Below are positions 1 to 64,000 of a stretch of 64,000 nucleotides of DNA, one piece after another; the first letter of the stretch is position 1; each line of letters opens with the position of its first letter. The stretch is taken from assembly GCA_963578775.1 (NCBI GenBank), contig CAUZEG010000003.1, forward strand, positions 10,057 through 74,056, written 5' to 3'. The notes under the pieces were generated by a model. It made no database searches, was not told where the DNA came from, and worked only from the letters and a program-made list of their open reading frames with translations. Origin of the DNA: Myxococcales bacterium (lineage in GTDB: Bacteria > Myxococcota_A > UBA9042 > UBA3505). The position numbers were made by a program, and so were the translations under genes.

Positions 1-487
1 ACATCTTGAACAGGCCCGGACGATGGCATATCTGGTCGCCTTCCTTCAGGGGAAACGGACCTCTGAACAGTTGGAAGAGCATACCCGGGAGAGCAGTCGG
101 AATCTGATTTCCATGGGGGCCTGTAGGACGGCGCGAAGTATACTTATTCGGACCGGACTCTGGCTTGCGCTGGCGCAGACGGATCGGGCGGCTGAGCGCC
201 TTCTGGCCGATGCGGCGCAAATCCCCCTTTATCCGGTGCCCAGGTCGGCCGAACTGTCGGTGTTGCAGGTGAACCAATTAATACGAATTACCCGGGGGGA
301 GATAGGAGATCTCGAACCGCTCGAGAGGTCCGAAGATCTTGAGAGTAGGAGCATCGATCTTGCTATCCAGGCCTGGTCAAAGGACGATTCAGAAGCCTTT
401 GCGGCGATACTGGAGGGCTTGTCCAGCCGTGAACATCATCTGCTTGCCAGTAGAATACGTGCGTTTTTCCACAACCGTTGGGGTTGA
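1..487 (+). CDS. Hypothetical protein, 3' portion. The reading frame is open to the window edge, so the start is probably upstream.
   Basis: Frame 2 has no stop from position 2 to 487. The ORF track gives 154 aa from the first ATG at 23. No motif recognised. Confidence 0.3.
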   Translation, partial: HLEQARTMAYLVAFLQGKRTSEQLEEHTRESSRNLISMGACRTARSILIRTGLWLALAQTDRAAERLLADAAQIPLYPVPRSAELSVLQVNQLIRITRGEIGDLEPLERSEDLESRSIDLAIQAWSKDDSEAFAAILEGLSSREHHLLASRIRAFFHNRWG

Positions 488-580
488 TATTCCCTCAGAA
501 GGCCCCATGTTGTACGATAATGATGGATCCCAGGAAGTCCAGGCTTCGAATTGGCCTGTTGTTAATGGTACGGTAGTGGA

Positions 581-3037
581 ATGAAGCGAGACCCCAAAGA
601 AGACGAAATCGGCGCCAAGGGTGAAGAAGAATTGAATCCTGACCAGGAAGAGGCGCAAGCCGGCCTGGGAGAGATGCTTCCTCTTCTGCCGTTACGGAAT
701 GCTGTCTTATTCCCGAGTGCGTTGATGCCCATCGTTGTGGGTCGCCCGAAAACCGTCGAGTTATTGCAGCATGTAGAGACCCATGGTGGGATCATCGCGG
801 TGCTCACCCAATGTGATAAGGAAGTGGAAGAACCCACGGCCGCAGACTTTTATGAATATGGGACGGCCGCTCGCATCTTGAAGGTGATGCGGGGTGATGA
901 TGAAACCTATCATGTGATTGTACAGGGGCTTCGAAGATTCCGTTGCGTCCAACTCACCCAGGAAGAGCCCTTCCTTATGGCGAAAATCGAGTGGGTTCCG
1001 GATTTTGACTATGATCCGGCGGATCCGGCGCTGCAGGCCCTTGGTAAGAATATCAAGGAGACGGGTCGGGAACTGATTGCTCTTATCCCCGACTTGCCGG
1101 AGGGAGCCGCCGAGCTGGTGGCACAGATCGATGATCCAGGTCGTCTTCTTTATCTTGTGATGGCCCATCTGGGTGTTCCGGTGGAAGAAAAGGTACAAAT
1201 CCTTTCCGAAGTGGACGTAGGGGCTGCCCTGCGTCGCACACTTGAATTGCTCCACCACCAGATCGAAGTTCTGCACCTGTCCAATAAGATTAATCGCGAA
1301 GTCAAAGGCGAGATGGACCGCAATCAACGCGAGTTTGTCCTCCGCCAACAACTCAAGGCGATACAGCGGGAACTTGGTGAGCTTGAAGGCGCGGAATCGG
1401 ATCTGGACGATCTGGAAGATCGCCTTATGGCCAAGGAACTACCGGAAGAGGCCCTCCAGGCGGTCGAGAGAGAATTTCGACGTCTACGCATGTTGCAGCC
1501 CGCCTCGCCGGAATATGGTGTGGCGAGGACATGGCTCGAGTGGATCTCGGATCTGCCCTTCTCTGAAGTGTCGACCGATCGACTGGACATCGAAGAGGCC
1601 CGTATCATTCTCGATGAGGATCACTACGATCTCGAGAAAGTGAAAAACCGAATCCTGGAATACATCGCGGTTCGAAAATTGAACCCCGATTTGAAGGGAC
1701 CCATCCTATGTCTGGTTGGCCCTCCGGGCGTAGGCAAAACATCTCTGGGGGAGTCGATTGCACGTTCCCTGGCTCGGAAGTTTGTGCGTGTATCACTGGG
1801 TGGCGTGCGGGATGAAGCGGAGATCCGTGGTCATCGACGCACCTATGTTGGTGCGATGCCCGGAAAGTTCATTCAGCAGCTCCGGCGGGTCGATGTGATC
1901 AATCCGGTAATGATGCTCGACGAGGTGGATAAGGTCGGTCGTGATTGGCGAGGAGATCCGACCAGCGCACTGCTTGAGGTGCTGGATCCGGAACAGAATC
2001 ACACCTTCATGGACCATTATCTGGACATTCCCTATGATCTTAGCCACGTCATGTTCATAGCGACGGCGAATCAAACAGACACGATCCCGAGCGCGCTTCT
2101 GGACCGGATGGAGATTATCCATCTTCCGGGCTATACCTATCATGAGAAGGTACATATCGCCCGGAACCACTTGATTTCTCGTCAGATCGAAAAACACGGG
2201 CTTAGCACGACACAGTTTCGTTTATCCGATGAGAGTTTGGCGTATGTCATTCATCGCTATACCCGTGAGGCCGGCGTGCGGAACCTGGAACGGCGCATCG
2301 CCGATCTATGTCGTCAGGTAGCTGTACGGGTGGTTAACGGCGAATGGAAAAGGAAGAAAGTCGATGTACGCCGGGTAAAGAAATTTCTGGGAGTGGAGCA
2401 ATACAGTCCCGAATCGGCGGATGAGATCGAAGTTAGTGGTGTGGCCACCGGGATGGCCTGGACCCCCTCGGGTGGAGACATCCTTTTTGTCGAAGCCACG
2501 AAGATGCCGGGTAAAGGCCGATTACGTCTGACGGGAAAGTTGGGCGATGTGATGAAGGAATCGGCGGAAATCGCTGTAAGCCTACTTAAAGCCCGATTTG
2601 AAGATTTCGGTATCGAGCCGTCGGAATTTTCTGAGCTGGATGTCCACGTTCATGTGCCGAGCGGGGCCATTCCAAAGGATGGACCCAGTGCCGGAGTAAC
2701 ACTCTTTACTGCCTTGGTTTCACTATTTACGGATATTAAGGTCCGTGGTGATGTGGCGATGACGGGCGAAGTAACGCTTCGTGGACTTGTGACACCGGTT
2801 GGTGGAGTGAAAGAGAAGGTATTGGCCACCTTACGGGCCGGTATCTCCGAGATCATACTGCCAGAACGGAACCGGAAAGACCTTCAGGACATCCCCGACG
2901 ATGTTCGCGCCCAATTGAAATTCCACTTCGTACAAAACGTGGAGCAGGTTCTTGCCAAAGCGTTGTCGGCGAAGATTCCGAAAAAGCGACGTTCGTCTAC
3001 AGCTCTGCCGTCAACGTCCGCATCCGACGTCAACTGA
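581..3037 (+). CDS. lon: ATP-dependent protease La (Lon)
   Basis: 818 aa. Walker A 'GPPGVGKTS' in the AAA+ module. Catalytic-serine motif 'PKDGPSAG' in the C-terminal S16 domain. Lon N-terminal domain present. Confidence 0.95.
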   Translation: MKRDPKEDEIGAKGEEELNPDQEEAQAGLGEMLPLLPLRNAVLFPSALMPIVVGRPKTVELLQHVETHGGIIAVLTQCDKEVEEPTAADFYEYGTAARILKVMRGDDETYHVIVQGLRRFRCVQLTQEEPFLMAKIEWVPDFDYDPADPALQALGKNIKETGRELIALIPDLPEGAAELVAQIDDPGRLLYLVMAHLGVPVEEKVQILSEVDVGAALRRTLELLHHQIEVLHLSNKINREVKGEMDRNQREFVLRQQLKAIQRELGELEGAESDLDDLEDRLMAKELPEEALQAVEREFRRLRMLQPASPEYGVARTWLEWISDLPFSEVSTDRLDIEEARIILDEDHYDLEKVKNRILEYIAVRKLNPDLKGPILCLVGPPGVGKTSLGESIARSLARKFVRVSLGGVRDEAEIRGHRRTYVGAMPGKFIQQLRRVDVINPVMMLDEVDKVGRDWRGDPTSALLEVLDPEQNHTFMDHYLDIPYDLSHVMFIATANQTDTIPSALLDRMEIIHLPGYTYHEKVHIARNHLISRQIEKHGLSTTQFRLSDESLAYVIHRYTREAGVRNLERRIADLCRQVAVRVVNGEWKRKKVDVRRVKKFLGVEQYSPESADEIEVSGVATGMAWTPSGGDILFVEATKMPGKGRLRLTGKLGDVMKESAEIAVSLLKARFEDFGIEPSEFSELDVHVHVPSGAIPKDGPSAGVTLFTALVSLFTDIKVRGDVAMTGEVTLRGLVTPVGGVKEKVLATLRAGISEIILPERNRKDLQDIPDDVRAQLKFHFVQNVEQVLAKALSAKIPKKRRSSTALPSTSASDVN

Positions 3038-4601
3038 TCGGCTCGTCCATACCGGACTGGGCTGCGCGTAATAGGATCGACTTTAGATCATCGATTCCCG
3101 TACTTATGTGGATAGGAACGACCGGACGCCCACGTTCGCGTAGGGCCTCTACATCGCCCAGAGCTTGCGCCAGGCTAAGTCGTTGCAGTTCTTCGCTACT
3201 GCCACCCGAATGGTTCGGGTCCATCGTGCACACCAGATGCACCGCCGCATCGCTACCACCTTTGTGCAACTGTCCCGTGGCGTGCAGATAGCGTGGACCG
3301 AAGGATGGAACGATAGTCAGGCCAAGAATCACACCCAACTCCTGCACCAGGGACGCAATACCCTGTTCGACTCGTGGTGTGGGTGGAAAAAACAAGAGCA
3401 ATGATACGAGTCGGTTCTGGTCTTGAGCCTGGCGAAAGAGCGCCTGTAGGGCGATATGAGTTGATTGGTTCTCGGAGGGTGTGTCGTTACCGATCGTCAT
3501 AGGTTCGGAGCCAAGCTGACGACGTGCCAACTCTTTTGCTCGGCTTACATCCGGTTCATCGAATGGGTTGATGCCCAATAAATAACCCAGGGTCGTGGTT
3601 ACAATCTGCCACCAGACGATGGTGGTGCCCAACCCCTCTGTAGCACGCCAGGATACGCGGCCGACGACTGGACTTTGATGAGCCCCATTTTCAAGGAATG
3701 TGATCGTAGAGTTCGGTTCCGAAACTTCATTCGCCGTGGGAATGGGCCAGATACCGACCCCGTTCTTACCGCAGCTCTCGGATAGAAGTTGTTCAATCCA
3801 GGGTGTAAGAGAGTGCTGGTCACCCTCCGATCGGAGAACGGCGATATTGGCGCCAGCCTGGGCCTGGGCCGCAATATAAGCGGCCAGGAGAATGGCAGGA
3901 TGGGCCTCCGCGGATTTCTGGATATCCGCCATGCAACTGCGCGCCCCGTCAATCCAGGTTTGTACATCGAATCCTGATAGAAGGGCCGGAATCGCCCCAA
4001 ATGGAGAGAGCCCAGAGAAACGACCACCAACTCTGGGATAGCCGTGTATCACCGCACGATAGCCCTGTGCTCTGGCCTGCTGGTCAAGTGGGCTACCCGG
4101 ATCGGTAATAGCCAGCATTCGGTGCGGTCCCCAGCGTTCTTGAATGATCTCTGCCAGGGTAATGGCTTCTACGGTAGTTCCCGATTTACTCGCGATCAAC
4201 GCGAAGGAGGAGGGATCATCCAGCTTTTCCAACACCTCTGCGACCATGTCGGGCACGAGCGTATCAAGAACTACAAGTCTACCCTTCGATTGTTCCGAGA
4301 CGATACGGCCAAAGACGGAGGACCCCCCCATGCCGATCAGAAGGAAGCGCTGGGCCCCCTCGTCTGAGAGTTTTTTCGTAAGCAGCTGAAGTTCTTCGAG
4401 CTGGTTCTGTAATACATCAAAGGAATCGACCCAGCCCAACCGCTGGTCAATGGCGGCTTGTTCTATAGGATCGTCAGAAAATAGCGATGCGTCTTTCTGT
4501 AAAAGCCGATCTATAAATCTCTCGTCTCGAAGGCGGTCCAAATAATTCTGGACCTGTGCTTCGCTTCGTTCGGAGAGACCATCTACATGGAGATGAGACA
4601 T
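3030..4601 (-). CDS. pgi: Glucose-6-phosphate isomerase
   Basis: 523 aa. SIS-domain 'LLIGMGGSSVFG' motif. Overall PGI-like layout. Convergent 8-bp overlap with lon. Confidence 0.8.
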   Translation of the reverse strand: MSHLHVDGLSERSEAQVQNYLDRLRDERFIDRLLQKDASLFSDDPIEQAAIDQRLGWVDSFDVLQNQLEELQLLTKKLSDEGAQRFLLIGMGGSSVFGRIVSEQSKGRLVVLDTLVPDMVAEVLEKLDDPSSFALIASKSGTTVEAITLAEIIQERWGPHRMLAITDPGSPLDQQARAQGYRAVIHGYPRVGGRFSGLSPFGAIPALLSGFDVQTWIDGARSCMADIQKSAEAHPAILLAAYIAAQAQAGANIAVLRSEGDQHSLTPWIEQLLSESCGKNGVGIWPIPTANEVSEPNSTITFLENGAHQSPVVGRVSWRATEGLGTTIVWWQIVTTTLGYLLGINPFDEPDVSRAKELARRQLGSEPMTIGNDTPSENQSTHIALQALFRQAQDQNRLVSLLLFFPPTPRVEQGIASLVQELGVILGLTIVPSFGPRYLHATGQLHKGGSDAAVHLVCTMDPNHSGGSSEELQRLSLAQALGDVEALRERGRPVVPIHISTGIDDLKSILLRAAQSGMDEPIS

Positions 4602-4625
4602 ATCGTTGTTCCCATCGTGCGAAAC

Positions 4626-4886
4626 TCAGAACAGATTTTCGAGTTTCACCGCGCGGTCCGGAAGCATTTCGGGGATCCCGTCACGAATCGGAAACGCGAT
4701 CTGGCCGTCCTCCCGAATGAGAAGTCCGTCCACCTGGCCTTCGACTTTGTCTCCACCGCGGTTTGTGAGTTGCCCTTGTTCAACAGCTTGACTGAAACGG
4801 TCCAATTGTTCTGGGTTCGCCAGGGTCAGCGTCTGATGGGTCTCCGGACAGACCAGAATATCAAGCAGGAAATCATCCGACGACAT
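4626..4886 (-). CDS. Trm112/UPF0434 family small protein
   Basis: Sequence 'MSSDDFLLDILVCPETHQTLTL...' matches the Trm112-like zinc-ribbon fold motif. Start moved to the internal Met at 4886. Confidence 0.65.
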   Translation of the reverse strand: MSSDDFLLDILVCPETHQTLTLANPEQLDRFSQAVEQGQLTNRGGDKVEGQVDGLLIREDGQIAFPIRDGIPEMLPDRAVKLENLF

Positions 4887-5012
4887 GGTTCGCTCCTTCG
4901 CTGGAGATGTTTGTATAACAGACTTTGTGTGAATGTGTCGCCCCTGTTCTCTAAAACACATAGCGTGGGCGAAGTAAGGCGAAAGGCTGCGATCTCAAAA
5001 ATGTTGCTACAG

Positions 5013-5042
5013 TTGCAACAACGCCGACAAACAAACTAGAAT
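5013..5042 (+). promoter_or_regulatory. Putative sigma70-type promoter (TTGCAA, 18-nt spacer, TAGAAT), embedded in the GTTGCAAC palindromes
   Basis: Hexamers read directly: -35 at 5013-5018, -10 at 5037-5042, 25 nt upstream of the 5067 ATG. Confidence 0.3.
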
Positions 5043-5066
5043 CATCACGACCAAAAACGAAAGAGC

Positions 5067-5852
5067 ATGATGTCGGTTGCTGTTGATGAAATCCGTGCCT
5101 ATATGGCTGAAAAGAGTGCCCTCTTTGGTGAGAATGGGAGCGTGAACTTTTTTGAGTTACTCGGTGTACCCGATGACGCCACGAGCGATCTGATTCAGCA
5201 GACATACTTCCAGGCCGTAAAGAAGATTCACCCCGATCAGCTGGACAGAGTGGGTGCAGCAGAGCTGAAACCAGAGGCGGGGGAGTTGTTTCAGAAGCTG
5301 ACAGAAGCCTACGAAACGCTCCATGATGTGCGCAAACGCGCGGTATATATTCGTGAGGCGGTGAAGGTCGCAGAAGGCGGTCCAACCGTCTCCTCGGAAG
5401 ATGAAGCGCGAATTTATGCCCATCGTGCCAGTGTCATGCTGAAACGTTCCCAATTTACGGAAGCAGAAGATTTCTGTCGCCGGGCGTTGGAGGCCTGCCC
5501 TGACGATTTCAACTATAAGCTCGATCTGGTGTGGACACTTTTCCAAAACCCGAATATTGCCGGAGCGGTTCAAGATGAAGAAGTACAGCCCATACTTGAG
5601 GGGATATTGAAGCAGCATCCGGGTAATGCTCGGGCCCTGTATTTTATGGCTCTCTATTATAAGGGGAAGGATCAGCTGAATCGAGAGCGTCGGTTCTTGG
5701 TGCAGGCCCTGAATGTGGATCCGAACTATCGTGATGTGCAAAGAGAGATGCGGTTGTTGGAGATGCGGTTACGGAAACGTAAGAAGTCCATTATAGGCAA
5801 GCTGGCTGATCTGCTTGCTTCCAAAGGTAAGAAAAAGAAAGGCGGCAGTTGA
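5067..5852 (+). CDS. J-domain (DnaJ-like) protein with TPR-like repeats
   Basis: 'FFELLGVPDDATSDLIQQTYFQAVKKIHPDQ' includes the HPD tripeptide of the J domain. Helical TPR-like C-terminal half with a Lys-rich tail. The stop overlaps the next ATG (ATGA at 5849-5852). Confidence 0.7.
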   Translation: MMSVAVDEIRAYMAEKSALFGENGSVNFFELLGVPDDATSDLIQQTYFQAVKKIHPDQLDRVGAAELKPEAGELFQKLTEAYETLHDVRKRAVYIREAVKVAEGGPTVSSEDEARIYAHRASVMLKRSQFTEAEDFCRRALEACPDDFNYKLDLVWTLFQNPNIAGAVQDEEVQPILEGILKQHPGNARALYFMALYYKGKDQLNRERRFLVQALNVDPNYRDVQREMRLLEMRLRKRKKSIIGKLADLLASKGKKKKGGS

Positions 5853-7741
5853 GTTTCGGTAGAACTATCTTCGGGGGCCCCGGAACCTCCACTTTGAGTG
5901 TTCTCTTCAGTCTGTTGTTCCTCGGATGCGGTAGTGGCAATCCGGCCTTCATTGTCGATCCGGTCATTGATGCGATTGAGCCACAGCTGGATATGGTACT
6001 TCCCGGTAGCCAGTTTGAGTTGCATGGAAGCGGTTTCATCAAACCACCACTCGGTCAGATGCGAGTGGTATTCGATGGGCAGATGAACGGGTTTAAGACC
6101 CTTTTCGCGATCGAAGCCCTGGTCGAAGATTCGCAAAGTATGCAGGTGACCTTGAGTCAGGCGGCCTTTGACTTGTTCCCGGCCTCTACCGGGATGTTTT
6201 ACGGTACGATTCAAGCCGAGAGTCTCCTGGCGATTGGAGGAGAGCTTCAATCGGATAAGATCCCCATCTCCTTTCTGGTCAGCGATAGTCTGTGGCCGGA
6301 CACCCAGTTCCCTGTGAACACCGTGGGGCAACCGGGTGCACGGATTCCCATACCGGGCAGTGGATTTCTCCTTGGAGATGAAGGCGACACCCTTGCACTG
6401 GTGAGCGGAGAATTTTCTTCGGAGAGTGGTCAGAACCTCCACCTGGATGAGGCGCCGGTTCTATTAGAAGTTGTGAATCGGAGTCTGGCCCAACTTCGCC
6501 TGGGAGCCGACGTATTCGGTATCGAGCCCGGGTCGTTTTCAGGCGAGCTATTTCTTCAAAATCAACATAGTACGGGTATCGTAACCAGTTCATTACAGCC
6601 GGTTCCGGTGCAGATCTCATTCATCCGATCTGTGGTGTCCAATGTACTGCCGCTGTCGGTGCGTCGGGGCCAGGCATTACGTTTTAACGGGAAAGGCTTC
6701 CTGGCGTCTGATCCGGAGCAGGGTGTAGCCACTCTCATGCTTCTCGATGGGACATTTTTTCGCGCGGACGGTGGGATCGATGACCGAACAGGCGTGAATT
6801 CATTGATCTTGTTTCCGGATGAGATAACGGAAGATTCACAGGTATCTGTAACCCTGCGGGGTAATCCCATCACCGGGGAAGACGAGTTCGGGGTGATTCC
6901 CGGGTCCTTTTCCGGGTTTGCGACGCCGTGGCTTATATCCGGCGGAGACAATGTGTTCGGCACGGCTACGTCCGTTCAAATAGGAGTGCTTCCGGCTCGC
7001 CAGGTGATCTACATCAAGATATTGCCCGGATTTGATGACTCACTCGATGAATTCGGCTTATTGGCCGTAAAACAGGGGGTTCTGGCTCGCGTCCTTCAGG
7101 TAGTGCATCGGGATTATGCTGGCATCAATGTAGAGTTTCGACTCGAACGCCCCGAAGATTATGTCGACTATACGGTAGTCGAGGTTGGAGGCTCGGACCC
7201 AAACGGGGCCAATCTGCTCGGGCTGGACAATACCGAAGGAAAGGATGTGGGTAATATTCGCTTCAATGATGTTATCGGTGGATTCAACGCCTTATCCGAG
7301 AAACAGGGCTATTATGCCTACGGAGGGGTTTTCGTCCGGTCCTTCTTCCAGTTCTCCAAGAAACATCAACTTGGGGACAATGAGATGTCTAATCCTCGTT
7401 TTGATGGAATTTTTTCGGCCATAGCACCCGTGTTGGGAGGTGATCCAGCCGGCCCCTTTGATAACCATCCATCGCAGCGGAATGGGGTTGTGTACCTTGC
7501 TGTGCAGGTCCTGGCTAATCTCATCGGCAACACAATTTCCCATGAAGTAGGCCATGCACTTGGGTTGGCGAACATCGAGGGGCGTTTCCACAATGAAGGC
7601 GATAATCCGAATTGGCTTATGGACTCCGGTATTTTTCGGCCCTTCGAGGAACGAGCCGAGATCGACGGGCAGGGGCCGGCGCATTTTTCACCCAACAACC
7701 GAGCCTACCTTGAGAAAATCCTCCCCCCGGATAGTCTATGA
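5849..7741 (+). CDS. Lipoprotein with C-terminal HExxH zinc-metallopeptidase motif
   Basis: Lipobox 'LFLGCGSG'. 'ISHEVGHALGL...RFHNEGD' near the C-terminus. 630 aa. Translationally coupled to the genes on both sides. Confidence 0.55.
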   Translation: MSFGRTIFGGPGTSTLSVLFSLLFLGCGSGNPAFIVDPVIDAIEPQLDMVLPGSQFELHGSGFIKPPLGQMRVVFDGQMNGFKTLFAIEALVEDSQSMQVTLSQAAFDLFPASTGMFYGTIQAESLLAIGGELQSDKIPISFLVSDSLWPDTQFPVNTVGQPGARIPIPGSGFLLGDEGDTLALVSGEFSSESGQNLHLDEAPVLLEVVNRSLAQLRLGADVFGIEPGSFSGELFLQNQHSTGIVTSSLQPVPVQISFIRSVVSNVLPLSVRRGQALRFNGKGFLASDPEQGVATLMLLDGTFFRADGGIDDRTGVNSLILFPDEITEDSQVSVTLRGNPITGEDEFGVIPGSFSGFATPWLISGGDNVFGTATSVQIGVLPARQVIYIKILPGFDDSLDEFGLLAVKQGVLARVLQVVHRDYAGINVEFRLERPEDYVDYTVVEVGGSDPNGANLLGLDNTEGKDVGNIRFNDVIGGFNALSEKQGYYAYGGVFVRSFFQFSKKHQLGDNEMSNPRFDGIFSAIAPVLGGDPAGPFDNHPSQRNGVVYLAVQVLANLIGNTISHEVGHALGLANIEGRFHNEGDNPNWLMDSGIFRPFEERAEIDGQGPAHFSPNNRAYLEKILPPDSL

Positions 7742-8247
7742 TACGATTCCCGATCATCTGGGCGGTTTTTCTTTCCATGGTGCTATGGAGTCCCGGTTGT
7801 CGAAACCAGGCAGATGGGATGGGGCCGGTTGACGTATCGGTGGGTCAGGATCATGGGAAGATCGTGGGTCAGGTTGTATTCTCGCTGAAGACCAAAGTGA
7901 CATTTCAGGTCGAGTTGGCGAAGACCGTGGAGGATCGTGCGAAAGGACTGATGTATCGTCAGCACCTGGCACTACGGCACGGCATGCTCTTTCTATTTGA
8001 TGAGCGTCTTCAGCATAGCTTTTATATGAAGAATACCTTCATCCCGTTGGACATTGTGTTCATGGATCGGACCAGGGACGGTGTGCGTGTTGTCGGGGTC
8101 TTAAAGTATATGCGTCCCCTCGATCAGGTGTCGCGCTATGTCGAACAGCCATCCATCATGGCTCTCGAGATCCGGGGAGGGCAGGCCGAAGCGCTGGGAA
8201 TCAAGATCGGGACCCCGGTAAAAATCGTGCTTCCGCCGGATAGCTGA
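7738..8247 (+). CDS. DUF192 (COG1430) family lipoprotein
   Basis: 'GLMYRQHL...GMLFLFD...FYMKNTFIPLDIVFMD' signature. Signal peptide with Cys 'LWSPGC'. Start overlaps the upstream stop (ATGA). Confidence 0.6.
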   Translation: MIRFPIIWAVFLSMVLWSPGCRNQADGMGPVDVSVGQDHGKIVGQVVFSLKTKVTFQVELAKTVEDRAKGLMYRQHLALRHGMLFLFDERLQHSFYMKNTFIPLDIVFMDRTRDGVRVVGVLKYMRPLDQVSRYVEQPSIMALEIRGGQAEALGIKIGTPVKIVLPPDS

Positions 8248-8249
8248 TC

Positions 8250-11200
8250 TCAGGATATGTCCTGGGGCTGTGGAGTATCTTCTTTTTTAGCGGATGCCGG
8301 CTCCACAGCAGGCGGCGATTCGACCTGGGCCTCAACCGCTTTATCTTTCTTAGGCGCCCGACCATTTCCGCCCCCTCTGCTCGAGCGACGGCCACGGCGT
8401 CTCCTTACCGTATCCGACTTTTCGTTCGCTCGTTTCGGCTCTGGTTCGGGTATCTCTATCTTCGACGCCTCCGGGATTTCATCCGACGGATCGAAGAATG
8501 ATGCCACCTCTTCCGCGGTCAAGAGGTCCTCTAGTTCTCTACCGTCGTTGATCGCTGCATCAAAGAGGGCTTTCTTGTGTTTCTGAAGATGGACGACCTT
8601 CTCCTCTACGGTATTGGCCGAGACCAACTTGATCACAAATACCGGGCGAGTCTGGCCGATTCTGTGCGCTCGGTCATTGGCCTGCGCTTCAATTGCCGGG
8701 TTCCACCATGGATCCAGATGAATCACATAATCGGCGGCCGTAAGGTTCAAACCGGTACCGCCGGCTTTAAGACTCAACAGGAATACGGGGGGGCCGTCTT
8801 CGGATTGGAAATGCTCCACAACAGAACCCCTATCCTTCGTGCTGCCGTCGAGGCGTGTCGTTCGAATCTTAGATTTCTTCAGAGCCGCCTGGGTCAGATC
8901 CAGCAGACTTGTCCATTGGGAGAATACAAGGGCCTTATGTCCCTCCGATATGATCTCTTCAAGAGTATCGATAACCGTTCGTAGCTTCGATGAGCCGGCT
9001 CGTTCACCAAGCTCCTTGGCTTCGTCGAACGGTAATAATGCGGGATGGCAGGATGCCTGGCGTAGGCGAAGCAAGGCTTCCAACATTGTGAGGCTTGGAC
9101 CGCCTTTGCTGGACTTTTCCGCGGCACCATATACCTGGGCCCGGTAGGCATCACGCACAGTGGCGTAGATATGCTGTTCCTCTGGGCTGAGAGGCACATG
9201 AAGAACCATCTCGGTCCGTTCGGGAAGCTCTTTGGCTACTTCTACTTTGAGACGTCGAAGGATGAATGGTTTGATGCGAGTTCGTAGGCCTTGGAGACGT
9301 TCTTTGAGGACTTCCGCACTTATCTGTCCGGCCGAGCGTACCCCATAGTTTCGTGCGAATGATTTTCTTCGTCCCAGAAAACCCGGCATCGTAAAATGGA
9401 ACTGGCTCCAGACGTCATCAAGGCGGTTCTCTAATGGGGTACCCGTCATAACAAAATTATGGTCGGATTTTAGGCGATAGGCAGCTTTCGCTGTCTGGCT
9501 ATCGGCGTTCTTGACGTGTTGGGACTCATCAAGAAAAACCGCATGCCAATGGATATCCGCCAATTGTTCACTATCGATCCGCAAGAGCGGGTAGGATGTG
9601 AGAATAATGTCAGGCTTTTTGGTCCCGATCTGTTCCAGTACTTTCTTCCGGTTGGGGCCTTGATATACAGCCAATCGAAGAGAGGGGCAGAATCGTTTCG
9701 CTTCTTGTTGCCAGTTGAACACAACGCTTGTGGGGGCCACGACGAGAACAGGCTTGCCATCGGCATTGCCCTCATCTTTCTCCCGGAGAATGTACGTAAG
9801 AGCCTGAAGGGTCTTACCCAGGCCCATATCGTCCGCGAGGCAACCGCCATAGCCCTGGTCCGAAAGCCAACACAACCAGGTAAAACCTTGTTTCTGGTAA
9901 TCACGAAGGGTTGCTTTGACCCCCCGTGGGATGGGAATCGGGTCAAGGTGTTCGGGGTACGACAACATATTCTTGAGCTGCTCAAACCTGTCATCACCCT
10001 GGAAGTTATCGACGGCTTCTTCCAAAGCTGCTCCCAGAGATGCCAGATACTTGGGCAAACGGTTCCCCAGGGTCTCGCGAGCATGTTCGGCTTCTTCCAA
10101 CAACATACCGTAGCGTTCGAGCCACTTCAGCGGCACCTTGGAATAACTGCCGTCCTGCATCTGTACGAATCGGCGTTTCTTATGCCACGCCTTTAGAACA
10201 GCGGAAGCCGATGCCAATTGTTCGCCAGCCGTAAATCCGAGCTTAAGATCAAACCAGTCCATCTCACTGCTGACGCGAGCATTGGTTCCCATATCGCCGC
10301 GGTTTACCCGTAGGCGGGAGAGGTTTTCGTCACCGAAGATCTTGAAGTCGGATTCGAGCAGTGGCAGCTGTCCGGCCAGAAATGAAAGCGCGTCTTCTCC
10401 ACCCAGAACGATGTGCCACGGATCTATATCTGCATCCAACTCTGCGCTATCGATCTCTTTGGAGGCCGCAATGGCCTGGAGAAGTTTGGCCAGAGATCGT
10501 GCCTCTTCCTCCGGGTTGCGCTCGATCAACGGTTCATTTTCGTTGGAACCCTTAAGAAAGTGTGGGCTGTCCGGTCCGGCTTCGACCATCTCACAACCGG
10601 GAATCGAGTATGCAAACGAAGCGCGGATGGCCAGAGACATATCTTCGGGTTCCGTCAGATATAGACGTGGCTCTGGCTTTGGGGTGAGGACGTTGGGAAG
10701 GCGGTCGGTCAGGATTTCGGCAGGGTATCGGGATGCGAGCAGTGGCCATTCGCGCTCACGAAAACGGTCCACGTCTTCGTCCGCAACTGTGGGTAACTTT
10801 TCCACATCAAAGGCACCGAAGGTCCGTAGTAGGCGAGTGCCCTCATTCGTAAGGGGACGGAGGGTTCCGTCACTTAAATGCACCCAGCCTGGATTGGCAG
10901 GAACATAATGTCGCAAGCCTGGGAGTGGACCAGAGCTCGCGGGGATCCGTTTCTTCGGGTCGACATCGACCACCTCTTCGTCCGTCTCGTGGATGGGCTC
11001 GACCCAGAACCGAAGACTGTCTTCTTCGAAGTCCGAAACCACCAGGCGTAGCTGGATCGGAGTCTTATCGATGCGGATGGCCTCACCGTGTATACGGACA
11101 TCGCGCGTATGTGCAAGCAGTCGTAACATCCGGTCGAGGCTCCCCCCATTCCAGGCGGGCTCCTGTTTATCGGTCGTCGACTTGCGTGCCCCAAGATACG

Positions 11201-12032
11201 TCAAAGCCAAATGGTCTTCGGGGAGAACGGCCATCTCACTACTCAGCTCACGGAGTGATAGGTTGTCCATTTCATAGATCCGCTTTCCACGAGTTGGCCG
11301 CATGCCCGGCCCCATGCGAGCAACCCGCACCTCGATGGGCATCGGCTCGGCGGCTCCTGGGAGTAGATCATAGGATATCCAGGGCTCATTTGGATTCAGT
11401 GGAATGGTCGGGCCCTCTTTGCTCGGCGGGGGCGGAGCTTCCTCGGTGTCTAGTAGTACCGCAAGCCATACGGGGAGTGCCGATCCCGCCACCATTCCCC
11501 CGCGCGGACGCCGCAGCTCCACATTTGGTCCGAGGTTTCGAATCATCAAGGAGGATTCAGCGGCTCCACTCAGTTCTTTATTTGCGTCGTCTTCTTCTGA
11601 TTTCTGGGTGGCGAACCACAGAGTCATAGCCGCAGCAACCATATGTTTACAAGTTGAACCTTTGCGGGCGAATGGGCAGGTGCAGCGCCCTTCAAAGCGT
11701 TCCGGGTTTCCCGATGGCCAGGCGATACTCACCAGATAACGTCTGGAACCGTTGACGCCGGCCTCTACGTGATCGCCTCGAATCTTCAGATAGGCAACTC
11801 TCTTGTCTTCCGCGTATTTAACACCCCGTTGCCATACGAAATCCTCGCTTCCAATACGACGCCGTACCCGATCGAGCAGACGGGTCGTGATAGGTAGCGG
11901 TGGAAGGGTTCCGATGATGCGCGTTCCATCAAGTGGTTGCGCGTCGGTGCCAAGCAGAACTTTGTCCTGGTTTGGGCTGCCTCTTCGGCGTCCTCGGTTA
12001 CGTCGCTTTGAGTTTCGCGACTTTCGGGCCAT
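8250..12032 (-). CDS. SNF2-family helicase with N-terminal SWIM zinc finger
   Basis: 1260 aa. SWIM 'CTCPFARKGSTCKHMVAA'. SNF2_N 'LADDMGLGKTLQ'. DEAH-like 'FLDESQHVKN'. Helicase-C 'AHRIGQTRPVFV'. Confidence 0.85.
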   Translation of the reverse strand: MARKSRNSKRRNRGRRRGSPNQDKVLLGTDAQPLDGTRIIGTLPPLPITTRLLDRVRRRIGSEDFVWQRGVKYAEDKRVAYLKIRGDHVEAGVNGSRRYLVSIAWPSGNPERFEGRCTCPFARKGSTCKHMVAAAMTLWFATQKSEEDDANKELSGAAESSLMIRNLGPNVELRRPRGGMVAGSALPVWLAVLLDTEEAPPPPSKEGPTIPLNPNEPWISYDLLPGAAEPMPIEVRVARMGPGMRPTRGKRIYEMDNLSLRELSSEMAVLPEDHLALTYLGARKSTTDKQEPAWNGGSLDRMLRLLAHTRDVRIHGEAIRIDKTPIQLRLVVSDFEEDSLRFWVEPIHETDEEVVDVDPKKRIPASSGPLPGLRHYVPANPGWVHLSDGTLRPLTNEGTRLLRTFGAFDVEKLPTVADEDVDRFREREWPLLASRYPAEILTDRLPNVLTPKPEPRLYLTEPEDMSLAIRASFAYSIPGCEMVEAGPDSPHFLKGSNENEPLIERNPEEEARSLAKLLQAIAASKEIDSAELDADIDPWHIVLGGEDALSFLAGQLPLLESDFKIFGDENLSRLRVNRGDMGTNARVSSEMDWFDLKLGFTAGEQLASASAVLKAWHKKRRFVQMQDGSYSKVPLKWLERYGMLLEEAEHARETLGNRLPKYLASLGAALEEAVDNFQGDDRFEQLKNMLSYPEHLDPIPIPRGVKATLRDYQKQGFTWLCWLSDQGYGGCLADDMGLGKTLQALTYILREKDEGNADGKPVLVVAPTSVVFNWQQEAKRFCPSLRLAVYQGPNRKKVLEQIGTKKPDIILTSYPLLRIDSEQLADIHWHAVFLDESQHVKNADSQTAKAAYRLKSDHNFVMTGTPLENRLDDVWSQFHFTMPGFLGRRKSFARNYGVRSAGQISAEVLKERLQGLRTRIKPFILRRLKVEVAKELPERTEMVLHVPLSPEEQHIYATVRDAYRAQVYGAAEKSSKGGPSLTMLEALLRLRQASCHPALLPFDEAKELGERAGSSKLRTVIDTLEEIISEGHKALVFSQWTSLLDLTQAALKKSKIRTTRLDGSTKDRGSVVEHFQSEDGPPVFLLSLKAGGTGLNLTAADYVIHLDPWWNPAIEAQANDRAHRIGQTRPVFVIKLVSANTVEEKVVHLQKHKKALFDAAINDGRELEDLLTAEEVASFFDPSDEIPEASKIEIPEPEPKRANEKSDTVRRRRGRRSSRGGGNGRAPKKDKAVEAQVESPPAVEPASAKKEDTPQPQDIS

Positions 12033-12392
12033 TCAAGGTCTCCTGAAAACGAAAGGTGCGGTCTGTTCCCCGGTGCTGTTCAGGCATATCGCCTTTGTTT
12101 GGGGAGCGTCTGGCGCGGCTCTCTTCTGTTATTCGGCAATGCCGTCAATACAATTTCATTTAGGTTTAAACTGCTCGCTGCATTGGACTGCGTAGCGATC
12201 ATGGTTTGAGGTAGGCGCGGCTTTTTGTTTCCCACTCGGAACCCTTTCGGGCGGGACAAGCGGGAAAACCCCAGTTACCTCTGTACCTTTTATTGGTAGC
12301 AAATCCGCCGGGCAATGTCATCTAGTTTTTGTTGTTTGGTTCTGGCGGGACAGTCCCATTTGCTCCAATGGTATGGGATCTCTGCTGACATA

Positions 12393-13931
12393 TCACCGTG
12401 GGTCAAAGTGAATTGTAAGCCCCGCCGATACGACATGTAGGCCGCTTTTAAAGGTCCCACCGCCAGCAGGAACCCCCGGAGGTTTACCAGGATTTCCGGA
12501 ATGGCATTTCTCAGAATCATCGTACGGTGGAAGGCACTGGGAGAGGGGGCGTATCTGGTAGATAAGCGTTTCGTCGGCCGGAACATGTCGATCCGGGTGA
12601 AGTATCAGGGCATAGGCCAGAGAAAAGTCTATACGATTCCAACGCAGGGTCGCTCCGGTAGTGAACCCCAGGCGCTCGGACGCGGTAAAGTCAAGATGGG
12701 TGTGCGAAAGAGGGCTGGCTGCACTCTCGTAGAACGTGCCCGCGCGTAGGGTAAGACGGTTCGGGAGGAGATGATAATCACCACCCAGCCGAAAGGAATA
12801 GGTGTCTTTAAATGCTTTTCTCAAACTTACGGGCGCGATGGGGACGGGGGCGCCGGGGCCCGCTTCCGGATCATCTCCCACGAATTGAAATGCTTCTCCA
12901 AACTGGACGTCAAAGGACTGCAGTTGGCTCCAGGCTTCGTATACGACGTTGAATTCTACATCGAATAACTCGCGCCCTCCGGCGGCTCGGTGCACGTACC
13001 GGATTCCACCCCGGACCCAGGAGGGGAGCGTCACATCCAGAGTGACACGATTATCGTTTTCTTCGAGGTATTCGGCGGCGATATTGGCGATCGTCGTCCC
13101 GATAAACTCATGTTCAAAATGTCCTTTCGAATGGATGTTTATGGGGAGCGGCCGGCTGGATATGGCTACCTCCCAGTCGGAATGCGGGCGCCACCAGAGC
13201 CCCACAGTACCCGTCAGTGTGAACCGGTCCTGGGTATTCAGTTTAAACAGTACATCGCCCGATGCGGACTCTGTCGGTGCACTGGGAGGGAGGTCTGGGA
13301 ACAGTTCGGCCAGGTTCATCGATGCCACAACAGAATACCGGTTCTTTAATAGATCAACGGACTGAATTGTTGCTCCGATGGAGAGGTTGGGATGAGGGCG
13401 ATAGGCGGCGCCGAACGTATAGAACGCCATAAGAATATCCGACTCCACGAGCATGTAGCGCTGGGCTCCATCCGAAGGGAACGAACGATGACCGACTGCG
13501 GGTGGCCCGAATGCCCCGAGTCCCAGCACCAGATTATCCGTTCCCAGATCGGACGTTACGGCCATGAACGGTGCCCAGAAGAGGCGTTCCTCGTTATGTA
13601 TTTCCGCAAATTCCGTATCGGGGGCGACCAGGGTTCCAGAGCCAGAATCGTATTCCAATGACTCTCGACGAAAGCGGTAATCCAGCATCGAGAGGTGGTT
13701 GTCGAACAGGATCTGGGTGCCACGGAGTCGAGTCAACAGGGCCGGATTGTACCAGAGTGCGGTTGGATCATTGGCCCCTACCACATAGGAACCAGCACGG
13801 CCCAACCCGCGCGTTCCATTGTCCGGGATTTCCATTCCCCCTCCCAGAGAGAGGCCAGGAAACGAACAAAGAAGGAAGACGCTCAACAGAATCTTAGCAG
13901 GAGTGTGCATATGGACCCACTTCCGTGTCAT
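12393..13931 (-). CDS. Outer-membrane transporter of the FadL/TodX (OMPP1) family
   Basis: Signal peptide, then 'GLGRAGSYVVGANDPTALWYNPALL' typical of the FadL N-terminal hatch. 512 aa. Confidence 0.65.
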   Translation of the reverse strand: MTRKWVHMHTPAKILLSVFLLCSFPGLSLGGGMEIPDNGTRGLGRAGSYVVGANDPTALWYNPALLTRLRGTQILFDNHLSMLDYRFRRESLEYDSGSGTLVAPDTEFAEIHNEERLFWAPFMAVTSDLGTDNLVLGLGAFGPPAVGHRSFPSDGAQRYMLVESDILMAFYTFGAAYRPHPNLSIGATIQSVDLLKNRYSVVASMNLAELFPDLPPSAPTESASGDVLFKLNTQDRFTLTGTVGLWWRPHSDWEVAISSRPLPINIHSKGHFEHEFIGTTIANIAAEYLEENDNRVTLDVTLPSWVRGGIRYVHRAAGGRELFDVEFNVVYEAWSQLQSFDVQFGEAFQFVGDDPEAGPGAPVPIAPVSLRKAFKDTYSFRLGGDYHLLPNRLTLRAGTFYESAASPLSHTHLDFTASERLGFTTGATLRWNRIDFSLAYALILHPDRHVPADETLIYQIRPLSQCLPPYDDSEKCHSGNPGKPPGVPAGGGTFKSGLHVVSAGLTIHFDPR

Positions 13932-14080
13932 GGCGCCCCCAGAGTATTCGAAGAGGTAGCTCCAATGAACCGGTCAAATTTATATATGGGGAAAACGGAA
14001 TCGCACGCAACCTCCAAACGTGACAAAGTGGAGGGCAGCCCATAGAATCGGCACACATGAGGGAGATTCGAGAACAGGCA

Positions 14081-15727
14081 ATGAAGACGGTTCTTGCACG
14101 AATATCGGGTATGGGACTGGGAGCAATCCTGGTCCTGATGGCGATGGCTACGGCTGGCCCCGCACGGGCGGGAGACCTGGATGTGACCAAGCTACGTCCT
14201 TCACCCCATCTATATGATGTTATGACCGTGAAGTTCATGGACTTTCCCTCCACGCTCTCCGGTGGGGGAGGAGTGTTCATCCATTACGGTCAGAATCAGC
14301 TGGTCTATTTGACCCCGGACGGCCCGCAGGCGGTGGTCAAGAATCGGGTCACAGCCAACTTCTATGGCAGCCTGGCGTTCGCGGAACGTTTTTCGGTCGG
14401 ATTGATGATTCCCGGAGTCTTTCTGAATGAAGGTGAAGAGGGCTTTGCCGTACCGATCGATTCGGGGGCTGGCATTGGCGACATCGGTTTATCCCTGAAG
14501 GGAGCACTTCTCAAAAGAGGAAGAAAAGGGTTTGGGCTTGGACTGGCCCTGGACGCAAAATTTGCCACGGGACGGGCACGTGCACATCTGAGTGACGGGG
14601 GGAATGTAGTCTTGGCCTCGCTGGTCGCTGACACCGCCTTTCATGGCTATCGAGCGGCGCTAAACATTGGCTACCTTATGCGCGATACCTTTGAAGAAGA
14701 GGATGGGCTCTTTACGGTGGATGATGAATTCGACATTCGGTTCGCTTTCGAGGCGCCGCTGGTAAAGAACGAGATCTCGCTCTTTGGCCACATTGCAACC
14801 ACAACGAATGCATCGTCCTTCTACGACGACCCCAATACGACGTATTTTGAGGTCGACGGTGGAATGGTTTATCACCATTCTTCCGGCATGCGAGCGCTGG
14901 TCGGTGGCGGTGGAGGGCTTGCCAAGGGTTATGGCAATGTTCGAGTCCGAGCCTTTTTTGGACTTGCATATTACCCATCATTGCGGCCGCCCGATTCCGA
15001 TTCCGATGGGATCCTGGATGCTGTCGACCAATGTCCCAATCGAGCAGAGGACATGGATCAATACGAGGATCACGATGGCTGTCCTGAACCGGATAATGAT
15101 GGCGATTCGATCCTGGATGCGGCCGATAAATGCCCGGTGGATCCAGAGGATGTGGATGGCTTCAAGGACGAGGATGGCTGTCCTGAGTTTGACAATGATT
15201 CCGACGGGTTGACTGACAAAAACGACCTATGCCCGGATGAGGCCGAGGACTTCGACCAATTTGAGGACAGTGATGGCTGTCCAGATGAAGACAACGACGA
15301 AGACGGGATTCCAGACGACAAAGATGCGTGTCCTTTGGAACCCGAAAACAAGAATGACCATAAGGATGAAGACGGCTGTCCCGACGAGGCACCGTTGGCG
15401 GAATTTCTGAATGGTGATCTTGTCGTTCGGGGACAGATTGTTTTCCGTGGTGGAACGGCCAAATTGGACCGTTCTTGTCGTCCTGTGCTGGACACGATTG
15501 CCGCCGTGCTGAAGGCAACACCAAACATAACGCAGGTGGAAATTCTGGTAACAACGGGTGATGAGGTTGTCGCGCGGCGAGCCTCTCGGCGTAGTGCAAG
15601 TCGAGCACGTAAGATTGCCGATTATCTGATCCGAAAAGGGGTTCCCCGTGGCCAACTGGTGACGAAGGGTGGCGGAGCCGGAGAGTCGGCTAAGGTTGCG
15701 TTTAAAGTGCTGGGTCCCGCGGAGTAA
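14081..15727 (+). CDS. OmpA-family outer-membrane protein with thrombospondin type-3 (TSP3) repeats
   Basis: Signal peptide 'MKTVLARISGMGLGAILVLMAMATAGPARA'. At least 8 Asp-rich 'DxDxDGxxDxxDxCP' repeats. C-terminal OmpA/peptidoglycan-binding domain. An alternative upstream start lies at 14057. Confidence 0.8.
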   Translation: MKTVLARISGMGLGAILVLMAMATAGPARAGDLDVTKLRPSPHLYDVMTVKFMDFPSTLSGGGGVFIHYGQNQLVYLTPDGPQAVVKNRVTANFYGSLAFAERFSVGLMIPGVFLNEGEEGFAVPIDSGAGIGDIGLSLKGALLKRGRKGFGLGLALDAKFATGRARAHLSDGGNVVLASLVADTAFHGYRAALNIGYLMRDTFEEEDGLFTVDDEFDIRFAFEAPLVKNEISLFGHIATTTNASSFYDDPNTTYFEVDGGMVYHHSSGMRALVGGGGGLAKGYGNVRVRAFFGLAYYPSLRPPDSDSDGILDAVDQCPNRAEDMDQYEDHDGCPEPDNDGDSILDAADKCPVDPEDVDGFKDEDGCPEFDNDSDGLTDKNDLCPDEAEDFDQFEDSDGCPDEDNDEDGIPDDKDACPLEPENKNDHKDEDGCPDEAPLAEFLNGDLVVRGQIVFRGGTAKLDRSCRPVLDTIAAVLKATPNITQVEILVTTGDEVVARRASRRSASRARKIADYLIRKGVPRGQLVTKGGGAGESAKVAFKVLGPAE

Positions 15728-15832
15728 TCGACATTGGAGAACCCGGGTGTTGAGCCAGTTCTTGAGTAATTCGAGATGGGTGGTTAGTGTGCGAGCCTGA
15801 CAGCCAGGTTCGAACCCTTGCGCGAGGCGCCA

Positions 15833-17140
15833 ATGGAAGAGTACCAACTGACACGTTCTGAGGCCGCATTTATTCGAGCGAAGGAATGCTTCCCAGGGGG
15901 CGTCAACAGTCCGGTTCGAGCCCTTGGGTCGGTTGGAGGAACGCCGTTTTTTACGGTTCGGGGGCAGGGGGCAGAGATCCATGATGCGGACGGGCATGCC
16001 TACGTTGATCTTGTATTAGCCTATGGACCGCTCATCCTCGGCCATGGGCACCCGCGTGTAGCCGATGCGCTTCATGAAGCGGTGGAAGATGGATGGTCGT
16101 ACGGGACACCGACACTGATAGAAACGAATCTGGCAGACCGCGTTCGGCATTTTGTTCCGTCTATGGAGAAGATGCGCTTCGTGAACAGCGGCACAGAGGC
16201 GACCATGACGGCGATACGGCTCGCCCGGGGAGCCACAGGACGAGATCTAACGGTAAAATTCGAGGGTTGTTATCACGGACATGTGGATTCTCTGCTCGTA
16301 AAAGCCGGGTCCGGTGCGCTGACTCATGGGCATCCCGACAGTGGAGGCGTGCCTGCGTCGATAGCTGGAACAACATTATTGGCCCCCTTCAATGATCTGG
16401 AAGCTGTCGAGGCCCTGTTTGGACGCTATGGCGAACAAATTGCGAGTATCATTCTGGAACCGGTGGCTGGGAATATGGGGGTTATCCCCCCCCTTCCAGG
16501 CTTTTTGGAAGGGTTGCGAGCCCTATGTGATGAGCACAAATCGCTCTTGATCTTTGATGAAGTTATGACGGGATTCCGAGTCCACCGGGGCGGAGCCCAG
16601 GCCCTATATGGGGTGTTGCCCGACCTTACCTGTCTGGGAAAGGTCATCGGTGGCGGGCTTCCGGTAGGGGCCTTTGGTGGTCGGGCTGAGATCATGGACT
16701 GTCTAGCGCCGGAGGGCTCCGTCTACCAGGCCGGCACATTAAGTGGAAATCCGCTCTCGATGGTGGCGGGCTGTGCAACCCTGGAGGTCTTGGAAGATAC
16801 GCCTGTATTTGACCGCCTGGAGGAACGGGCTGCGCTATTGGCTGAGGGCTTGCAGACGGTTGCGGACGAGGATGGGATTGAAATGTGTGTCCAACAGGTC
16901 GGCACTATGCTTACGCCTTTCTTCCGTGCTGGGCCGATCCACCGACTTGATGACGTACGCGGATCGAATTTTGAACGATTTGCCCAGTTCTTTCACGGTA
17001 TGCGCCGGGAAGGCGTTAGCATTCCCCCCTCCCAATATGAAGCGTGGTTCTTGGCTACGACCCATGATTCATCGATCTGTGATCGGGTTGTTGCCGCCGC
17101 CCGAACGGTTATGGCAACCGACATAACTGCTGGCAGTTGA
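15833..17140 (+). CDS. hemL: Glutamate-1-semialdehyde 2,1-aminomutase
   Basis: 'FPGGVNSPVRA' near the N-terminus. 'MTGFRV...GKVIGGGLPVGAFGG' around the PLP-lysine region. The ATG at 15833 is preferred over the TTG at 15818. Confidence 0.9.
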   Translation: MEEYQLTRSEAAFIRAKECFPGGVNSPVRALGSVGGTPFFTVRGQGAEIHDADGHAYVDLVLAYGPLILGHGHPRVADALHEAVEDGWSYGTPTLIETNLADRVRHFVPSMEKMRFVNSGTEATMTAIRLARGATGRDLTVKFEGCYHGHVDSLLVKAGSGALTHGHPDSGGVPASIAGTTLLAPFNDLEAVEALFGRYGEQIASIILEPVAGNMGVIPPLPGFLEGLRALCDEHKSLLIFDEVMTGFRVHRGGAQALYGVLPDLTCLGKVIGGGLPVGAFGGRAEIMDCLAPEGSVYQAGTLSGNPLSMVAGCATLEVLEDTPVFDRLEERAALLAEGLQTVADEDGIEMCVQQVGTMLTPFFRAGPIHRLDDVRGSNFERFAQFFHGMRREGVSIPPSQYEAWFLATTHDSSICDRVVAAARTVMATDITAGS

Positions 17141-17337
17141 CCATCCGGATATAAAGCTCCGGAGATAGAACTAGAGAAAGCACCGCAGTCCCTTGATTTG
17201 ATGGCTCCCAATCAGTCTTCAAATTGACCTCTTTGTTGGTTGACACACCTAGTTGATCGTGTTACCTACCCCAATCCCAGTCTGGAGTGGTGAGCCTGCT
17301 TCAGTGTTTTTTGAATGATTACACTCTGTTACCCTTT

Positions 17338-17622
17338 ATGATCCCGTCTCGTAGACCCACGAAAGAAGAGCGCCGGAACCGGCGCCAGGCATTACGCCTT
17401 TCCACAGTGGGTTTGGAACTCGGAGTCGCGGTAGGCCTCGGCGGTTATGCTGGCTATTGGTTGGACGGCCGATTCGATACGCGACCTGTGTGGACCCTCA
17501 TCATGCTCTTCTTAGGGATTACAGCCGGTTTTCTTAACTTGATTCGTGTAGTCAATCGACTTGACGAGTCTTCTTCCAAATCTGAACCCAATGACTCTAA
17601 GCCCTCCGATGACCCAAGCTGA
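17338..17622 (+). CDS. AtpZ/AtpI-like small membrane protein (ATP-synthase gene-1 family)
   Basis: Two TM helices with 'GLELGVAVGLGGYAGYWLD'. Sits upstream of atpI/atpB. Confidence 0.5.
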   Translation: MIPSRRPTKEERRNRRQALRLSTVGLELGVAVGLGGYAGYWLDGRFDTRPVWTLIMLFLGITAGFLNLIRVVNRLDESSSKSEPNDSKPSDDPS

Positions 17623-18025
17623 TCCTGCCCTCACCTCCACCGAGGGCAAGAACGAGGCTACAACTGCTGCCCTGGACCGATTGTCCCGACGGGCTCAGTG
17701 GATTCATCTGGCTATGATTGTTGTCTTGAGTCTGGCCATTGGGATGGGCTGGGGATTCCGTGCGGGGCTTTCTTCCTTTGCAGGCGGAGGGCTCGCCCTG
17801 GCGAATCTGTACATCATTAATTGGATTGGCAACCGGATGATGGGTAATCAGGCCTCGAAAGCGGGGCGTTATGTGGGATTGTTTTTCGTGAAGTTTGTCG
17901 CCCTTGGCTTTGTCGTTGGGTTGATTATTCTCGTTGTGAAACCCGCCGCCGGTGCATTTCTAATCGGTTATAGCACCCTTCTCCCGGTGGTTTTTGGTGC
18001 CACGATTGCCCGAGGCAAAGTCTAG
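17609..18025 (+). CDS. atpI: ATP synthase protein I-like membrane protein
   Basis: Four hydrophobic helices. Immediately precedes atpB; the stop at 18023-18025 abuts the atpB ATG. Start is uncertain (17561, 17591 or 17609). Confidence 0.45.
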   Translation: MTQADPALTSTEGKNEATTAALDRLSRRAQWIHLAMIVVLSLAIGMGWGFRAGLSSFAGGGLALANLYIINWIGNRMMGNQASKAGRYVGLFFVKFVALGFVVGLIILVVKPAAGAFLIGYSTLLPVVFGATIARGKV

Positions 18026-18026
18026 T

Positions 18027-18950
18027 ATGCTATCCATTGCCCGACAGCGTGTTACCGTAGTTCTGCTACTAATCGGCTTTGTGCTGGGCCCGATGGCAGT
18101 CGCATATGCGTCGGCACCGGCGGGACAAGAAGGGGCAACTGCAGAAGCGGATCACAAGGGACCGGAGCCTGATAATTGGTCATTTTTTTCAGCTCTCATC
18201 CCGGGTAATTCCGTACACGATGCCCGCTCGTGGATCGGAAAATCCGCCATGGGTGACGACGTGGGTAAAGTGATGCATGTACCCGGCGCCCTGTTCGCGG
18301 CCTTGATCACTTTGCTCCTCGGACTTATCGCCGGACGTTGGTTCCGGAATACCGAACGTTCCATCAAGCCCCCATCGCGGTTCAGCGTGGCGGCCGTAAT
18401 GGAGTTGGTTCTCCAGGGCATCTATAATCTGTCGGTATCTATGATGCCCGAAAAGTGGGCCAAGAAGACATTTCCAATCCTGGCGACCACCGCCTTATTC
18501 ATCTTTGTATGCAATAATATGGGGTCGATTCCGGGGTTGTTTCCACCGACGGACAATCTCAATACCACCATGGCTATGGCGCTTGTGATCTTCGTGACCA
18601 CTCACTATTACGGTATTCAAGCCCATGGCGTGTCGTATTTTAAACACTTTCTCGGGCCGATTACCCATCCAGCGGCATTGCCACTGATGCTCTTGATGGT
18701 TGTGATCGAGACCATCGGCCATCTTGCACGCGTACTTTCCCTATCGATTCGTCTGATGGGAAATATGTTCGCAGACCATACGGTTCTTGCGATCTGTCTG
18801 GGACTTATCCCAGGTGTTCTACCATTGGTCTTCCCGATCCCCATCCAGGTACTTGGACTTCTCGTCGCGCTGGTCCAGACCTTCGTATTCTTGATTCTTT
18901 CCGTGGTCTATATCTCTATGGCGGTAGAAGACCACGCGGACGAGCACTGA
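18027..18950 (+). CDS. atpB: F0F1 ATP synthase subunit a
   Basis: 'LSLSIRLMGNMFADH' contains the conserved Arg of subunit a. Polytopic membrane protein. Confidence 0.9.
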   Translation: MLSIARQRVTVVLLLIGFVLGPMAVAYASAPAGQEGATAEADHKGPEPDNWSFFSALIPGNSVHDARSWIGKSAMGDDVGKVMHVPGALFAALITLLLGLIAGRWFRNTERSIKPPSRFSVAAVMELVLQGIYNLSVSMMPEKWAKKTFPILATTALFIFVCNNMGSIPGLFPPTDNLNTTMAMALVIFVTTHYYGIQAHGVSYFKHFLGPITHPAALPLMLLMVVIETIGHLARVLSLSIRLMGNMFADHTVLAICLGLIPGVLPLVFPIPIQVLGLLVALVQTFVFLILSVVYISMAVEDHADEH

Positions 18951-18994
18951 TCCCCCCTATTATTCACACTGGTTATCTGACAGGAGTACAACGA

Positions 18995-19330
18995 ATGAGT
19001 TCCCTGAATAAGTTCTGGACGATCGTTTCCCTTACCCTTGTAGGTGTTGTTCTGTTCACACCGGCCGCCTTTGCTATTGACGAGGTTGTTGCAGCGTCCA
19101 TCGAAGGTGGATCTCGTAAATTCCTCGGTTTTGGTGTTGGATTTGGTCTTGCCTTTGCAGCGGCTTTTGGTGCATTGGCGCAGGGCCGTGCTGCTTCCGC
19201 TGCTCTCGAGGGAATGGCCCGCAATCCCAACGCGAAGTTGATGCCTAGTCTTATCCTTTCGCTCGCTCTGATCGAGTCACTGGTCATCTACTCCCTGGTT
19301 ATGTCGTTCCTTCTTCTCGGCAAAGTCTGA
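18995..19330 (+). CDS. atpE: F0F1 ATP synthase subunit c
   Basis: 'GLAFAAAFGALAQGRAASAALEGMARNP...LALIESLVIYSL' is the c-ring hairpin with the conserved carboxylate (E). Confidence 0.9.
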   Translation: MSSLNKFWTIVSLTLVGVVLFTPAAFAIDEVVAASIEGGSRKFLGFGVGFGLAFAAAFGALAQGRAASAALEGMARNPNAKLMPSLILSLALIESLVIYSLVMSFLLLGKV

Positions 19331-19354
19331 GTCGAATTCGGAACAAAGAGAACT

Positions 19355-19395
19355 CCCTGGGGAGCTCCCGGCTTTCCAGGGCGTCTCTATTTTTG
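19355..19395 (+). terminator. Rho-independent terminator after atpE
   Basis: Hairpin CCCTGG...CCAGGG (19355-19381) enclosing the palindrome GGGAGCTCCC, followed by TCTCTATTTTTG. Confidence 0.5.
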
Positions 19396-19403
19396 CGGCT
19401 ATA

Positions 19404-19934
19404 TCAGGCGCTGCGCGCCAGCTCTCTTTGGACGCGATCCGTCTCTTCTTTGTTTCGGGTGCCTACAAACGAAGCGCGTGTGCCCATTAGAATATCGAAC
19501 CAGGGTTTCGTAACGCACCAGTTCATATTCTGATTTGGCCCCATATGGTGATCGAAATGCCAGGATAGCTTCTCTTTTGCCCAATCTGGATCGATATGCG
19601 CTTTCTTATGTACTCGATAGTAATTAATGATGCTGTACCAGACGGCACCGGTGAAGAAGGGGGCTACCGGGAACAGTGGGGCATGTGCGACACCTAGCGC
19701 CACCAGGGCCGCGCCCTCTTTCCCCTGGGAGTTCCAACGGAATGGGCTCTCTTTATAACCCGGGTCCAAATGGTTGTTCGTTCGGCTTTCACGATGATGC
19801 TCGTGCCAGTGGAAAGACCAGAAACTCTTCTTGTTTTTTCCCAGCCCGTGGAGGATGTATTTGTGTATCAACCACTCACCCGCGTTTGCATACATCAGGC
19901 CAATTGGAATACCAAGCATTATACGTCCCCGCAA
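19404..19934 (-). CDS. Fatty-acid-hydroxylase-superfamily membrane di-iron hydroxylase (CrtZ / sterol-desaturase-like)
   Basis: His boxes 'HKYILHG', 'HWHEHH', 'HFDHH'. 176 aa, similar size and motif order to beta-carotene hydroxylase CrtZ. Confidence 0.6.
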   Translation of the reverse strand: MRGRIMLGIPIGLMYANAGEWLIHKYILHGLGKNKKSFWSFHWHEHHRESRTNNHLDPGYKESPFRWNSQGKEGAALVALGVAHAPLFPVAPFFTGAVWYSIINYYRVHKKAHIDPDWAKEKLSWHFDHHMGPNQNMNWCVTKPWFDILMGTRASFVGTRNKEETDRVQRELARSA

Positions 19935-19939
19935 AAAAA

Positions 19940-19955
19940 GATGACTATTTAGTCA
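19940..19955. promoter_or_regulatory. Perfect inverted repeat ATGACTA-TT-TAGTCAT, candidate TetR operator
   Basis: Read directly. Lies in the 44-bp divergent gap between the hydroxylase start (19934) and the TetR start (19979). Confidence 0.45.
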
Positions 19956-19978
19956 TGTTTTAGTAGATCCGATACAGA

Positions 19979-20665
19979 ATGTCTAACAAAAAACGCCAAG
20001 AAAACGAATCGGTTGTGAAAGGTGCCACGTCGACAAGGCCGGGACAGCCGGGTGGGGTACGTGCGAGAAATCGCGAGGCACGAATACGGACCTTGTCGAA
20101 TGCGGCACTGGAGTTGTTTCTTGAACGCGGGATCGAGCCGGTAACGATCGATGAGATTGTGGATCATTGTGGTGTCGCGAAAGGGACGTTTTATCGTTAC
20201 TTTGATGACAAGACCCATCTGGTGCAGGTCCTGCTCGACCCCGTCGAAGGCGCTATGAAAAGCGCTCTCGAAACGTGCCGGAATGCGGTTTCGCAAGCAC
20301 GGGATCGGACTGCGTTGATCCAGGCCTATCAGAATCTGGCGCTCGTACTGAGTCAGTTGATATTGGAAAATGCCAATGTGGCCTGTATGTATTTGCAGGA
20401 GAACCGTTCTCCGGCGGTGGGTGCCCGCGCACCCATATGTGCTCTGGCGGAGGTCGTTCTCGACGAGTCCATTAGCTTGACTCGGACGGCACAAGCTCAC
20501 GGTTTGCAGCGGGCGATGGAGCCGAGCATCAGTGCTCGGGCCGTTGTGGGCGCGGCGGAGAGTCTGATTCTGGCCAGCCTGAACCAGTCTTTGAAGTTAC
20601 CACCCGTCCAGGTCTACGCCACCTTGATCACTCTGGTGGTGGATGGAATCAAGGCCGATAGTTAA
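19979..20665 (+). CDS. TetR-family transcriptional regulator
   Basis: N-terminal HTH 'RIRTLSNAALELFLERGIEPVTIDEIVDHCGVAKGTFYRYFDDKTHL'. Confidence 0.85.
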   Translation: MSNKKRQENESVVKGATSTRPGQPGGVRARNREARIRTLSNAALELFLERGIEPVTIDEIVDHCGVAKGTFYRYFDDKTHLVQVLLDPVEGAMKSALETCRNAVSQARDRTALIQAYQNLALVLSQLILENANVACMYLQENRSPAVGARAPICALAEVVLDESISLTRTAQAHGLQRAMEPSISARAVVGAAESLILASLNQSLKLPPVQVYATLITLVVDGIKADS

Positions 20666-22461
20666 TTCAGATCGAGCAGGAAGAAATCCGCCAGGATATT
20701 GGGGTCGTGGGGACGTTCCGTTACGCGGCTGAACGCATCGTAGAACCGCTGCGCGGCAGGGTCGATCAGAGATCGACGAAGGGCCGAAATCTGTACGTTG
20801 TCGGAGATAGAAAGTTGCGCCAGAAGGGCCGTGCTTTCGTCGGTCAATTTCTGAATGGCCTGATCCGGCGGAGAGCATAATACTTCGACGTAGTTGCCTG
20901 CCTGGTCGATCGTGATCGGTTGCAAGGTCGCAGTGCCGTTTTGTGTGTTCTGGCAGAGGAGGGTCAGCCATAGATTCGAAAGGCGAACGTCTGCATAGGG
21001 CAAGCCAGTCTCGGTCGGTGAATCGACTTCCAGGGCTTTCACACCGAAATGCTGGCTGAAGAGATCAGCAGAGACCTGTGCATCACTGACCAGGACCCGC
21101 AGCCGGTCGACTTCGTTCAGACTCTTGAAAGGACGGTCGATCAAACCGCCGTCCACAACTTCGGTATAGCAGGGGAAGCGAGATGCGACCGCTGCGATGA
21201 CCTCCGCATAGGGCGAATCAAAGAGGTGTTTTGCGTCACGGCTGCCAAGTGTTTTCAGGATCCTATTTGCTGTATGGCTGAGCTCGGTGATGACGCTGAA
21301 CCCGACGCGGTGAAGCTCCATAAGATGCATTTTCTCAAGGATCTGACCTCCGGCTTCCAGATTTCCCTGGGCCAGGTATTCCAGTCCAATGTTCAGATGC
21401 CCAAAGATGGTCCTTGCTTCCTCGTTCCATCGGTCAAGATCACTCAGGTCAAGTATACGAATGGTTGAAGAACGGTTGCACAGATACGTGAATGAGGTGA
21501 TGAACTGTTCTTGTCGTTCGGGGCAGTCGGTCTGGCCTAGAATCGTTGCAAGGAAGTTGTCGGGGGCTCCGAGTCCAAGCAAAGAAGTACCAATGGGACG
21601 ACCTTCGTGGCGAAAGACATTCCCGCTGGGGCCGTCGAGTATGGAAGAAAGCTCAGCAAGTGTTTTCTTGGGACTCATGAAGACATACATTTGTATGGCC
21701 TCGTCGGGTGAAACGAAGCCCAGGTCCTGGAGTCGAGCGTCTCGAAAACGTAAGAGTTCTTCTTCCACTTCGCTCGGGTTCTCGATGGTTATCTTGTCGA
21801 GCAACTGGAGCGCCTGCTCTAGATCGGCTTGATATAGGGCCCTGATGAGGTGGTATATCATCGGGAAGCGGTCGTTGGCATCGTCACCGTAGAGTTCTAC
21901 AAAATAGCGTTGATCGGGCGTGGTGAAGACCACGGAGTCATCGGGGAAGTACGGACTCTCATCCATTTTCTCTCGGACCTGGATACGACACCAGCGGGCT
22001 AAAATGGTGATGATCAGTTCCGGATCAACTTGTTTGAGTCGACGAGGCAACTCATTGGACGGTCCGAATTCGTCGAGGCTCCATATCCAGCGCTCAATGC
22101 GCTCTGGGCATATCTCGGAACCGATCCAGAGATCAAGGTCTAGAAGTGTGCGAAATTGTTCGGGTGTTGTATAGGGAACCAGAAGCCCTGCGTCTTCGAT
22201 ACCAATATGGTGAATCAGCTGGTGAAGCTCTTGTGTGGGCAGCCCCTGGACGAAGGTCGCGGGCGAGGCCAGGTCAAGGATGGCGTTGAGTTTACCCATA
22301 CGCGACAGACTATGAAATGTCGGGGCTAACGCCGGCCCTTCCCATTTCTTGAAGGGTAGATTCGTGCCGATAGCCTGGGGGGTAATGGGAGCATTTTGGA
22401 AGCGCCCGGGGCTTAGTTTCGGTTCTGATCGTTGGGAGCTATCCATCATCCGGTTCGCCAA
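20662..22461 (-). CDS. Hypothetical protein (599 aa), no motif recognised
   Basis: Long uninterrupted ORF with coding-like composition. Probably cytoplasmic; no signal peptide. Convergent 4-bp overlap with the TetR gene. Confidence 0.5.
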   Translation of the reverse strand: MANRMMDSSQRSEPKLSPGRFQNAPITPQAIGTNLPFKKWEGPALAPTFHSLSRMGKLNAILDLASPATFVQGLPTQELHQLIHHIGIEDAGLLVPYTTPEQFRTLLDLDLWIGSEICPERIERWIWSLDEFGPSNELPRRLKQVDPELIITILARWCRIQVREKMDESPYFPDDSVVFTTPDQRYFVELYGDDANDRFPMIYHLIRALYQADLEQALQLLDKITIENPSEVEEELLRFRDARLQDLGFVSPDEAIQMYVFMSPKKTLAELSSILDGPSGNVFRHEGRPIGTSLLGLGAPDNFLATILGQTDCPERQEQFITSFTYLCNRSSTIRILDLSDLDRWNEEARTIFGHLNIGLEYLAQGNLEAGGQILEKMHLMELHRVGFSVITELSHTANRILKTLGSRDAKHLFDSPYAEVIAAVASRFPCYTEVVDGGLIDRPFKSLNEVDRLRVLVSDAQVSADLFSQHFGVKALEVDSPTETGLPYADVRLSNLWLTLLCQNTQNGTATLQPITIDQAGNYVEVLCSPPDQAIQKLTDESTALLAQLSISDNVQISALRRSLIDPAAQRFYDAFSRVTERPHDPNILADFFLLDLN

Positions 22462-22635
22462 AGTCGTTCAATAATTGTCCAATAGGGACTATAGGAAGGC
22501 CAGGACCCTGCCAGATTTTCCCGAAAATAACTACCAAAGAGTGTAGATCAGGGCCGGAAAATAGGCCTGCGACGCTGTTGCAATGGGTGGGTTGGAATGG
22601 CCATGGTATGACCTTTCATAGGCATGGTTGTGGCC

Positions 22636-22663
22636 TTGCAGCCGGAGAAACGGGTGCTATAAT
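22636..22663 (+). promoter_or_regulatory. Putative sigma70 promoter TTGCAG, 16-nt spacer, TATAAT
   Basis: Consensus-like -10 TATAAT at 22658-22663, about 47 bp upstream of the 22710 ATG. Confidence 0.4.
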
Positions 22664-22709
22664 GTCGAGACCTGCTTCCAACCGATTCCAGTGATCATTC
22701 CGAGGTTCG

Positions 22710-23054
22710 TTGATGCCGTCCAAAGCCCAGGTCCTTAATGTGTTGCAACGTCGTTATGATTACCACTCGGCACGATCGATGCTGTCCGAAGTCGCGATTG
22801 CCAATAAACTAGACGAGCAGAAAGAGTACACCGGACGAGAAGTAAAGAAGTTGGCAAAAGGAATCGCAGCTCTTGGAGATCGGGTCTCCAATGTTGTCGA
22901 TCTCCTGAACGAATTGGCAAAGGAACCCGAAGCCAAAGCACCGGCGAAGGAACCCGAAGCGAAAGCTGTGGCAAAGGAACCCGAAGCGAAAGCTGCGAAG
23001 AAGGCACCGGAAAAAACGTCGGCAAAGGCTGCGGCGAAAAAGAAGGCCGGCTAG
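22710..23054 (+). CDS. Small basic protein with a Lys/Ala/Pro/Glu-rich repeat tail (histone H1-like tail)
   Basis: 3x 'KEPEAKAxA' encoded by about 27-bp tandem DNA repeats (22920-23000). Lys/Ala-rich C-terminal tail. Preceded by a strong promoter. Confidence 0.5.
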   Translation: MMPSKAQVLNVLQRRYDYHSARSMLSEVAIANKLDEQKEYTGREVKKLAKGIAALGDRVSNVVDLLNELAKEPEAKAPAKEPEAKAVAKEPEAKAAKKAPEKTSAKAAAKKKAG

Positions 23055-25471
23055 CGGGTCGAGATGGTACCCGTAGGGCTGCCAGTCGACGTGTTTAGTT
23101 CGTGGAGTTTTTTCAGCTGTTCGAATACCTGGTTGTGTATCGATCGGGCCGGAGTAAATACGTCGTTTCGAAGGGTTCCCGGCGTCTGATTGAAAAACAG
23201 CATGATGGCCTCGTCGACCGTCTGCACAGCGTAGATATGGAATCGCCCCGCTTCTATGTCTTCGCGGATGCTCTTATGCAGCATCAAATCGCGAATATTC
23301 GCTCTAGGTACGACAACCCCCTGTGTACCCGTTAATCCTCGGATTTGGCAGAGGCGGTGGAATCCTTCGATTTTCGATGTGACGCCTCCGACCGGCTGGA
23401 CCTGACCAAGTTGATTGATCGAACCTGTAACGGCGAGATCCTGCCGTATGGCTAGCCCGGACAATTCCGACAGGATGGCAAGAAGCTCACCCAGGGATGC
23501 ACTATCGCCATCTACATAGCCGTAGGATTGTTCAAAACAGATGGAAATAGACGCGGAGATTGGGATGCGGGTACCATATTTCCCGCCCAGAAACCCAGCT
23601 AGAATCAAGACAGCCTTGTCGTGGATCTGACCGGATAGATGGGCTTCGCGCTCCACGTTCAAGATCCCTTCCGTTCCGGCCTGGGCCCTTGCAGTAATTC
23701 GGGCCGGCTTCCCAAAATCGAAAGGTCCGTCCTGGAGGACCGTCAATCCGTTGATAGTACCCACCTCGTCGCCTTCGACCGAGATGAGAACAAAGTTCTT
23801 TGCCAGGTCATCAAACATCCGGTCTCGAAGATGGGAAACCTGGTACTCACGCCGTTCAAGAGCGGAATGGATATCGTCTCGGCGGATGATCTTGGATCGC
23901 CGTCGCCGTGCCACGTCGTCGGCTTCAATGACCAGGCTCGCCAGGCTATTAAACGACAGGGATAGTTTTCGTTGGTGATCTGCCCAACGAGCTCCCGTTT
24001 CAATAAGAGCATTCAGGCCGGTTACGTCGATGGGCAATAGCTCATCTTTTTCACAGACTCCCGCTACAAAGCGCGCGTAGGCACGTTCAGCCGTACGGTC
24101 CCAATCCACAGAATCATCGAATTCTGCCTTGATCCGGAACAATTTGGGGAAATCCTCGTCGTATCGGTAGAGGGCTTCATAGACGGAGTGGCTACCAATC
24201 AACAGGATCTTCACGTCGATGTTGACGGGAGTGGGTCTCAGACCACTAGTCGCCAAAAAGCCGCTCGCCTCGCCCAGATCTTCAATTCGGATCTGTCCGG
24301 TTCGGAGGGTGCTCTTCATCAACTCCCAGACTCCGGGTTGGGCCAGCAGGTCGGCCGCGTTCAGGACCAGAAAACCGCCATTGGCTCGGAGTAGGGAACC
24401 GGCCTTGAGCATGGTGTGATCGGTAGAATAGATGCCGAACTCCACATGCTTTTCAATACGGCCAAAGAGGTTGTAATAGTTTGGCCGGTCTTCGATGATA
24501 ACAGGTGCTCCCCGTGTCTTTCGATTGTCCACCACCAGATTTATCCGGTATTGGGGCACCGTTTTCAGGAAAGCTTCCGGAGTGAGTGCTTTCTCTTCTT
24601 CCTCGGGAATGAACCGTTCGAGATGAAGAAGTATGTCATTCACCAGGCCGTTGAGGTACTCCTGAATCGCGGGGTGGTCTCGGTGTTTTTCTACCATGCC
24701 CGACAGGCGGCTCTCGATTACCGACAGGGCCATCTGGCGTTGGAGCTCTTCAAGCTCGGCATGGGACTGAATCTCGATTTCGCGGTTGAACTCGAAAAAG
24801 GCGCTCAGCATCGGGTCCAGCTTCTTACGCCTGGCCTCGATGGTTTTACGGGCGCTGGCATTGAGGTCGGTATATTCTTTCTGGGACAGCGGTTTCCCGT
24901 CCACGACAGGGAGCACCGTCAAGCCCTGCTTCGAGGTGCGCACCAGAAAACTGAGATTGGATGCCTGGTCCTTCAATTCCGCCAAGGCCTCATTTTCACG
25001 TTCCATGCTGGAATTCAGCACGGCCTGGATGCTTCCTTGATGTTCCTTCGAGTGATAGGCATCCGGAACGTCATGGCGAAGTGCTTCGATGAAGACCTCC
25101 ATTTCGTTACGAAATACGATGCCCTGTCCCGCCGGCAATTCGACGACAAGCGGGCACTCCTGCACCTCGAAGTTATGGATGTACATGATGTCCGGCGGGA
25201 TGTTTCGCTTGGGGGCATCTCGACGCAATAGGCGCATGGTTGTCGTCATCTTGCCTGTTGCGGTGGGACCGGCCACAAAGATGTGAAAGTTCCTCTGCCG
25301 AACCCGGATACCGAGTTCCAGGGCGTTGCGCGGGCGTGGTTGCTCGATTACGCCATCGTACGGCTTGAGCTCCATCGTCGAAGATATATTGAGGTACCCA
25401 AGATCGGCAGGTTTGAACACTGCGCTACTCTTGAGAGGTTTTGGTTTCCGTGTTCGCTGTGTCGGACTCAA
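23051..25471 (-). CDS. Lon-related ATP-dependent protease (AAA+ module plus C-terminal S16 Lon peptidase domain, COG1067-like)
   Basis: Degenerate Walker A 'AGPTATGKMTT'. C-terminal 'DGDSASLGELLAILSELSGL...VTGSINQLGQVQPVGGVTSKIEG' gives a Ser/Lys dyad. 806 aa. Confidence 0.75.
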   Translation of the reverse strand: MSPTQRTRKPKPLKSSAVFKPADLGYLNISSTMELKPYDGVIEQPRPRNALELGIRVRQRNFHIFVAGPTATGKMTTTMRLLRRDAPKRNIPPDIMYIHNFEVQECPLVVELPAGQGIVFRNEMEVFIEALRHDVPDAYHSKEHQGSIQAVLNSSMERENEALAELKDQASNLSFLVRTSKQGLTVLPVVDGKPLSQKEYTDLNASARKTIEARRKKLDPMLSAFFEFNREIEIQSHAELEELQRQMALSVIESRLSGMVEKHRDHPAIQEYLNGLVNDILLHLERFIPEEEEKALTPEAFLKTVPQYRINLVVDNRKTRGAPVIIEDRPNYYNLFGRIEKHVEFGIYSTDHTMLKAGSLLRANGGFLVLNAADLLAQPGVWELMKSTLRTGQIRIEDLGEASGFLATSGLRPTPVNIDVKILLIGSHSVYEALYRYDEDFPKLFRIKAEFDDSVDWDRTAERAYARFVAGVCEKDELLPIDVTGLNALIETGARWADHQRKLSLSFNSLASLVIEADDVARRRRSKIIRRDDIHSALERREYQVSHLRDRMFDDLAKNFVLISVEGDEVGTINGLTVLQDGPFDFGKPARITARAQAGTEGILNVEREAHLSGQIHDKAVLILAGFLGGKYGTRIPISASISICFEQSYGYVDGDSASLGELLAILSELSGLAIRQDLAVTGSINQLGQVQPVGGVTSKIEGFHRLCQIRGLTGTQGVVVPRANIRDLMLHKSIREDIEAGRFHIYAVQTVDEAIMLFFNQTPGTLRNDVFTPARSIHNQVFEQLKKLHELNTSTGSPTGTISTR

Positions 25472-25631
25472 TTAGGGATGTCTCCACCTGCGAGGTTTGG
25501 GCATCAGCGACAGGTCCATCGACCTCATGCCAGAGTGCCACCGGGTACGTTAGGAGTTATCACCGCGCACACGGGTGGGCAAGCTCCAAAAGGGTACGGG
25601 TTCAATCGTGAAGAACCGCAGTACGTGCACT

Positions 25632-27368
25632 TCAGGGTTTTACTATTGTTGCGTCACCTTCGTAGGAGACTACGATGGTGTCATTCGGTTCAAGCAGATC
25701 ACCAAAGAAGATGGCTTCACCCGTGACCTCACAAGTCGAATCTTCACGGATCTGATATTGCCCCAGTCCTGGTTCGGTAGCTTCTTGTTGGGCCGAGACA
25801 AGGTCGAAGATGGTCCCACCCGAGATTCGCTGAACGGTGATATCGTCGAGTTGTGTGCAGTGGGGAGGGTCATCGTCGGAGTATTGTAGGCAACGTATAG
25901 GCTGTGGCAGACAGATACGAACTACGCGTTTGATGATCGTCTCACTGATGAGGGTCAGTGCCTTCTGAATCCCATATGTGGCGAGATCGGTTCCGGCCTC
26001 GACAGGTTCACAATTACCGTCTGCGGCGAGGGCTCCGGAGGTGCCATTATCGGTGATGCAGGGGGATGGGCCACAGATATTTGCCATGACCCCGTTTGGG
26101 CCAAACGCTTCGGCCAACTTGATATACCGTGCACCCAGATCGGCAATACCCTGTTCTGACGAGCAGATGTAGGTACGGGGTGCGTAATGGGTACCTTCGG
26201 ATTCGCTCGCCTTAAAGGCGTTGATGTCCTCTTGGCGCAGTTCTGGGTCGACCTCCTGCGAGTCCCCCACGATGGAGGCGACCAGCACCTTCGAGGAGTC
26301 GTTCTTCAGCGATTTGAAGAAGTTCACGAACCGACTAACCGGCTCCAGGGGTCCGCCACTAAAAGTGTCGCCCAATAAAGAGCAGGTGGCATATTGTTCG
26401 AGCCGTATACATTGTTTCACGTCGTTGATTGATTTCCAATCCATTCCAGGTGTGAGCAGACATTCTTGTGTCAGTGAGCAGTCTTCTTCGTCGGAGACAA
26501 AGATGAGAACGAGCCAGGCATCATCACGGAGGAAATCCGCAGCCTGATCCTTATTGGGCCCGTGTGGATCCAGGGCGAAGCGAGCGGCGTTCAACCCCTG
26601 CTCCAGATTTGCGTTATACGAGGAGTCCGCTCCAACGGTCGCGATACACTGGAACAGGTCCAGATTCGATACGTTATTGTTGAATTGAAGAAAACTCGGG
26701 ACATTTGCGGGGCAGTTATCGGCGGGCGGAGGCACCATACAGCCAGAAGCGAGCTCCAGGTATGCGGGGTATTCCACACAGGAGAACTGCTGTCCGAAAA
26801 ATGCCGGGCAGGATTGATCGGCTTGGGTGCACACCAGACGACACCGACTGTTGATACTCCCGTTGAGGTTCTCCAGGGTCTCGGCCGGTTTATTCTTCCA
26901 GGTACACTCCCAGAAGCTATCACCTGCGGGGACAGGCAGGGGACCGGATTCCGAAGTGGCAGCGAGACAGTCTTCGTCTTTCAGGCATTTCTTGATGACT
27001 TCCGCTCGGCAGGGTGGAGGAAACGCCTCGGCAGGGTCTGTATTGAAGTCTCCGTGGTCGCCCAGGACGTTGGTGTTGACGACCGCCATCCGTGCATCGA
27101 TGGTGATGAAGTCGTTCAGGGTACCCACGAACTTATTGAAGTTCTTGGAGAGATTCGACTGCTCCTCACACATGGAATTGGAGTTGTCGATGACCCATAG
27201 GAAGTCGATCTTTACGTCATCCCGGTTATCACGCTGGTCAAAGACCTTGAGGGCAAAGCTATCCGTCAGGTCGATGACCGGAAGTTCACAGCCACTCAAG
27301 AGAATCGAGCAGGCGACTGCCAGCAGGACGAATGGGCGGAGCATGAGTCTCGAGAATTGTTTTTGCAT
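25632..27368 (-). CDS. Cys-rich lipoprotein with von Willebrand factor A (VWA) domain
   Basis: Lipobox 'LLSGC'. MIDAS-like 'DFLWVIDNSNSM'. Many Cys residues. 578 aa. Confidence 0.55.
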   Translation of the reverse strand: MQKQFSRLMLRPFVLLAVACSILLSGCELPVIDLTDSFALKVFDQRDNRDDVKIDFLWVIDNSNSMCEEQSNLSKNFNKFVGTLNDFITIDARMAVVNTNVLGDHGDFNTDPAEAFPPPCRAEVIKKCLKDEDCLAATSESGPLPVPAGDSFWECTWKNKPAETLENLNGSINSRCRLVCTQADQSCPAFFGQQFSCVEYPAYLELASGCMVPPPADNCPANVPSFLQFNNNVSNLDLFQCIATVGADSSYNANLEQGLNAARFALDPHGPNKDQAADFLRDDAWLVLIFVSDEEDCSLTQECLLTPGMDWKSINDVKQCIRLEQYATCSLLGDTFSGGPLEPVSRFVNFFKSLKNDSSKVLVASIVGDSQEVDPELRQEDINAFKASESEGTHYAPRTYICSSEQGIADLGARYIKLAEAFGPNGVMANICGPSPCITDNGTSGALAADGNCEPVEAGTDLATYGIQKALTLISETIIKRVVRICLPQPIRCLQYSDDDPPHCTQLDDITVQRISGGTIFDLVSAQQEATEPGLGQYQIREDSTCEVTGEAIFFGDLLEPNDTIVVSYEGDATIVKP

Positions 27369-27499
27369 GGGATGCCTCGACCGAAAACTATAACGCAGTA
27401 TACGAAGCTCGTTTCCGGGCGTCTATAGTCTGGACCGCTTAGAACGATATAAGGGACTACTCTGGCTCCATTCCAGGTGGAGCGCAATCGATCCGGACA

Positions 27500-27535
27500 A
27501 AATACAAAAAGCCCGGTATTAAAACCGGGCTTTCG
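27500..27535 (-). terminator. Rho-independent terminator downstream of tRNA-Asp
   Basis: On the minus strand, AAAGCCCGGT-tttaat-ACCGGGCTTT followed by TTTTGTATTTTG. Confidence 0.55.
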
Positions 27536-27538
27536 AAG

Positions 27539-27613
<75 letters not shown>

Positions 27614-27646
27614 GCGGGGATTTTTGGACGCAACATTGAAAAGATC

Positions 27647-27721
27647 GGTGGGCGATGACGGGCTTGAACCGCCGACCCCCTCGGTGTAAACGAGGTGCTC
27701 TCCCAGCTGAGCTAATCGCCC
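27647..27721 (-). tRNA. tRNA-Val (anticodon TAC)
   Basis: Manual cloverleaf. Acceptor GGGCGAT/ATCGCCC. D-loop AGCTCAGCTGGGAGAGC. Anticodon loop TTTACAC. T-loop TTCAAGC. CC encoded. Confidence 0.8.
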
Positions 27722-27737
27722 GCGTCAGGAACGGCAG

Positions 27738-27766
27738 TAGTTAACCGTTAAGGGCATGCATGTCAA
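27738..27766 (-). promoter_or_regulatory. Putative promoter for the tRNA-Val/tRNA-Asp operon (TTGACA, 17-nt spacer, TAACTA on the minus strand)
   Basis: Hexamers read from the reverse complement, about 17 nt upstream of the tRNA-Val 5' end. Confidence 0.3.
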
Positions 27767-27780
27767 ACAGATTCGCGGCA

Positions 27781-29553
27781 TCAGGGACCTGGGTTGAGAC
27801 GTTCTCCCTCGAAATCTGCGGAAAACTCACTCGTGGTGGATCCGCTTAGAACCACAGTGCCGGTATAGGCACCGTCGATCAGCCGGTCCACAACCAGATC
27901 ATCATGATCATCGAGAAGCAGGCAGGAGCCGTATAGAGACAGGGTGCTATCCCATTTCAAACCATTGAGGCTGACCTCGACAAATCCACTGATCAAGTCC
28001 GTTGCTCCCTCGCATGCGTTCTGGATGTCCTGCTGCGGGATTCCCAGGATGCTATCAAGGTTGGAGCAATCGAGAAGATCAGCCATCGCATCACCCAGGT
28101 TGGTCGCCCCGTTCGCAATCTCGGGTAAGAGGATATGTTCCAGGCCAAAGAGGATCAGCTTCCCGTAATTGATGTAGATGATATGCGGGTCGATCTGCAG
28201 TTGATTCCAATTCAGGATTGACGCCGTGAAATGACTCGAAGCCAGGTCGAGTGGGAAATCCGGGTCGTCGAAGTCTTCCAGTGTGTAGGTATACTTTCCA
28301 CATTCGTCGTAGTCCGGTGCATTGGGATCACAGTCCAACTTCCAGTACAGATTCAGCCCGATAAATTCTTCACTCCCATTGAGATTATAATCGCTGTAGA
28401 TCTTCGAAAACTGGACCAATGAGATCAGTTCCAGGCCGTTCACTACGCTTGTCAGATCCTGGGTTACGGTCCAGAAGTCCTGGAGTTCGGGGATCCCCAA
28501 CAACCAGTCGGACAACGCATCGGCGATGGGTTCTCCGATGATATCGAACAGGAGATCGACCGCAATACTGGGAAGAAACTGTTTGGCTGCTTCTTCCACA
28601 TATTTGATAATGATCTCACCCGGGTCGTTGAAAAAGGTCAAAATGTCCGCGAGGATCTCTCCAGCGAGCCCCTGCTCGTTGAGGAAATCGACCGCAAGAT
28701 TCGTGAAATTATAGCTGCCTTCGACCCGATAGGTCCCCGTCAGCATCAAGGGCGCAAGGTGCAGGGTCACCGTTACGTCGTTGACGCCGTCGGCTGGTAC
28801 AAAGACCCCGTCAAGACAACCTCCGGCGGCCAGATGTTCGCCTTCGTCCGCGACGATCGTTGTCGCCGTCACAATGACGGTAAATTTATCCGCAGCATAT
28901 AGATTCTCGAAGATTGCCTTGCTATCCGTGGACAGGAGAGTGTGGCTCAAATCGCCCGTGTCCGGTGCTGTCTGTGCGTGGAAATGTGAACAGCTCGTAT
29001 AGCCCGGTATCAGTCCAACACGAATTGTCTTTAATGGGATGGGGCCGGCATAATTTATGGCCACACGAAGGTTTCCAATGGCACGGTCATGGACCTTGAT
29101 AGGGACCAGGGCATCTGTGGCCAGATCGGCCGAAAAGATGAGTTCATATATGATGTTGGGTGTGTTCCCGGCTGTAACGATTACGGACGCCTTGCCCTGG
29201 GGGTCGGTAAACATCCCCGTGGAGGACAGGCTGGCGTCGCCCGGCGGCCCGGTGTCGGCTGGTGGGATGACCTGTTGAAGGTCGGCTATGAGATAGATGC
29301 TTCCTGCGGCGCTGTTGGTTTCCAGGTCGATGACGCGAACCGAGATCTTCACCTCGTTGGCTACCTCCACGTCCACGGGTACTTCCACATCATGGAGTGG
29401 CACAATCATGTATCGGATTACCGTGCCATCTGGACTATTTGGCAGCTCAACTCCGGGGGCCGGCGGATAGATGAGCGTATCGTCTGTACAGTTCGTCGTT
29501 CCTACGAGGACGAAGCACAGCAGCAGAAGCAGATGTATGAGCTTTCGTGACAT
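27781..29553 (-). CDS. Hypothetical lipoprotein (590 aa)
   Basis: Lipoprotein signal 'LLLCFVLVGTTNCTDD'. No catalytic motif recognised. Confidence 0.5.
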   Translation of the reverse strand: MSRKLIHLLLLLCFVLVGTTNCTDDTLIYPPAPGVELPNSPDGTVIRYMIVPLHDVEVPVDVEVANEVKISVRVIDLETNSAAGSIYLIADLQQVIPPADTGPPGDASLSSTGMFTDPQGKASVIVTAGNTPNIIYELIFSADLATDALVPIKVHDRAIGNLRVAINYAGPIPLKTIRVGLIPGYTSCSHFHAQTAPDTGDLSHTLLSTDSKAIFENLYAADKFTVIVTATTIVADEGEHLAAGGCLDGVFVPADGVNDVTVTLHLAPLMLTGTYRVEGSYNFTNLAVDFLNEQGLAGEILADILTFFNDPGEIIIKYVEEAAKQFLPSIAVDLLFDIIGEPIADALSDWLLGIPELQDFWTVTQDLTSVVNGLELISLVQFSKIYSDYNLNGSEEFIGLNLYWKLDCDPNAPDYDECGKYTYTLEDFDDPDFPLDLASSHFTASILNWNQLQIDPHIIYINYGKLILFGLEHILLPEIANGATNLGDAMADLLDCSNLDSILGIPQQDIQNACEGATDLISGFVEVSLNGLKWDSTLSLYGSCLLLDDHDDLVVDRLIDGAYTGTVVLSGSTTSEFSADFEGERLNPGP

Positions 29554-29610
29554 GGATACCTTTACGGGAGCCGAAAAATCTAGACACGAGGTGCCCGGCG
29601 GAGCAAGCGC

Positions 29611-29679
29611 AAAACGGTATGCCCGTTGCCAGGGGCGGCAATGGGCGGTGTATGCTCACCCTGCTGACAATACCGTTTT
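29611..29679. repeat. 10-bp perfect inverted repeat (AAAACGGTAT ... ATACCGTTTT) with a nested imperfect hairpin
   Basis: Read directly. Located in the divergent intergenic region 29554-29794. Confidence 0.5.
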
Positions 29680-29794
29680 CATGCGTATGCGGCGAATTTG
29701 AAATGGTTAAACAGGCTGAATGAAAGCCGCTTCGATGACTTGACGGCTACTCCCGAACGGGCGAGCATGCACTCGCAATTTTGGGGATAAGGGA

Positions 29795-30616
29795 TTGAAA
29801 ACAGGCTTTCTGGACAGCGCGGTCGGGCCACGACTCTTCTACCGGGCTGGTTTCGTCGATTCGGCCGATGCCGCCGTAATCCTCATTCATGGCTTCGGGG
29901 AGCATAGCGGGCGATATGGCTATCTGGCGGACAGTCTGCATGAGGCCGGTGTTGCCACCTTCGGGATCGATCTTCGAGGGCATGGCCAGTCGGAAGGACC
30001 ACGAGGCCATGTCGATGACTTTGATGACTTCAGCGACGATATCAGTTGCGCTTGTACAGTGGTGCAGGAGCGACTTCCCGGTGTGCCCGTTTTTTTGATG
30101 GGCCATAGCATGGGAGGATTGGCGGTCTCGGCTTTCGTTGCCCGGCACCCGGAGGCGATCTCAGGATGTATCCTGTCCTCTCCGGTGTTTGGACTTGGGG
30201 AGGAGACCTCCTGGCCAAAGATGCTCGCTGTGCGAATGCTCGATCGATGGGCTCCCTCTATGACTCTACCCGCAGGTTTCTCGTCCTACGATCTCAGCCA
30301 TGATGTTGCACAGGTCGCGGCCTATGCAAATGATCCCCTTGTACTGCGGCGAGGTTCGGTCCGCTTGTTCAACGAGGCGGTACGGACCCAGAAGTGGATT
30401 CTCGACCAGGCGCCCGATATAGGGCTTCCACTACTGATTCTAGCGGGCGCGGATGACCGGCTTGCTGATCTCGGCACCACCCGGGACTTCATGGCCCGCT
30501 ACGGTGGTCAGGACAAGGTCTTGCAGGTATTCGATGGCTATCGCCACGAAGTCTTCAATGAACGAGAACGCGACGTACCTATCGGCTGCATGATCGATTG
30601 GCTTCGAAAGCACTGA
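29795..30616 (+). CDS. Alpha/beta-hydrolase (lysophospholipase / monoacylglycerol-lipase-like)
   Basis: 'VILIHGFGEHSGRY', nucleophile elbow 'GHSMGG'. 273 aa. Confidence 0.75.
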   Translation: MKTGFLDSAVGPRLFYRAGFVDSADAAVILIHGFGEHSGRYGYLADSLHEAGVATFGIDLRGHGQSEGPRGHVDDFDDFSDDISCACTVVQERLPGVPVFLMGHSMGGLAVSAFVARHPEAISGCILSSPVFGLGEETSWPKMLAVRMLDRWAPSMTLPAGFSSYDLSHDVAQVAAYANDPLVLRRGSVRLFNEAVRTQKWILDQAPDIGLPLLILAGADDRLADLGTTRDFMARYGGQDKVLQVFDGYRHEVFNERERDVPIGCMIDWLRKH

Positions 30617-30671
30617 AGAGTTCAGGGATCGGTTGACACTTTGCTCTATTCGTTGCTAGGTTTCGGAACCG

Positions 30672-30689
30672 AATGAACGCTCATTCATT
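30672..30689. promoter_or_regulatory. Imperfect palindrome AATGAACG-CTCATTCATT, a FadR-box-like candidate operator
   Basis: Read directly, 9 bp upstream of the TetR (FadR-like) ATG at 30698. It resembles the TGAATGA..TCATTCA-type FadR/YsiA operator, which I am recalling from memory. Confidence 0.35.
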
Positions 30690-30697
30690 TTAGGCAT

Positions 30698-31294
30698 ATG
30701 CAGAGCAGCACGCGAAAAGAACGGACCCAATTTCGGCAACGTCAGATCCTTGATGCGGCCGTGGCGGCCTTTGCCGAGAAGGGATTCTATAAGACCCGTG
30801 TCTCCGAGATCGCTCGCCGGGCTGGGGTAGCGGATGGGACGATCTATCTCTACTTCAAGTCCAAAGACGATATTCTGATTTCGTTGTTTGAAGTACGGAT
30901 GGAAGAAGTCCTGAAGGTCATTCACGACGCTCTTTTGGACTGTACGGATGCAGAGCAACGAATTCACGAGTTTTTTCGGCTCTATATGTCCATCATCGAC
31001 CGAGATCCAGCTCTGGCCGAGGTTATTACCATCGAGCTGAGACAATCGGACAAGTTCATTCGAGAGTATGAGAATCCCAAATTTAAAGAACTTCTCCGCT
31101 ATCTGGCGTCTATAATTGGGGATGGTCAACGCCAGGGGGTCTTCCGTTCGGAAGTTGATCCCAGGCTTACGGCCCGAGCAATATTCGGTGCTCTCGACGA
31201 GTTGACCCTGGCCGGGCTTTTTGCCAAACGGCCGATAGAATCATCGCGAGTGGCCCGTTCTCTGAGTGATCTCTTTGTTCAAGGGTTGAGCTAG
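30698..31294 (+). CDS. TetR-family regulator, likely FadR-like repressor of fatty-acid degradation
   Basis: HTH 'ILDAAVAAFAEKGFYKTRVSEIARRAGVADGTIYLYFKSKDDIL'. Immediately upstream of etfB-etfA. Confidence 0.8.
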   Translation: MQSSTRKERTQFRQRQILDAAVAAFAEKGFYKTRVSEIARRAGVADGTIYLYFKSKDDILISLFEVRMEEVLKVIHDALLDCTDAEQRIHEFFRLYMSIIDRDPALAEVITIELRQSDKFIREYENPKFKELLRYLASIIGDGQRQGVFRSEVDPRLTARAIFGALDELTLAGLFAKRPIESSRVARSLSDLFVQGLS

Positions 31295-31338
31295 CTGTTT
31301 TTGGCTTCCCTTCCAACTAACGATACGAGGAAAGAACC

Positions 31339-32086
31339 GTGAAAATATTGGTTGCAGTGAAACGCGTGACGGACCCGGATGCACGCATTCGTCTGAACGC
31401 GGATGCCACCGGCATCGATATGACCGGGGTTGAATATAAGGTGAACCCATTCTGTGAGAACGCGGTGGAAGGAGCACTTCAGATCCGTGAAGCTGCCGGT
31501 GGCGAGGTCGTTGTTGTCTCCATCGGTCCCGATGCGGTCGACACCTATATTCGGACCGGACTGGCCATGGGAGGCGATCGCGGTATTCGTGTTCCGGTTG
31601 ATGACGAGGACCTCGACTCCGATGTAGTGGCCCGGATCCTGGCGGCGATCGTCGAAAGGGAAGAACCAGAACTTGTGCTTGTAGGAAAGCAGGCTATCGA
31701 TGGAGATAACAACCAGGTGGGTCAGCTGTTGGCTGGCTATCTTGGTTGGCCACAGGCCTGTTTCGCCAGTGAAGTCACCTTGTCTGATGACCAGCAAAGT
31801 GTGGAAGTTACGCGCGAAGTGGATGGTGGTCTTGGAAATTGGTTTGCCCGCAGTGATCTCCGCCGATCTTCGCCTCAATGAGCCACGATACGCGTCTCTG
31901 CCAGGGATCATGAAAGCCAAACGCAAGACGATCGATGTTTTTGAGCCCGCCGATCTGGGCGTAGACACCACCGTCAAGGTACGAGTCTTGAAGCTGGAGA
32001 GCCCGCCAGACCGCGCGGCCGGTATCAAGGTGGAGTCGGTAGACGATCTCCTGGGAAAACTACGGAACGAGGCGAAGGCTCTTTGA
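31339..32086 (+). CDS. etfB: Electron transfer flavoprotein beta subunit, interrupted by an apparent +1 frameshift near 31834
   Basis: Frame A (31339-31881) matches the EtfB N-terminus up to '[11 protein letters not shown]'. Frame B (to 32086) continues with '[28 protein letters not shown]...', which is canonical EtfB. The extra base falls within 'cttggaaatt'. Confidence 0.8.
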
Positions 32087-32114
32087 TGGGGCCTGGAATC
32101 AAGGAGAAATAATA

Positions 32115-33080
32115 ATGGCAAATGTTTTAGTCATCGCAGAGACATACGACGGGCAACTTCGAAACGCCACATACAGTTCGGTCTCTTTTGCGCGCCAGAT
32201 CGTGGAACTCGAGGGTGGCAGTTATTCCATTGTTGTGCTTGGTAGTTCGGCGGCCGAATACGCCTCGTCACTGGCGGCGTATGGTGGTTCCCAGGTGTAT
32301 ACCATCAGTCATGCATCACTGGAACACTACGCGGCTGATAGCTGGTCCGATGCCGTATCGGCTCTGGCCCGGAGTATGGGGGCCAGCCATCTGGTTATGT
32401 CATCCAGCACCCAGGGCAAGGACCTGATGCCGCGAGTCGCATCGCAGTTGGATGCGGGTATGGCGGCGGACATCATTGCAGTCCATGCGGATGGTGGAGC
32501 AACCCATTATAAACGACCCATGTGGGCGGGAAATATCATCGCAACCGTAGCCGTCGACACACCGGTTCATGTGGTTACCGTCCGTACGACGGATTTCGAC
32601 GAAGCAGCTTCTGTCGGTTCGAATAGTGAAGTGCAGCCCTATGATTGGTCCCCAGCGGGAACCTCGAGAACCCGTTTTGTCGCATTCAACGCGAGTGGTG
32701 GCGAACGACCGGATCTGGGGGAAGCGCAGATCGTGGTGTCCGGGGGACGAGGCCTGAAGGACAAAGAAAACTTCTGGAGTGTAGTTACCCCGTTGGCCGA
32801 TTCTCTAGGAGCCGCCATCGGTGCGACTCGGGCGGCCGTGGATTCAGGCTTTGCTCCGAACGATCTTCAGGTGGGTCAGACCGGCCGGGTTGTGGCACCA
32901 GATCTCTATTTCGCGGTCGCGATCAGCGGGGCCATTCAGCATCTGGCGGGTATGAAGAACTCCAAATGTATCGTCGCGATCAACAAAGATCCCGATGCTC
33001 CCATCTTCCAGGTCGCCGATTATGGTCTGGTTGCCGATGCCTTCAAGGCCGTTCCCGAACTGGTAGAAAAGCTGGGCTGA
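32115..33080 (+). CDS. etfA: Electron transfer flavoprotein alpha subunit
   Basis: RBS AAGGAG. FAD-binding C-terminal motif 'GAIQHLAGMKNSKCIVAINKDPDAPIF'. Confidence 0.9.
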   Translation: MANVLVIAETYDGQLRNATYSSVSFARQIVELEGGSYSIVVLGSSAAEYASSLAAYGGSQVYTISHASLEHYAADSWSDAVSALARSMGASHLVMSSSTQGKDLMPRVASQLDAGMAADIIAVHADGGATHYKRPMWAGNIIATVAVDTPVHVVTVRTTDFDEAASVGSNSEVQPYDWSPAGTSRTRFVAFNASGGERPDLGEAQIVVSGGRGLKDKENFWSVVTPLADSLGAAIGATRAAVDSGFAPNDLQVGQTGRVVAPDLYFAVAISGAIQHLAGMKNSKCIVAINKDPDAPIFQVADYGLVADAFKAVPELVEKLG

Positions 33081-33897
33081 GGGCCCGTCTTCGAACTATC
33101 AGAGCGAGACCAGCTAAGAGGATAATCAGGCTGCCGGAGGACCCGGACTTCGAACCGGCGCGACAGCCTCCATTATTCGATCCCCCAGCTATATCCGTTC
33201 CGCCAGCCAGATCTTCGGAGGCGGGAATGTCCGGGAATGGCGTATACAGATCGCAAACGCCGAGGATATCGTCCTCTTCCAGGCTCCTCTTTTTCGACTC
33301 TCCGTCCGGTGCGACCGCAAACATAGTGGCGTGGGGGTCCACGCTGTGATCCAGTCCCAGCAGATGGCCTACCTCGTGGGTGAGAGTGTTCAGAAGGTCA
33401 ATCCCATCGGGAGGCACGGGATCCACCACCGAAAAACTGAACTTCCAGTTATTCAATGAGATATCGGTGTCCACGATCCGGCCCGATGTACGTTTATAGC
33501 TCAGGGTGGTCATAGCCAGGACTATATTGGAGTAGCCCTGTGCGGCCCAGACATCGGAATCCGTAATCGGTACGACCAGGTTCTCGTTATTACCACCCGA
33601 GAGGAACCCTCCGACCTCGGTGTCCGAGGTGCCGGTGTATACAAGGGTGGGCAACGCACACTCGGAAATGGCGTTCCAGGCGTCAAGGGCTTGTTCGGTA
33701 CTATCGATAAGGTCTTCAGTGGCAAGGTTAGAGGTTACCGCGGTAGAAACGTAAATCCGAACGGTCTCTGCGAACCAACGGAGCGGCTCATCATTCTTGT
33801 CCGATGTATAGAAGACGTAGCCCGACGCTGATCGTACTGAAATGATCAGCAGGAGCAGCGACAGCAAGAGGTAGGTAGTTCGAGAGTTACGGGCCAT
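33043..33897 (-). CDS. Secreted metzincin-type zinc metallopeptidase with MYXO-CTERM-like C-terminal anchor
   Basis: Signal peptide. 'HEVGHLLGLDHS' (HExxHxxGxxH) plus Met-turn 'ATMF'. C-terminus 'GGCRAGSKSGSSGSLIILLAGLALIVRRR'. Confidence 0.7.
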   Translation of the reverse strand: MARNSRTTYLLLSLLLLIISVRSASGYVFYTSDKNDEPLRWFAETVRIYVSTAVTSNLATEDLIDSTEQALDAWNAISECALPTLVYTGTSDTEVGGFLSGGNNENLVVPITDSDVWAAQGYSNIVLAMTTLSYKRTSGRIVDTDISLNNWKFSFSVVDPVPPDGIDLLNTLTHEVGHLLGLDHSVDPHATMFAVAPDGESKKRSLEEDDILGVCDLYTPFPDIPASEDLAGGTDIAGGSNNGGCRAGSKSGSSGSLIILLAGLALIVRRRALSPAFLPVRERP

Positions 33898-33931
33898 TCC
33901 GAGAAAGATAGCGTTTTTCCAGCCAGATGTC

Positions 33932-35527
33932 TTATGTCGACGAGATGGGAATCAGACAATCGCCTTCTTCAGCGTAGCATTCCCCACAACGGCTGCACTC
34001 GAATCCGCCTCTCGCTTCTTCCCGAAGGATCTCACCGCATGTGCAGGCCCAGCCTTTCGGCTTTGCCGGATTTCCAGCGACTAATTGATGTTCACGCACA
34101 TCACGCGTGACGACAGCTCCGGCGGCCACAAAGGCGTAGGCACCGATGGTGGTGCCGCAGACGATGGTTGCATTGGCACCAATGGTCGCCCCTTTATTCA
34201 CTTTCGTGGGCGCGAATTCGGCCTTTCGGTTTACAAACGAGCGGGGGTTCTTCACGTTGGTAAACACAGCGCTGGGACCTACGAACACATTGTCGGCCAG
34301 CTCCACTCCCGCGTACACACTCACATTATTCTGTACCCGTACCCGATCCCCAATCTGCACGCCCGGACCGACATATGTGTTCTGTCCGAAGGTGCAATTA
34401 TTTCCAATCTTTGTTCCAGAGCAGATGTGGCTATTATGCCAGATACGACTGCCCGTACCGATTTGAACGTCTGCGTCGATGATTGCTGTCGGGTGTACGG
34501 ATACGTCTGGAACAGCCGGAGTAGGCGATTCTATCTCTACCCATTCGCCGCCCAGTCCCAGCGAGCGTTGGGCTGCGTCAAGCACTTGTAGGACACGAAG
34601 TGCACTTCGACCATCCGTGCGGGGCGGAGTACGAGTCTGTATGGCCTCAACGAAGGCTTCGCATTCCAATCGAAGGGGTTCAGTGGAATCAAACGCGATC
34701 GTCTGCTCGGGCGCTTTTTGTGCCACTGGGGCGTGGTCAAGCCATTCCACACTGTGGGCATAGGAGCGCAGCTTTCGGGAGGGTTCGACGGCGCTATCTT
34801 CAAAGACCATCACACTCCGTTCTCCGGTTACCACCAGGCGTTGTTCTTTGTGCGGATGCAGCCATGACACATAGATATGGGCTCGAACCCCACCACTGAA
34901 TTCCAGGACTGTTACCGTCAGGTCGTGGACATCCGGGTCAATCCAGGCACCACCGGTGGCCTGAATCCGTTGGGGAAGGGCTCCCACCAGGCGAAGTACT
35001 ACCGAAATATCATGCGGGGCAAAGGACCAGAGGATGTTCTCTTCACGACGGAGTCGGCCCCAATTCAGCCGGTTGCTATAGATATAGCGGAGCCCGCCAA
35101 GATCCCCGTTTTTTACCTGCCGTTCGATTTCACGGACGGCTGGATGGTACTCCAGAAGATGACCAACCATCAGTATGCGCCCACGTGACTCGGCCTCTTC
35201 GACCAATGCGGCCCCTTCGTTAATATTCAGGGCGAGCGGTTTCTCCAGAAATACGTCTTTGTCCGCCTGCAGAGCCTCCAGCCCCAGGCTTGCGTGGGTT
35301 ACGGCTGGGGTCGCGATCATCACCGCGTCGATGTTGGGGTCTACCAGGACGTCATTGAAATCGGTCAGGCATGGAACCGATGGATACAATTCCCGGGCCT
35401 TCGCGAGTGATTCGCTGTGGTTGTCCACAATGGCGCTTAGGATGCCCTGTTCCGACAGATTCCGCGCCAGGTTTTTTCCCCAGTAGCCATGGCCTACAAG
35501 GGCAATTCGTGGTTTTTGGCTGTTCAT
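33932..35527 (-). CDS. Fusion protein: Gfo/Idh/MocA NAD-dependent sugar oxidoreductase (WbpB-like) plus hexapeptide-repeat N-acetyltransferase (WbpD-like) plus C-terminal Cys4 ribbon
   Basis: N-terminal 'IALVGHGYWGKNLARNL...EKPLAL'. Left-handed beta-helix repeats 'IGTGSRIWHNSHICSGTKIGNNCTFG...'. Tail 'CTCGE...CSRCGEC'. Confidence 0.7.
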   Translation of the reverse strand: MNSQKPRIALVGHGYWGKNLARNLSEQGILSAIVDNHSESLAKARELYPSVPCLTDFNDVLVDPNIDAVMIATPAVTHASLGLEALQADKDVFLEKPLALNINEGAALVEEAESRGRILMVGHLLEYHPAVREIERQVKNGDLGGLRYIYSNRLNWGRLRREENILWSFAPHDISVVLRLVGALPQRIQATGGAWIDPDVHDLTVTVLEFSGGVRAHIYVSWLHPHKEQRLVVTGERSVMVFEDSAVEPSRKLRSYAHSVEWLDHAPVAQKAPEQTIAFDSTEPLRLECEAFVEAIQTRTPPRTDGRSALRVLQVLDAAQRSLGLGGEWVEIESPTPAVPDVSVHPTAIIDADVQIGTGSRIWHNSHICSGTKIGNNCTFGQNTYVGPGVQIGDRVRVQNNVSVYAGVELADNVFVGPSAVFTNVKNPRSFVNRKAEFAPTKVNKGATIGANATIVCGTTIGAYAFVAAGAVVTRDVREHQLVAGNPAKPKGWACTCGEILREEARGGFECSRCGECYAEEGDCLIPISST

Positions 35528-35571
35528 GGGTCCCGGTCCCCTCGATTCAAAGCGTAGCAGCTGTCCCGACT

Positions 35572-36603
35572 TTAACCAAGGGTTTCGTATCGGTCGATGC
35601 CGGAATCGTCAATCTTTCGAATGCGGCGAAGTTGAAGCAGATATTGGAGAGCTGCGGTGATTTCGGACAGGGTCAGGTAGACGTCCATCGAGCGAACGGC
35701 GCCGAAGATCTCCTCGCTCAAGTCCTTTCGGTTTGCTCGTGGGTTCTGGGCCAGGGCCGAGAAGACATCTTCACAGCGTGCCACTTGATTTCGACTGATC
35801 TCCTGGCAGCGGCCCTCGATATTTGTAAACGGGCGTCCATGTCCGGGACAGGCAATCTGTACCTTGAGTTGGGCGGTCTTCTTCAGACTGTCCTGGTACA
35901 GAGATAAGGGGTTGAGTGGCTCGGTATCTTCCGGATGCGGTGCTTCTAGAGTCGGATTGGCCGTGATGTTCGGTAGTAGATGGTCTGCGGTGAATACCAG
36001 CCCTGCCGTCGGATATTCGTAGATGACGTGGTTTGTGGTGTGGCCGAAACACTCCATCACCCGGAACTGGCGGTCGTCGCCCAGGTCGAGCCGCATGCCT
36101 TCACTGACGGGTTGAATTTCTACGCCCACCTGCATGAGGCTGCGTGCCAACCGCATGGAGTCCCAGGCTTTCTGGGCCGCTTTATCCAACAAGCCGCTTC
36201 GTAGATAATATTCACGGAACCAGGCTCGGTCTCGTTCCACCTGGTCTGGCTCGGGGTTCAATACGTGATGGCCACGGGGGTGCAGATAGACCGCGCAGCC
36301 GGATCGCTGTTGAATCCATCGGGCGGCTCCGGCGTGGTCCACATGAACATGTGTGAGGAGAAGGGTGCGAATATCGGAGATGGAACGATGGAGAGTTTCC
36401 AGATTGTCTTCTAGAGCCTGAAAGCTTTCTTCTGTGGCGACACCTGTGTCGATGAGGATCGGGTCGGGCCCATCCACAAAGAACGCATTTACGTCTCCCA
36501 CTGGAAATGGAGTGGGTAATTCCAGGCGGTACACATCGTCCGTGATCTGGTGGATACGATCGCTAACGTGGTGTTCGTCGATGGGGTGGGCGGCGCTAGA
36601 CAT
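35572..36603 (-). CDS. Metallo-beta-lactamase-fold hydrolase
   Basis: 'LLLTHVHVDHAGAARW' HxHxDH motif. Start moved to the internal Met (36603) to avoid overlap. An alternative start at 36705 is possible. Confidence 0.7.
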   Translation of the reverse strand: MSSAAHPIDEHHVSDRIHQITDDVYRLELPTPFPVGDVNAFFVDGPDPILIDTGVATEESFQALEDNLETLHRSISDIRTLLLTHVHVDHAGAARWIQQRSGCAVYLHPRGHHVLNPEPDQVERDRAWFREYYLRSGLLDKAAQKAWDSMRLARSLMQVGVEIQPVSEGMRLDLGDDRQFRVMECFGHTTNHVIYEYPTAGLVFTADHLLPNITANPTLEAPHPEDTEPLNPLSLYQDSLKKTAQLKVQIACPGHGRPFTNIEGRCQEISRNQVARCEDVFSALAQNPRANRKDLSEEIFGAVRSMDVYLTLSEITAALQYLLQLRRIRKIDDSGIDRYETLG

Positions 36604-36629
36604 GGCGAGGCAACGGAGTTGGGCCCCGT

Positions 36630-37250
36630 TTAGTTTTCCGCCGCTGGGCTGAGTGTTTTTTCGATGAACGCATTGGAGAAACGAACTCCATTGAGGCGCA
36701 CACAAATGTGAATCGAAGTTCGGTTGAAACCTTTGTCCTTCAACACCTTTACAAAGCCTTCGGCGGTCTCATCGTCGATGGACTCTACCTTCTCCACATC
36801 GGGATCGATGGTTTCGACCAGCTCTCGAACGGCTGAATACACACTGCTATGGGCCTTATTCCATAACAGGGTGAGCAGCTGCATGACCCGTACGTTCTCT
36901 TTCTCCCTGACCTCGGGCAAAAGGATGCGGACAAGGCGTCCGCGACCGATTTTATCGAGGCGGAAACCACGGAAATAGCGCTGGAAGACGATCGGATCCA
37001 CGCGCCGCATATTATCGATAACATGGGCGGGTTTCAGGCTGCGGATCAAGGCCTCCAGATCCGAAGAGAGAGCTGTATATGTTTCGGTCAGCTCGACAAT
37101 CTCTTTTTCCATCTGCTCTTCTTCTGACGGCTCGTCTATGACTTTGTCGGACGAATTTTCGGCCGCCGTCTCTTCATCGAGAGGCTTGTCTGTGACTTTG
37201 TCGGACGAATTTTCGGCCGCCGTCTCTTCATCGAGAGGCTTGTCTGTCAT
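36630..37250 (-). CDS. Hypothetical acidic protein with an N-terminal 18-aa tandem duplication
   Basis: RBS AGGAG. 'TDKPLDEETAAENSSDKV' x2 encoded by a perfect 54-bp direct repeat. Remainder unrecognised. Confidence 0.45.
   Translation of the reverse strand: MTDKPLDEETAAENSSDKVTDKPLDEETAAENSSDKVIDEPSEEEQMEKEIVELTETYTALSSDLEALIRSLKPAHVIDNMRRVDPIVFQRYFRGFRLDKIGRGRLVRILLPEVREKENVRVMQLLTLLWNKAHSSVYSAVRELVETIDPDVEKVESIDDETAEGFVKVLKDKGFNRTSIHICVRLNGVRFSNAFIEKTLSPAAEN
37141..37248. repeat. Perfect 54-bp tandem direct repeat (2 copies) within the CDS
   Basis: Read directly: 37141-37194 is identical to 37195-37248. Confidence 0.9.
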
Positions 37251-37286
37251 GGATGACTCCTATACGTACGATCTATAAAACGAGGT

Positions 37287-37646
37287 CTACTTTTTTGGTT
37301 CGACTGTCGGACCAAGCTGAAACTCGTAGGCGATTTCGCCAGGCTTTAGCATCCCTAGCTCACGCCGCGCAAGGTGCACGACGTAATTCGGATCGTTTCG
37401 CATAGCTGCGAGCTGCGCCATTTTGCGTTCAATGGACTCGGACAACTCGGCATTCAGGGCATGGAGCCGTTCGACTTCACGTTGCTGGTGACGTACCCGG
37501 GCCGTGCGACTGGGGTCGTAGGCAAAATGAATGCTGGCGATCAGTGCGATAGCCAGGGCCACGAAGACGCCCGTCTTTTTTAGCTGCAGGACATACTGAC
37601 GGTATGGCTGCAAAGCGGTACGGAGACGATGGCCAGAAGATTTCAT
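37287..37646 (-). CDS. ftsB: Septum formation initiator (FtsB/DivIC family)
   Basis: Single N-terminal TM helix, coiled coil 'EVERLHALNAELSESIERKMAQLAAMRNDPNYVVHLARRELGM'. Confidence 0.6.
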   Translation of the reverse strand: MKSSGHRLRTALQPYRQYVLQLKKTGVFVALAIALIASIHFAYDPSRTARVRHQQREVERLHALNAELSESIERKMAQLAAMRNDPNYVVHLARRELGMLKPGEIAYEFQLGPTVEPKK

Positions 37647-37834
37647 CAGATGGAAGTTTGCCCTCGGAACCACGGCGCGTCAAAAAAAGCCCCGTAGGGG
37701 CTTGAGCCCAACGTATCTAAATCGGGACGTTTGGGCACAACTTGAGCGGAGCCCGTCTATCGGGTGCGATTGGCGTCGCCGGACGGTTTGACGTAGGATT
37801 TAGAAATCGAGACGACAGCTGCTATGAGTGGATT

Positions 37835-39460
37835 ATGACAATGGGCCGAAAAACCGATGGGTATGCAGACGTCTGGACGTTGGTAACAACGCCGCTGCGA
37901 ACGATTGCCATCTTGCTGGTCGTGGGTCTTTTCTGGGGGTGTGGGGAAGAGGCTACGAACTTAGACAGCTGGAGCTTTGATACGGCAAACCTCGACATTC
38001 CGCTACCCGATCTGCCTGTGAATGACGGGCCGGATATGGGGGGCGATACCGGTTCCAACGGTCTGCCTACGGGTCCATTGGACCTTTTTGACGCGTTTCA
38101 GCTGCAAGATATCACGACCTTGAACATCGAATGGGATCAAAGCCAGAGTGGCCCCGATCCAAACGATCCAGAACATATCTATCGACTCATTTTTTCCTTT
38201 GAGAGCCAGACCTATATGGGGAAGGTGTGGCGCCATAATGCGCGGCTGTACATTCCCACGGAACAGACCAAGGCGTCTGCGGCGGCCCTGGCTGTTATTC
38301 AGGCCGGTACCATGAGTGAAGCGGTAGACCCAGAGGAAGCTTTCTTTCAGGTCTATGGTCTGGATAGTGCCCGGTTATTGCAGGTTCCGATTCTGGTCAT
38401 TGACGATCTACCGCCCGACGAGTTGTCCATCGATTCCACCGCATATCCTCAACTCGCGATGATTGCGCCACATTGTTTCGATACGCCTCTGGACGAGGTC
38501 CAGTTGGTCGATTGTGGAATTGATTTCGTGTCGAATAGCATGGACTTTTCTATGTGTCCCTTTGCGGCTGGCGCGAGGGTTCTAATCCGCGGCGGTCTGG
38601 CGGCAAAGCAGGTTCTGGGGACGGCATCGGCCATCTGGCCCGAGTTTCCGATGGACACCCTTGAGGCTTCCACCGTCATCTATGGTGGAGAGAGTCTTGT
38701 GGGAGTGTCGGTCCGTCAGGCGATGGTGGTCGATCCCCGGGCTCAGGCCGGGTTCTCGGCCGGGGCGGATATCGGTGATATCGTCCGTTTCGGGGTTCTT
38801 GAAGGGAGTGTCTGGCCGGAGGGGCCCTATTGGCTTTCGCCCGATGCTATCGCCAAATTATCGAATAGTCTCGTTGGCCAGGCGCATATCAAAACCTTTG
38901 ATGTTCGTGCCTTTGCGGCCTCCCTGGCTGGAAAGCGTCTGGCCCTGGCCCGTGGTACTAATGATGAGCGGTTCCCCCTGGGATCTCTTGATCTGTACGG
39001 GCTTGTACTACCCGCCGAGTTGATGCTCCTCTACCTGCCCAATTACGCGGCTGGGATGGATGATCCGGCCATGGTGTCCCTATGGCGGACGGTGATCAAC
39101 CGTCAGGTATTCGGCCTGGAGCCTCCCAAGGTCGTAGCCGAGATCGATGATACATCCGGCACGCCGCTTATCAAGGCGGTCGTAACGGGTTGCCAGGCCA
39201 TCAACGGACTATGTCTTGGGGTGAAAGCGTGGGTAACGACGGTCCATTCCCAGTCCGTGGACTCGGACTTTCGAGATGCGATCTGGAGTGAAGTTCCTAT
39301 GAATCCGTCGGGTGGGGGGAATTTCGTTGGAGTTCTTGATCCCGTGACTCTTCCTTCCCATGCGGCCGTTTATGTACAGGCGACGGATATTCTGGGAAAT
39401 TTGAGTCCGAAGGTCTCGTCGAGGATTCTCTACTTCGGGGCGCCGTACCCCTTGCCTTAA
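37835..39460 (+). CDS. Hypothetical lipoprotein (about 540 aa)
   Basis: Signal with lipobox 'LFWGCG'. No catalytic motif recognised. Confidence 0.5.
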   Translation: MTMGRKTDGYADVWTLVTTPLRTIAILLVVGLFWGCGEEATNLDSWSFDTANLDIPLPDLPVNDGPDMGGDTGSNGLPTGPLDLFDAFQLQDITTLNIEWDQSQSGPDPNDPEHIYRLIFSFESQTYMGKVWRHNARLYIPTEQTKASAAALAVIQAGTMSEAVDPEEAFFQVYGLDSARLLQVPILVIDDLPPDELSIDSTAYPQLAMIAPHCFDTPLDEVQLVDCGIDFVSNSMDFSMCPFAAGARVLIRGGLAAKQVLGTASAIWPEFPMDTLEASTVIYGGESLVGVSVRQAMVVDPRAQAGFSAGADIGDIVRFGVLEGSVWPEGPYWLSPDAIAKLSNSLVGQAHIKTFDVRAFAASLAGKRLALARGTNDERFPLGSLDLYGLVLPAELMLLYLPNYAAGMDDPAMVSLWRTVINRQVFGLEPPKVVAEIDDTSGTPLIKAVVTGCQAINGLCLGVKAWVTTVHSQSVDSDFRDAIWSEVPMNPSGGGNFVGVLDPVTLPSHAAVYVQATDILGNLSPKVSSRILYFGAPYPLP

Positions 39461-39487
39461 GGAATACGAATCCAGGAAAACCTACCT

Positions 39488-40099
39488 ATGGTGGAATCAA
39501 TCCAAGCACCCGAATTTTTTGTTATCGATGTGGAAGCGACCGGCCCGAATCTGATCGTCCACTCGCTTATTGAGATCGGTGTTGTCCATGCAGGAAATAT
39601 GGAGAACACCTTCCATTGTCGTATTAAACCACCCGAGGGCGGAGTCGTAAGTCCGTGGGTGGAGGACACAATCCCAGATGTCCTGGCAGCGGCCAGAGAA
39701 AGTGGCCTCGATCCCAGGGCGGCTGCCGAAGCGCTACAGGAGTGGGTTCGGTCGATTACGAAGGATCGACCGGCCGTTATGGTGGGCTATGTGACGGGTC
39801 TTGATTGGCGCGGGATCTGCGAATTGCTTGAGCGTGAGCTCGGGCCGGACGAGAACCCGTTTCATTATAAACATGTGGACATCTATCCCCTGGCGATGGG
39901 AGCTCTTGGAGTCCCCTGGGGATTCAGCCGAGAGGATCTGGACGGATGGTTGGGGATCGCTCCCCTACCGGAAGGAGAGGCCCATCATGCTTTGAACGAT
40001 GCGCGTCAACACGCCCTGGAGTTCAACGCCCTTGTGGCAATGCTCGGTCCGCGTTGGGCCGCGAGCGCTTTAGGGGTCCCCGACGAAACCGAGTCCTAG
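39488..40099 (+). CDS. DEDDh-family 3'-5' exonuclease (DnaQ-like)
   Basis: Exo I 'FFVIDVEATGP'. Exo III 'HHALNDARQ'. Confidence 0.6.
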   Translation: MVESIQAPEFFVIDVEATGPNLIVHSLIEIGVVHAGNMENTFHCRIKPPEGGVVSPWVEDTIPDVLAAARESGLDPRAAAEALQEWVRSITKDRPAVMVGYVTGLDWRGICELLERELGPDENPFHYKHVDIYPLAMGALGVPWGFSREDLDGWLGIAPLPEGEAHHALNDARQHALEFNALVAMLGPRWAASALGVPDETES

Positions 40100-40113
40100 G
40101 GCATTCGGTAGGA

Positions 40114-40665
40114 TCAACCACCGGACTGCAATGCGCCAAGCAGGGCAGGGAAGTTGTCGCTAAACCGAATTGTGGCCCGCTGAGACGGGGAAAGAAAGCG
40201 GTCTGTGACGGCGCGCTCGAAGAATGCGATCAGATGGTCGTAATAACCATTCCGGTTCAAGAAGCCCAATGGCTTGGAGTGGTAGTTCAGCTGTTGCAGC
40301 GTCGCCACTTCAAAAATCTCATCCAGGGTTCCAAGCCCGCCGGGTAGCGCGACGAAGGCATCGGCGAGTTGTTCCATCTGCTCTTTCCGCTGCCGCATTG
40401 TCTCTACCACGATCATTTTCGTGCATCCGGTATGGGCGAGTTCCCGTTCCTGAAGCCGTTCGGGGATGACTCCTATGACGTGTCCGCCCGCCTCCAACGC
40501 GGCATCGGCCAGCCGTCCCATAAGGCCTACATGCCCGCCACCAAATACGATCTCGATATCTCTCTCGGCCAGTGTGCGCCCGACCTCGGACGCCGCGTCC
40601 AGATAGTCGGTTGGAACCGAGTTGCTTGCCCCACAATAGACCGCAATTCGTTGAATGGTCGCCAT
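40114..40665 (-). CDS. LOG-family protein (cytokinin riboside 5'-monophosphate phosphoribohydrolase-like)
   Basis: 'VYCGAS...FGGGHVGLMG', 'PGGLGTLDE'. 183 aa. Confidence 0.8.
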   Translation of the reverse strand: MATIQRIAVYCGASNSVPTDYLDAASEVGRTLAERDIEIVFGGGHVGLMGRLADAALEAGGHVIGVIPERLQERELAHTGCTKMIVVETMRQRKEQMEQLADAFVALPGGLGTLDEIFEVATLQQLNYHSKPLGFLNRNGYYDHLIAFFERAVTDRFLSPSQRATIRFSDNFPALLGALQSGG

Positions 40666-41337
40666 TTAAGGGGCCTCGAGATTACAGTCTGGAAAGGTGT
40701 CGACATATTTGATCTTGAAGTCGCCGAAGGCCTCTACGACCTCGACCTTGTAGTCGGGGAAATTCTCCACAATCTCCCATTCTCCGGGCTCGTCGGCGAA
40801 ACTGTTTACGAGCTGCACCTCGAAGTCTGGAAAAGCGTCTACAAATTCCACAGTGAAGTCACCGAACGCCTCGACGAACTCAATCTTCCCATAGATCTGA
40901 CAACCGCATCCGGGAGCAAAGATGTCGGGTACGCATTCCAGGCCCCAGGTGGGATCACAACTGCACGTAATGCAGGGCTCCTCCTCGACAGTGACCGGGT
41001 TTCCTCCGCTACATTGCCCCTGCTCGTCGCAGGTCGAATCCGTGGTACAGGCGTCGTCATCGTCGCAAGCCAGCCCCAGGCCAGAGGGGCTACCGCCGCT
41101 GCAGATCCCGCTTAGATCACAGGTCTTGTTGGCATTGCACGGATCCGAATCGTCACAGGGCTCGCCGGGAAGAACCTCCTGCACACAGGCCTGGTTGTCT
41201 CCACAAAGGTCGAGCGTGCAGGGATTGTTGTCGTCGCAGTCGCTATTGGCCTGGCAAGCGGGTTCGTTGGTCGCACCGAGATTGACGGCTTGGCAAGCGA
41301 CCAGGGGAACCAGTAATAGGACAGCGAGACGACGCAT
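40666..41337 (-). CDS. Secreted Cys-rich protein (Myxococcus-type cysteine-rich repeats) with C-terminal periodic F-x-D-F repeats
   Basis: Signal 'LLLVPLVACQ'. About 30 Cys in 'CxxxxDCxDxNxCTxDxC' spacing. Tail 'VEAFGDFTVEFVDAFPDFEV...VEAFGDFKIKYVDTFPDC'. Its ATG overlaps the stop of the M28 gene. Confidence 0.55.
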   Translation of the reverse strand: MRRLAVLLLVPLVACQAVNLGATNEPACQANSDCDDNNPCTLDLCGDNQACVQEVLPGEPCDDSDPCNANKTCDLSGICSGGSPSGLGLACDDDDACTTDSTCDEQGQCSGGNPVTVEEEPCITCSCDPTWGLECVPDIFAPGCGCQIYGKIEFVEAFGDFTVEFVDAFPDFEVQLVNSFADEPGEWEIVENFPDYKVEVVEAFGDFKIKYVDTFPDCNLEAP

Positions 41338-42776
41338 CAACGGACTCCGGTCTGGCTCAAGGTACCAGGCATCTCGGCCAGAACATAGGCCATGGTGGCC
41401 ATGCTGGCGATGCAATGTGAGAACTCGGTTGGGTCGACCTTGTCGAGGGTATCGGCGTGGCTATGATGGTAATTGAAGTAGTCTTTCCCATCGACCCGGA
41501 ACCCCATCAACGGCACATTATAGGGCTTCATTGGACTGATGTCGGCGCCCGAATAACCCTGCTTGATCGCCATGGGCCCAATGCTCTCGAATAGGGGGAG
41601 TAGCTCTTGCAGAGTCTCGGCCGCGACGGTTAGGCGCGCTTTATTTTCCATGTCGATGGAGAATCCGACGGGGTAAAATCCACCCGAGTCCGACTCGATG
41701 GCCGCCACATGTTTGTCCAGCTGGGTGCTATGGTCCTTGGCGTAGGCGCGCCCTCCGGCGAGTCCATTCTCTTCGTTGGTCCACAGTACGACGCGAACGG
41801 TCCGGCGTGGGCGCAGATCCAATTCGCGCAAGATGCGCAGAGCTTCCATGGCCATGACAACCCCGGTGGCGTCGTCGTGGGCACCCTGGCCTACATCCCA
41901 GGAGTCCAAATGACCGCCGATGACGACCACTTCGTCGGGAAGCTCGCGACCTCGAAGTTCCGCGATGACATTTGCGCTCGGTACTTTCCCGCGATTTCTG
42001 GCCGCCATCTTCAGTCGTACGACAACCTTTTGGCCGGAGGCTACCAGCCGGGCGATCATTTCGGCATCTTCTATGGTGATGGCAGCCGCTGGTATCTGTT
42101 TCACGTCTTTGGCGTAGCGTGTGGCTCCCGTATGTGGCGACCGTAGGCTATGGGCTGTCACCGATCGAACCAGTACCCCTTTTGCGCCGTGTTTGGCGGC
42201 CATGCTCGGACCATGGACCCGAAATCGTACGGTGTTGCCATAGCCCGATCCTTTGACGGGATCATAGCTGGGCATGGGGTTGTTGAAGAGGACGATTTTT
42301 CCTTTGGCTCCGGCCCCAAGTTTTTCCAGCTCTTCTTCATTTTGAACGACGACGACCTCGGCTTTCAGCCCGGATCGACGGGTACCTACCGAGCCGCCCA
42401 GCCCCAGCATTACAAGGGGTTCGCGGCGAGGTTTCAGCAGCTCGAGAGATTCCTTTCCACGGACCCAGCGTGGCACCATCACGGGTTCACTGTGGACGTT
42501 TTCCTGCTTGTCGTCGCCGAGCACCTTAAGCGCCCACTGGATGGCCTTATTCAGAGATTTCGAGCCGCTCAGACGGTGGCCGATGCCATCGCAAAGTTGC
42601 TCCAGCCGTTGATAGCCCCGGTTCTCTTTCAGGGTATGGCTGATAATACGGTCGGCCGCAGGCTTCAGGTTTTTTACCCACGGCCGTACGGGTACCGGTT
42701 TTTCCGGCGCAGGCGTTCCTCTGGTTGTGGCGCAGGCTCCAAAAACAACGAGACAACAAAAGATAATGGGGCGCAT
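41337..42776 (-). CDS. M28-family zinc aminopeptidase (with PA domain)
   Basis: Signal peptide. 'VVIGGHLDSWDVGQGAHDDATGV' metal-binding motif. 479 aa. Confidence 0.8.
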   Translation of the reverse strand: MRPIIFCCLVVFGACATTRGTPAPEKPVPVRPWVKNLKPAADRIISHTLKENRGYQRLEQLCDGIGHRLSGSKSLNKAIQWALKVLGDDKQENVHSEPVMVPRWVRGKESLELLKPRREPLVMLGLGGSVGTRRSGLKAEVVVVQNEEELEKLGAGAKGKIVLFNNPMPSYDPVKGSGYGNTVRFRVHGPSMAAKHGAKGVLVRSVTAHSLRSPHTGATRYAKDVKQIPAAAITIEDAEMIARLVASGQKVVVRLKMAARNRGKVPSANVIAELRGRELPDEVVVIGGHLDSWDVGQGAHDDATGVVMAMEALRILRELDLRPRRTVRVVLWTNEENGLAGGRAYAKDHSTQLDKHVAAIESDSGGFYPVGFSIDMENKARLTVAAETLQELLPLFESIGPMAIKQGYSGADISPMKPYNVPLMGFRVDGKDYFNYHHSHADTLDKVDPTEFSHCIASMATMAYVLAEMPGTLSQTGVR

Positions 42777-42793
42777 GATGGTTGTTCCTTTGA

Positions 42794-43243
42794 TCAGAGT
42801 TCGCGCTTGCTTTGCAACAGTAACGTGACCGGACCATTATTGACCAGATGCACGTCCATATCGGCGCCGAAGCGGCCGGTTTCCACGGGAAGACCACGAC
42901 CCCGAAGAAGATCGACGACCTCCGTCACCAACTGTGCGGCACCTTCGGGCTCCATCGCGTGGACGAAGGAGGGGCGCCGGCCTTTGCGACAATCGCCGTA
43001 CAGGGTGAACTGGCTGACTACCAGAACACTGCCGTCGATATCTTCAACCGAGAGGTTCATTTTCCCGTCGTCATCTTCAAAGATCCGCAGTTCCGCAATT
43101 TTCTTTGCGATATATTCCGCGTCCGACGAGTCGTCCTCCTGGCCGCAGCCCAGCAGGACCAGCAAACCGATCCCAATGGTCCCGACGACCGAGCCGTAGA
43201 CTTCTACATTGGCTCCATGAACCCGTTGTACGACGGCACGCAA
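42794..43243 (-). CDS. dtd: D-aminoacyl-tRNA deacylase
   Basis: 'MRAVVQRV', 'SQFTLYGD', 'NGPVT' motifs. 149 aa. Confidence 0.9.
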
Positions 43244-43273
43244 ATCAGGGATCCTCCATCAATAATCGATTGG

Positions 43274-44440
43274 TTACTGCACCATTTCAAAGATGGCGGC
43301 CGCTCCCATTCCCCCGCCGATACACATCGAAACGATTCCGTATCGTCCGTTTCGACGTTTGAGTTCGTGGAGGAGGGTTGCGGTCAACTTAGAGCCGGTT
43401 GCCCCCAGCGGATGTCCCAGGGCGATGGCACCGCCATTTACATTGACCCGGTCCGGATCGAGATGCAGTTCGCGGATACAGGCGATGGCCTGGGCGGCAA
43501 AGGCCTCGTTCAGTTCAATCAGATCGATGTCCTCGAGCTTAAGGCCCGCTTTCTCACAGGCCTTGGGGATCGCCGCGATCGGGCCGATGCCCATGATCTC
43601 CGGAGCGACGCCTTCCACCTGGAATGTCAATAGCCGGGCCATAGGCGTACAACCTGTCTTCTCAAGGCCCGCTTCACTCATTAGAACGACGGCCGCGGCC
43701 CCATCGGTGAGGGGGCTGGAGTTGCCCGGAGTCACGGTCCCACGGACCGAAAAGGAAGGACGGAGCTTGGCAAGAACCTCGAGACTTGTTCCCTCACGAA
43801 TCAGCTCATCCTGGGCCAGGGTACCGGCCTTGCGTTCCCCGTTCTCCGTGAGCTGGTAGTCGATAGGAACAAGTTCATCGCTGAAGCGACCGGCCTTTGT
43901 GGCTGCGACGGCCCGAGCATGGCTCTCCACGGCGAAACTGTCCTGGTCCGTTCGTGAGATCTCGAATTTAGTCGCTACATTCTCGGCCGTGGTGCCCATG
44001 GCGATATAGGCTTCGGGTCGTTCCGTGGCGAGCTCTGGATGACCACTGAAATGAAAGCCGGTCATCGGAACCATCGTCATCGACTCCACTCCACCGGCGA
44101 CCACGATATCATTCCAGCCCGATTGGATGGCCGCAGCCCCCTGGCTGATGGTCTGGACGCCCGATGAGCAGAAGCGATTCACCGTGACCGCCGGAACGCG
44201 GTCGGGGAGCCCGCTATGAAGAGCTGCCAGCCGGGCCAGGTTGAGTCCCTGCGGACCTTCTGGAAAGGCACAGCCCAGAATAAAGTCCTCGATTCCATTC
44301 GGGTCCAGACCGGGCAGAGCCGCTAGATTGCTCTGTACCACGGCTTTGACCATATCTTCCGGGCGCGTCTCCCGGAGTGATCCTTTTTTGGCGCGACCAC
44401 CGGGGGTTCTCTTGGCACTAACAACGTACGCGTGGGACAT
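43274..44440 (-). CDS. fadA: Acetyl-CoA C-acyltransferase (3-ketoacyl-CoA thiolase)
   Basis: Active-site Cys 'NRFCSSGVQ'. C-terminal 'GNSSPLTDGAAA' and 'CIGGGMGAA'. Confidence 0.9.
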   Translation of the reverse strand: MSHAYVVSAKRTPGGRAKKGSLRETRPEDMVKAVVQSNLAALPGLDPNGIEDFILGCAFPEGPQGLNLARLAALHSGLPDRVPAVTVNRFCSSGVQTISQGAAAIQSGWNDIVVAGGVESMTMVPMTGFHFSGHPELATERPEAYIAMGTTAENVATKFEISRTDQDSFAVESHARAVAATKAGRFSDELVPIDYQLTENGERKAGTLAQDELIREGTSLEVLAKLRPSFSVRGTVTPGNSSPLTDGAAAVVLMSEAGLEKTGCTPMARLLTFQVEGVAPEIMGIGPIAAIPKACEKAGLKLEDIDLIELNEAFAAQAIACIRELHLDPDRVNVNGGAIALGHPLGATGSKLTATLLHELKRRNGRYGIVSMCIGGGMGAAAIFEMVQ

Positions 44441-44481
44441 TATGTTCTCTCCTCAAGGGCTGCCATATAGGCACAGTTCGC

Positions 44482-46863
44482 TCAGTTCCGAAGGGGTTTT
44501 CCCTTCATCAACATATGCTCCATTCGCGCCTGGGATTTTTCTTCGCCCAGGAGGGAGAGGAAATTGGCGCGTTCCAGTTCCAGAATATGGTCTTCACTGA
44601 CCTGTGTTCCAGGGGCGACATCTCCCCCACAAAGAACTTCCGCGAGCTTGTTTCCGATCAGCGCATCGTGTTCGCTGATGTAGCCGGACCAGACCATTCC
44701 CTGTATGCCCACCGCGAGGTTGGCGATACCTTCGCGGCCCGGCAACTGAAGTACCGGATCCGGCGATGGTGAATAGCCGGATTTGGCCATACCGATCACC
44801 CTGGCTTTGGCGTGGGACGTAAGATCCATACGGTTCATGGTGATGCCATCCGTGCGACGCATATAGCCGTAGTCGCGCCCTTCGGCGGCACTTTCGGCTA
44901 CCTTGGCCATGCCGATGGCTTCGAAGGCCCTTTGAACATAGGGGAAGGGATCGGCCGTGTTGGGCGCATTTTCCAGAAGGCGAACGAGCACTTCTTTGCA
45001 TCCACCGCCACCGGGGATGAGTCCCACCCCTACCTCTACCAGGCCGTGATAGCATTCAATATGGGCCTGGACCGCATCGGCGCCCAGGCATACTTCGAGA
45101 CCGCCACCCAGGGTTAATCCTTTGGGGGCCGCTACAACCGGTACGGGGGCTTGGCGAAGGGCGAGGTTGGCTTGCTGGAAGTTCCGAATCATGTCTTCCA
45201 ACTGACCCCATTGTTGGCCGCGCGCGCCCATGAGGATGAGCAGCAGATTGGCTCCAACCGAGAAATTCTCGTCGTCGTTCGAGATCACCAGTCCGACGCC
45301 ATCGCGGATAGCGCGATCCACAGCCAGCCCCAGGGTTTTGATGATACTGTCATCGACGGCGTTCATCTTGGAATGGAATTCCAGACCAAAAACCCCGTCG
45401 TCGAGATCGAGGATGGAGGCCGATGTTTCTTTATGGACGAGCTTTCCGTTTCGATGAATGTTGCGCAGGACAATGGCCCCGGGTGACACTTCCGATGGCT
45501 GTCCTGGTTGTAGGCTCGCGGGATCAAGAACGGACTCCTGTCCGTTATCCGCCTGGCTGTAGAAGGAGCCGGGGCCGGCCGCTACCCGGGTCAACAGGTC
45601 CGGCACGTCCACGCCCTCGGCGTTCATCCACTCGATGACCTTATCTACCCCCAGAACGTCGATGGCCTGAAACGGACCGAGATCCCAGTTGAAACCCCAG
45701 CGCATGGCCCGATCGACATCTTCGAAGCGGTCGGCAATTTCGGGGACCAGCCCGGCGGCATAACTCAGGGAGGGTAGAACGAGCTTACGGGCGATCTCGC
45801 CTCCACGATCCTCGGCTGAAAGCATCATAGAGAGACGTTTTCCCGCGTCTTCGACCTTGCGCACACTGCCCGTCGAGTCGAAACGGATCTTCTCCTTGGG
45901 GCCGTACTCCATGGTGTTGATATCCAGGGCCAGGATCTCCGTGCGTCCATCGATTTTGGTCTTTTTGTAGAAGCCCTGACCACCTTTGGAGCCGATCCAG
46001 CCGCTTTCGAGCATTGTCTGGATGTAGTTGGGAACCGAAAAACTGTCTCGCATAGGATCATGGGTCAGGGCTGCATGGCAGTTGTTCATGACGTGCACCA
46101 GAGTATCCAGTCCCACTACGTCGGCGGTCCGGAAGGCTGCACTCTTCGGACGCCCGGTGGGCTGGCCCGCGACGGCGTCGATCTCGGCGACACTGTATCC
46201 AGACTCCAGCATTTTTAAAGCGACAGCCATCCCGAAGACGCCGATCCGATTGGCGATGAAACTCGGGGTATCTTTCGCCCGGACGATCCCCTTACCGAGG
46301 CGGTCCTGACAGAATGTTGCGATACCTTCGACCAGCGAGATATTCGACTCCGGGCCGGGTACGACCTCCAGGAGCCGAAGGTAGCGAGGCGGATTGAAGA
46401 AGTGGGTTATGAAGAAGCGAGACTTCTGGTCCGCCGACATATCCTGCGTAAGTTCATCCAGAGGAATGCCGCTGGTATTGCTTGTGAGCGCCGCATGAGG
46501 AGCCAGATGGGGCGTGATGCGGGCATATAGATTCCTCTTGATGTCGAGGTTTTCGATAATGGCCTCAATGACCCAGTCCGCCTCCGACAGCCGTTCCAGA
46601 TGGTCTTCGAGATTTCCGGCCTGGATCAGGGCCGCCCGATCGGGGTGCATAAATGGCTTTGGCTTATGTTTCAGAGCTTTCGCGATGGCCCCCAGAGCCA
46701 GGGCATTTCGTGCCGACGGATCCGCCGGAAGATTTCCGCTTTTATCTTTGGGGACGATATCGAGCAGATGGACCCGAACACCGGCGTTGGCGAGATGTGC
46801 CGCGATACCGGTTCCCATGACACCGGCCCCGATTACGGCCGCCGTACGCACAGACTTTGTCAT
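44482..46863 (-). CDS. fadN: Multifunctional fatty-acid oxidation protein: N-terminal 3-hydroxyacyl-CoA dehydrogenase plus C-terminal enoyl-CoA hydratase (FadN-type order)
   Basis: Rossmann 'AAVIGAGVMGTGIAAHLANAG' at the N-terminus. Crotonase fold in the C-terminal third. 793 aa. Confidence 0.85.
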   Translation of the reverse strand: MTKSVRTAAVIGAGVMGTGIAAHLANAGVRVHLLDIVPKDKSGNLPADPSARNALALGAIAKALKHKPKPFMHPDRAALIQAGNLEDHLERLSEADWVIEAIIENLDIKRNLYARITPHLAPHAALTSNTSGIPLDELTQDMSADQKSRFFITHFFNPPRYLRLLEVVPGPESNISLVEGIATFCQDRLGKGIVRAKDTPSFIANRIGVFGMAVALKMLESGYSVAEIDAVAGQPTGRPKSAAFRTADVVGLDTLVHVMNNCHAALTHDPMRDSFSVPNYIQTMLESGWIGSKGGQGFYKKTKIDGRTEILALDINTMEYGPKEKIRFDSTGSVRKVEDAGKRLSMMLSAEDRGGEIARKLVLPSLSYAAGLVPEIADRFEDVDRAMRWGFNWDLGPFQAIDVLGVDKVIEWMNAEGVDVPDLLTRVAAGPGSFYSQADNGQESVLDPASLQPGQPSEVSPGAIVLRNIHRNGKLVHKETSASILDLDDGVFGLEFHSKMNAVDDSIIKTLGLAVDRAIRDGVGLVISNDDENFSVGANLLLILMGARGQQWGQLEDMIRNFQQANLALRQAPVPVVAAPKGLTLGGGLEVCLGADAVQAHIECYHGLVEVGVGLIPGGGGCKEVLVRLLENAPNTADPFPYVQRAFEAIGMAKVAESAAEGRDYGYMRRTDGITMNRMDLTSHAKARVIGMAKSGYSPSPDPVLQLPGREGIANLAVGIQGMVWSGYISEHDALIGNKLAEVLCGGDVAPGTQVSEDHILELERANFLSLLGEEKSQARMEHMLMKGKPLRN

Positions 46864-46941
46864 CGTGATGCTCCCTATGATTCGAGGCGTTTCTAAGGGA
46901 TGGTCGGGTCCATGTCAACGCAGTGATGTCCGGTCAAGCCC

Positions 46942-48075
46942 TTATAGCGGCCGGTAGTAGAAGAGCTCGCAGGGGATGGACCCATTCATAAGCTCGGTTT
47001 TGGTGTCGTAGCGCATTCCCGACAGGTTGTGGAGGTCTGGGTTTCCAGACAGGACGAATACATCAGAACCTTTATAGTTGCGGATTGTTTGTCCCAGACG
47101 CCGAAAGAACGACTCGATTTGTTTCCGATTTCCACCGACTCGATTGCCATAGGGTGGGTTGGTGACGATGACGCTCGGCTCTATGCATGGAGGTGCGTTC
47201 AGGAAATCTTCCGCGAGAAACTGAATGTTGGCCGCCACTCCAGCGGCCTTGGCGTTTTTCTTGGCGGCGTCCAGAGTTTTCCGATTCCAATCGGCCGCTC
47301 GGATAATGGGAAGATCCTCTCGTCGGATGCCGGCCAGGGCTTCGGCGCAGAGCTCTCGCCACTGGTCCTTATGCTCGTCGGTACAGCTCGGCCATTTCAA
47401 GAATGCATGTCGTTGATGGAGGCCAGGCGGTCGGTTCTGGGACCAGAGGGCGGCTTCGATAGCCAGGGTTCCGCCGCCGCACATCGGGTCGATGAGGGGG
47501 CGTTTCATATCCCATTCGGTCCAGCGCAGAATGGTGGCCGCCAGACTCTCTTTGAGTGGGGCCTCGACCTGGACGCTGCGATAGCCGCGGCGGTGGAGGC
47601 TCTGGCCGGATACGTCCAGACTGATCCGAGCCCGTCCGCCGGTGAGGTGTACGAACACTGCGACATCGGGTTTCTTGGGGGCTACATCGGGGCGTCGCCC
47701 CTCTTTTTCGCGGATCCGGTCTACGATCGCATCCTTGGTACGCTGGCCGGTGAATACCGTATTCTTCAACTGGGGGGTCATTCCCACCGCGTCGACCGCC
47801 AGGGTCTGCTCGGGACGGATAAGATCTTCCCAATCCAGAGCATGGACACCGTCATACAGCTCGTCAGGGCCGGTGCATGGAAAGGTCTTCAGAGAGAGGA
47901 ATACCCGATGGGCGGTGCGTAGCCATAAGGCGGCCCTCATTCCATCTCGGAATGGGCCTTGAAAGACGACCCCTCCGGAGCGCTTCTCGATGCCGGATAA
48001 CCCGACGTCGGAACACTCGCCGACGAGGATGTTTTCGGCCCCTTGCACACAACTGGCGAAGAAATTTTGATCCAT
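46942..48075 (-). CDS. THUMP-domain class I SAM-dependent RNA methyltransferase (RlmL-like)
   Basis: THUMP N-terminus. 'VTNPPYGNR' catalytic motif. Confidence 0.7.
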   Translation of the reverse strand: MDQNFFASCVQGAENILVGECSDVGLSGIEKRSGGVVFQGPFRDGMRAALWLRTAHRVFLSLKTFPCTGPDELYDGVHALDWEDLIRPEQTLAVDAVGMTPQLKNTVFTGQRTKDAIVDRIREKEGRRPDVAPKKPDVAVFVHLTGGRARISLDVSGQSLHRRGYRSVQVEAPLKESLAATILRWTEWDMKRPLIDPMCGGGTLAIEAALWSQNRPPGLHQRHAFLKWPSCTDEHKDQWRELCAEALAGIRREDLPIIRAADWNRKTLDAAKKNAKAAGVAANIQFLAEDFLNAPPCIEPSVIVTNPPYGNRVGGNRKQIESFFRRLGQTIRNYKGSDVFVLSGNPDLHNLSGMRYDTKTELMNGSIPCELFYYRPL

Positions 48076-48079
48076 AGGG

Positions 48080-48150
48080 TTCTCCGGCGAGGATTCGAAC
48101 CTCGATAACGGGCACCAAAAGCCCGCGTCCTGCCATTAGACGACCGGAGA
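48080..48150 (-). tRNA. tRNA-Gln (anticodon TTG)
   Basis: Manual cloverleaf. Acceptor TCTCCGG/CCGGAGA. Anticodon stem-loop CGGGC-TTTTGGT-GCCCG. T-loop TTCGAAT. Confidence 0.7.
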
Positions 48151-48201
48151 AGACAGCCCAATGGGCGAGGGCTCCCTACATATGGATTCCTTCCGCGGCT
48201 G

Positions 48202-49260
48202 TCAACGACCGAGGAGTCGTAGGACCTGATTCTCAAAGACCAGGCGTGGTGGGGTACGCAGGGTCTTAAGCTCTTTGTCGGTCAAACGCAGGATACCCAG
48301 GCAATGGGCGCTGCGGGCCGTGGAGAACTGCCGGACCGCGTTGGACATCTTACGGGCCAGCCAGGCCGGCAATCCGGCGGCCTCGCCGGCGTCGGCCATC
48401 GACATTCCCTGATCGATCCCTCCACGAATTTGAAGAAGGCGGCGGAATTGCATGGCCAACAGGGACACCAATTGAAGGGGCTGCACCTGTTGGTTGAAGA
48501 GCCGGTCTAGTTCGTAGAATGTCTTGCGGGCATCCTGGGCCGCGATGGCGTCGATGACCGCGAAAACGTCGTGTTGCCGTGTCTCGGAGCATACGTTCGC
48601 CACATCGTCAGCCGTGATGACATCGCGGTCGCCGATATAGTCCGACAGCTTACATATCTCCATCCATAGAATCGGCAGGATGGGACCGATCAGCTCCAGA
48701 AGTAGATGTCCGGCGTCGGGCTCTACACGACATTCTCTGCGTCTAGCCATTCCGGCCAGGACGGCTCCCATCTCACGGGCCGGCGGACTGGTCGTGTCTA
48801 TAATTACGGTGTCGTCTCGGCGACTGAATTTTTTTTGTTCGGCGGCGGATAGGCTGCTTTCCGTGGCTACGATGAGAACGTTCCCATCGGCAAAAAGGGC
48901 GGGATCGAAGATCGACTCCTGTGCCTGCTCTTTCTTTTTACCGGTCGACTTTTTCTTCGCGCTCGAGAACTGCCGGACCACCACAACCCGTCCTCCGCCA
49001 AAGAAGGAACTCGAGCGCAATTCTTCCAGCACCGGATCGGTGCGAAAATCACGGCTATTGCCGTTGAACGAGATCAGATTCATGGTCCGATCTTCGGGGT
49101 CGGGAAGTAAGGCCCCAACCAGCTGTTCAAGCCAGATATCGACGAGATAGGCATCGGTGCCGAGGGGTTTTCGACCCGTACCAACGGCCGTAAATATGTA
49201 CATCATGGCCTTTTTGTCGGCCTGGATGTCGGCAACGATGTCGTGGATTTGTTGGGTCAT
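48202..49260 (-). CDS. holA: DNA polymerase III delta subunit-like
   Basis: Size of 352 aa. C-terminal helical domain has a pattern similar to HolA ('DVFAVIDAI...RKTFYELDRL...PLQLVSLLAMQFRRLLQIR'). Weak, from memory. Confidence 0.5.
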   Translation of the reverse strand: MTQQIHDIVADIQADKKAMMYIFTAVGTGRKPLGTDAYLVDIWLEQLVGALLPDPEDRTMNLISFNGNSRDFRTDPVLEELRSSSFFGGGRVVVVRQFSSAKKKSTGKKKEQAQESIFDPALFADGNVLIVATESSLSAAEQKKFSRRDDTVIIDTTSPPAREMGAVLAGMARRRECRVEPDAGHLLLELIGPILPILWMEICKLSDYIGDRDVITADDVANVCSETRQHDVFAVIDAIAAQDARKTFYELDRLFNQQVQPLQLVSLLAMQFRRLLQIRGGIDQGMSMADAGEAAGLPAWLARKMSNAVRQFSTARSAHCLGILRLTDKELKTLRTPPRLVFENQVLRLLGR

Positions 49261-49278
49261 GGTCGAGAGCCGATCCGA

Positions 49279-50673
49279 TTACGGCACCAGGGGGGCCGGT
49301 CCGCCTGGGAGCATACCCGAATCCGGCGTGATGACAATGGGTTTCGTACGCACGATTCCCCGGTCGGTTCCCAGGGCAAAAACCGCCACCGGACCGAGGG
49401 AGGGGGAGAAACCCAGTAGATGGTGTCCGTCCACGCGAATCGAGCCACCGCCTTGGTTTATTACGATCTCCAGGGCCAGCGCAGCCGGCCTGGATGAGGT
49501 GGGAAGTGGCACCTTGATGTCCTTACCCGCCGGGGCGACGTCAGGCACATGAACATGGAGAAATTGGTCATCCAGACGCAGGGATAAGGCGCGGGTCTGC
49601 ACCTCCTGGCTTTTGCGCGCCAACTTTAGAACGAGGTTTCCCTTTTCCACATCGCAGACCGTAGTCAGAATCAGATTGGAGATCGGTGGAATATGGCGCA
49701 CCACAAGATTGGGTTCGTTGGTTTTCGCGCGGAGCTCAATACCCTCGCTGAGTCGGAATCCATCGGGCTGGGTCCGCACCCAGTTCCAGACCGAATCCTC
49801 ATGCCCGCCATAGGTCTGGGCTGCGTGCCAGAATATCGCCAGTTGTTCGGTCACATGCGCTCGTAGGCGTTGCTCCAGGCGGTCCAGGCCACCCACGGTG
49901 GAGACCAATGTGCGGATAATATTTCGGGGTGATTTCAGACGTTGCAAATCAGACATCACCGTATACATCAGATTCGGATCCTGCATAAGCACAGCAACGA
50001 GCGCATGGGCCGTAGCATAATAGTTGTCGCTGCCCCGGTAGGCCGATGTATCCGCGCTTAGAAGTCGGGACAGGGGGATTGGGATCTGCACCTGGCCCTG
50101 GTGGGAGAGAAGAGAGCCGAATTTGAGGCTCGGTTGCCGCACAAGATGAATACCATGCGCTCCTTCGCGCACCTCCACGGCGGCGAAATACTCTGCTAGC
50201 CCCTCTTCCAGCCAGATGGGCCAGCCCGGCCGTCGGTATCGTTTGAAGAGCGGATCGCTGAAGCGAGCACCCATCATCGCGTGGGCGTATTCGTGAAAGA
50301 TCAACTGGAGGCTATTTCCTGCCGAGAAGCTGAAGATGGAATTCTTCGCGCCATCGTAGAAGCCGCCGTTTGCGGCCAACTCGCTGGCCAAACTGTGGGT
50401 GGCCTGTGCGTATTGGGCCTGGTCTCGATACAGCACGATTTGCGGGGGACGCCGGGTCAGCCGCATAAGCTGGGGTGCGCCCCGTTGGGACAACCATCTC
50501 CGGTAGGCGTTGAGAATATCGTTCAACCGACCCTTCTCGGAGGAGGGAAGATCCGCCTGTACCTCGTGGGCAACCGGCTTTAGAGATTGCTGTGCAAGAC
50601 CTACAGAACCGAGGGGGCTCGCCACCATCAGTGCCAGAAGAAAGAGCCATCCCCGCTGGAAAGTCGTTCGCAT
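49279..50673 (-). CDS. Secreted HExxH-motif protein (putative MA-clan metallopeptidase-like)
   Basis: Signal peptide. 'LIFHEYAHAMMG'. 464 aa. Confidence 0.45.
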   Translation of the reverse strand: MRTTFQRGWLFLLALMVASPLGSVGLAQQSLKPVAHEVQADLPSSEKGRLNDILNAYRRWLSQRGAPQLMRLTRRPPQIVLYRDQAQYAQATHSLASELAANGGFYDGAKNSIFSFSAGNSLQLIFHEYAHAMMGARFSDPLFKRYRRPGWPIWLEEGLAEYFAAVEVREGAHGIHLVRQPSLKFGSLLSHQGQVQIPIPLSRLLSADTSAYRGSDNYYATAHALVAVLMQDPNLMYTVMSDLQRLKSPRNIIRTLVSTVGGLDRLEQRLRAHVTEQLAIFWHAAQTYGGHEDSVWNWVRTQPDGFRLSEGIELRAKTNEPNLVVRHIPPISNLILTTVCDVEKGNLVLKLARKSQEVQTRALSLRLDDQFLHVHVPDVAPAGKDIKVPLPTSSRPAALALEIVINQGGGSIRVDGHHLLGFSPSLGPVAVFALGTDRGIVRTKPIVITPDSGMLPGGPAPLVP

Positions 50674-50827
50674 CAGGGGACCTTAGCATCGAAAAAACCA
50701 GGCGTCCTGTTTCCGCTGTCTATCTCCCTCCTTTCATACCATTCCGAAAAAAAACCGGTCATTTTTTGACCGCCCCCGGTTTCAGAACGACCATCAATGT
50801 ACCGATAAGAAGCATCAACGGGCGTTG

Positions 50828-50872
50828 TTTCCGAAGGTTCCGAAGGTTCAGAAGGTTCAGAAGATGCAGAAA
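50828..50872. repeat. 9-bp tandem repeat (GTTCCGAAG x2, GTTCAGAAG x2, plus a degenerate copy)
   Basis: Read directly, 15 to 60 bp upstream of the ATG at 50886. Confidence 0.8.
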
Positions 50873-50885
50873 GAAGAGGACTCCA

Positions 50886-51539
50886 ATGATTGAATCCACC
50901 TGGTGTCGACCTGGCGAAATGGCGCATCGTCTATCTGTGACCGAGCGCACCATCTACAATATGATCCAGCGCGGTCAACTCGAACGACGAGAGATGAATG
51001 GGCGGGTCTGGGTGCGTACAGCAATGGGTGAAACCATGCCCATCGTGATACCGAACTCTTCCGAATTCAATGAAGAACTTGCCGAAATGGTTCTGGAAAA
51101 TACTTCGGAAATCCTTCTGCAAGATTCGGATTTTGATTCGGACCCCATCGAGAAGTGTTCCGAAACGATTGAAAAGAAAAAAGTGGCCTCCAAGCCGGCC
51201 GATAATGCCGACCCGCGAACAAACGGCGATATCCTCGATCGCATCGAGTATCTTCACGATGAGTTGCGCGTAATGGCCGTGGCCCGAGAGCGAGCGGTGT
51301 CGGAACGTGATTCGGCGGTTCAGAAACTGGAGTCGATGGAACAGGAATTGGAGCGGTTGCGCGCGACTCTGGACGAGCTTCGGGTGTCGGAGCGAACTCT
51401 CCGTAAGGAGCTCGGTTGCGAGCGGGAGATCTCGAATCTGTATAGCCTTGTGGCCAAGCTGGGGTGGATGGATCGAGGCGCCAAAAAACGCTTTATTGGG
51501 CAGGCCGAGCAGATGCGTCGCGCCCTACCGTCCAGCTAG
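50886..51539 (+). CDS. HTH (MerR/excisionase-like) DNA-binding protein with C-terminal coiled coil
   Basis: RBS GAGGA. 'MAHRLSVTERTIYNMIQRGQL' is HTH-like. Heptad-rich 'LRVMAVARERAVSERDSAVQKLESMEQELERLRATLDELRV'. Confidence 0.5.
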   Translation: MIESTWCRPGEMAHRLSVTERTIYNMIQRGQLERREMNGRVWVRTAMGETMPIVIPNSSEFNEELAEMVLENTSEILLQDSDFDSDPIEKCSETIEKKKVASKPADNADPRTNGDILDRIEYLHDELRVMAVARERAVSERDSAVQKLESMEQELERLRATLDELRVSERTLRKELGCEREISNLYSLVAKLGWMDRGAKKRFIGQAEQMRRALPSS

Positions 51540-51610
51540 GTGAACCATGCGACGTTTTTGTACCGGTAGGACGACAACGTCCGTCTTTTCATTGGTGCGT
51601 GCGGCGATAT

Positions 51611-52921
51611 TCAGGTCGCTTCAACCCATGAACAGATACGCTCCGTTGCCCGGAGGGTTCGGTTGCAGAAACGGCTTAGCCAGCGCTCATCGAGCTCGGT
51701 ATGCTCCGGAACGTCTGCCGCCGACGCGAGGGCGGCGGCTCCATCGAAGTTGACGTAGGATAGACGAGCCGTCAGGTCGGTCTCCGCTTGTCCGAAACAG
51801 GAGCCGGGCAGAATGGCGACTCCTGTTTCCTGCAGTAGACGTTCACACATAACGGCCCCGGATCCGATGCCCTTCGCCTCAAAGGCGTGGGCATGGGCGG
51901 AAAAGTCTGCGAACAGATAGAATCCACCTTCCGGTGCGACGGAGGAAATCTGTGCTTGAGCGAGGCGGTTGTGAATCCAATTCCCGAGGGCCTGGAGGAC
52001 ACGCCTACTTGTTGTCAGATAGTGGTCGATGTCTTCACCGCCCTCGAAGGCGCGCACAGCTGCGTATTGGATCGGGGCGCTTGTGGACGTGAAAGTCTCG
52101 CTGGCCACTGCGGCCATAGCTTCTTTGATGGCCTTGAGGTTTTCGGGGAGAACAAAGGTGCCCAGGCGCCATCCACCCGCACCACACCATTTGCTCAAAC
52201 CCGAACTGCAGATCGTCCCTTCCGGGTAGACGGAAGCGATGGTCCGATAGTCGCCTGTATGATCGAGTTCTCCGTAGATCTCGTCGGATATGATGACCAC
52301 ATTATAACGCCGAGCGACCGCAGCCAGAGCCGCCAACTCATCGGGCGTATAGCTCGTACCGGTGGGATTGTTGGGGTAGTTGAGAAAGAGTAACCGTGGT
52401 CGAGACGGGTCCGGCCGGCAATGCTGATCGAGACGCTCGGGTTGCAGTCTCCAGCGTTGGTCAGCCCGAGTCTCAATATAAGTCGCAGGACGTCCCAGGA
52501 TACGGGCCTGGGGCTCGTAGGACACCCACATCGGGGCGGCCAGGAGCAGCTCCCCCGCGTAGACCAATTGCAATAGGAACATCAACTCCTTGGAGCCGGG
52601 GCCAACGATCACCTGGTCGGCGTCATAGGAGATGCCGGATTTCCGTTGATGGTAGTTGGCTACCGCTTGGCGGAGTTCATACAGTCCGGCCACGGGCAGA
52701 TAGTTCTTCTCGTGGGCACAGTCCTTTAGTCGTTGTACAACGCTGGCCGGCACAGGAAAGGGGGATTGCCCGAGACCGAGCTTGAAGATGTCCATCCCCT
52801 CTCGTCGAAGGGCATCGCTACGTTCGTTGATGGCGACCGTAGCTGATGGCGTCAACCCGGACACATTGGGATTCAAATCGGCTTCATGGGCCATGAATCG
52901 TCCTTCTATACTCCAGTTCAA
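51611..52921 (-). CDS. Class I/II PLP-dependent aminotransferase
   Basis: PLP-lysine region 'SGLSKWCGAGGWRLG'. 'NPTG' motif. An alternative start lies at 52894. Confidence 0.8.
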   Translation of the reverse strand: MNWSIEGRFMAHEADLNPNVSGLTPSATVAINERSDALRREGMDIFKLGLGQSPFPVPASVVQRLKDCAHEKNYLPVAGLYELRQAVANYHQRKSGISYDADQVIVGPGSKELMFLLQLVYAGELLLAAPMWVSYEPQARILGRPATYIETRADQRWRLQPERLDQHCRPDPSRPRLLFLNYPNNPTGTSYTPDELAALAAVARRYNVVIISDEIYGELDHTGDYRTIASVYPEGTICSSGLSKWCGAGGWRLGTFVLPENLKAIKEAMAAVASETFTSTSAPIQYAAVRAFEGGEDIDHYLTTSRRVLQALGNWIHNRLAQAQISSVAPEGGFYLFADFSAHAHAFEAKGIGSGAVMCERLLQETGVAILPGSCFGQAETDLTARLSYVNFDGAAALASAADVPEHTELDERWLSRFCNRTLRATERICSWVEAT

Positions 52922-52999
52922 GCTCTAGCATTGAAGAGGTTTGACAGTCTAGTCATGGGCCATTGATACTTGCGAGCAGCCGTTCAACAGGGAGTACAA

Positions 53000-53833
53000 A
53001 TGAATCAAAGATCCCTTTGTGGTTTTCTGTTTGTGATGGCGGCTCTATGCGTAGCTGCTGGCTTGTTTTCGGAGCGCTGGTACACGGCTGGAATGGTCCA
53101 TCTCGGCCTGCGCCATGCGAATGCCGGAGGAGCGTCAATCTCCTATGTTCAGGTGGCTGACGAGTTGGAAATGGTCGGAAAATTGGTTTTCAACCAGGAA
53201 TCGATTCGGGCCTCAAACCTGGACACCATGGACCAGCAATCGAAGGTACTCAACGACTGGGTTCGACTTCTGAAACGTTGGGATGTTCTGGGCAGTCTGG
53301 TGTTTTTTGTGGGGCTTATTGCGGTCCTTATCTGGGGTTTTGCCGGTTTTTTTGTTCTACAATCAAAGGAACGAGAGGGCCGGATTCTTCTACGGTTGGC
53401 GCAAACGGACGCCTGGATCATGGTATTGCTGGGCGTGATCTTTTTGAAGTTCGGTCCCAATACATGGGGGGGATGGTATTTCCCGGGTTTTGAAGCGGCG
53501 ATGGGGCCGCAAGAGACGGCACTATTCCAGGACTTTGCACGGTCGATGAAACCGAGTATCTCCACGGGCGCCATCTTCTTCTTTGTAGGGGTGGCCGCGG
53601 CTTTTATCGCCGGGTATTTGAACAAAAGTCTGCGACCTGCGGAGAGCGGAAACGACGCGAGGGCATCCGAGGCGGCGGTATCAGAGCGCAAACAAGACTC
53701 TTTTGAAGAGATTAAGGCGAGATTGTCGGCCGCCAAGCGGAATCAATCCGAAGCGTCGAGCATTGATGAGGTCATATCTTCCCAAGACCAGATCTCCAAC
53801 CCATCCAACCCCGACGAGACGAGCAGCGAATAA
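53000..53833 (+). CDS. Hypothetical multi-pass membrane protein
   Basis: RBS GGGAG. Four or five hydrophobic helices. No motif recognised. Confidence 0.45.
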   Translation: MNQRSLCGFLFVMAALCVAAGLFSERWYTAGMVHLGLRHANAGGASISYVQVADELEMVGKLVFNQESIRASNLDTMDQQSKVLNDWVRLLKRWDVLGSLVFFVGLIAVLIWGFAGFFVLQSKEREGRILLRLAQTDAWIMVLLGVIFLKFGPNTWGGWYFPGFEAAMGPQETALFQDFARSMKPSISTGAIFFFVGVAAAFIAGYLNKSLRPAESGNDARASEAAVSERKQDSFEEIKARLSAAKRNQSEASSIDEVISSQDQISNPSNPDETSSE

Positions 53834-53982
53834 TGTGGAAAAACCAAGTGTTGGAACACTTATGATGGAGAGCATTCTTGCGATGCATGTCGTATCGTTA
53901 AATAGCCTTGCATCAAGGGCTAATCTCTTTCATCATGCGCCATTCTCGTCCCTGTTTCCGATTCTTTCTATGAGGAGACCGA

Positions 53983-54672
53983 ATGAAACGTAATCTTTTG
54001 AAATATGCCTCTTTCCTATTCGTTCTGTCCGTATGTGTTTTGGCTTTGCCGTCGTTGGCAACAGCCCAGGCGAAGAAGGCCAATCTGCAGCAGCCTTCGA
54101 CCTTCAACGCCACAGCCCCTGATGTCTACCAGGTGAATGTGAACACCACCTCGGGGACCTTTGTTCTGGAAATCAACCGCGCCTGGGCACCTCTCGGGGC
54201 GGATCGTTTCTACAACCTTGTCGTTAGCGGATACTTCACGGATGTTGCCTTCTTTCGGGCTATCAGTGGATTCATGGTGCAGTTTGGAATTCATGGGGAC
54301 CCGGCGGTCTCCAAAGCGTGGCGATCGGCAAAAATACGAGATGATCGGGTGGTGCAGTCCAATATGACCGGCTTTTTGACCTTTGCCACCGCCGGTGAAC
54401 ATACGCGGACGACCCAGATGTTCATCAATTATGCGGACAATATTCGCCTGGATTCGATGGGCTTTGCTCCCATTGGTAAAGTCATCAAGGGAATGGAGCT
54501 CGTCAACTCTCTGTACACGGGCTATGGCGAGGGGGCTCCTAGTGGACGTGGTCCATCCCAGGACCGAATGCAGATGGAGGGGAATGTCTATTTGAAGAAG
54601 GACTTCCCTATGTTGGACTACATCAAATCCATGACCATCGTTAAGTCCAAGAAAGCGTCGAAGAAACGCTGA
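53983..54672 (+). CDS. Periplasmic cyclophilin-type peptidyl-prolyl cis-trans isomerase
   Basis: Signal peptide. 'FYNLVVSGYFTDVAFFRAISGFMVQFG'. Confidence 0.9.
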   Translation: MKRNLLKYASFLFVLSVCVLALPSLATAQAKKANLQQPSTFNATAPDVYQVNVNTTSGTFVLEINRAWAPLGADRFYNLVVSGYFTDVAFFRAISGFMVQFGIHGDPAVSKAWRSAKIRDDRVVQSNMTGFLTFATAGEHTRTTQMFINYADNIRLDSMGFAPIGKVIKGMELVNSLYTGYGEGAPSGRGPSQDRMQMEGNVYLKKDFPMLDYIKSMTIVKSKKASKKR

Positions 54673-54676
54673 CGTT

Positions 54677-55300
54677 TCAGGCCTTGATGTCCAATAGGCT
54701 TTCGATCTGTTCGATCAGGTCGACGCGATCAATCAGGTCGTGCAGATAATCCAACTTGTCGGTTTCGATCACCGCCTTGGGGCCCAGATCGTAGTCGTCG
54801 AACCAACGGTCATAGCGCTTGTTCAGACGTTGGAGATAGCCGGTGGGAAGGGCTTGCTCCATGGCTCGGCCGCGTACTTTAATACGTCGACGTAGACCGC
54901 GGACGGAACAGCGCAGATAGACCATAAGGTCCGGTGCACGGACATTGGCTTTGATGACTTCGTAGAGCTCTCGATAGGTCGCGTAATCGCGCCCGGTCAG
55001 AACCCGTCGAGCCCGTAGGGCTTCGGCGAAGATATCGGCGTCTTCGTAGATGCTCCTGTCCAAAACGATCCGGTCGCTCGTTCGTTCGGCTTCGGCATGC
55101 AGAGCGTATTTTCGGGACAGGTAGAAGATCTGTGATTGGAAGGCCCAGGTCTTCATATCCAGGTAGAAATCTTCCAGGTAGGGGTTGTCTCCCACCGGCT
55201 CATACAGGGGACGAACCCCGAACCGCTTCGCAAGAAAGCCGACAAGTGTGGATTTTCCAGCTCCAATATTTCCAGCTATCGCCAGATATCTGGGCCCCAT
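54677..55300 (-). CDS. Deoxynucleoside kinase
   Basis: P-loop 'IAGNIGAGKST'. 'DRSIYED' motif. Start moved to the internal Met at 55300. Confidence 0.8.
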   Translation of the reverse strand: MGPRYLAIAGNIGAGKSTLVGFLAKRFGVRPLYEPVGDNPYLEDFYLDMKTWAFQSQIFYLSRKYALHAEAERTSDRIVLDRSIYEDADIFAEALRARRVLTGRDYATYRELYEVIKANVRAPDLMVYLRCSVRGLRRRIKVRGRAMEQALPTGYLQRLNKRYDRWFDDYDLGPKAVIETDKLDYLHDLIDRVDLIEQIESLLDIKA

Positions 55301-55467
55301 CGGACACTCCAGTTTGCGGATCAGGATCGAAACGCTCGACAATCTAACGCGGAATTGTTTCAAATGCACGTCGTCTGGCTGGGTGACTTCTTGCGCTTGA
55401 TTTGTTGGGGAAGTCATGCGAAACCAGGCAGCGCGCCGGATATGTACGCCGTTGGAGGTTTGATCCG

Positions 55468-56484
55468 ATGAATATTGATAAGCGATCCGCTGGCACTGCG
55501 ATCCCACGCGTCGCTGTACTGATGGGTGGACTGGACGACGAACATGAAATCAGTCTTATGTCGGGCAATGCGGTCGTGGAAGGTCTCGAGAAGGGTGGCC
55601 TGAAGGTCACCGGGATCGTTATTGGTCGGAATGGTCTGTGGAACTATCCGGGGGATCAGGTTCGCACATTGGGCCGAGCCCTCGACAATCTTCGTCGTGA
55701 TTTTGATGCCGTCTTCGTGGCATTACACGGACCGACGGGCGAAGGGGGAGTCATACAAGCGGGTCTTGAACTGACAGACATTCCCTATACGGGTTCGGAC
55801 TCTGCGGCCAGTTGTGTGGCCATGGATAAGGCTTTGAGCCGCCTGGTATATCAGGAGGCGGGTATGCCTATCGCCAAGGGCATTGTGATTCAGGCCGATG
55901 ACCCGCGTTCGATCCGGGACCTTGCGGCGGTTCTCGGTGAGGAACTCTGTTTCCCGGTATTTTCCAAGCCACTCCGGAATGGATCGTCGTACGGAATCCG
56001 CCTGGAGCGGACCGTTGAGGACGCCCTGAAGACTCTGAGCGCGGCGCGGCGTTCGGGTCAGCCGCTATTATTTGAGGAGCAGGTTGAAGGCGAAGAGTTC
56101 ACAGTCGCTATTCTTGAGGACGAGGAGGGGCCCAAGCCCTTGCCACCAATCCTCATCAAACCGAAGGGTGATGAGGAGTTTTTCACCCTTGAGATCAAAT
56201 ATGATCCCGAACGAGTGGATGAGATCTGTCCCGCGCCGGTTCCCCGGGAACAGTTGGCACGATTGACCGAGCTGGGCCTTCGAGCCCATCGTGCTCTTGG
56301 TTGCCGTGACTTCAGCCGGACGGACATGATCTGGGGCCCCGATGGTCCGGTTCTACTCGAGACCAATACGATACCAGGTTTGACACCAGCCTCTCTGTTT
56401 CCGAAGGGAGCGCGCGCGGCTGGACTGAGCTTTTCCGAGCTGGTCTGTATTCTTGCGCAACGTGCCTTGAGCCGGGCTACCTAG
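55468..56484 (+). CDS. ddl: D-alanine--D-alanine ligase
   Basis: RBS GGAGG. 'VFVALHGPTGEGG', ATP-grasp layout. Confidence 0.9.
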   Translation: MNIDKRSAGTAIPRVAVLMGGLDDEHEISLMSGNAVVEGLEKGGLKVTGIVIGRNGLWNYPGDQVRTLGRALDNLRRDFDAVFVALHGPTGEGGVIQAGLELTDIPYTGSDSAASCVAMDKALSRLVYQEAGMPIAKGIVIQADDPRSIRDLAAVLGEELCFPVFSKPLRNGSSYGIRLERTVEDALKTLSAARRSGQPLLFEEQVEGEEFTVAILEDEEGPKPLPPILIKPKGDEEFFTLEIKYDPERVDEICPAPVPREQLARLTELGLRAHRALGCRDFSRTDMIWGPDGPVLLETNTIPGLTPASLFPKGARAAGLSFSELVCILAQRALSRAT

Positions 56485-56604
56485 ACCGGTTCTGATTATA
56501 AACGCTTTTTTGTGCGACTTGGTAATCCTGGGGAACTGCGGTATGTTGGCCCAATCTCGGAGTCCCGACCCGTTCGGGCTGACACATCTGGCGGAGGAAT
56601 CTTC

Positions 56605-57798
56605 GTGCCTTTAACTGTTGGAGTAACACGTGAGTCGCATCCCGACGAGTTACGCGTGGCGTTGACTCCCGCATCGGTTTCCGAGCTCAAGAAAGCCGGT
56701 TTCGAGGTAATAGTTGAAGCTTCCGCAGGCCAGGGCGCGGTCATTAGCGATCAGGACTATATTGATGCGGGTGCTCGAATCGGAGCCAGCCGCGACTCGG
56801 TGTTGGAAGCAGCCGATATCGTATGCAGCGTACGAGCATTGGGAGCCAACCCTTCCAATAAGGACGCCGATCTCGATGTTCTGAAGAGGGGCAAAGTGCT
56901 TGTTGCGACCTGTGCTCCGCTCGACGATACAGCGGCTATGCAGAGCGCGGCAGACACCGGTGGTACCCTCTTTGCTCTAGAGCTTGTACCTCGGATCAGT
57001 CGTGCGCAGAGCATGGATGTGCTCTCGTCGATGGCTACCCTTGCCGGCTATAAATCCGTCTTGATGGCAAGTACGCAGTTGCCAAGGATTTTTCCGATGA
57101 TGATGACCGCTGCGGGTACGATTCCACCGGCCCGGGTTTTTGTTCTGGGCGCCGGGGTGGCGGGATTGCAGGCCATGGCCACCGCGAAGCGGCTGGGTGC
57201 GGTGGTTGAAGGCTACGACATTCGTCCGGTGGTTAAAGACCAGGTACAGAGCGTTGGTGCCAAGTTCGTGGAACTGGATCTTGAGACCGAAGGTTCCGAA
57301 GACGCGGGTGGGTATGCCAAAGCACAGGGCGAGGAGTTTCTGCAGAGGCAACGCGCCCTGCTAAAAGAAGTGGTCTCGCGTTCGGATGTGGTGATTACCA
57401 CGGCGGCGATTCCGGGCCGCCCCTCACCTGAGTTGATTACAGAAGAGATGGTCCAGGTGATGAAGGCCGGTTCGGTTATTATCGATCTCGCGGCAGAGCG
57501 AGGTGGCAACTGTCGTCTTACGGAGCCGGCAAAAACGGTCGTAAAACATGGTGTGACGATATCGGGCCCTCTGGATCTGCCGTCCACCGTCCCATTCGAC
57601 GCCAGCCGTATGTTTGGCAAGAACGTGGTGACCCTTTTGAAACTCGCGTATGGCGACCAGGAGTTGGCTCTTGACCTCGACGATGAGGTGATAGACGGAA
57701 CCCTGGCCGCCTATGCCGGTGAAGTCCATAACGCACGCCTTCGCTCGATTGTAGGGTTGCCGGAGCGTGCACCAAAAAACGAGGAGGGTGCAGAATGA
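56605..57798 (+). CDS. pntAA: NAD(P) transhydrogenase subunit alpha part 1
   Basis: GTG start after GGAGGA. 'VFVLGAGVAGLQAMATAKRLGAVVEGYD' Rossmann motif. Confidence 0.85.
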   Translation: MPLTVGVTRESHPDELRVALTPASVSELKKAGFEVIVEASAGQGAVISDQDYIDAGARIGASRDSVLEAADIVCSVRALGANPSNKDADLDVLKRGKVLVATCAPLDDTAAMQSAADTGGTLFALELVPRISRAQSMDVLSSMATLAGYKSVLMASTQLPRIFPMMMTAAGTIPPARVFVLGAGVAGLQAMATAKRLGAVVEGYDIRPVVKDQVQSVGAKFVELDLETEGSEDAGGYAKAQGEEFLQRQRALLKEVVSRSDVVITTAAIPGRPSPELITEEMVQVMKAGSVIIDLAAERGGNCRLTEPAKTVVKHGVTISGPLDLPSTVPFDASRMFGKNVVTLLKLAYGDQELALDLDDEVIDGTLAAYAGEVHNARLRSIVGLPERAPKNEEGAE

Positions 57799-58067
57799 TT
57801 ACATTCCTGACCATCTTCATGCTGGCAGTCTTTGTCGGCTTCGAGGTCATTACAAAAGTGCCGCCGACCCTGCACACTCCCCTGATGTCCGGGTCCAACG
57901 CCATCTCAGGAATTGCTCTTGTGGGCGCGATACTGGTGAGTGGTGCGGCGGACCCGAATACGGCCACCTGGATTGGGTTGGGTGCGGTGATCTTCGCGAC
58001 TATCAATGTCGTTGGTGGTTTCCTCGTGACCCATCGAATGCTCGACATGTTCAAGAAGAAGGACTGA
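57795..58067 (+). CDS. pntAB: NAD(P) transhydrogenase subunit alpha part 2 (membrane)
   Basis: 90-aa membrane protein 'GFEVITKVPPTLHTPLMSGSNAISGI'. Its ATGA overlaps pntAA. Confidence 0.85.
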   Translation: MITFLTIFMLAVFVGFEVITKVPPTLHTPLMSGSNAISGIALVGAILVSGAADPNTATWIGLGAVIFATINVVGGFLVTHRMLDMFKKKD

Positions 58068-58071
58068 ACGG

Positions 58072-59451
58072 ATGACACGCGTCGACATCATCCAGATAGC
58101 GTACCTGGTCGCATCCATCCTCTTCATCATGGGATTGAAGGGGCTTACGCGCCCGAAGACTGCGGTACGTGGGAATCAACTCGGGGCTTTGGGAATGCTC
58201 GTAGCCATCGCGGCTACTCTCGCCTACCAGGAAGTTCTCGATTACAAAGTTATTGCAGGGGGCATCGCCATCGGCACCGTCATCGGTGTGCTTCTGGCCA
58301 CTCGCGTACAGATGACCAAAATGCCGGAGCTCGTGGCGATGTTCAACGGTCTCGGCGGCGGCGCGTCGGCCCTGGTCGCGGCGGCTGAATTCTATAAGCA
58401 TTCCGGCAATCCAGATCTCGTGATTGAATTCACGACGGCCACCGTGGCGTCGGTGCTTATTGGTGGAGTGACCTTCACGGGTAGTCTCGTGGCGTTCGGA
58501 AAACTCAACGGTTCCCTACGTGACCTCCGCCTGCCCAAGCACCATATCTACAATATGGTGGTGGGCCTGGCAGTCTTGGGACTGGGAGCCTGGTTCTGTG
58601 CGGTACCGGAGACCTCCGGGGCCTTCTGGGCCGTTGCAGGTATTTCTTTATTCTTCGGTATTATGCTCACGGTTCCCATCGGGGGAGGCGATATGCCCGT
58701 GGTCATCGCGCTGTTGAACTCCATGTCCGGTCTGGCGGCCACAGCGACCGGTTTCGTGGTGGGAAATACTGTGTTGATCATTGCCGGTTCGTTGGTCGGA
58801 GCGTCCGGTCTGATCCTTACAGCCATCATGTGTAAGGCGATGGACCGCAAGATCTTCGATGTGCTCTTCGGCGAGTTTGCGCCCACGGGAGGCGGGCCGG
58901 ATGCAGACGAAATCTACGCGGGGAAGATCAAAGCCACGTCTGGGGACGAGCTTGCCATGGTGATGGAGTCCTGCCGTAGCGTCATGATCGTACCTGGTTA
59001 CGGCATGGCCGTGGCCCAGGCCCAGCACGCCGTACGCGATCTGAGCAATCTTCTGGAGTCTCGTGGGGTGGATGTGAGCTTCGGGATTCATCCGGTGGCA
59101 GGACGCATGCCCGGTCATATGAACGTACTTCTTGCCGAAGCCGATATCGACTACGACAAACTCCTGGATCTGGACCAGTCGAATTCGGCCATTCAGCAGA
59201 CGGATGTGGCCATCGTGATTGGTGCCAATGATGTGGTGAACCCCATGGCGCGTGAGCCATCGGGCCCCATCTCCGGCATGCCCATTATCAATGTGGACCA
59301 GGCGACGACTGTGGTTGTGATCAAGCGAAGCCTTTCACCCGGCTATGCCAAGATCCCCAATCCGCTTTTCGCGGCCAACAACACCTTGATGTTCTTTGGC
59401 GATGCCAAGAAAGCCATGCAAGAGCTCACGGCTGCCATCAAGGATCTATAG
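58072..59451 (+). CDS. pntB: NAD(P) transhydrogenase subunit beta
   Basis: Polytopic N-terminus plus C-terminal NADP(H) domain 'VPGYGMAVAQAQH...IGANDVVNP'. Confidence 0.9.
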   Translation: MTRVDIIQIAYLVASILFIMGLKGLTRPKTAVRGNQLGALGMLVAIAATLAYQEVLDYKVIAGGIAIGTVIGVLLATRVQMTKMPELVAMFNGLGGGASALVAAAEFYKHSGNPDLVIEFTTATVASVLIGGVTFTGSLVAFGKLNGSLRDLRLPKHHIYNMVVGLAVLGLGAWFCAVPETSGAFWAVAGISLFFGIMLTVPIGGGDMPVVIALLNSMSGLAATATGFVVGNTVLIIAGSLVGASGLILTAIMCKAMDRKIFDVLFGEFAPTGGGPDADEIYAGKIKATSGDELAMVMESCRSVMIVPGYGMAVAQAQHAVRDLSNLLESRGVDVSFGIHPVAGRMPGHMNVLLAEADIDYDKLLDLDQSNSAIQQTDVAIVIGANDVVNPMAREPSGPISGMPIINVDQATTVVVIKRSLSPGYAKIPNPLFAANNTLMFFGDAKKAMQELTAAIKDL

Positions 59452-59488
59452 CGAAGCCGTTTCGCAGGGGCGATATATTGCTCCAGGT

Positions 59489-60703
59489 TCAGACTTGCTT
59501 GAGTAGATGACCGAGCTTGTCTTTCTTCGCTTTCAGATAGTTGCGGGTGCGATCATCTGGGGACGTCTCCAGACCGATTCGTTCGGTGATTTCGATCCCG
59601 GCTTGTTCCAGTTGTGCGATCTTGCGGGGGTTGTTCGTCATCAATCGGCAGGCATGTACCCCCAGATCTTCGAGAACATGGGCCGCGACGCTGAAGTCCC
59701 GCAGGTCGGCCTGAAATCCGAGGGATAGATTGGCCTCAACGGTATCCTGTCCGGTGTCCTGGAGTGCGTAGGCGCGCACTTTGTTGGTCAGGCCGATGCC
59801 GCGCCCCTCTTGCAGCAGATAGACGATAATACCCGCCCCGGCCTCAGAGATATTCTGCATGGCCATTTCCAACTGTGAACCACAGTCGCAACGAAGGGAA
59901 CCGAATACGTCACCAGTAAGGCATTGGGAGTGAACCCGGACGAGCGGGGGAGCCCCGCTAATGGACCCGTGCACCAGCGCCAGATGACGTACGTGGTCGA
60001 ACTCGCTGCGGTAGGTATGGACGGTGAATTGGCCAAAGCGGGTATCCTGCGTTCTGGTTTCCTCGCACTGCACGAGGACCTCCTGGCGGATCCGAACCCG
60101 GATGATGTCCTCTATGTTCACCACCGGAAGGCCGTATTCCTTTCCAAGCTTTCGTAAGCCCTCCGCCCCAAGGATTTCGCCGTCCTTTCCAAGTATCTTG
60201 CAATAGGTCCCCACCGGTGGAAAGCCGGCCAAACGTGCCAGGTCGGTCGCTCCCTCTGGGATCTTCTGTGCTCCGAAAACGCCGCGAGTTTCTACCGTGA
60301 CGGGAAAGACATGGCCGGGGCCGACCAGTGCATCGGGACCACTGCGTTCATCGGCCAGGACACGAACGGTTCGGGACCGATCGGCGGCGCTGATACCGGT
60401 GGTGACCCCGGTTCGGGCCTCGACCGAGGTCAACACATCTTCCGCACGCGGATGTCGTGAATTGGGCGATTGTGGCTGGAGTCCCAGGCGTTCGGCTCGT
60501 AATCGGGAGATAGCCACACAGATAAGACCGCGACCGTGCAAGCTCATGAAGTTGATGTGGTCCGGCGTCGTTCGTGATCCCAGGACGACAAGAGCCCCTT
60601 CTTCCACGTCCTGGCCCGCCTGCATGAGCAAGACCATCCGCCCTTTCCGCAGGGCGGTAATCGCGGCGTCGATTCGCGAGGCATATGGTGTAGGATCGGT
60701 CAT
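59489..60703 (-). CDS. ribBA: Bifunctional 3,4-dihydroxy-2-butanone-4-phosphate synthase / GTP cyclohydrolase II
   Basis: RibB N-terminal half. RibA 'RCDCGSQLE...EGRGIGL' zinc and GTP motifs. Confidence 0.9.
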   Translation of the reverse strand: MTDPTPYASRIDAAITALRKGRMVLLMQAGQDVEEGALVVLGSRTTPDHINFMSLHGRGLICVAISRLRAERLGLQPQSPNSRHPRAEDVLTSVEARTGVTTGISAADRSRTVRVLADERSGPDALVGPGHVFPVTVETRGVFGAQKIPEGATDLARLAGFPPVGTYCKILGKDGEILGAEGLRKLGKEYGLPVVNIEDIIRVRIRQEVLVQCEETRTQDTRFGQFTVHTYRSEFDHVRHLALVHGSISGAPPLVRVHSQCLTGDVFGSLRCDCGSQLEMAMQNISEAGAGIIVYLLQEGRGIGLTNKVRAYALQDTGQDTVEANLSLGFQADLRDFSVAAHVLEDLGVHACRLMTNNPRKIAQLEQAGIEITERIGLETSPDDRTRNYLKAKKDKLGHLLKQV

Positions 60704-60778
60704 GATTATCTCGAATTTCAGGTCTGCCCCGGCTTCGTCAAGTGAAACAACCTTCCGGCTGCAATCGTAGAACAGGGA

Positions 60779-61732
60779 TTATAGAACACCCATGAGCGCC
60801 AGCATTAGTGCTTTCTGGGCATGAAGTCGGTTTTCCGCTTCGTCCCATACCGCGGACCAGCGACCATCGATGACGTCGGCGGTGACCTCCTCGCCGCGAT
60901 GGGCAGGTAGACAATGGAGGAAAAGGGCATCCGGTTGGGCAAGGCCCATAAGAGCCTCGTTAACCTGATAGCCTTCAAATGCCGCCAGGCGTTTGGCCTG
61001 TTCATCTTCCTGTCCCATACTGGCAAAGACATCCGTGACAACAACGTCGCAGCCGTCGACAGCGCCCTGTGGGTCGGTCGTAAGTGTGAGGGTGGCGGCA
61101 GTGCTCTCCGCGATATTGTTCGCCGTCGCTACCACATTCGGATCACAGGAATAGCCATCCGGTGAAGCGGCTCGGAAGTGCATGCCACTCAACGCGCAGC
61201 CCAACATCAACGAGTGGGCCATATTGTTGCCATCTCCAATCCAGGTCAGTGTTTTACCGGCGAGAGCACCGCGGTGCTCGCGAATCGTCTGCAGGTCCGC
61301 CAGTACCTGGCAAGGATGGTATTGATCGGTCAACGCGTTGATGACCGGAATGGTTGCGGCCTGGGACATGGCATCGAATCGCTCTTGTCCCCAGGTACGA
61401 AGAATGATCCCCTGGACGTAGCGGGACAATACCTTGGCAGTATCTTCGATGGGTTCGCCTCGCCCCAATTGAATCTCGTTGCGGGATAGGAAGACAGGGC
61501 TTCCTCCCAGCTCTTGAACACCCACTTCAAAGGACACCCGTGTACGCGTACTATGCTTTTCAAATACCAGCGCAAAGCTCTTGTCTTTCAGGCAAGTACG
61601 ATAGGTGTCTGGGTTTGACTTGACCTCGGAAGCCAAGCCCAGAAGTGCGTCAAGCTGGTCGGGTGTGATTGTGCTCAGAGTTCCAAATGAGCAGCCCTTC
61701 AGAGGGGCGAGGGTGTCGTACAGAGGAGTCAT
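60779..61732 (-). CDS. argF: Ornithine carbamoyltransferase
   Basis: 'STRTR' carbamoyl-phosphate motif, 'HCLPAHRGEEV'. Confidence 0.8.
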   Translation of the reverse strand: MTPLYDTLAPLKGCSFGTLSTITPDQLDALLGLASEVKSNPDTYRTCLKDKSFALVFEKHSTRTRVSFEVGVQELGGSPVFLSRNEIQLGRGEPIEDTAKVLSRYVQGIILRTWGQERFDAMSQAATIPVINALTDQYHPCQVLADLQTIREHRGALAGKTLTWIGDGNNMAHSLMLGCALSGMHFRAASPDGYSCDPNVVATANNIAESTAATLTLTTDPQGAVDGCDVVVTDVFASMGQEDEQAKRLAAFEGYQVNEALMGLAQPDALFLHCLPAHRGEEVTADVIDGRWSAVWDEAENRLHAQKALMLALMGVL

Positions 61733-61760
61733 GGGGACGATTCCTTATGCCGGTGCCAGC

Positions 61761-62771
61761 CTACGGCTTGCCTCGTTGTTCTGGGGGAAGGGTTTCCATG
61801 AGGGCGTCGGCCTCTTTGATGAGGGTTTGCCCGATCATACGTCGGTGTTCCGCTAAGCGTGAGCCGAGATCTGTGTCGGTGATTGCCAGAACCTGCGCCG
61901 CCAGAAGAGCCGAGTTTTTGGCTCCCATCGGCCCGATAGCTACTGTAGCGACTGGGGTACCCGATGGCATCTGTACGGACGCCAGGAGAGAATCCAGGCC
62001 AGCCAGCTGCGTGGTGGGAAGTGGTACGGAGATCACCGGAAGGTGAACATAGGCCGCTAGCGCGCCACAGAGGTATCCGGATGCTCCGGCTCCGCCGATG
62101 ATAACCTCTACACCTCGCTCCACCAGCCCTCGAGCGTAATTGCGGGTCCCCTCCGGGTCACGTACTGGGCTTTTGATTGTGAACTCAAAGGAGATGTCGA
62201 GTTGCTCAAGTATCGCCGTGGTTCGTTCCATAAACGGTCTATCGGTCTCACTTGCGCAGACCACAGCGACCTTTGGTCCCTTCGACGACGCTGGGCCGGA
62301 TGAATCGACAGGTCGGTGTTCCTTGGCCTGCAGCTCCGATAGGGCCGATGCAATGGCGGGATGTTTTTTGGCCAGCATCTGCGCTGCCAGAATGGCAGCA
62401 TTTTTTGCTCCGGGCTGATCGATCGCGACAGTAGCCACGGGGACTCCCGACGGCATCTGAACCATCGCCAGCAGGGCATCGGCTCCATGTAATTCCGTGG
62501 CCGCGATCGGGACGGCGATGACCGGCCCTGGAAAGGAGGCCGCCACCACCCCCGCCAGATGTGCAGCGGCACCCGCTCCGCCGATGACAACCTCAACGCC
62601 CCGGTTGGCCAGCTCCACGATATAGCCATGGGTCCGATCGGGGGTTTTATGGGCGGATGACACAAAGACTTCAAATGGAACGCCCAGTCGTTCCAAAAGC
62701 TCGGTTCCAGCTTTCATGATTGGGAAATCCCGAGGGCTGCCCATCATAACGGTGACCAGTGGGGTGCTCAT
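61761..62771 (-). CDS. purE: Tandem-fused double PurE (N5-CAIR mutase-like) protein
   Basis: Two complete PurE-like modules. Each carries its own 'GGAGxAAHL/GYL...P(V/I)I(A/S)VP' core. Start set at the internal Met (62771). Confidence 0.7.
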   Translation of the reverse strand: MSTPLVTVMMGSPRDFPIMKAGTELLERLGVPFEVFVSSAHKTPDRTHGYIVELANRGVEVVIGGAGAAAHLAGVVAASFPGPVIAVPIAATELHGADALLAMVQMPSGVPVATVAIDQPGAKNAAILAAQMLAKKHPAIASALSELQAKEHRPVDSSGPASSKGPKVAVVCASETDRPFMERTTAILEQLDISFEFTIKSPVRDPEGTRNYARGLVERGVEVIIGGAGASGYLCGALAAYVHLPVISVPLPTTQLAGLDSLLASVQMPSGTPVATVAIGPMGAKNSALLAAQVLAITDTDLGSRLAEHRRMIGQTLIKEADALMETLPPEQRGKP

Positions 62772-62990
62772 ATTGTCCTCGTCTATGGCCTTGCCGTTGG
62801 GGACAGGCCGGTGAACGGGTCGTAGAGTCAGGTATGATTCGACGACCGGAATCGAAAAAGAGGTCCGGAATGTAACCGGATTTTTTTCGAAGTGAAAGCC
62901 AAAAAAACATACATGATTTCCCGGCCTTCCAAACGGGGCTTTCCAAGAGGTAAAAAAAGCGTGCAATAGCCCGAAAAAACGGGCGAATTC

Positions 62991-63020
62991 TGTTGACGCT
63001 CTACCCCCCCAATTATAAGT
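62991..63020 (+). promoter_or_regulatory. Possible gyrA promoter (TTGACG ... TATAAG)
   Basis: Hexamers read directly. Spacing is suboptimal at about 15 nt. Confidence 0.2.
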
Positions 63021-63135
63021 TTCCGAGTGTCGGTAGACCTCGGGAAAAACGGCAGAAAAAACGGTGCTGTCTGTTTTTGGTTCCGAGTGTGCCCCGATCG
63101 TTTTGTGAACACCGTTTCGACTCCGTTTTGAGGGT

Positions 63136-64000
63136 ATGATGAGCGACAACCCCGAGTCTCCAAATCTGGGTACTATCACTCCGGTAAATATCGAAGACGA
63201 AATGCGTACGTCCTATGTGGACTACGCAATGAGCGTTATTATCGGCCGTGCCATTCCTGACGTGCGTGATGGGCTCAAGCCCGTTCATCGCCGTGTTCTC
63301 TTCGCGATGCACGAACAGAAGAACAACTGGAATGGTCCCTACAAGAAGTCGGCGCGTATTGTCGGTGATGTCATCGGTAAATATCACCCGCACGGTGATC
63401 AAGCGGCCTACGACACTCTGGTACGCATGGCGCAGGACTTTGCCATGCGCTATCCGCTCGTCGATGGGCAGGGTAACTTTGGCTCCGTCGACGGAGATTC
63501 GGCAGCGGCCATGCGTTATACCGAAGTCCGTATGACGCGATTGGCCCATGAGTTGTTGGCTGATCTTGAGAAAAACACGGTGGACTTTGCTCCGAACTAT
63601 GACGGCTCGATGAAGGAGCCTACGGTTTTGCCGGCTCGCTTTCCCCAACTGCTGGTCAATGGATCGGCCGGGATTGCGGTCGGAATGGCCACAAATATTC
63701 CGCCCCATAATCTGACCGAAGTAATTGACGGAACCATCGCTTTGATCCGCGATTCGAATCTCGGGGTAGAGGGCTTGATGGAGCATATCAAGGGTCCCGA
63801 TTTCCCGACCAGCGGATTTCTATTTGGTAAGACGGGGCTTGTCGACGCCTATACCACGGGCAGGGGCTCGGTTCGGATGCGGGCCAAAATCGATGTGGAA
63901 GAGACCGATCAAGGTCGACATCTGCTGGTTGTTACGGAACTCCCGTATCAGACCAACAAGGCACGTTTGATTGAGCGGATTGCTGCGTTGGTGCAAGAAA
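63136..64000 (+). CDS. gyrA: DNA gyrase subunit A, 5' portion (runs off the window)
   Basis: '[29 protein letters not shown]', 'GKYHPHGD', active-site region 'AAMRYTE'. Confidence 0.95.

Follow-up and report, generated by a model that had tools for sequence, protein, structure and literature searches.

An 8-nt deletion confined to one contig splits etfB in a marine Myxococcales sequence

The window (the whole stretch of DNA that was analysed, 64,000 nt) contains etfB, the gene for the ETF beta subunit, in two pieces: a 180-codon open reading frame and a C-terminal part that continues in the +1 frame. The gene adjoins its partner gene etfA and follows a gene for a TetR-family regulator (Table 1). 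The order TetR-etfB-etfA is kept in the loci of all close relatives and is similar to fadR-etfBA of Bacillus subtilis, the regulator in the window being YsiA-like. The exact EtfA protein is present in all three assemblies discussed below. A fadN-like gene (44482-46863, 3HCDH and ECH, 793 aa) and a fadA-like gene (43274-44440, thiolase, 388 aa) are located 10 kb downstream on the opposite strand. The first-pass annotation described etfA and fadNA as intact, and we can confirm this: etfA has both Pfam domains, and the fadN- and fadA-like genes are whole.

Two observations concern the neighbourhood. The 3' end of etfA overlaps a convergent gene for an M10-family peptidase (33043-33897, minus strand) by 38 nt (33043-33080), and the overlap is the same in an independent assembly. 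Four other pairs of open reading frames look like split genes (17561/17994, 19404/19949, 35572/36630 and 40114/40666); in the independent assembly each is annotated in the normal way as a gene of its own, and the pairs were discarded as candidates.

Table 1. Positions of the two etfB fragments, the adjacent genes and the deletion junction in the window
Feature	Positions	Strand	Description	Basis
TetR-family regulator gene, intact	30698..31294	+	YsiA/FadR-like C-terminal domain; directly upstream of etfB	Pfam TetR_N, TetR_C_4
N-terminal etfB fragment	31339..31881	+	GTG start, 180 codons, TGA at 31879-31881	ORF list, translation, Pfam PF01012
C-terminal etfB fragment	31823..32086	+	+1 frame; annotated as an 87-aa ORF from ATG 31823; stop 32084-32086	
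Deletion junction	31828..31830	+	8 nt of the intact allele absent	Pairwise comparison with L004 (the ENA contig k141_484003), enumeration of equivalent placements
etfA (ETF alpha subunit), intact	32115..33080	+	28 nt downstream of the etfB stop	Pfam PF01012, PF00766

The homology of the 180-aa product to EtfB covers residues 1-163, and its final ~16 codons are out-of-frame read-through. Its match to the Pfam ETF domain PF01012 (E=9.5e-32) extends over profile positions 5-139 of 181, up to ...REVDGG. The homologous stretch of the C-terminal fragment begins at ~31829 and corresponds, by way of the intact allele described below, to the C-terminal third of human ETF-beta; this fragment alone has no Pfam match, and the two halves joined artificially match PF01012 at profile positions 5-180. 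Thus the ORF translation and the Pfam match place the frame switch within 31820-31850, as the first-pass annotation had proposed, and the conserved continuation that it had noticed in the +1 frame does run to the stop codon. Everything from LPAV onward is missing from the 180-aa fragment, including a conserved segment that in human ETF would contain the loop for partner recognition and precede the C-terminal arm (1T9G complex).

Both products are already on record. The 180-aa protein is found in NCBI and JGI/IMG (P0015/P0124) and the exact 87-aa protein as P0127. Both come from one and the same 74,659-bp contig, the only such contig among ~15 billion proteins.

An intact allele is available for comparison. 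The ENA assembly ERZ27247711 includes a contig of 102,680 bp, k141_484003 (a MEGAHIT-style name), and the whole window was compared with four overlapping stretches of it. Over 64,000 bases the two differ by 16 SNPs and a single indel, which is an 8-nt gap in etfB. The ENA contig codes for an uninterrupted EtfB of 251 aa (P0125), which is identical to both halves of the window protein and, unlike the window copy, covers the full ETF domain in one polypeptide of ~250 aa. Apart from the gap, the etfB DNA of the two alleles is identical (748/748 nt). The lesion is thus not how the gene normally looks in this organism, because an independently assembled genome of the same strain has etfB intact.

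The substitutions comprise 11 synonymous third-position changes, four non-synonymous changes and one intergenic change. Since 11 of the 15 coding SNPs are synonymous, purifying selection acts on this population. We presume that the window and the ENA assembly are real sister haplotypes of one strain-level population. The absence of any other indel in 64 kb relative to the independent assembly indicates that the window assembly is not indel-prone; an assembly of a generally indel-prone type (long-read or 454) was rejected for this reason, there being no second indel in 64 kb and no N in the window.

The SNPs are unevenly distributed. Seven of them, all synonymous third-position changes, fall within 72 nt (16534-16606) of a class-III aminotransferase gene (15818-17140), and the remaining nine are scattered through the rest of the window. 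The cluster has the look of a short tract of recombination or gene conversion, or of a strain-mosaic join. At 30228 (Ala/Val in an S33 hydrolase gene), 4964 and 44680 the base of the window is absent from both other assemblies. At 54157 (Thr/Ala in a peptidyl-prolyl isomerase gene) the ENA contig has the other base, and the exact product of the window is on record nowhere. Two of the three private coding changes are non-synonymous, versus one of four where the Logan assembly described below agrees with the window, numbers that are too small to interpret.

The deletion itself can be described as follows. The intact allele reads GAT GGT GGG CTT GAG GTC TTG GAA ATT, and the window reads GATGGTGG joined to TCTTGGAAATT, the junction being GATGGTGGTCTTGGAAATT. 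The octamer GGGCTTGA and, directly after it, GGTCTTGG (6/8 identical) form an imperfect tandem repeat at the site, and exactly one of the two units is gone. The microhomology at the octamer junction is 2 nt (GG); because of it, the missing 8-mer can be placed equally well in three ways (GGGCTTGA, GGCTTGAG or GCTTGAGG), all lying between 31827 and 31830 of the window. As a consequence of the loss, the final 84 codons are in the +1 frame, and the joined reading is three residues short (248 aa versus 251 aa). The apparent "GL" that closes the N-terminal part is encoded by GGT CTT; this CTT belongs to the GTC TTG in the second unit of the repeat, so that the ending is partly coincidental. Tandem Repeats Finder reported nothing at the etfB site, even at score 30, and the octamer repeat is not conserved at the DNA level in relatives with 90% protein identity.

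The first-pass annotation implied, as one of its options, a one-base indel in the GG/AAA runs of "cttggaaatt". This is not what the alignments reveal: the DNA alignment with the intact allele of the same strain gives a net deletion of 8 nt, the same 8-nt gap is seen against the 90%-identical relatives, and a one-base homopolymer indel is thereby ruled out. The protein level agrees with this. The spacing between DGGL and LPAV is six residues in all homologues and three in the joined window reading, which also argues against a one-base indel.

The gene is unbroken in all related genomes retrieved (80/80; GTDB species representatives, single full-length matches). The 120 EtfB homologues listed in the search with the joined protein are all 245-278 aa long, with the exception of the window's own 180-aa fragment P0015; no other truncated EtfB was found among the matches listed in the search with the reconstructed protein. 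Myxococcales bacterium RS415 (Tara Red Sea), whose protein is 90% identical, is the nearest species; its etfB is intact, and the alignment has a clean 8-nt gap. When the intact allele is matched to human ETF-beta (1EFV_B; residues 1-246, E=1e-78), there is no gap across REIDGGLETLRLKLPAV. It resembles the ETF beta subunits of known structure (human ETFB 1EFV_B and Paracoccus 1EFP_B), from which the window copy differs in being split. The comparison with orthologous etfB sequences, which had been suggested as a check, therefore has a clear outcome: the orthologues are single open reading frames and the window copy alone is split. Searches with the gapped junction pattern and an allele-agnostic 41-mer in JGI metagenome contigs gave no match to either allele, and the gapped junction pattern had no match in the GTDB representative genomes.

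A third assembly is provided by the Logan contigs of SRR9039920. The exact window proteins are on record from one sequencing run and two long contigs only, which suggests that one sample was assembled three times. The Logan contigs break in etfB, the last base of L092 being gene position 492 (...GATGGTGGG) and the first base of L090 position 497 (AGGTCTTGG...). On either side the contig reaches a single base into the intact allele, and the 4 nt in between are unassembled; of the 36 31-mers that only the intact allele has, 34 are absent at the break. Elsewhere in this genome, the overlap between adjoining Logan contigs is 28-33 nt. Breaks occur about once per 5 kb, so that one would fall by chance within 10 nt of the lesion with a probability of ~0.002; hence the etfB site is a true trouble spot in the reads. 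Counting the Logan ends, the intact allele is favoured by two of the three assemblies, and L092 in addition carries the non-window base at the nearby SNP 30228.

Other Logan ends are found near the known SNP 15712 (L006 ends at 15721) and near variant 33392 (L090/L096, 33369-33401). L096 also ends inside a 54-nt tandem repeat at 37129-37247 (2.2 copies, 96% matches), which belongs to a 206-aa open reading frame without Pfam hits (36630-37250, minus strand). A further junction, L095/L094, lies at 57862-57889.

If the etfB break is explained by a second allele in SRR9039920, the boundaries 492/497 mean that this allele is neither a single SNP nor a simple 4-nt deletion. The 8-nt deletion of the window is compatible with these ends but predicts 491 and 498. 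A simple two-allele bubble does not account for the one-base extensions, and neither does either of the two origins of the deletion that are weighed below.

We are nearly certain that the lesion is non-programmed and private to this contig. A programmed +1 ribosomal frameshift, one of the options named in the first-pass annotation, would act near GGU CUU GGA AAU, as in prfB, and yield a functional EtfB of 248 aa. It is true that the two open reading frames overlap, that a shift by +1 at CUU-G would lead back to the conserved C-terminus, and that the CUU, which is the shift codon of prfB, has the G-rich GGUGGU just upstream. The site resembles the CUU UGA C site of prfB (RF2) in the +1 shift needed, the CUU codon and the G-rich upstream bases, but it differs from it in having no in-frame stop or slow A-site codon, no canonical SD spacing and no conservation. 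A genome only 16 SNPs away in 64 kb has the gene in frame and 8 nt longer, the related genomes all have it full-length in a single segment, and the shifted product would lack three residues conserved in all homologues and in 1EFV_B. GGA, the codon that would occupy the A site, is common: it accounts for 25% of the Gly codons (20.8 per thousand), and five in-frame copies of CTT-GGA are present in other genes of the window. The suggested slippery-site check was run and gave no slippery motif: neither a stop nor a rare codon was found at the site, and no X-XXY-YYZ heptamer. No SD-like element (AGGAGG or AGGGGG at ~3-nt spacing) was found upstream of CUU, where GGUGGU directly adjoins the codon, and the 100 nt downstream fold at -21.7 kcal/mol versus a shuffle mean of -26.7 (z = +1.45), i.e., less stably than shuffled sequence. 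With an intact gene in the same strain, unbroken genes in the relatives and no site features, the chance of programmed frameshifting is practically negligible, and this option can be dropped. An established pseudogene of the lineage, with the function dispensable or taken over by a paralogue, is also extremely improbable. The gene is indeed disrupted in the deposited sequence, and both fragments are called as separate genes there; on the other hand, the same strain is intact in ERZ27247711, the Logan contig ends carry bases of the intact allele, and etfB in the window has no secondary decay, i.e., no further indel, stop or substitution. Moreover, etfA, the TetR regulator gene and the fadN- and fadA-like genes are intact, as is etfB of the nearest species RS415. 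The pseudogene option of the first-pass annotation thus fails in its lineage-fixed form, the lesion being private to one contig and the rest of the gene identical; what is left of it is a private or minority null allele.

The choice is therefore between an error of assembly and such an allele, and we prefer the former. We consider it somewhat better than an even bet that the deletion arose in silico, through a local assembly or gap-closing error. The assembly graph would have been interrupted at exactly the etfB site, as it is in the third assembly, and a scaffolding, gap-closing or merging step may then have brought the flanks together with the two similar octamers out of register, so that one unit would be dropped and an 8-nt deletion produced. 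A de Bruijn assembler requires k-mers across a junction, and for this reason a pure in-silico deletion needs such a scaffolding, gap-closing or merging step. A naive overlap of the Logan contig ends does not reproduce the artefact, as the exact overlap is only 2 nt; joining the two octamers in the wrong register (6/8 matches) does reproduce the window junction and presupposes a gap closer that tolerates mismatches. SPAdes-type scaffolders may accept short overlaps at ~70% identity. The error is favoured by the fact that the deleted allele is seen nowhere else while the Logan flanks lie on the intact allele, and by purifying selection, under which a frameshift in a core gene is unexpected. Several features would fit a local assembly error: the number of repeat units is wrong, it is not reproduced by k141_484003, which has both units, and the Logan assembly breaks there. 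Local assembly errors in metagenome scaffolds, including wrong repeat numbers, are described by Chen et al. 2020 (Genome Res 30:315, PMC7111523), with 13 of them in a curated genome of 1.13 Mb, or about one per 90 kb. The window is like those cases, as judged from assembled contigs, in the wrong unit number, the broken gene and the different result of another assembler; its repeat is shorter, with two imperfect 8-nt units. Thus the first-pass idea of an assembly or basecalling indel holds as far as a possible artefact is concerned and does not hold for one extra base in a homopolymer-like run, the lesion being the loss of an 8-nt unit. The competing reading is a real 8-bp loss by replication slippage or a microhomology-mediated event in a sister strain or sub-population, coexisting with the intact allele; we rate it somewhat below an even chance. 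One repeat unit lost with a GG microhomology is the classic anatomy of slippage. There is strain-level variation with the private SNPs at 30228, 4964 and 44680, so the contig could follow a sister haplotype. Polymorphic or repeated sites (15712, 33392, 37129-37247) are where Logan contigs tend to stop, and the etfB site may be another; a break there is equally expected if both alleles coexist in the reads, and the missing 31-mers fit two alleles that share coverage. Against this, no independent assembly has the deleted allele, and the Logan ends extend into the intact one, L092 with its non-window base at 30228, so the deleted allele would be at best a minority in SRR9039920. ETF-beta is unbroken in the related genomes, the mainly synonymous SNPs show purifying selection, and the rest of the gene is without decay. 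Compared with a young pseudogene formed by slipped-strand or microhomology deletion, the window has the loss of one unit, the 2-nt microhomology and a length that is not a multiple of three, leading to a premature stop; it differs from such null alleles in being unfixed, found in one contig only and free of secondary decay. A stronger version, in which both alleles coexist in an uncultured marine Myxococcales population and recurrent slippage at the octamer pair, as a hotspot, turns etfB off and perhaps back on, is very unlikely. If it were true, part of the population would lose ETF-linked fatty-acid oxidation, either reversibly or in a frequency-dependent manner. A phase-variable (contingency) locus was rejected, as the site has only two units, 6/8 identical, instead of several perfect tandem units.

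The gene codes for a canonical ETF beta subunit, and the lesion belongs to one of two known classes, either a short-repeat assembly error or a slippage deletion. The practical point is one of curation: the deposited record splits an ordinary etfB into hypothetical fragments of 180 aa and 87 aa, which are already in the protein databases. A metabolic reconstruction based on this contig would wrongly score ETF, and hence the beta-oxidation linked to acyl-CoA dehydrogenases, as missing. If present in the DNA, the deletion would represent a loss-of-function allele, young and unfixed, of a wild population, a minor population-genetic observation that involves no new mechanism.

Two minor observations on the relatives can be added. 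The loci L001, L002 and L003, from an RS415-like sister species (ENA ERZ976268, GenBank PBVT01000046 and a Tara scaffold), all end 20 nt past the etfB stop, before etfA; the etfB-etfA gap is a recurrent assembly breakpoint in that species. Outside the window, the protein P0122 (278 aa, from an ENA contig of 1,297 bp) has a nearly identical EtfB sequence in its first ~150 residues, fused to the C-terminus of PtsI. It evidently comes from a chimeric short contig, and it pulls the unrelated PtsI fragments P0121 and P0123 into the 90% protein cluster of the truncated EtfB.
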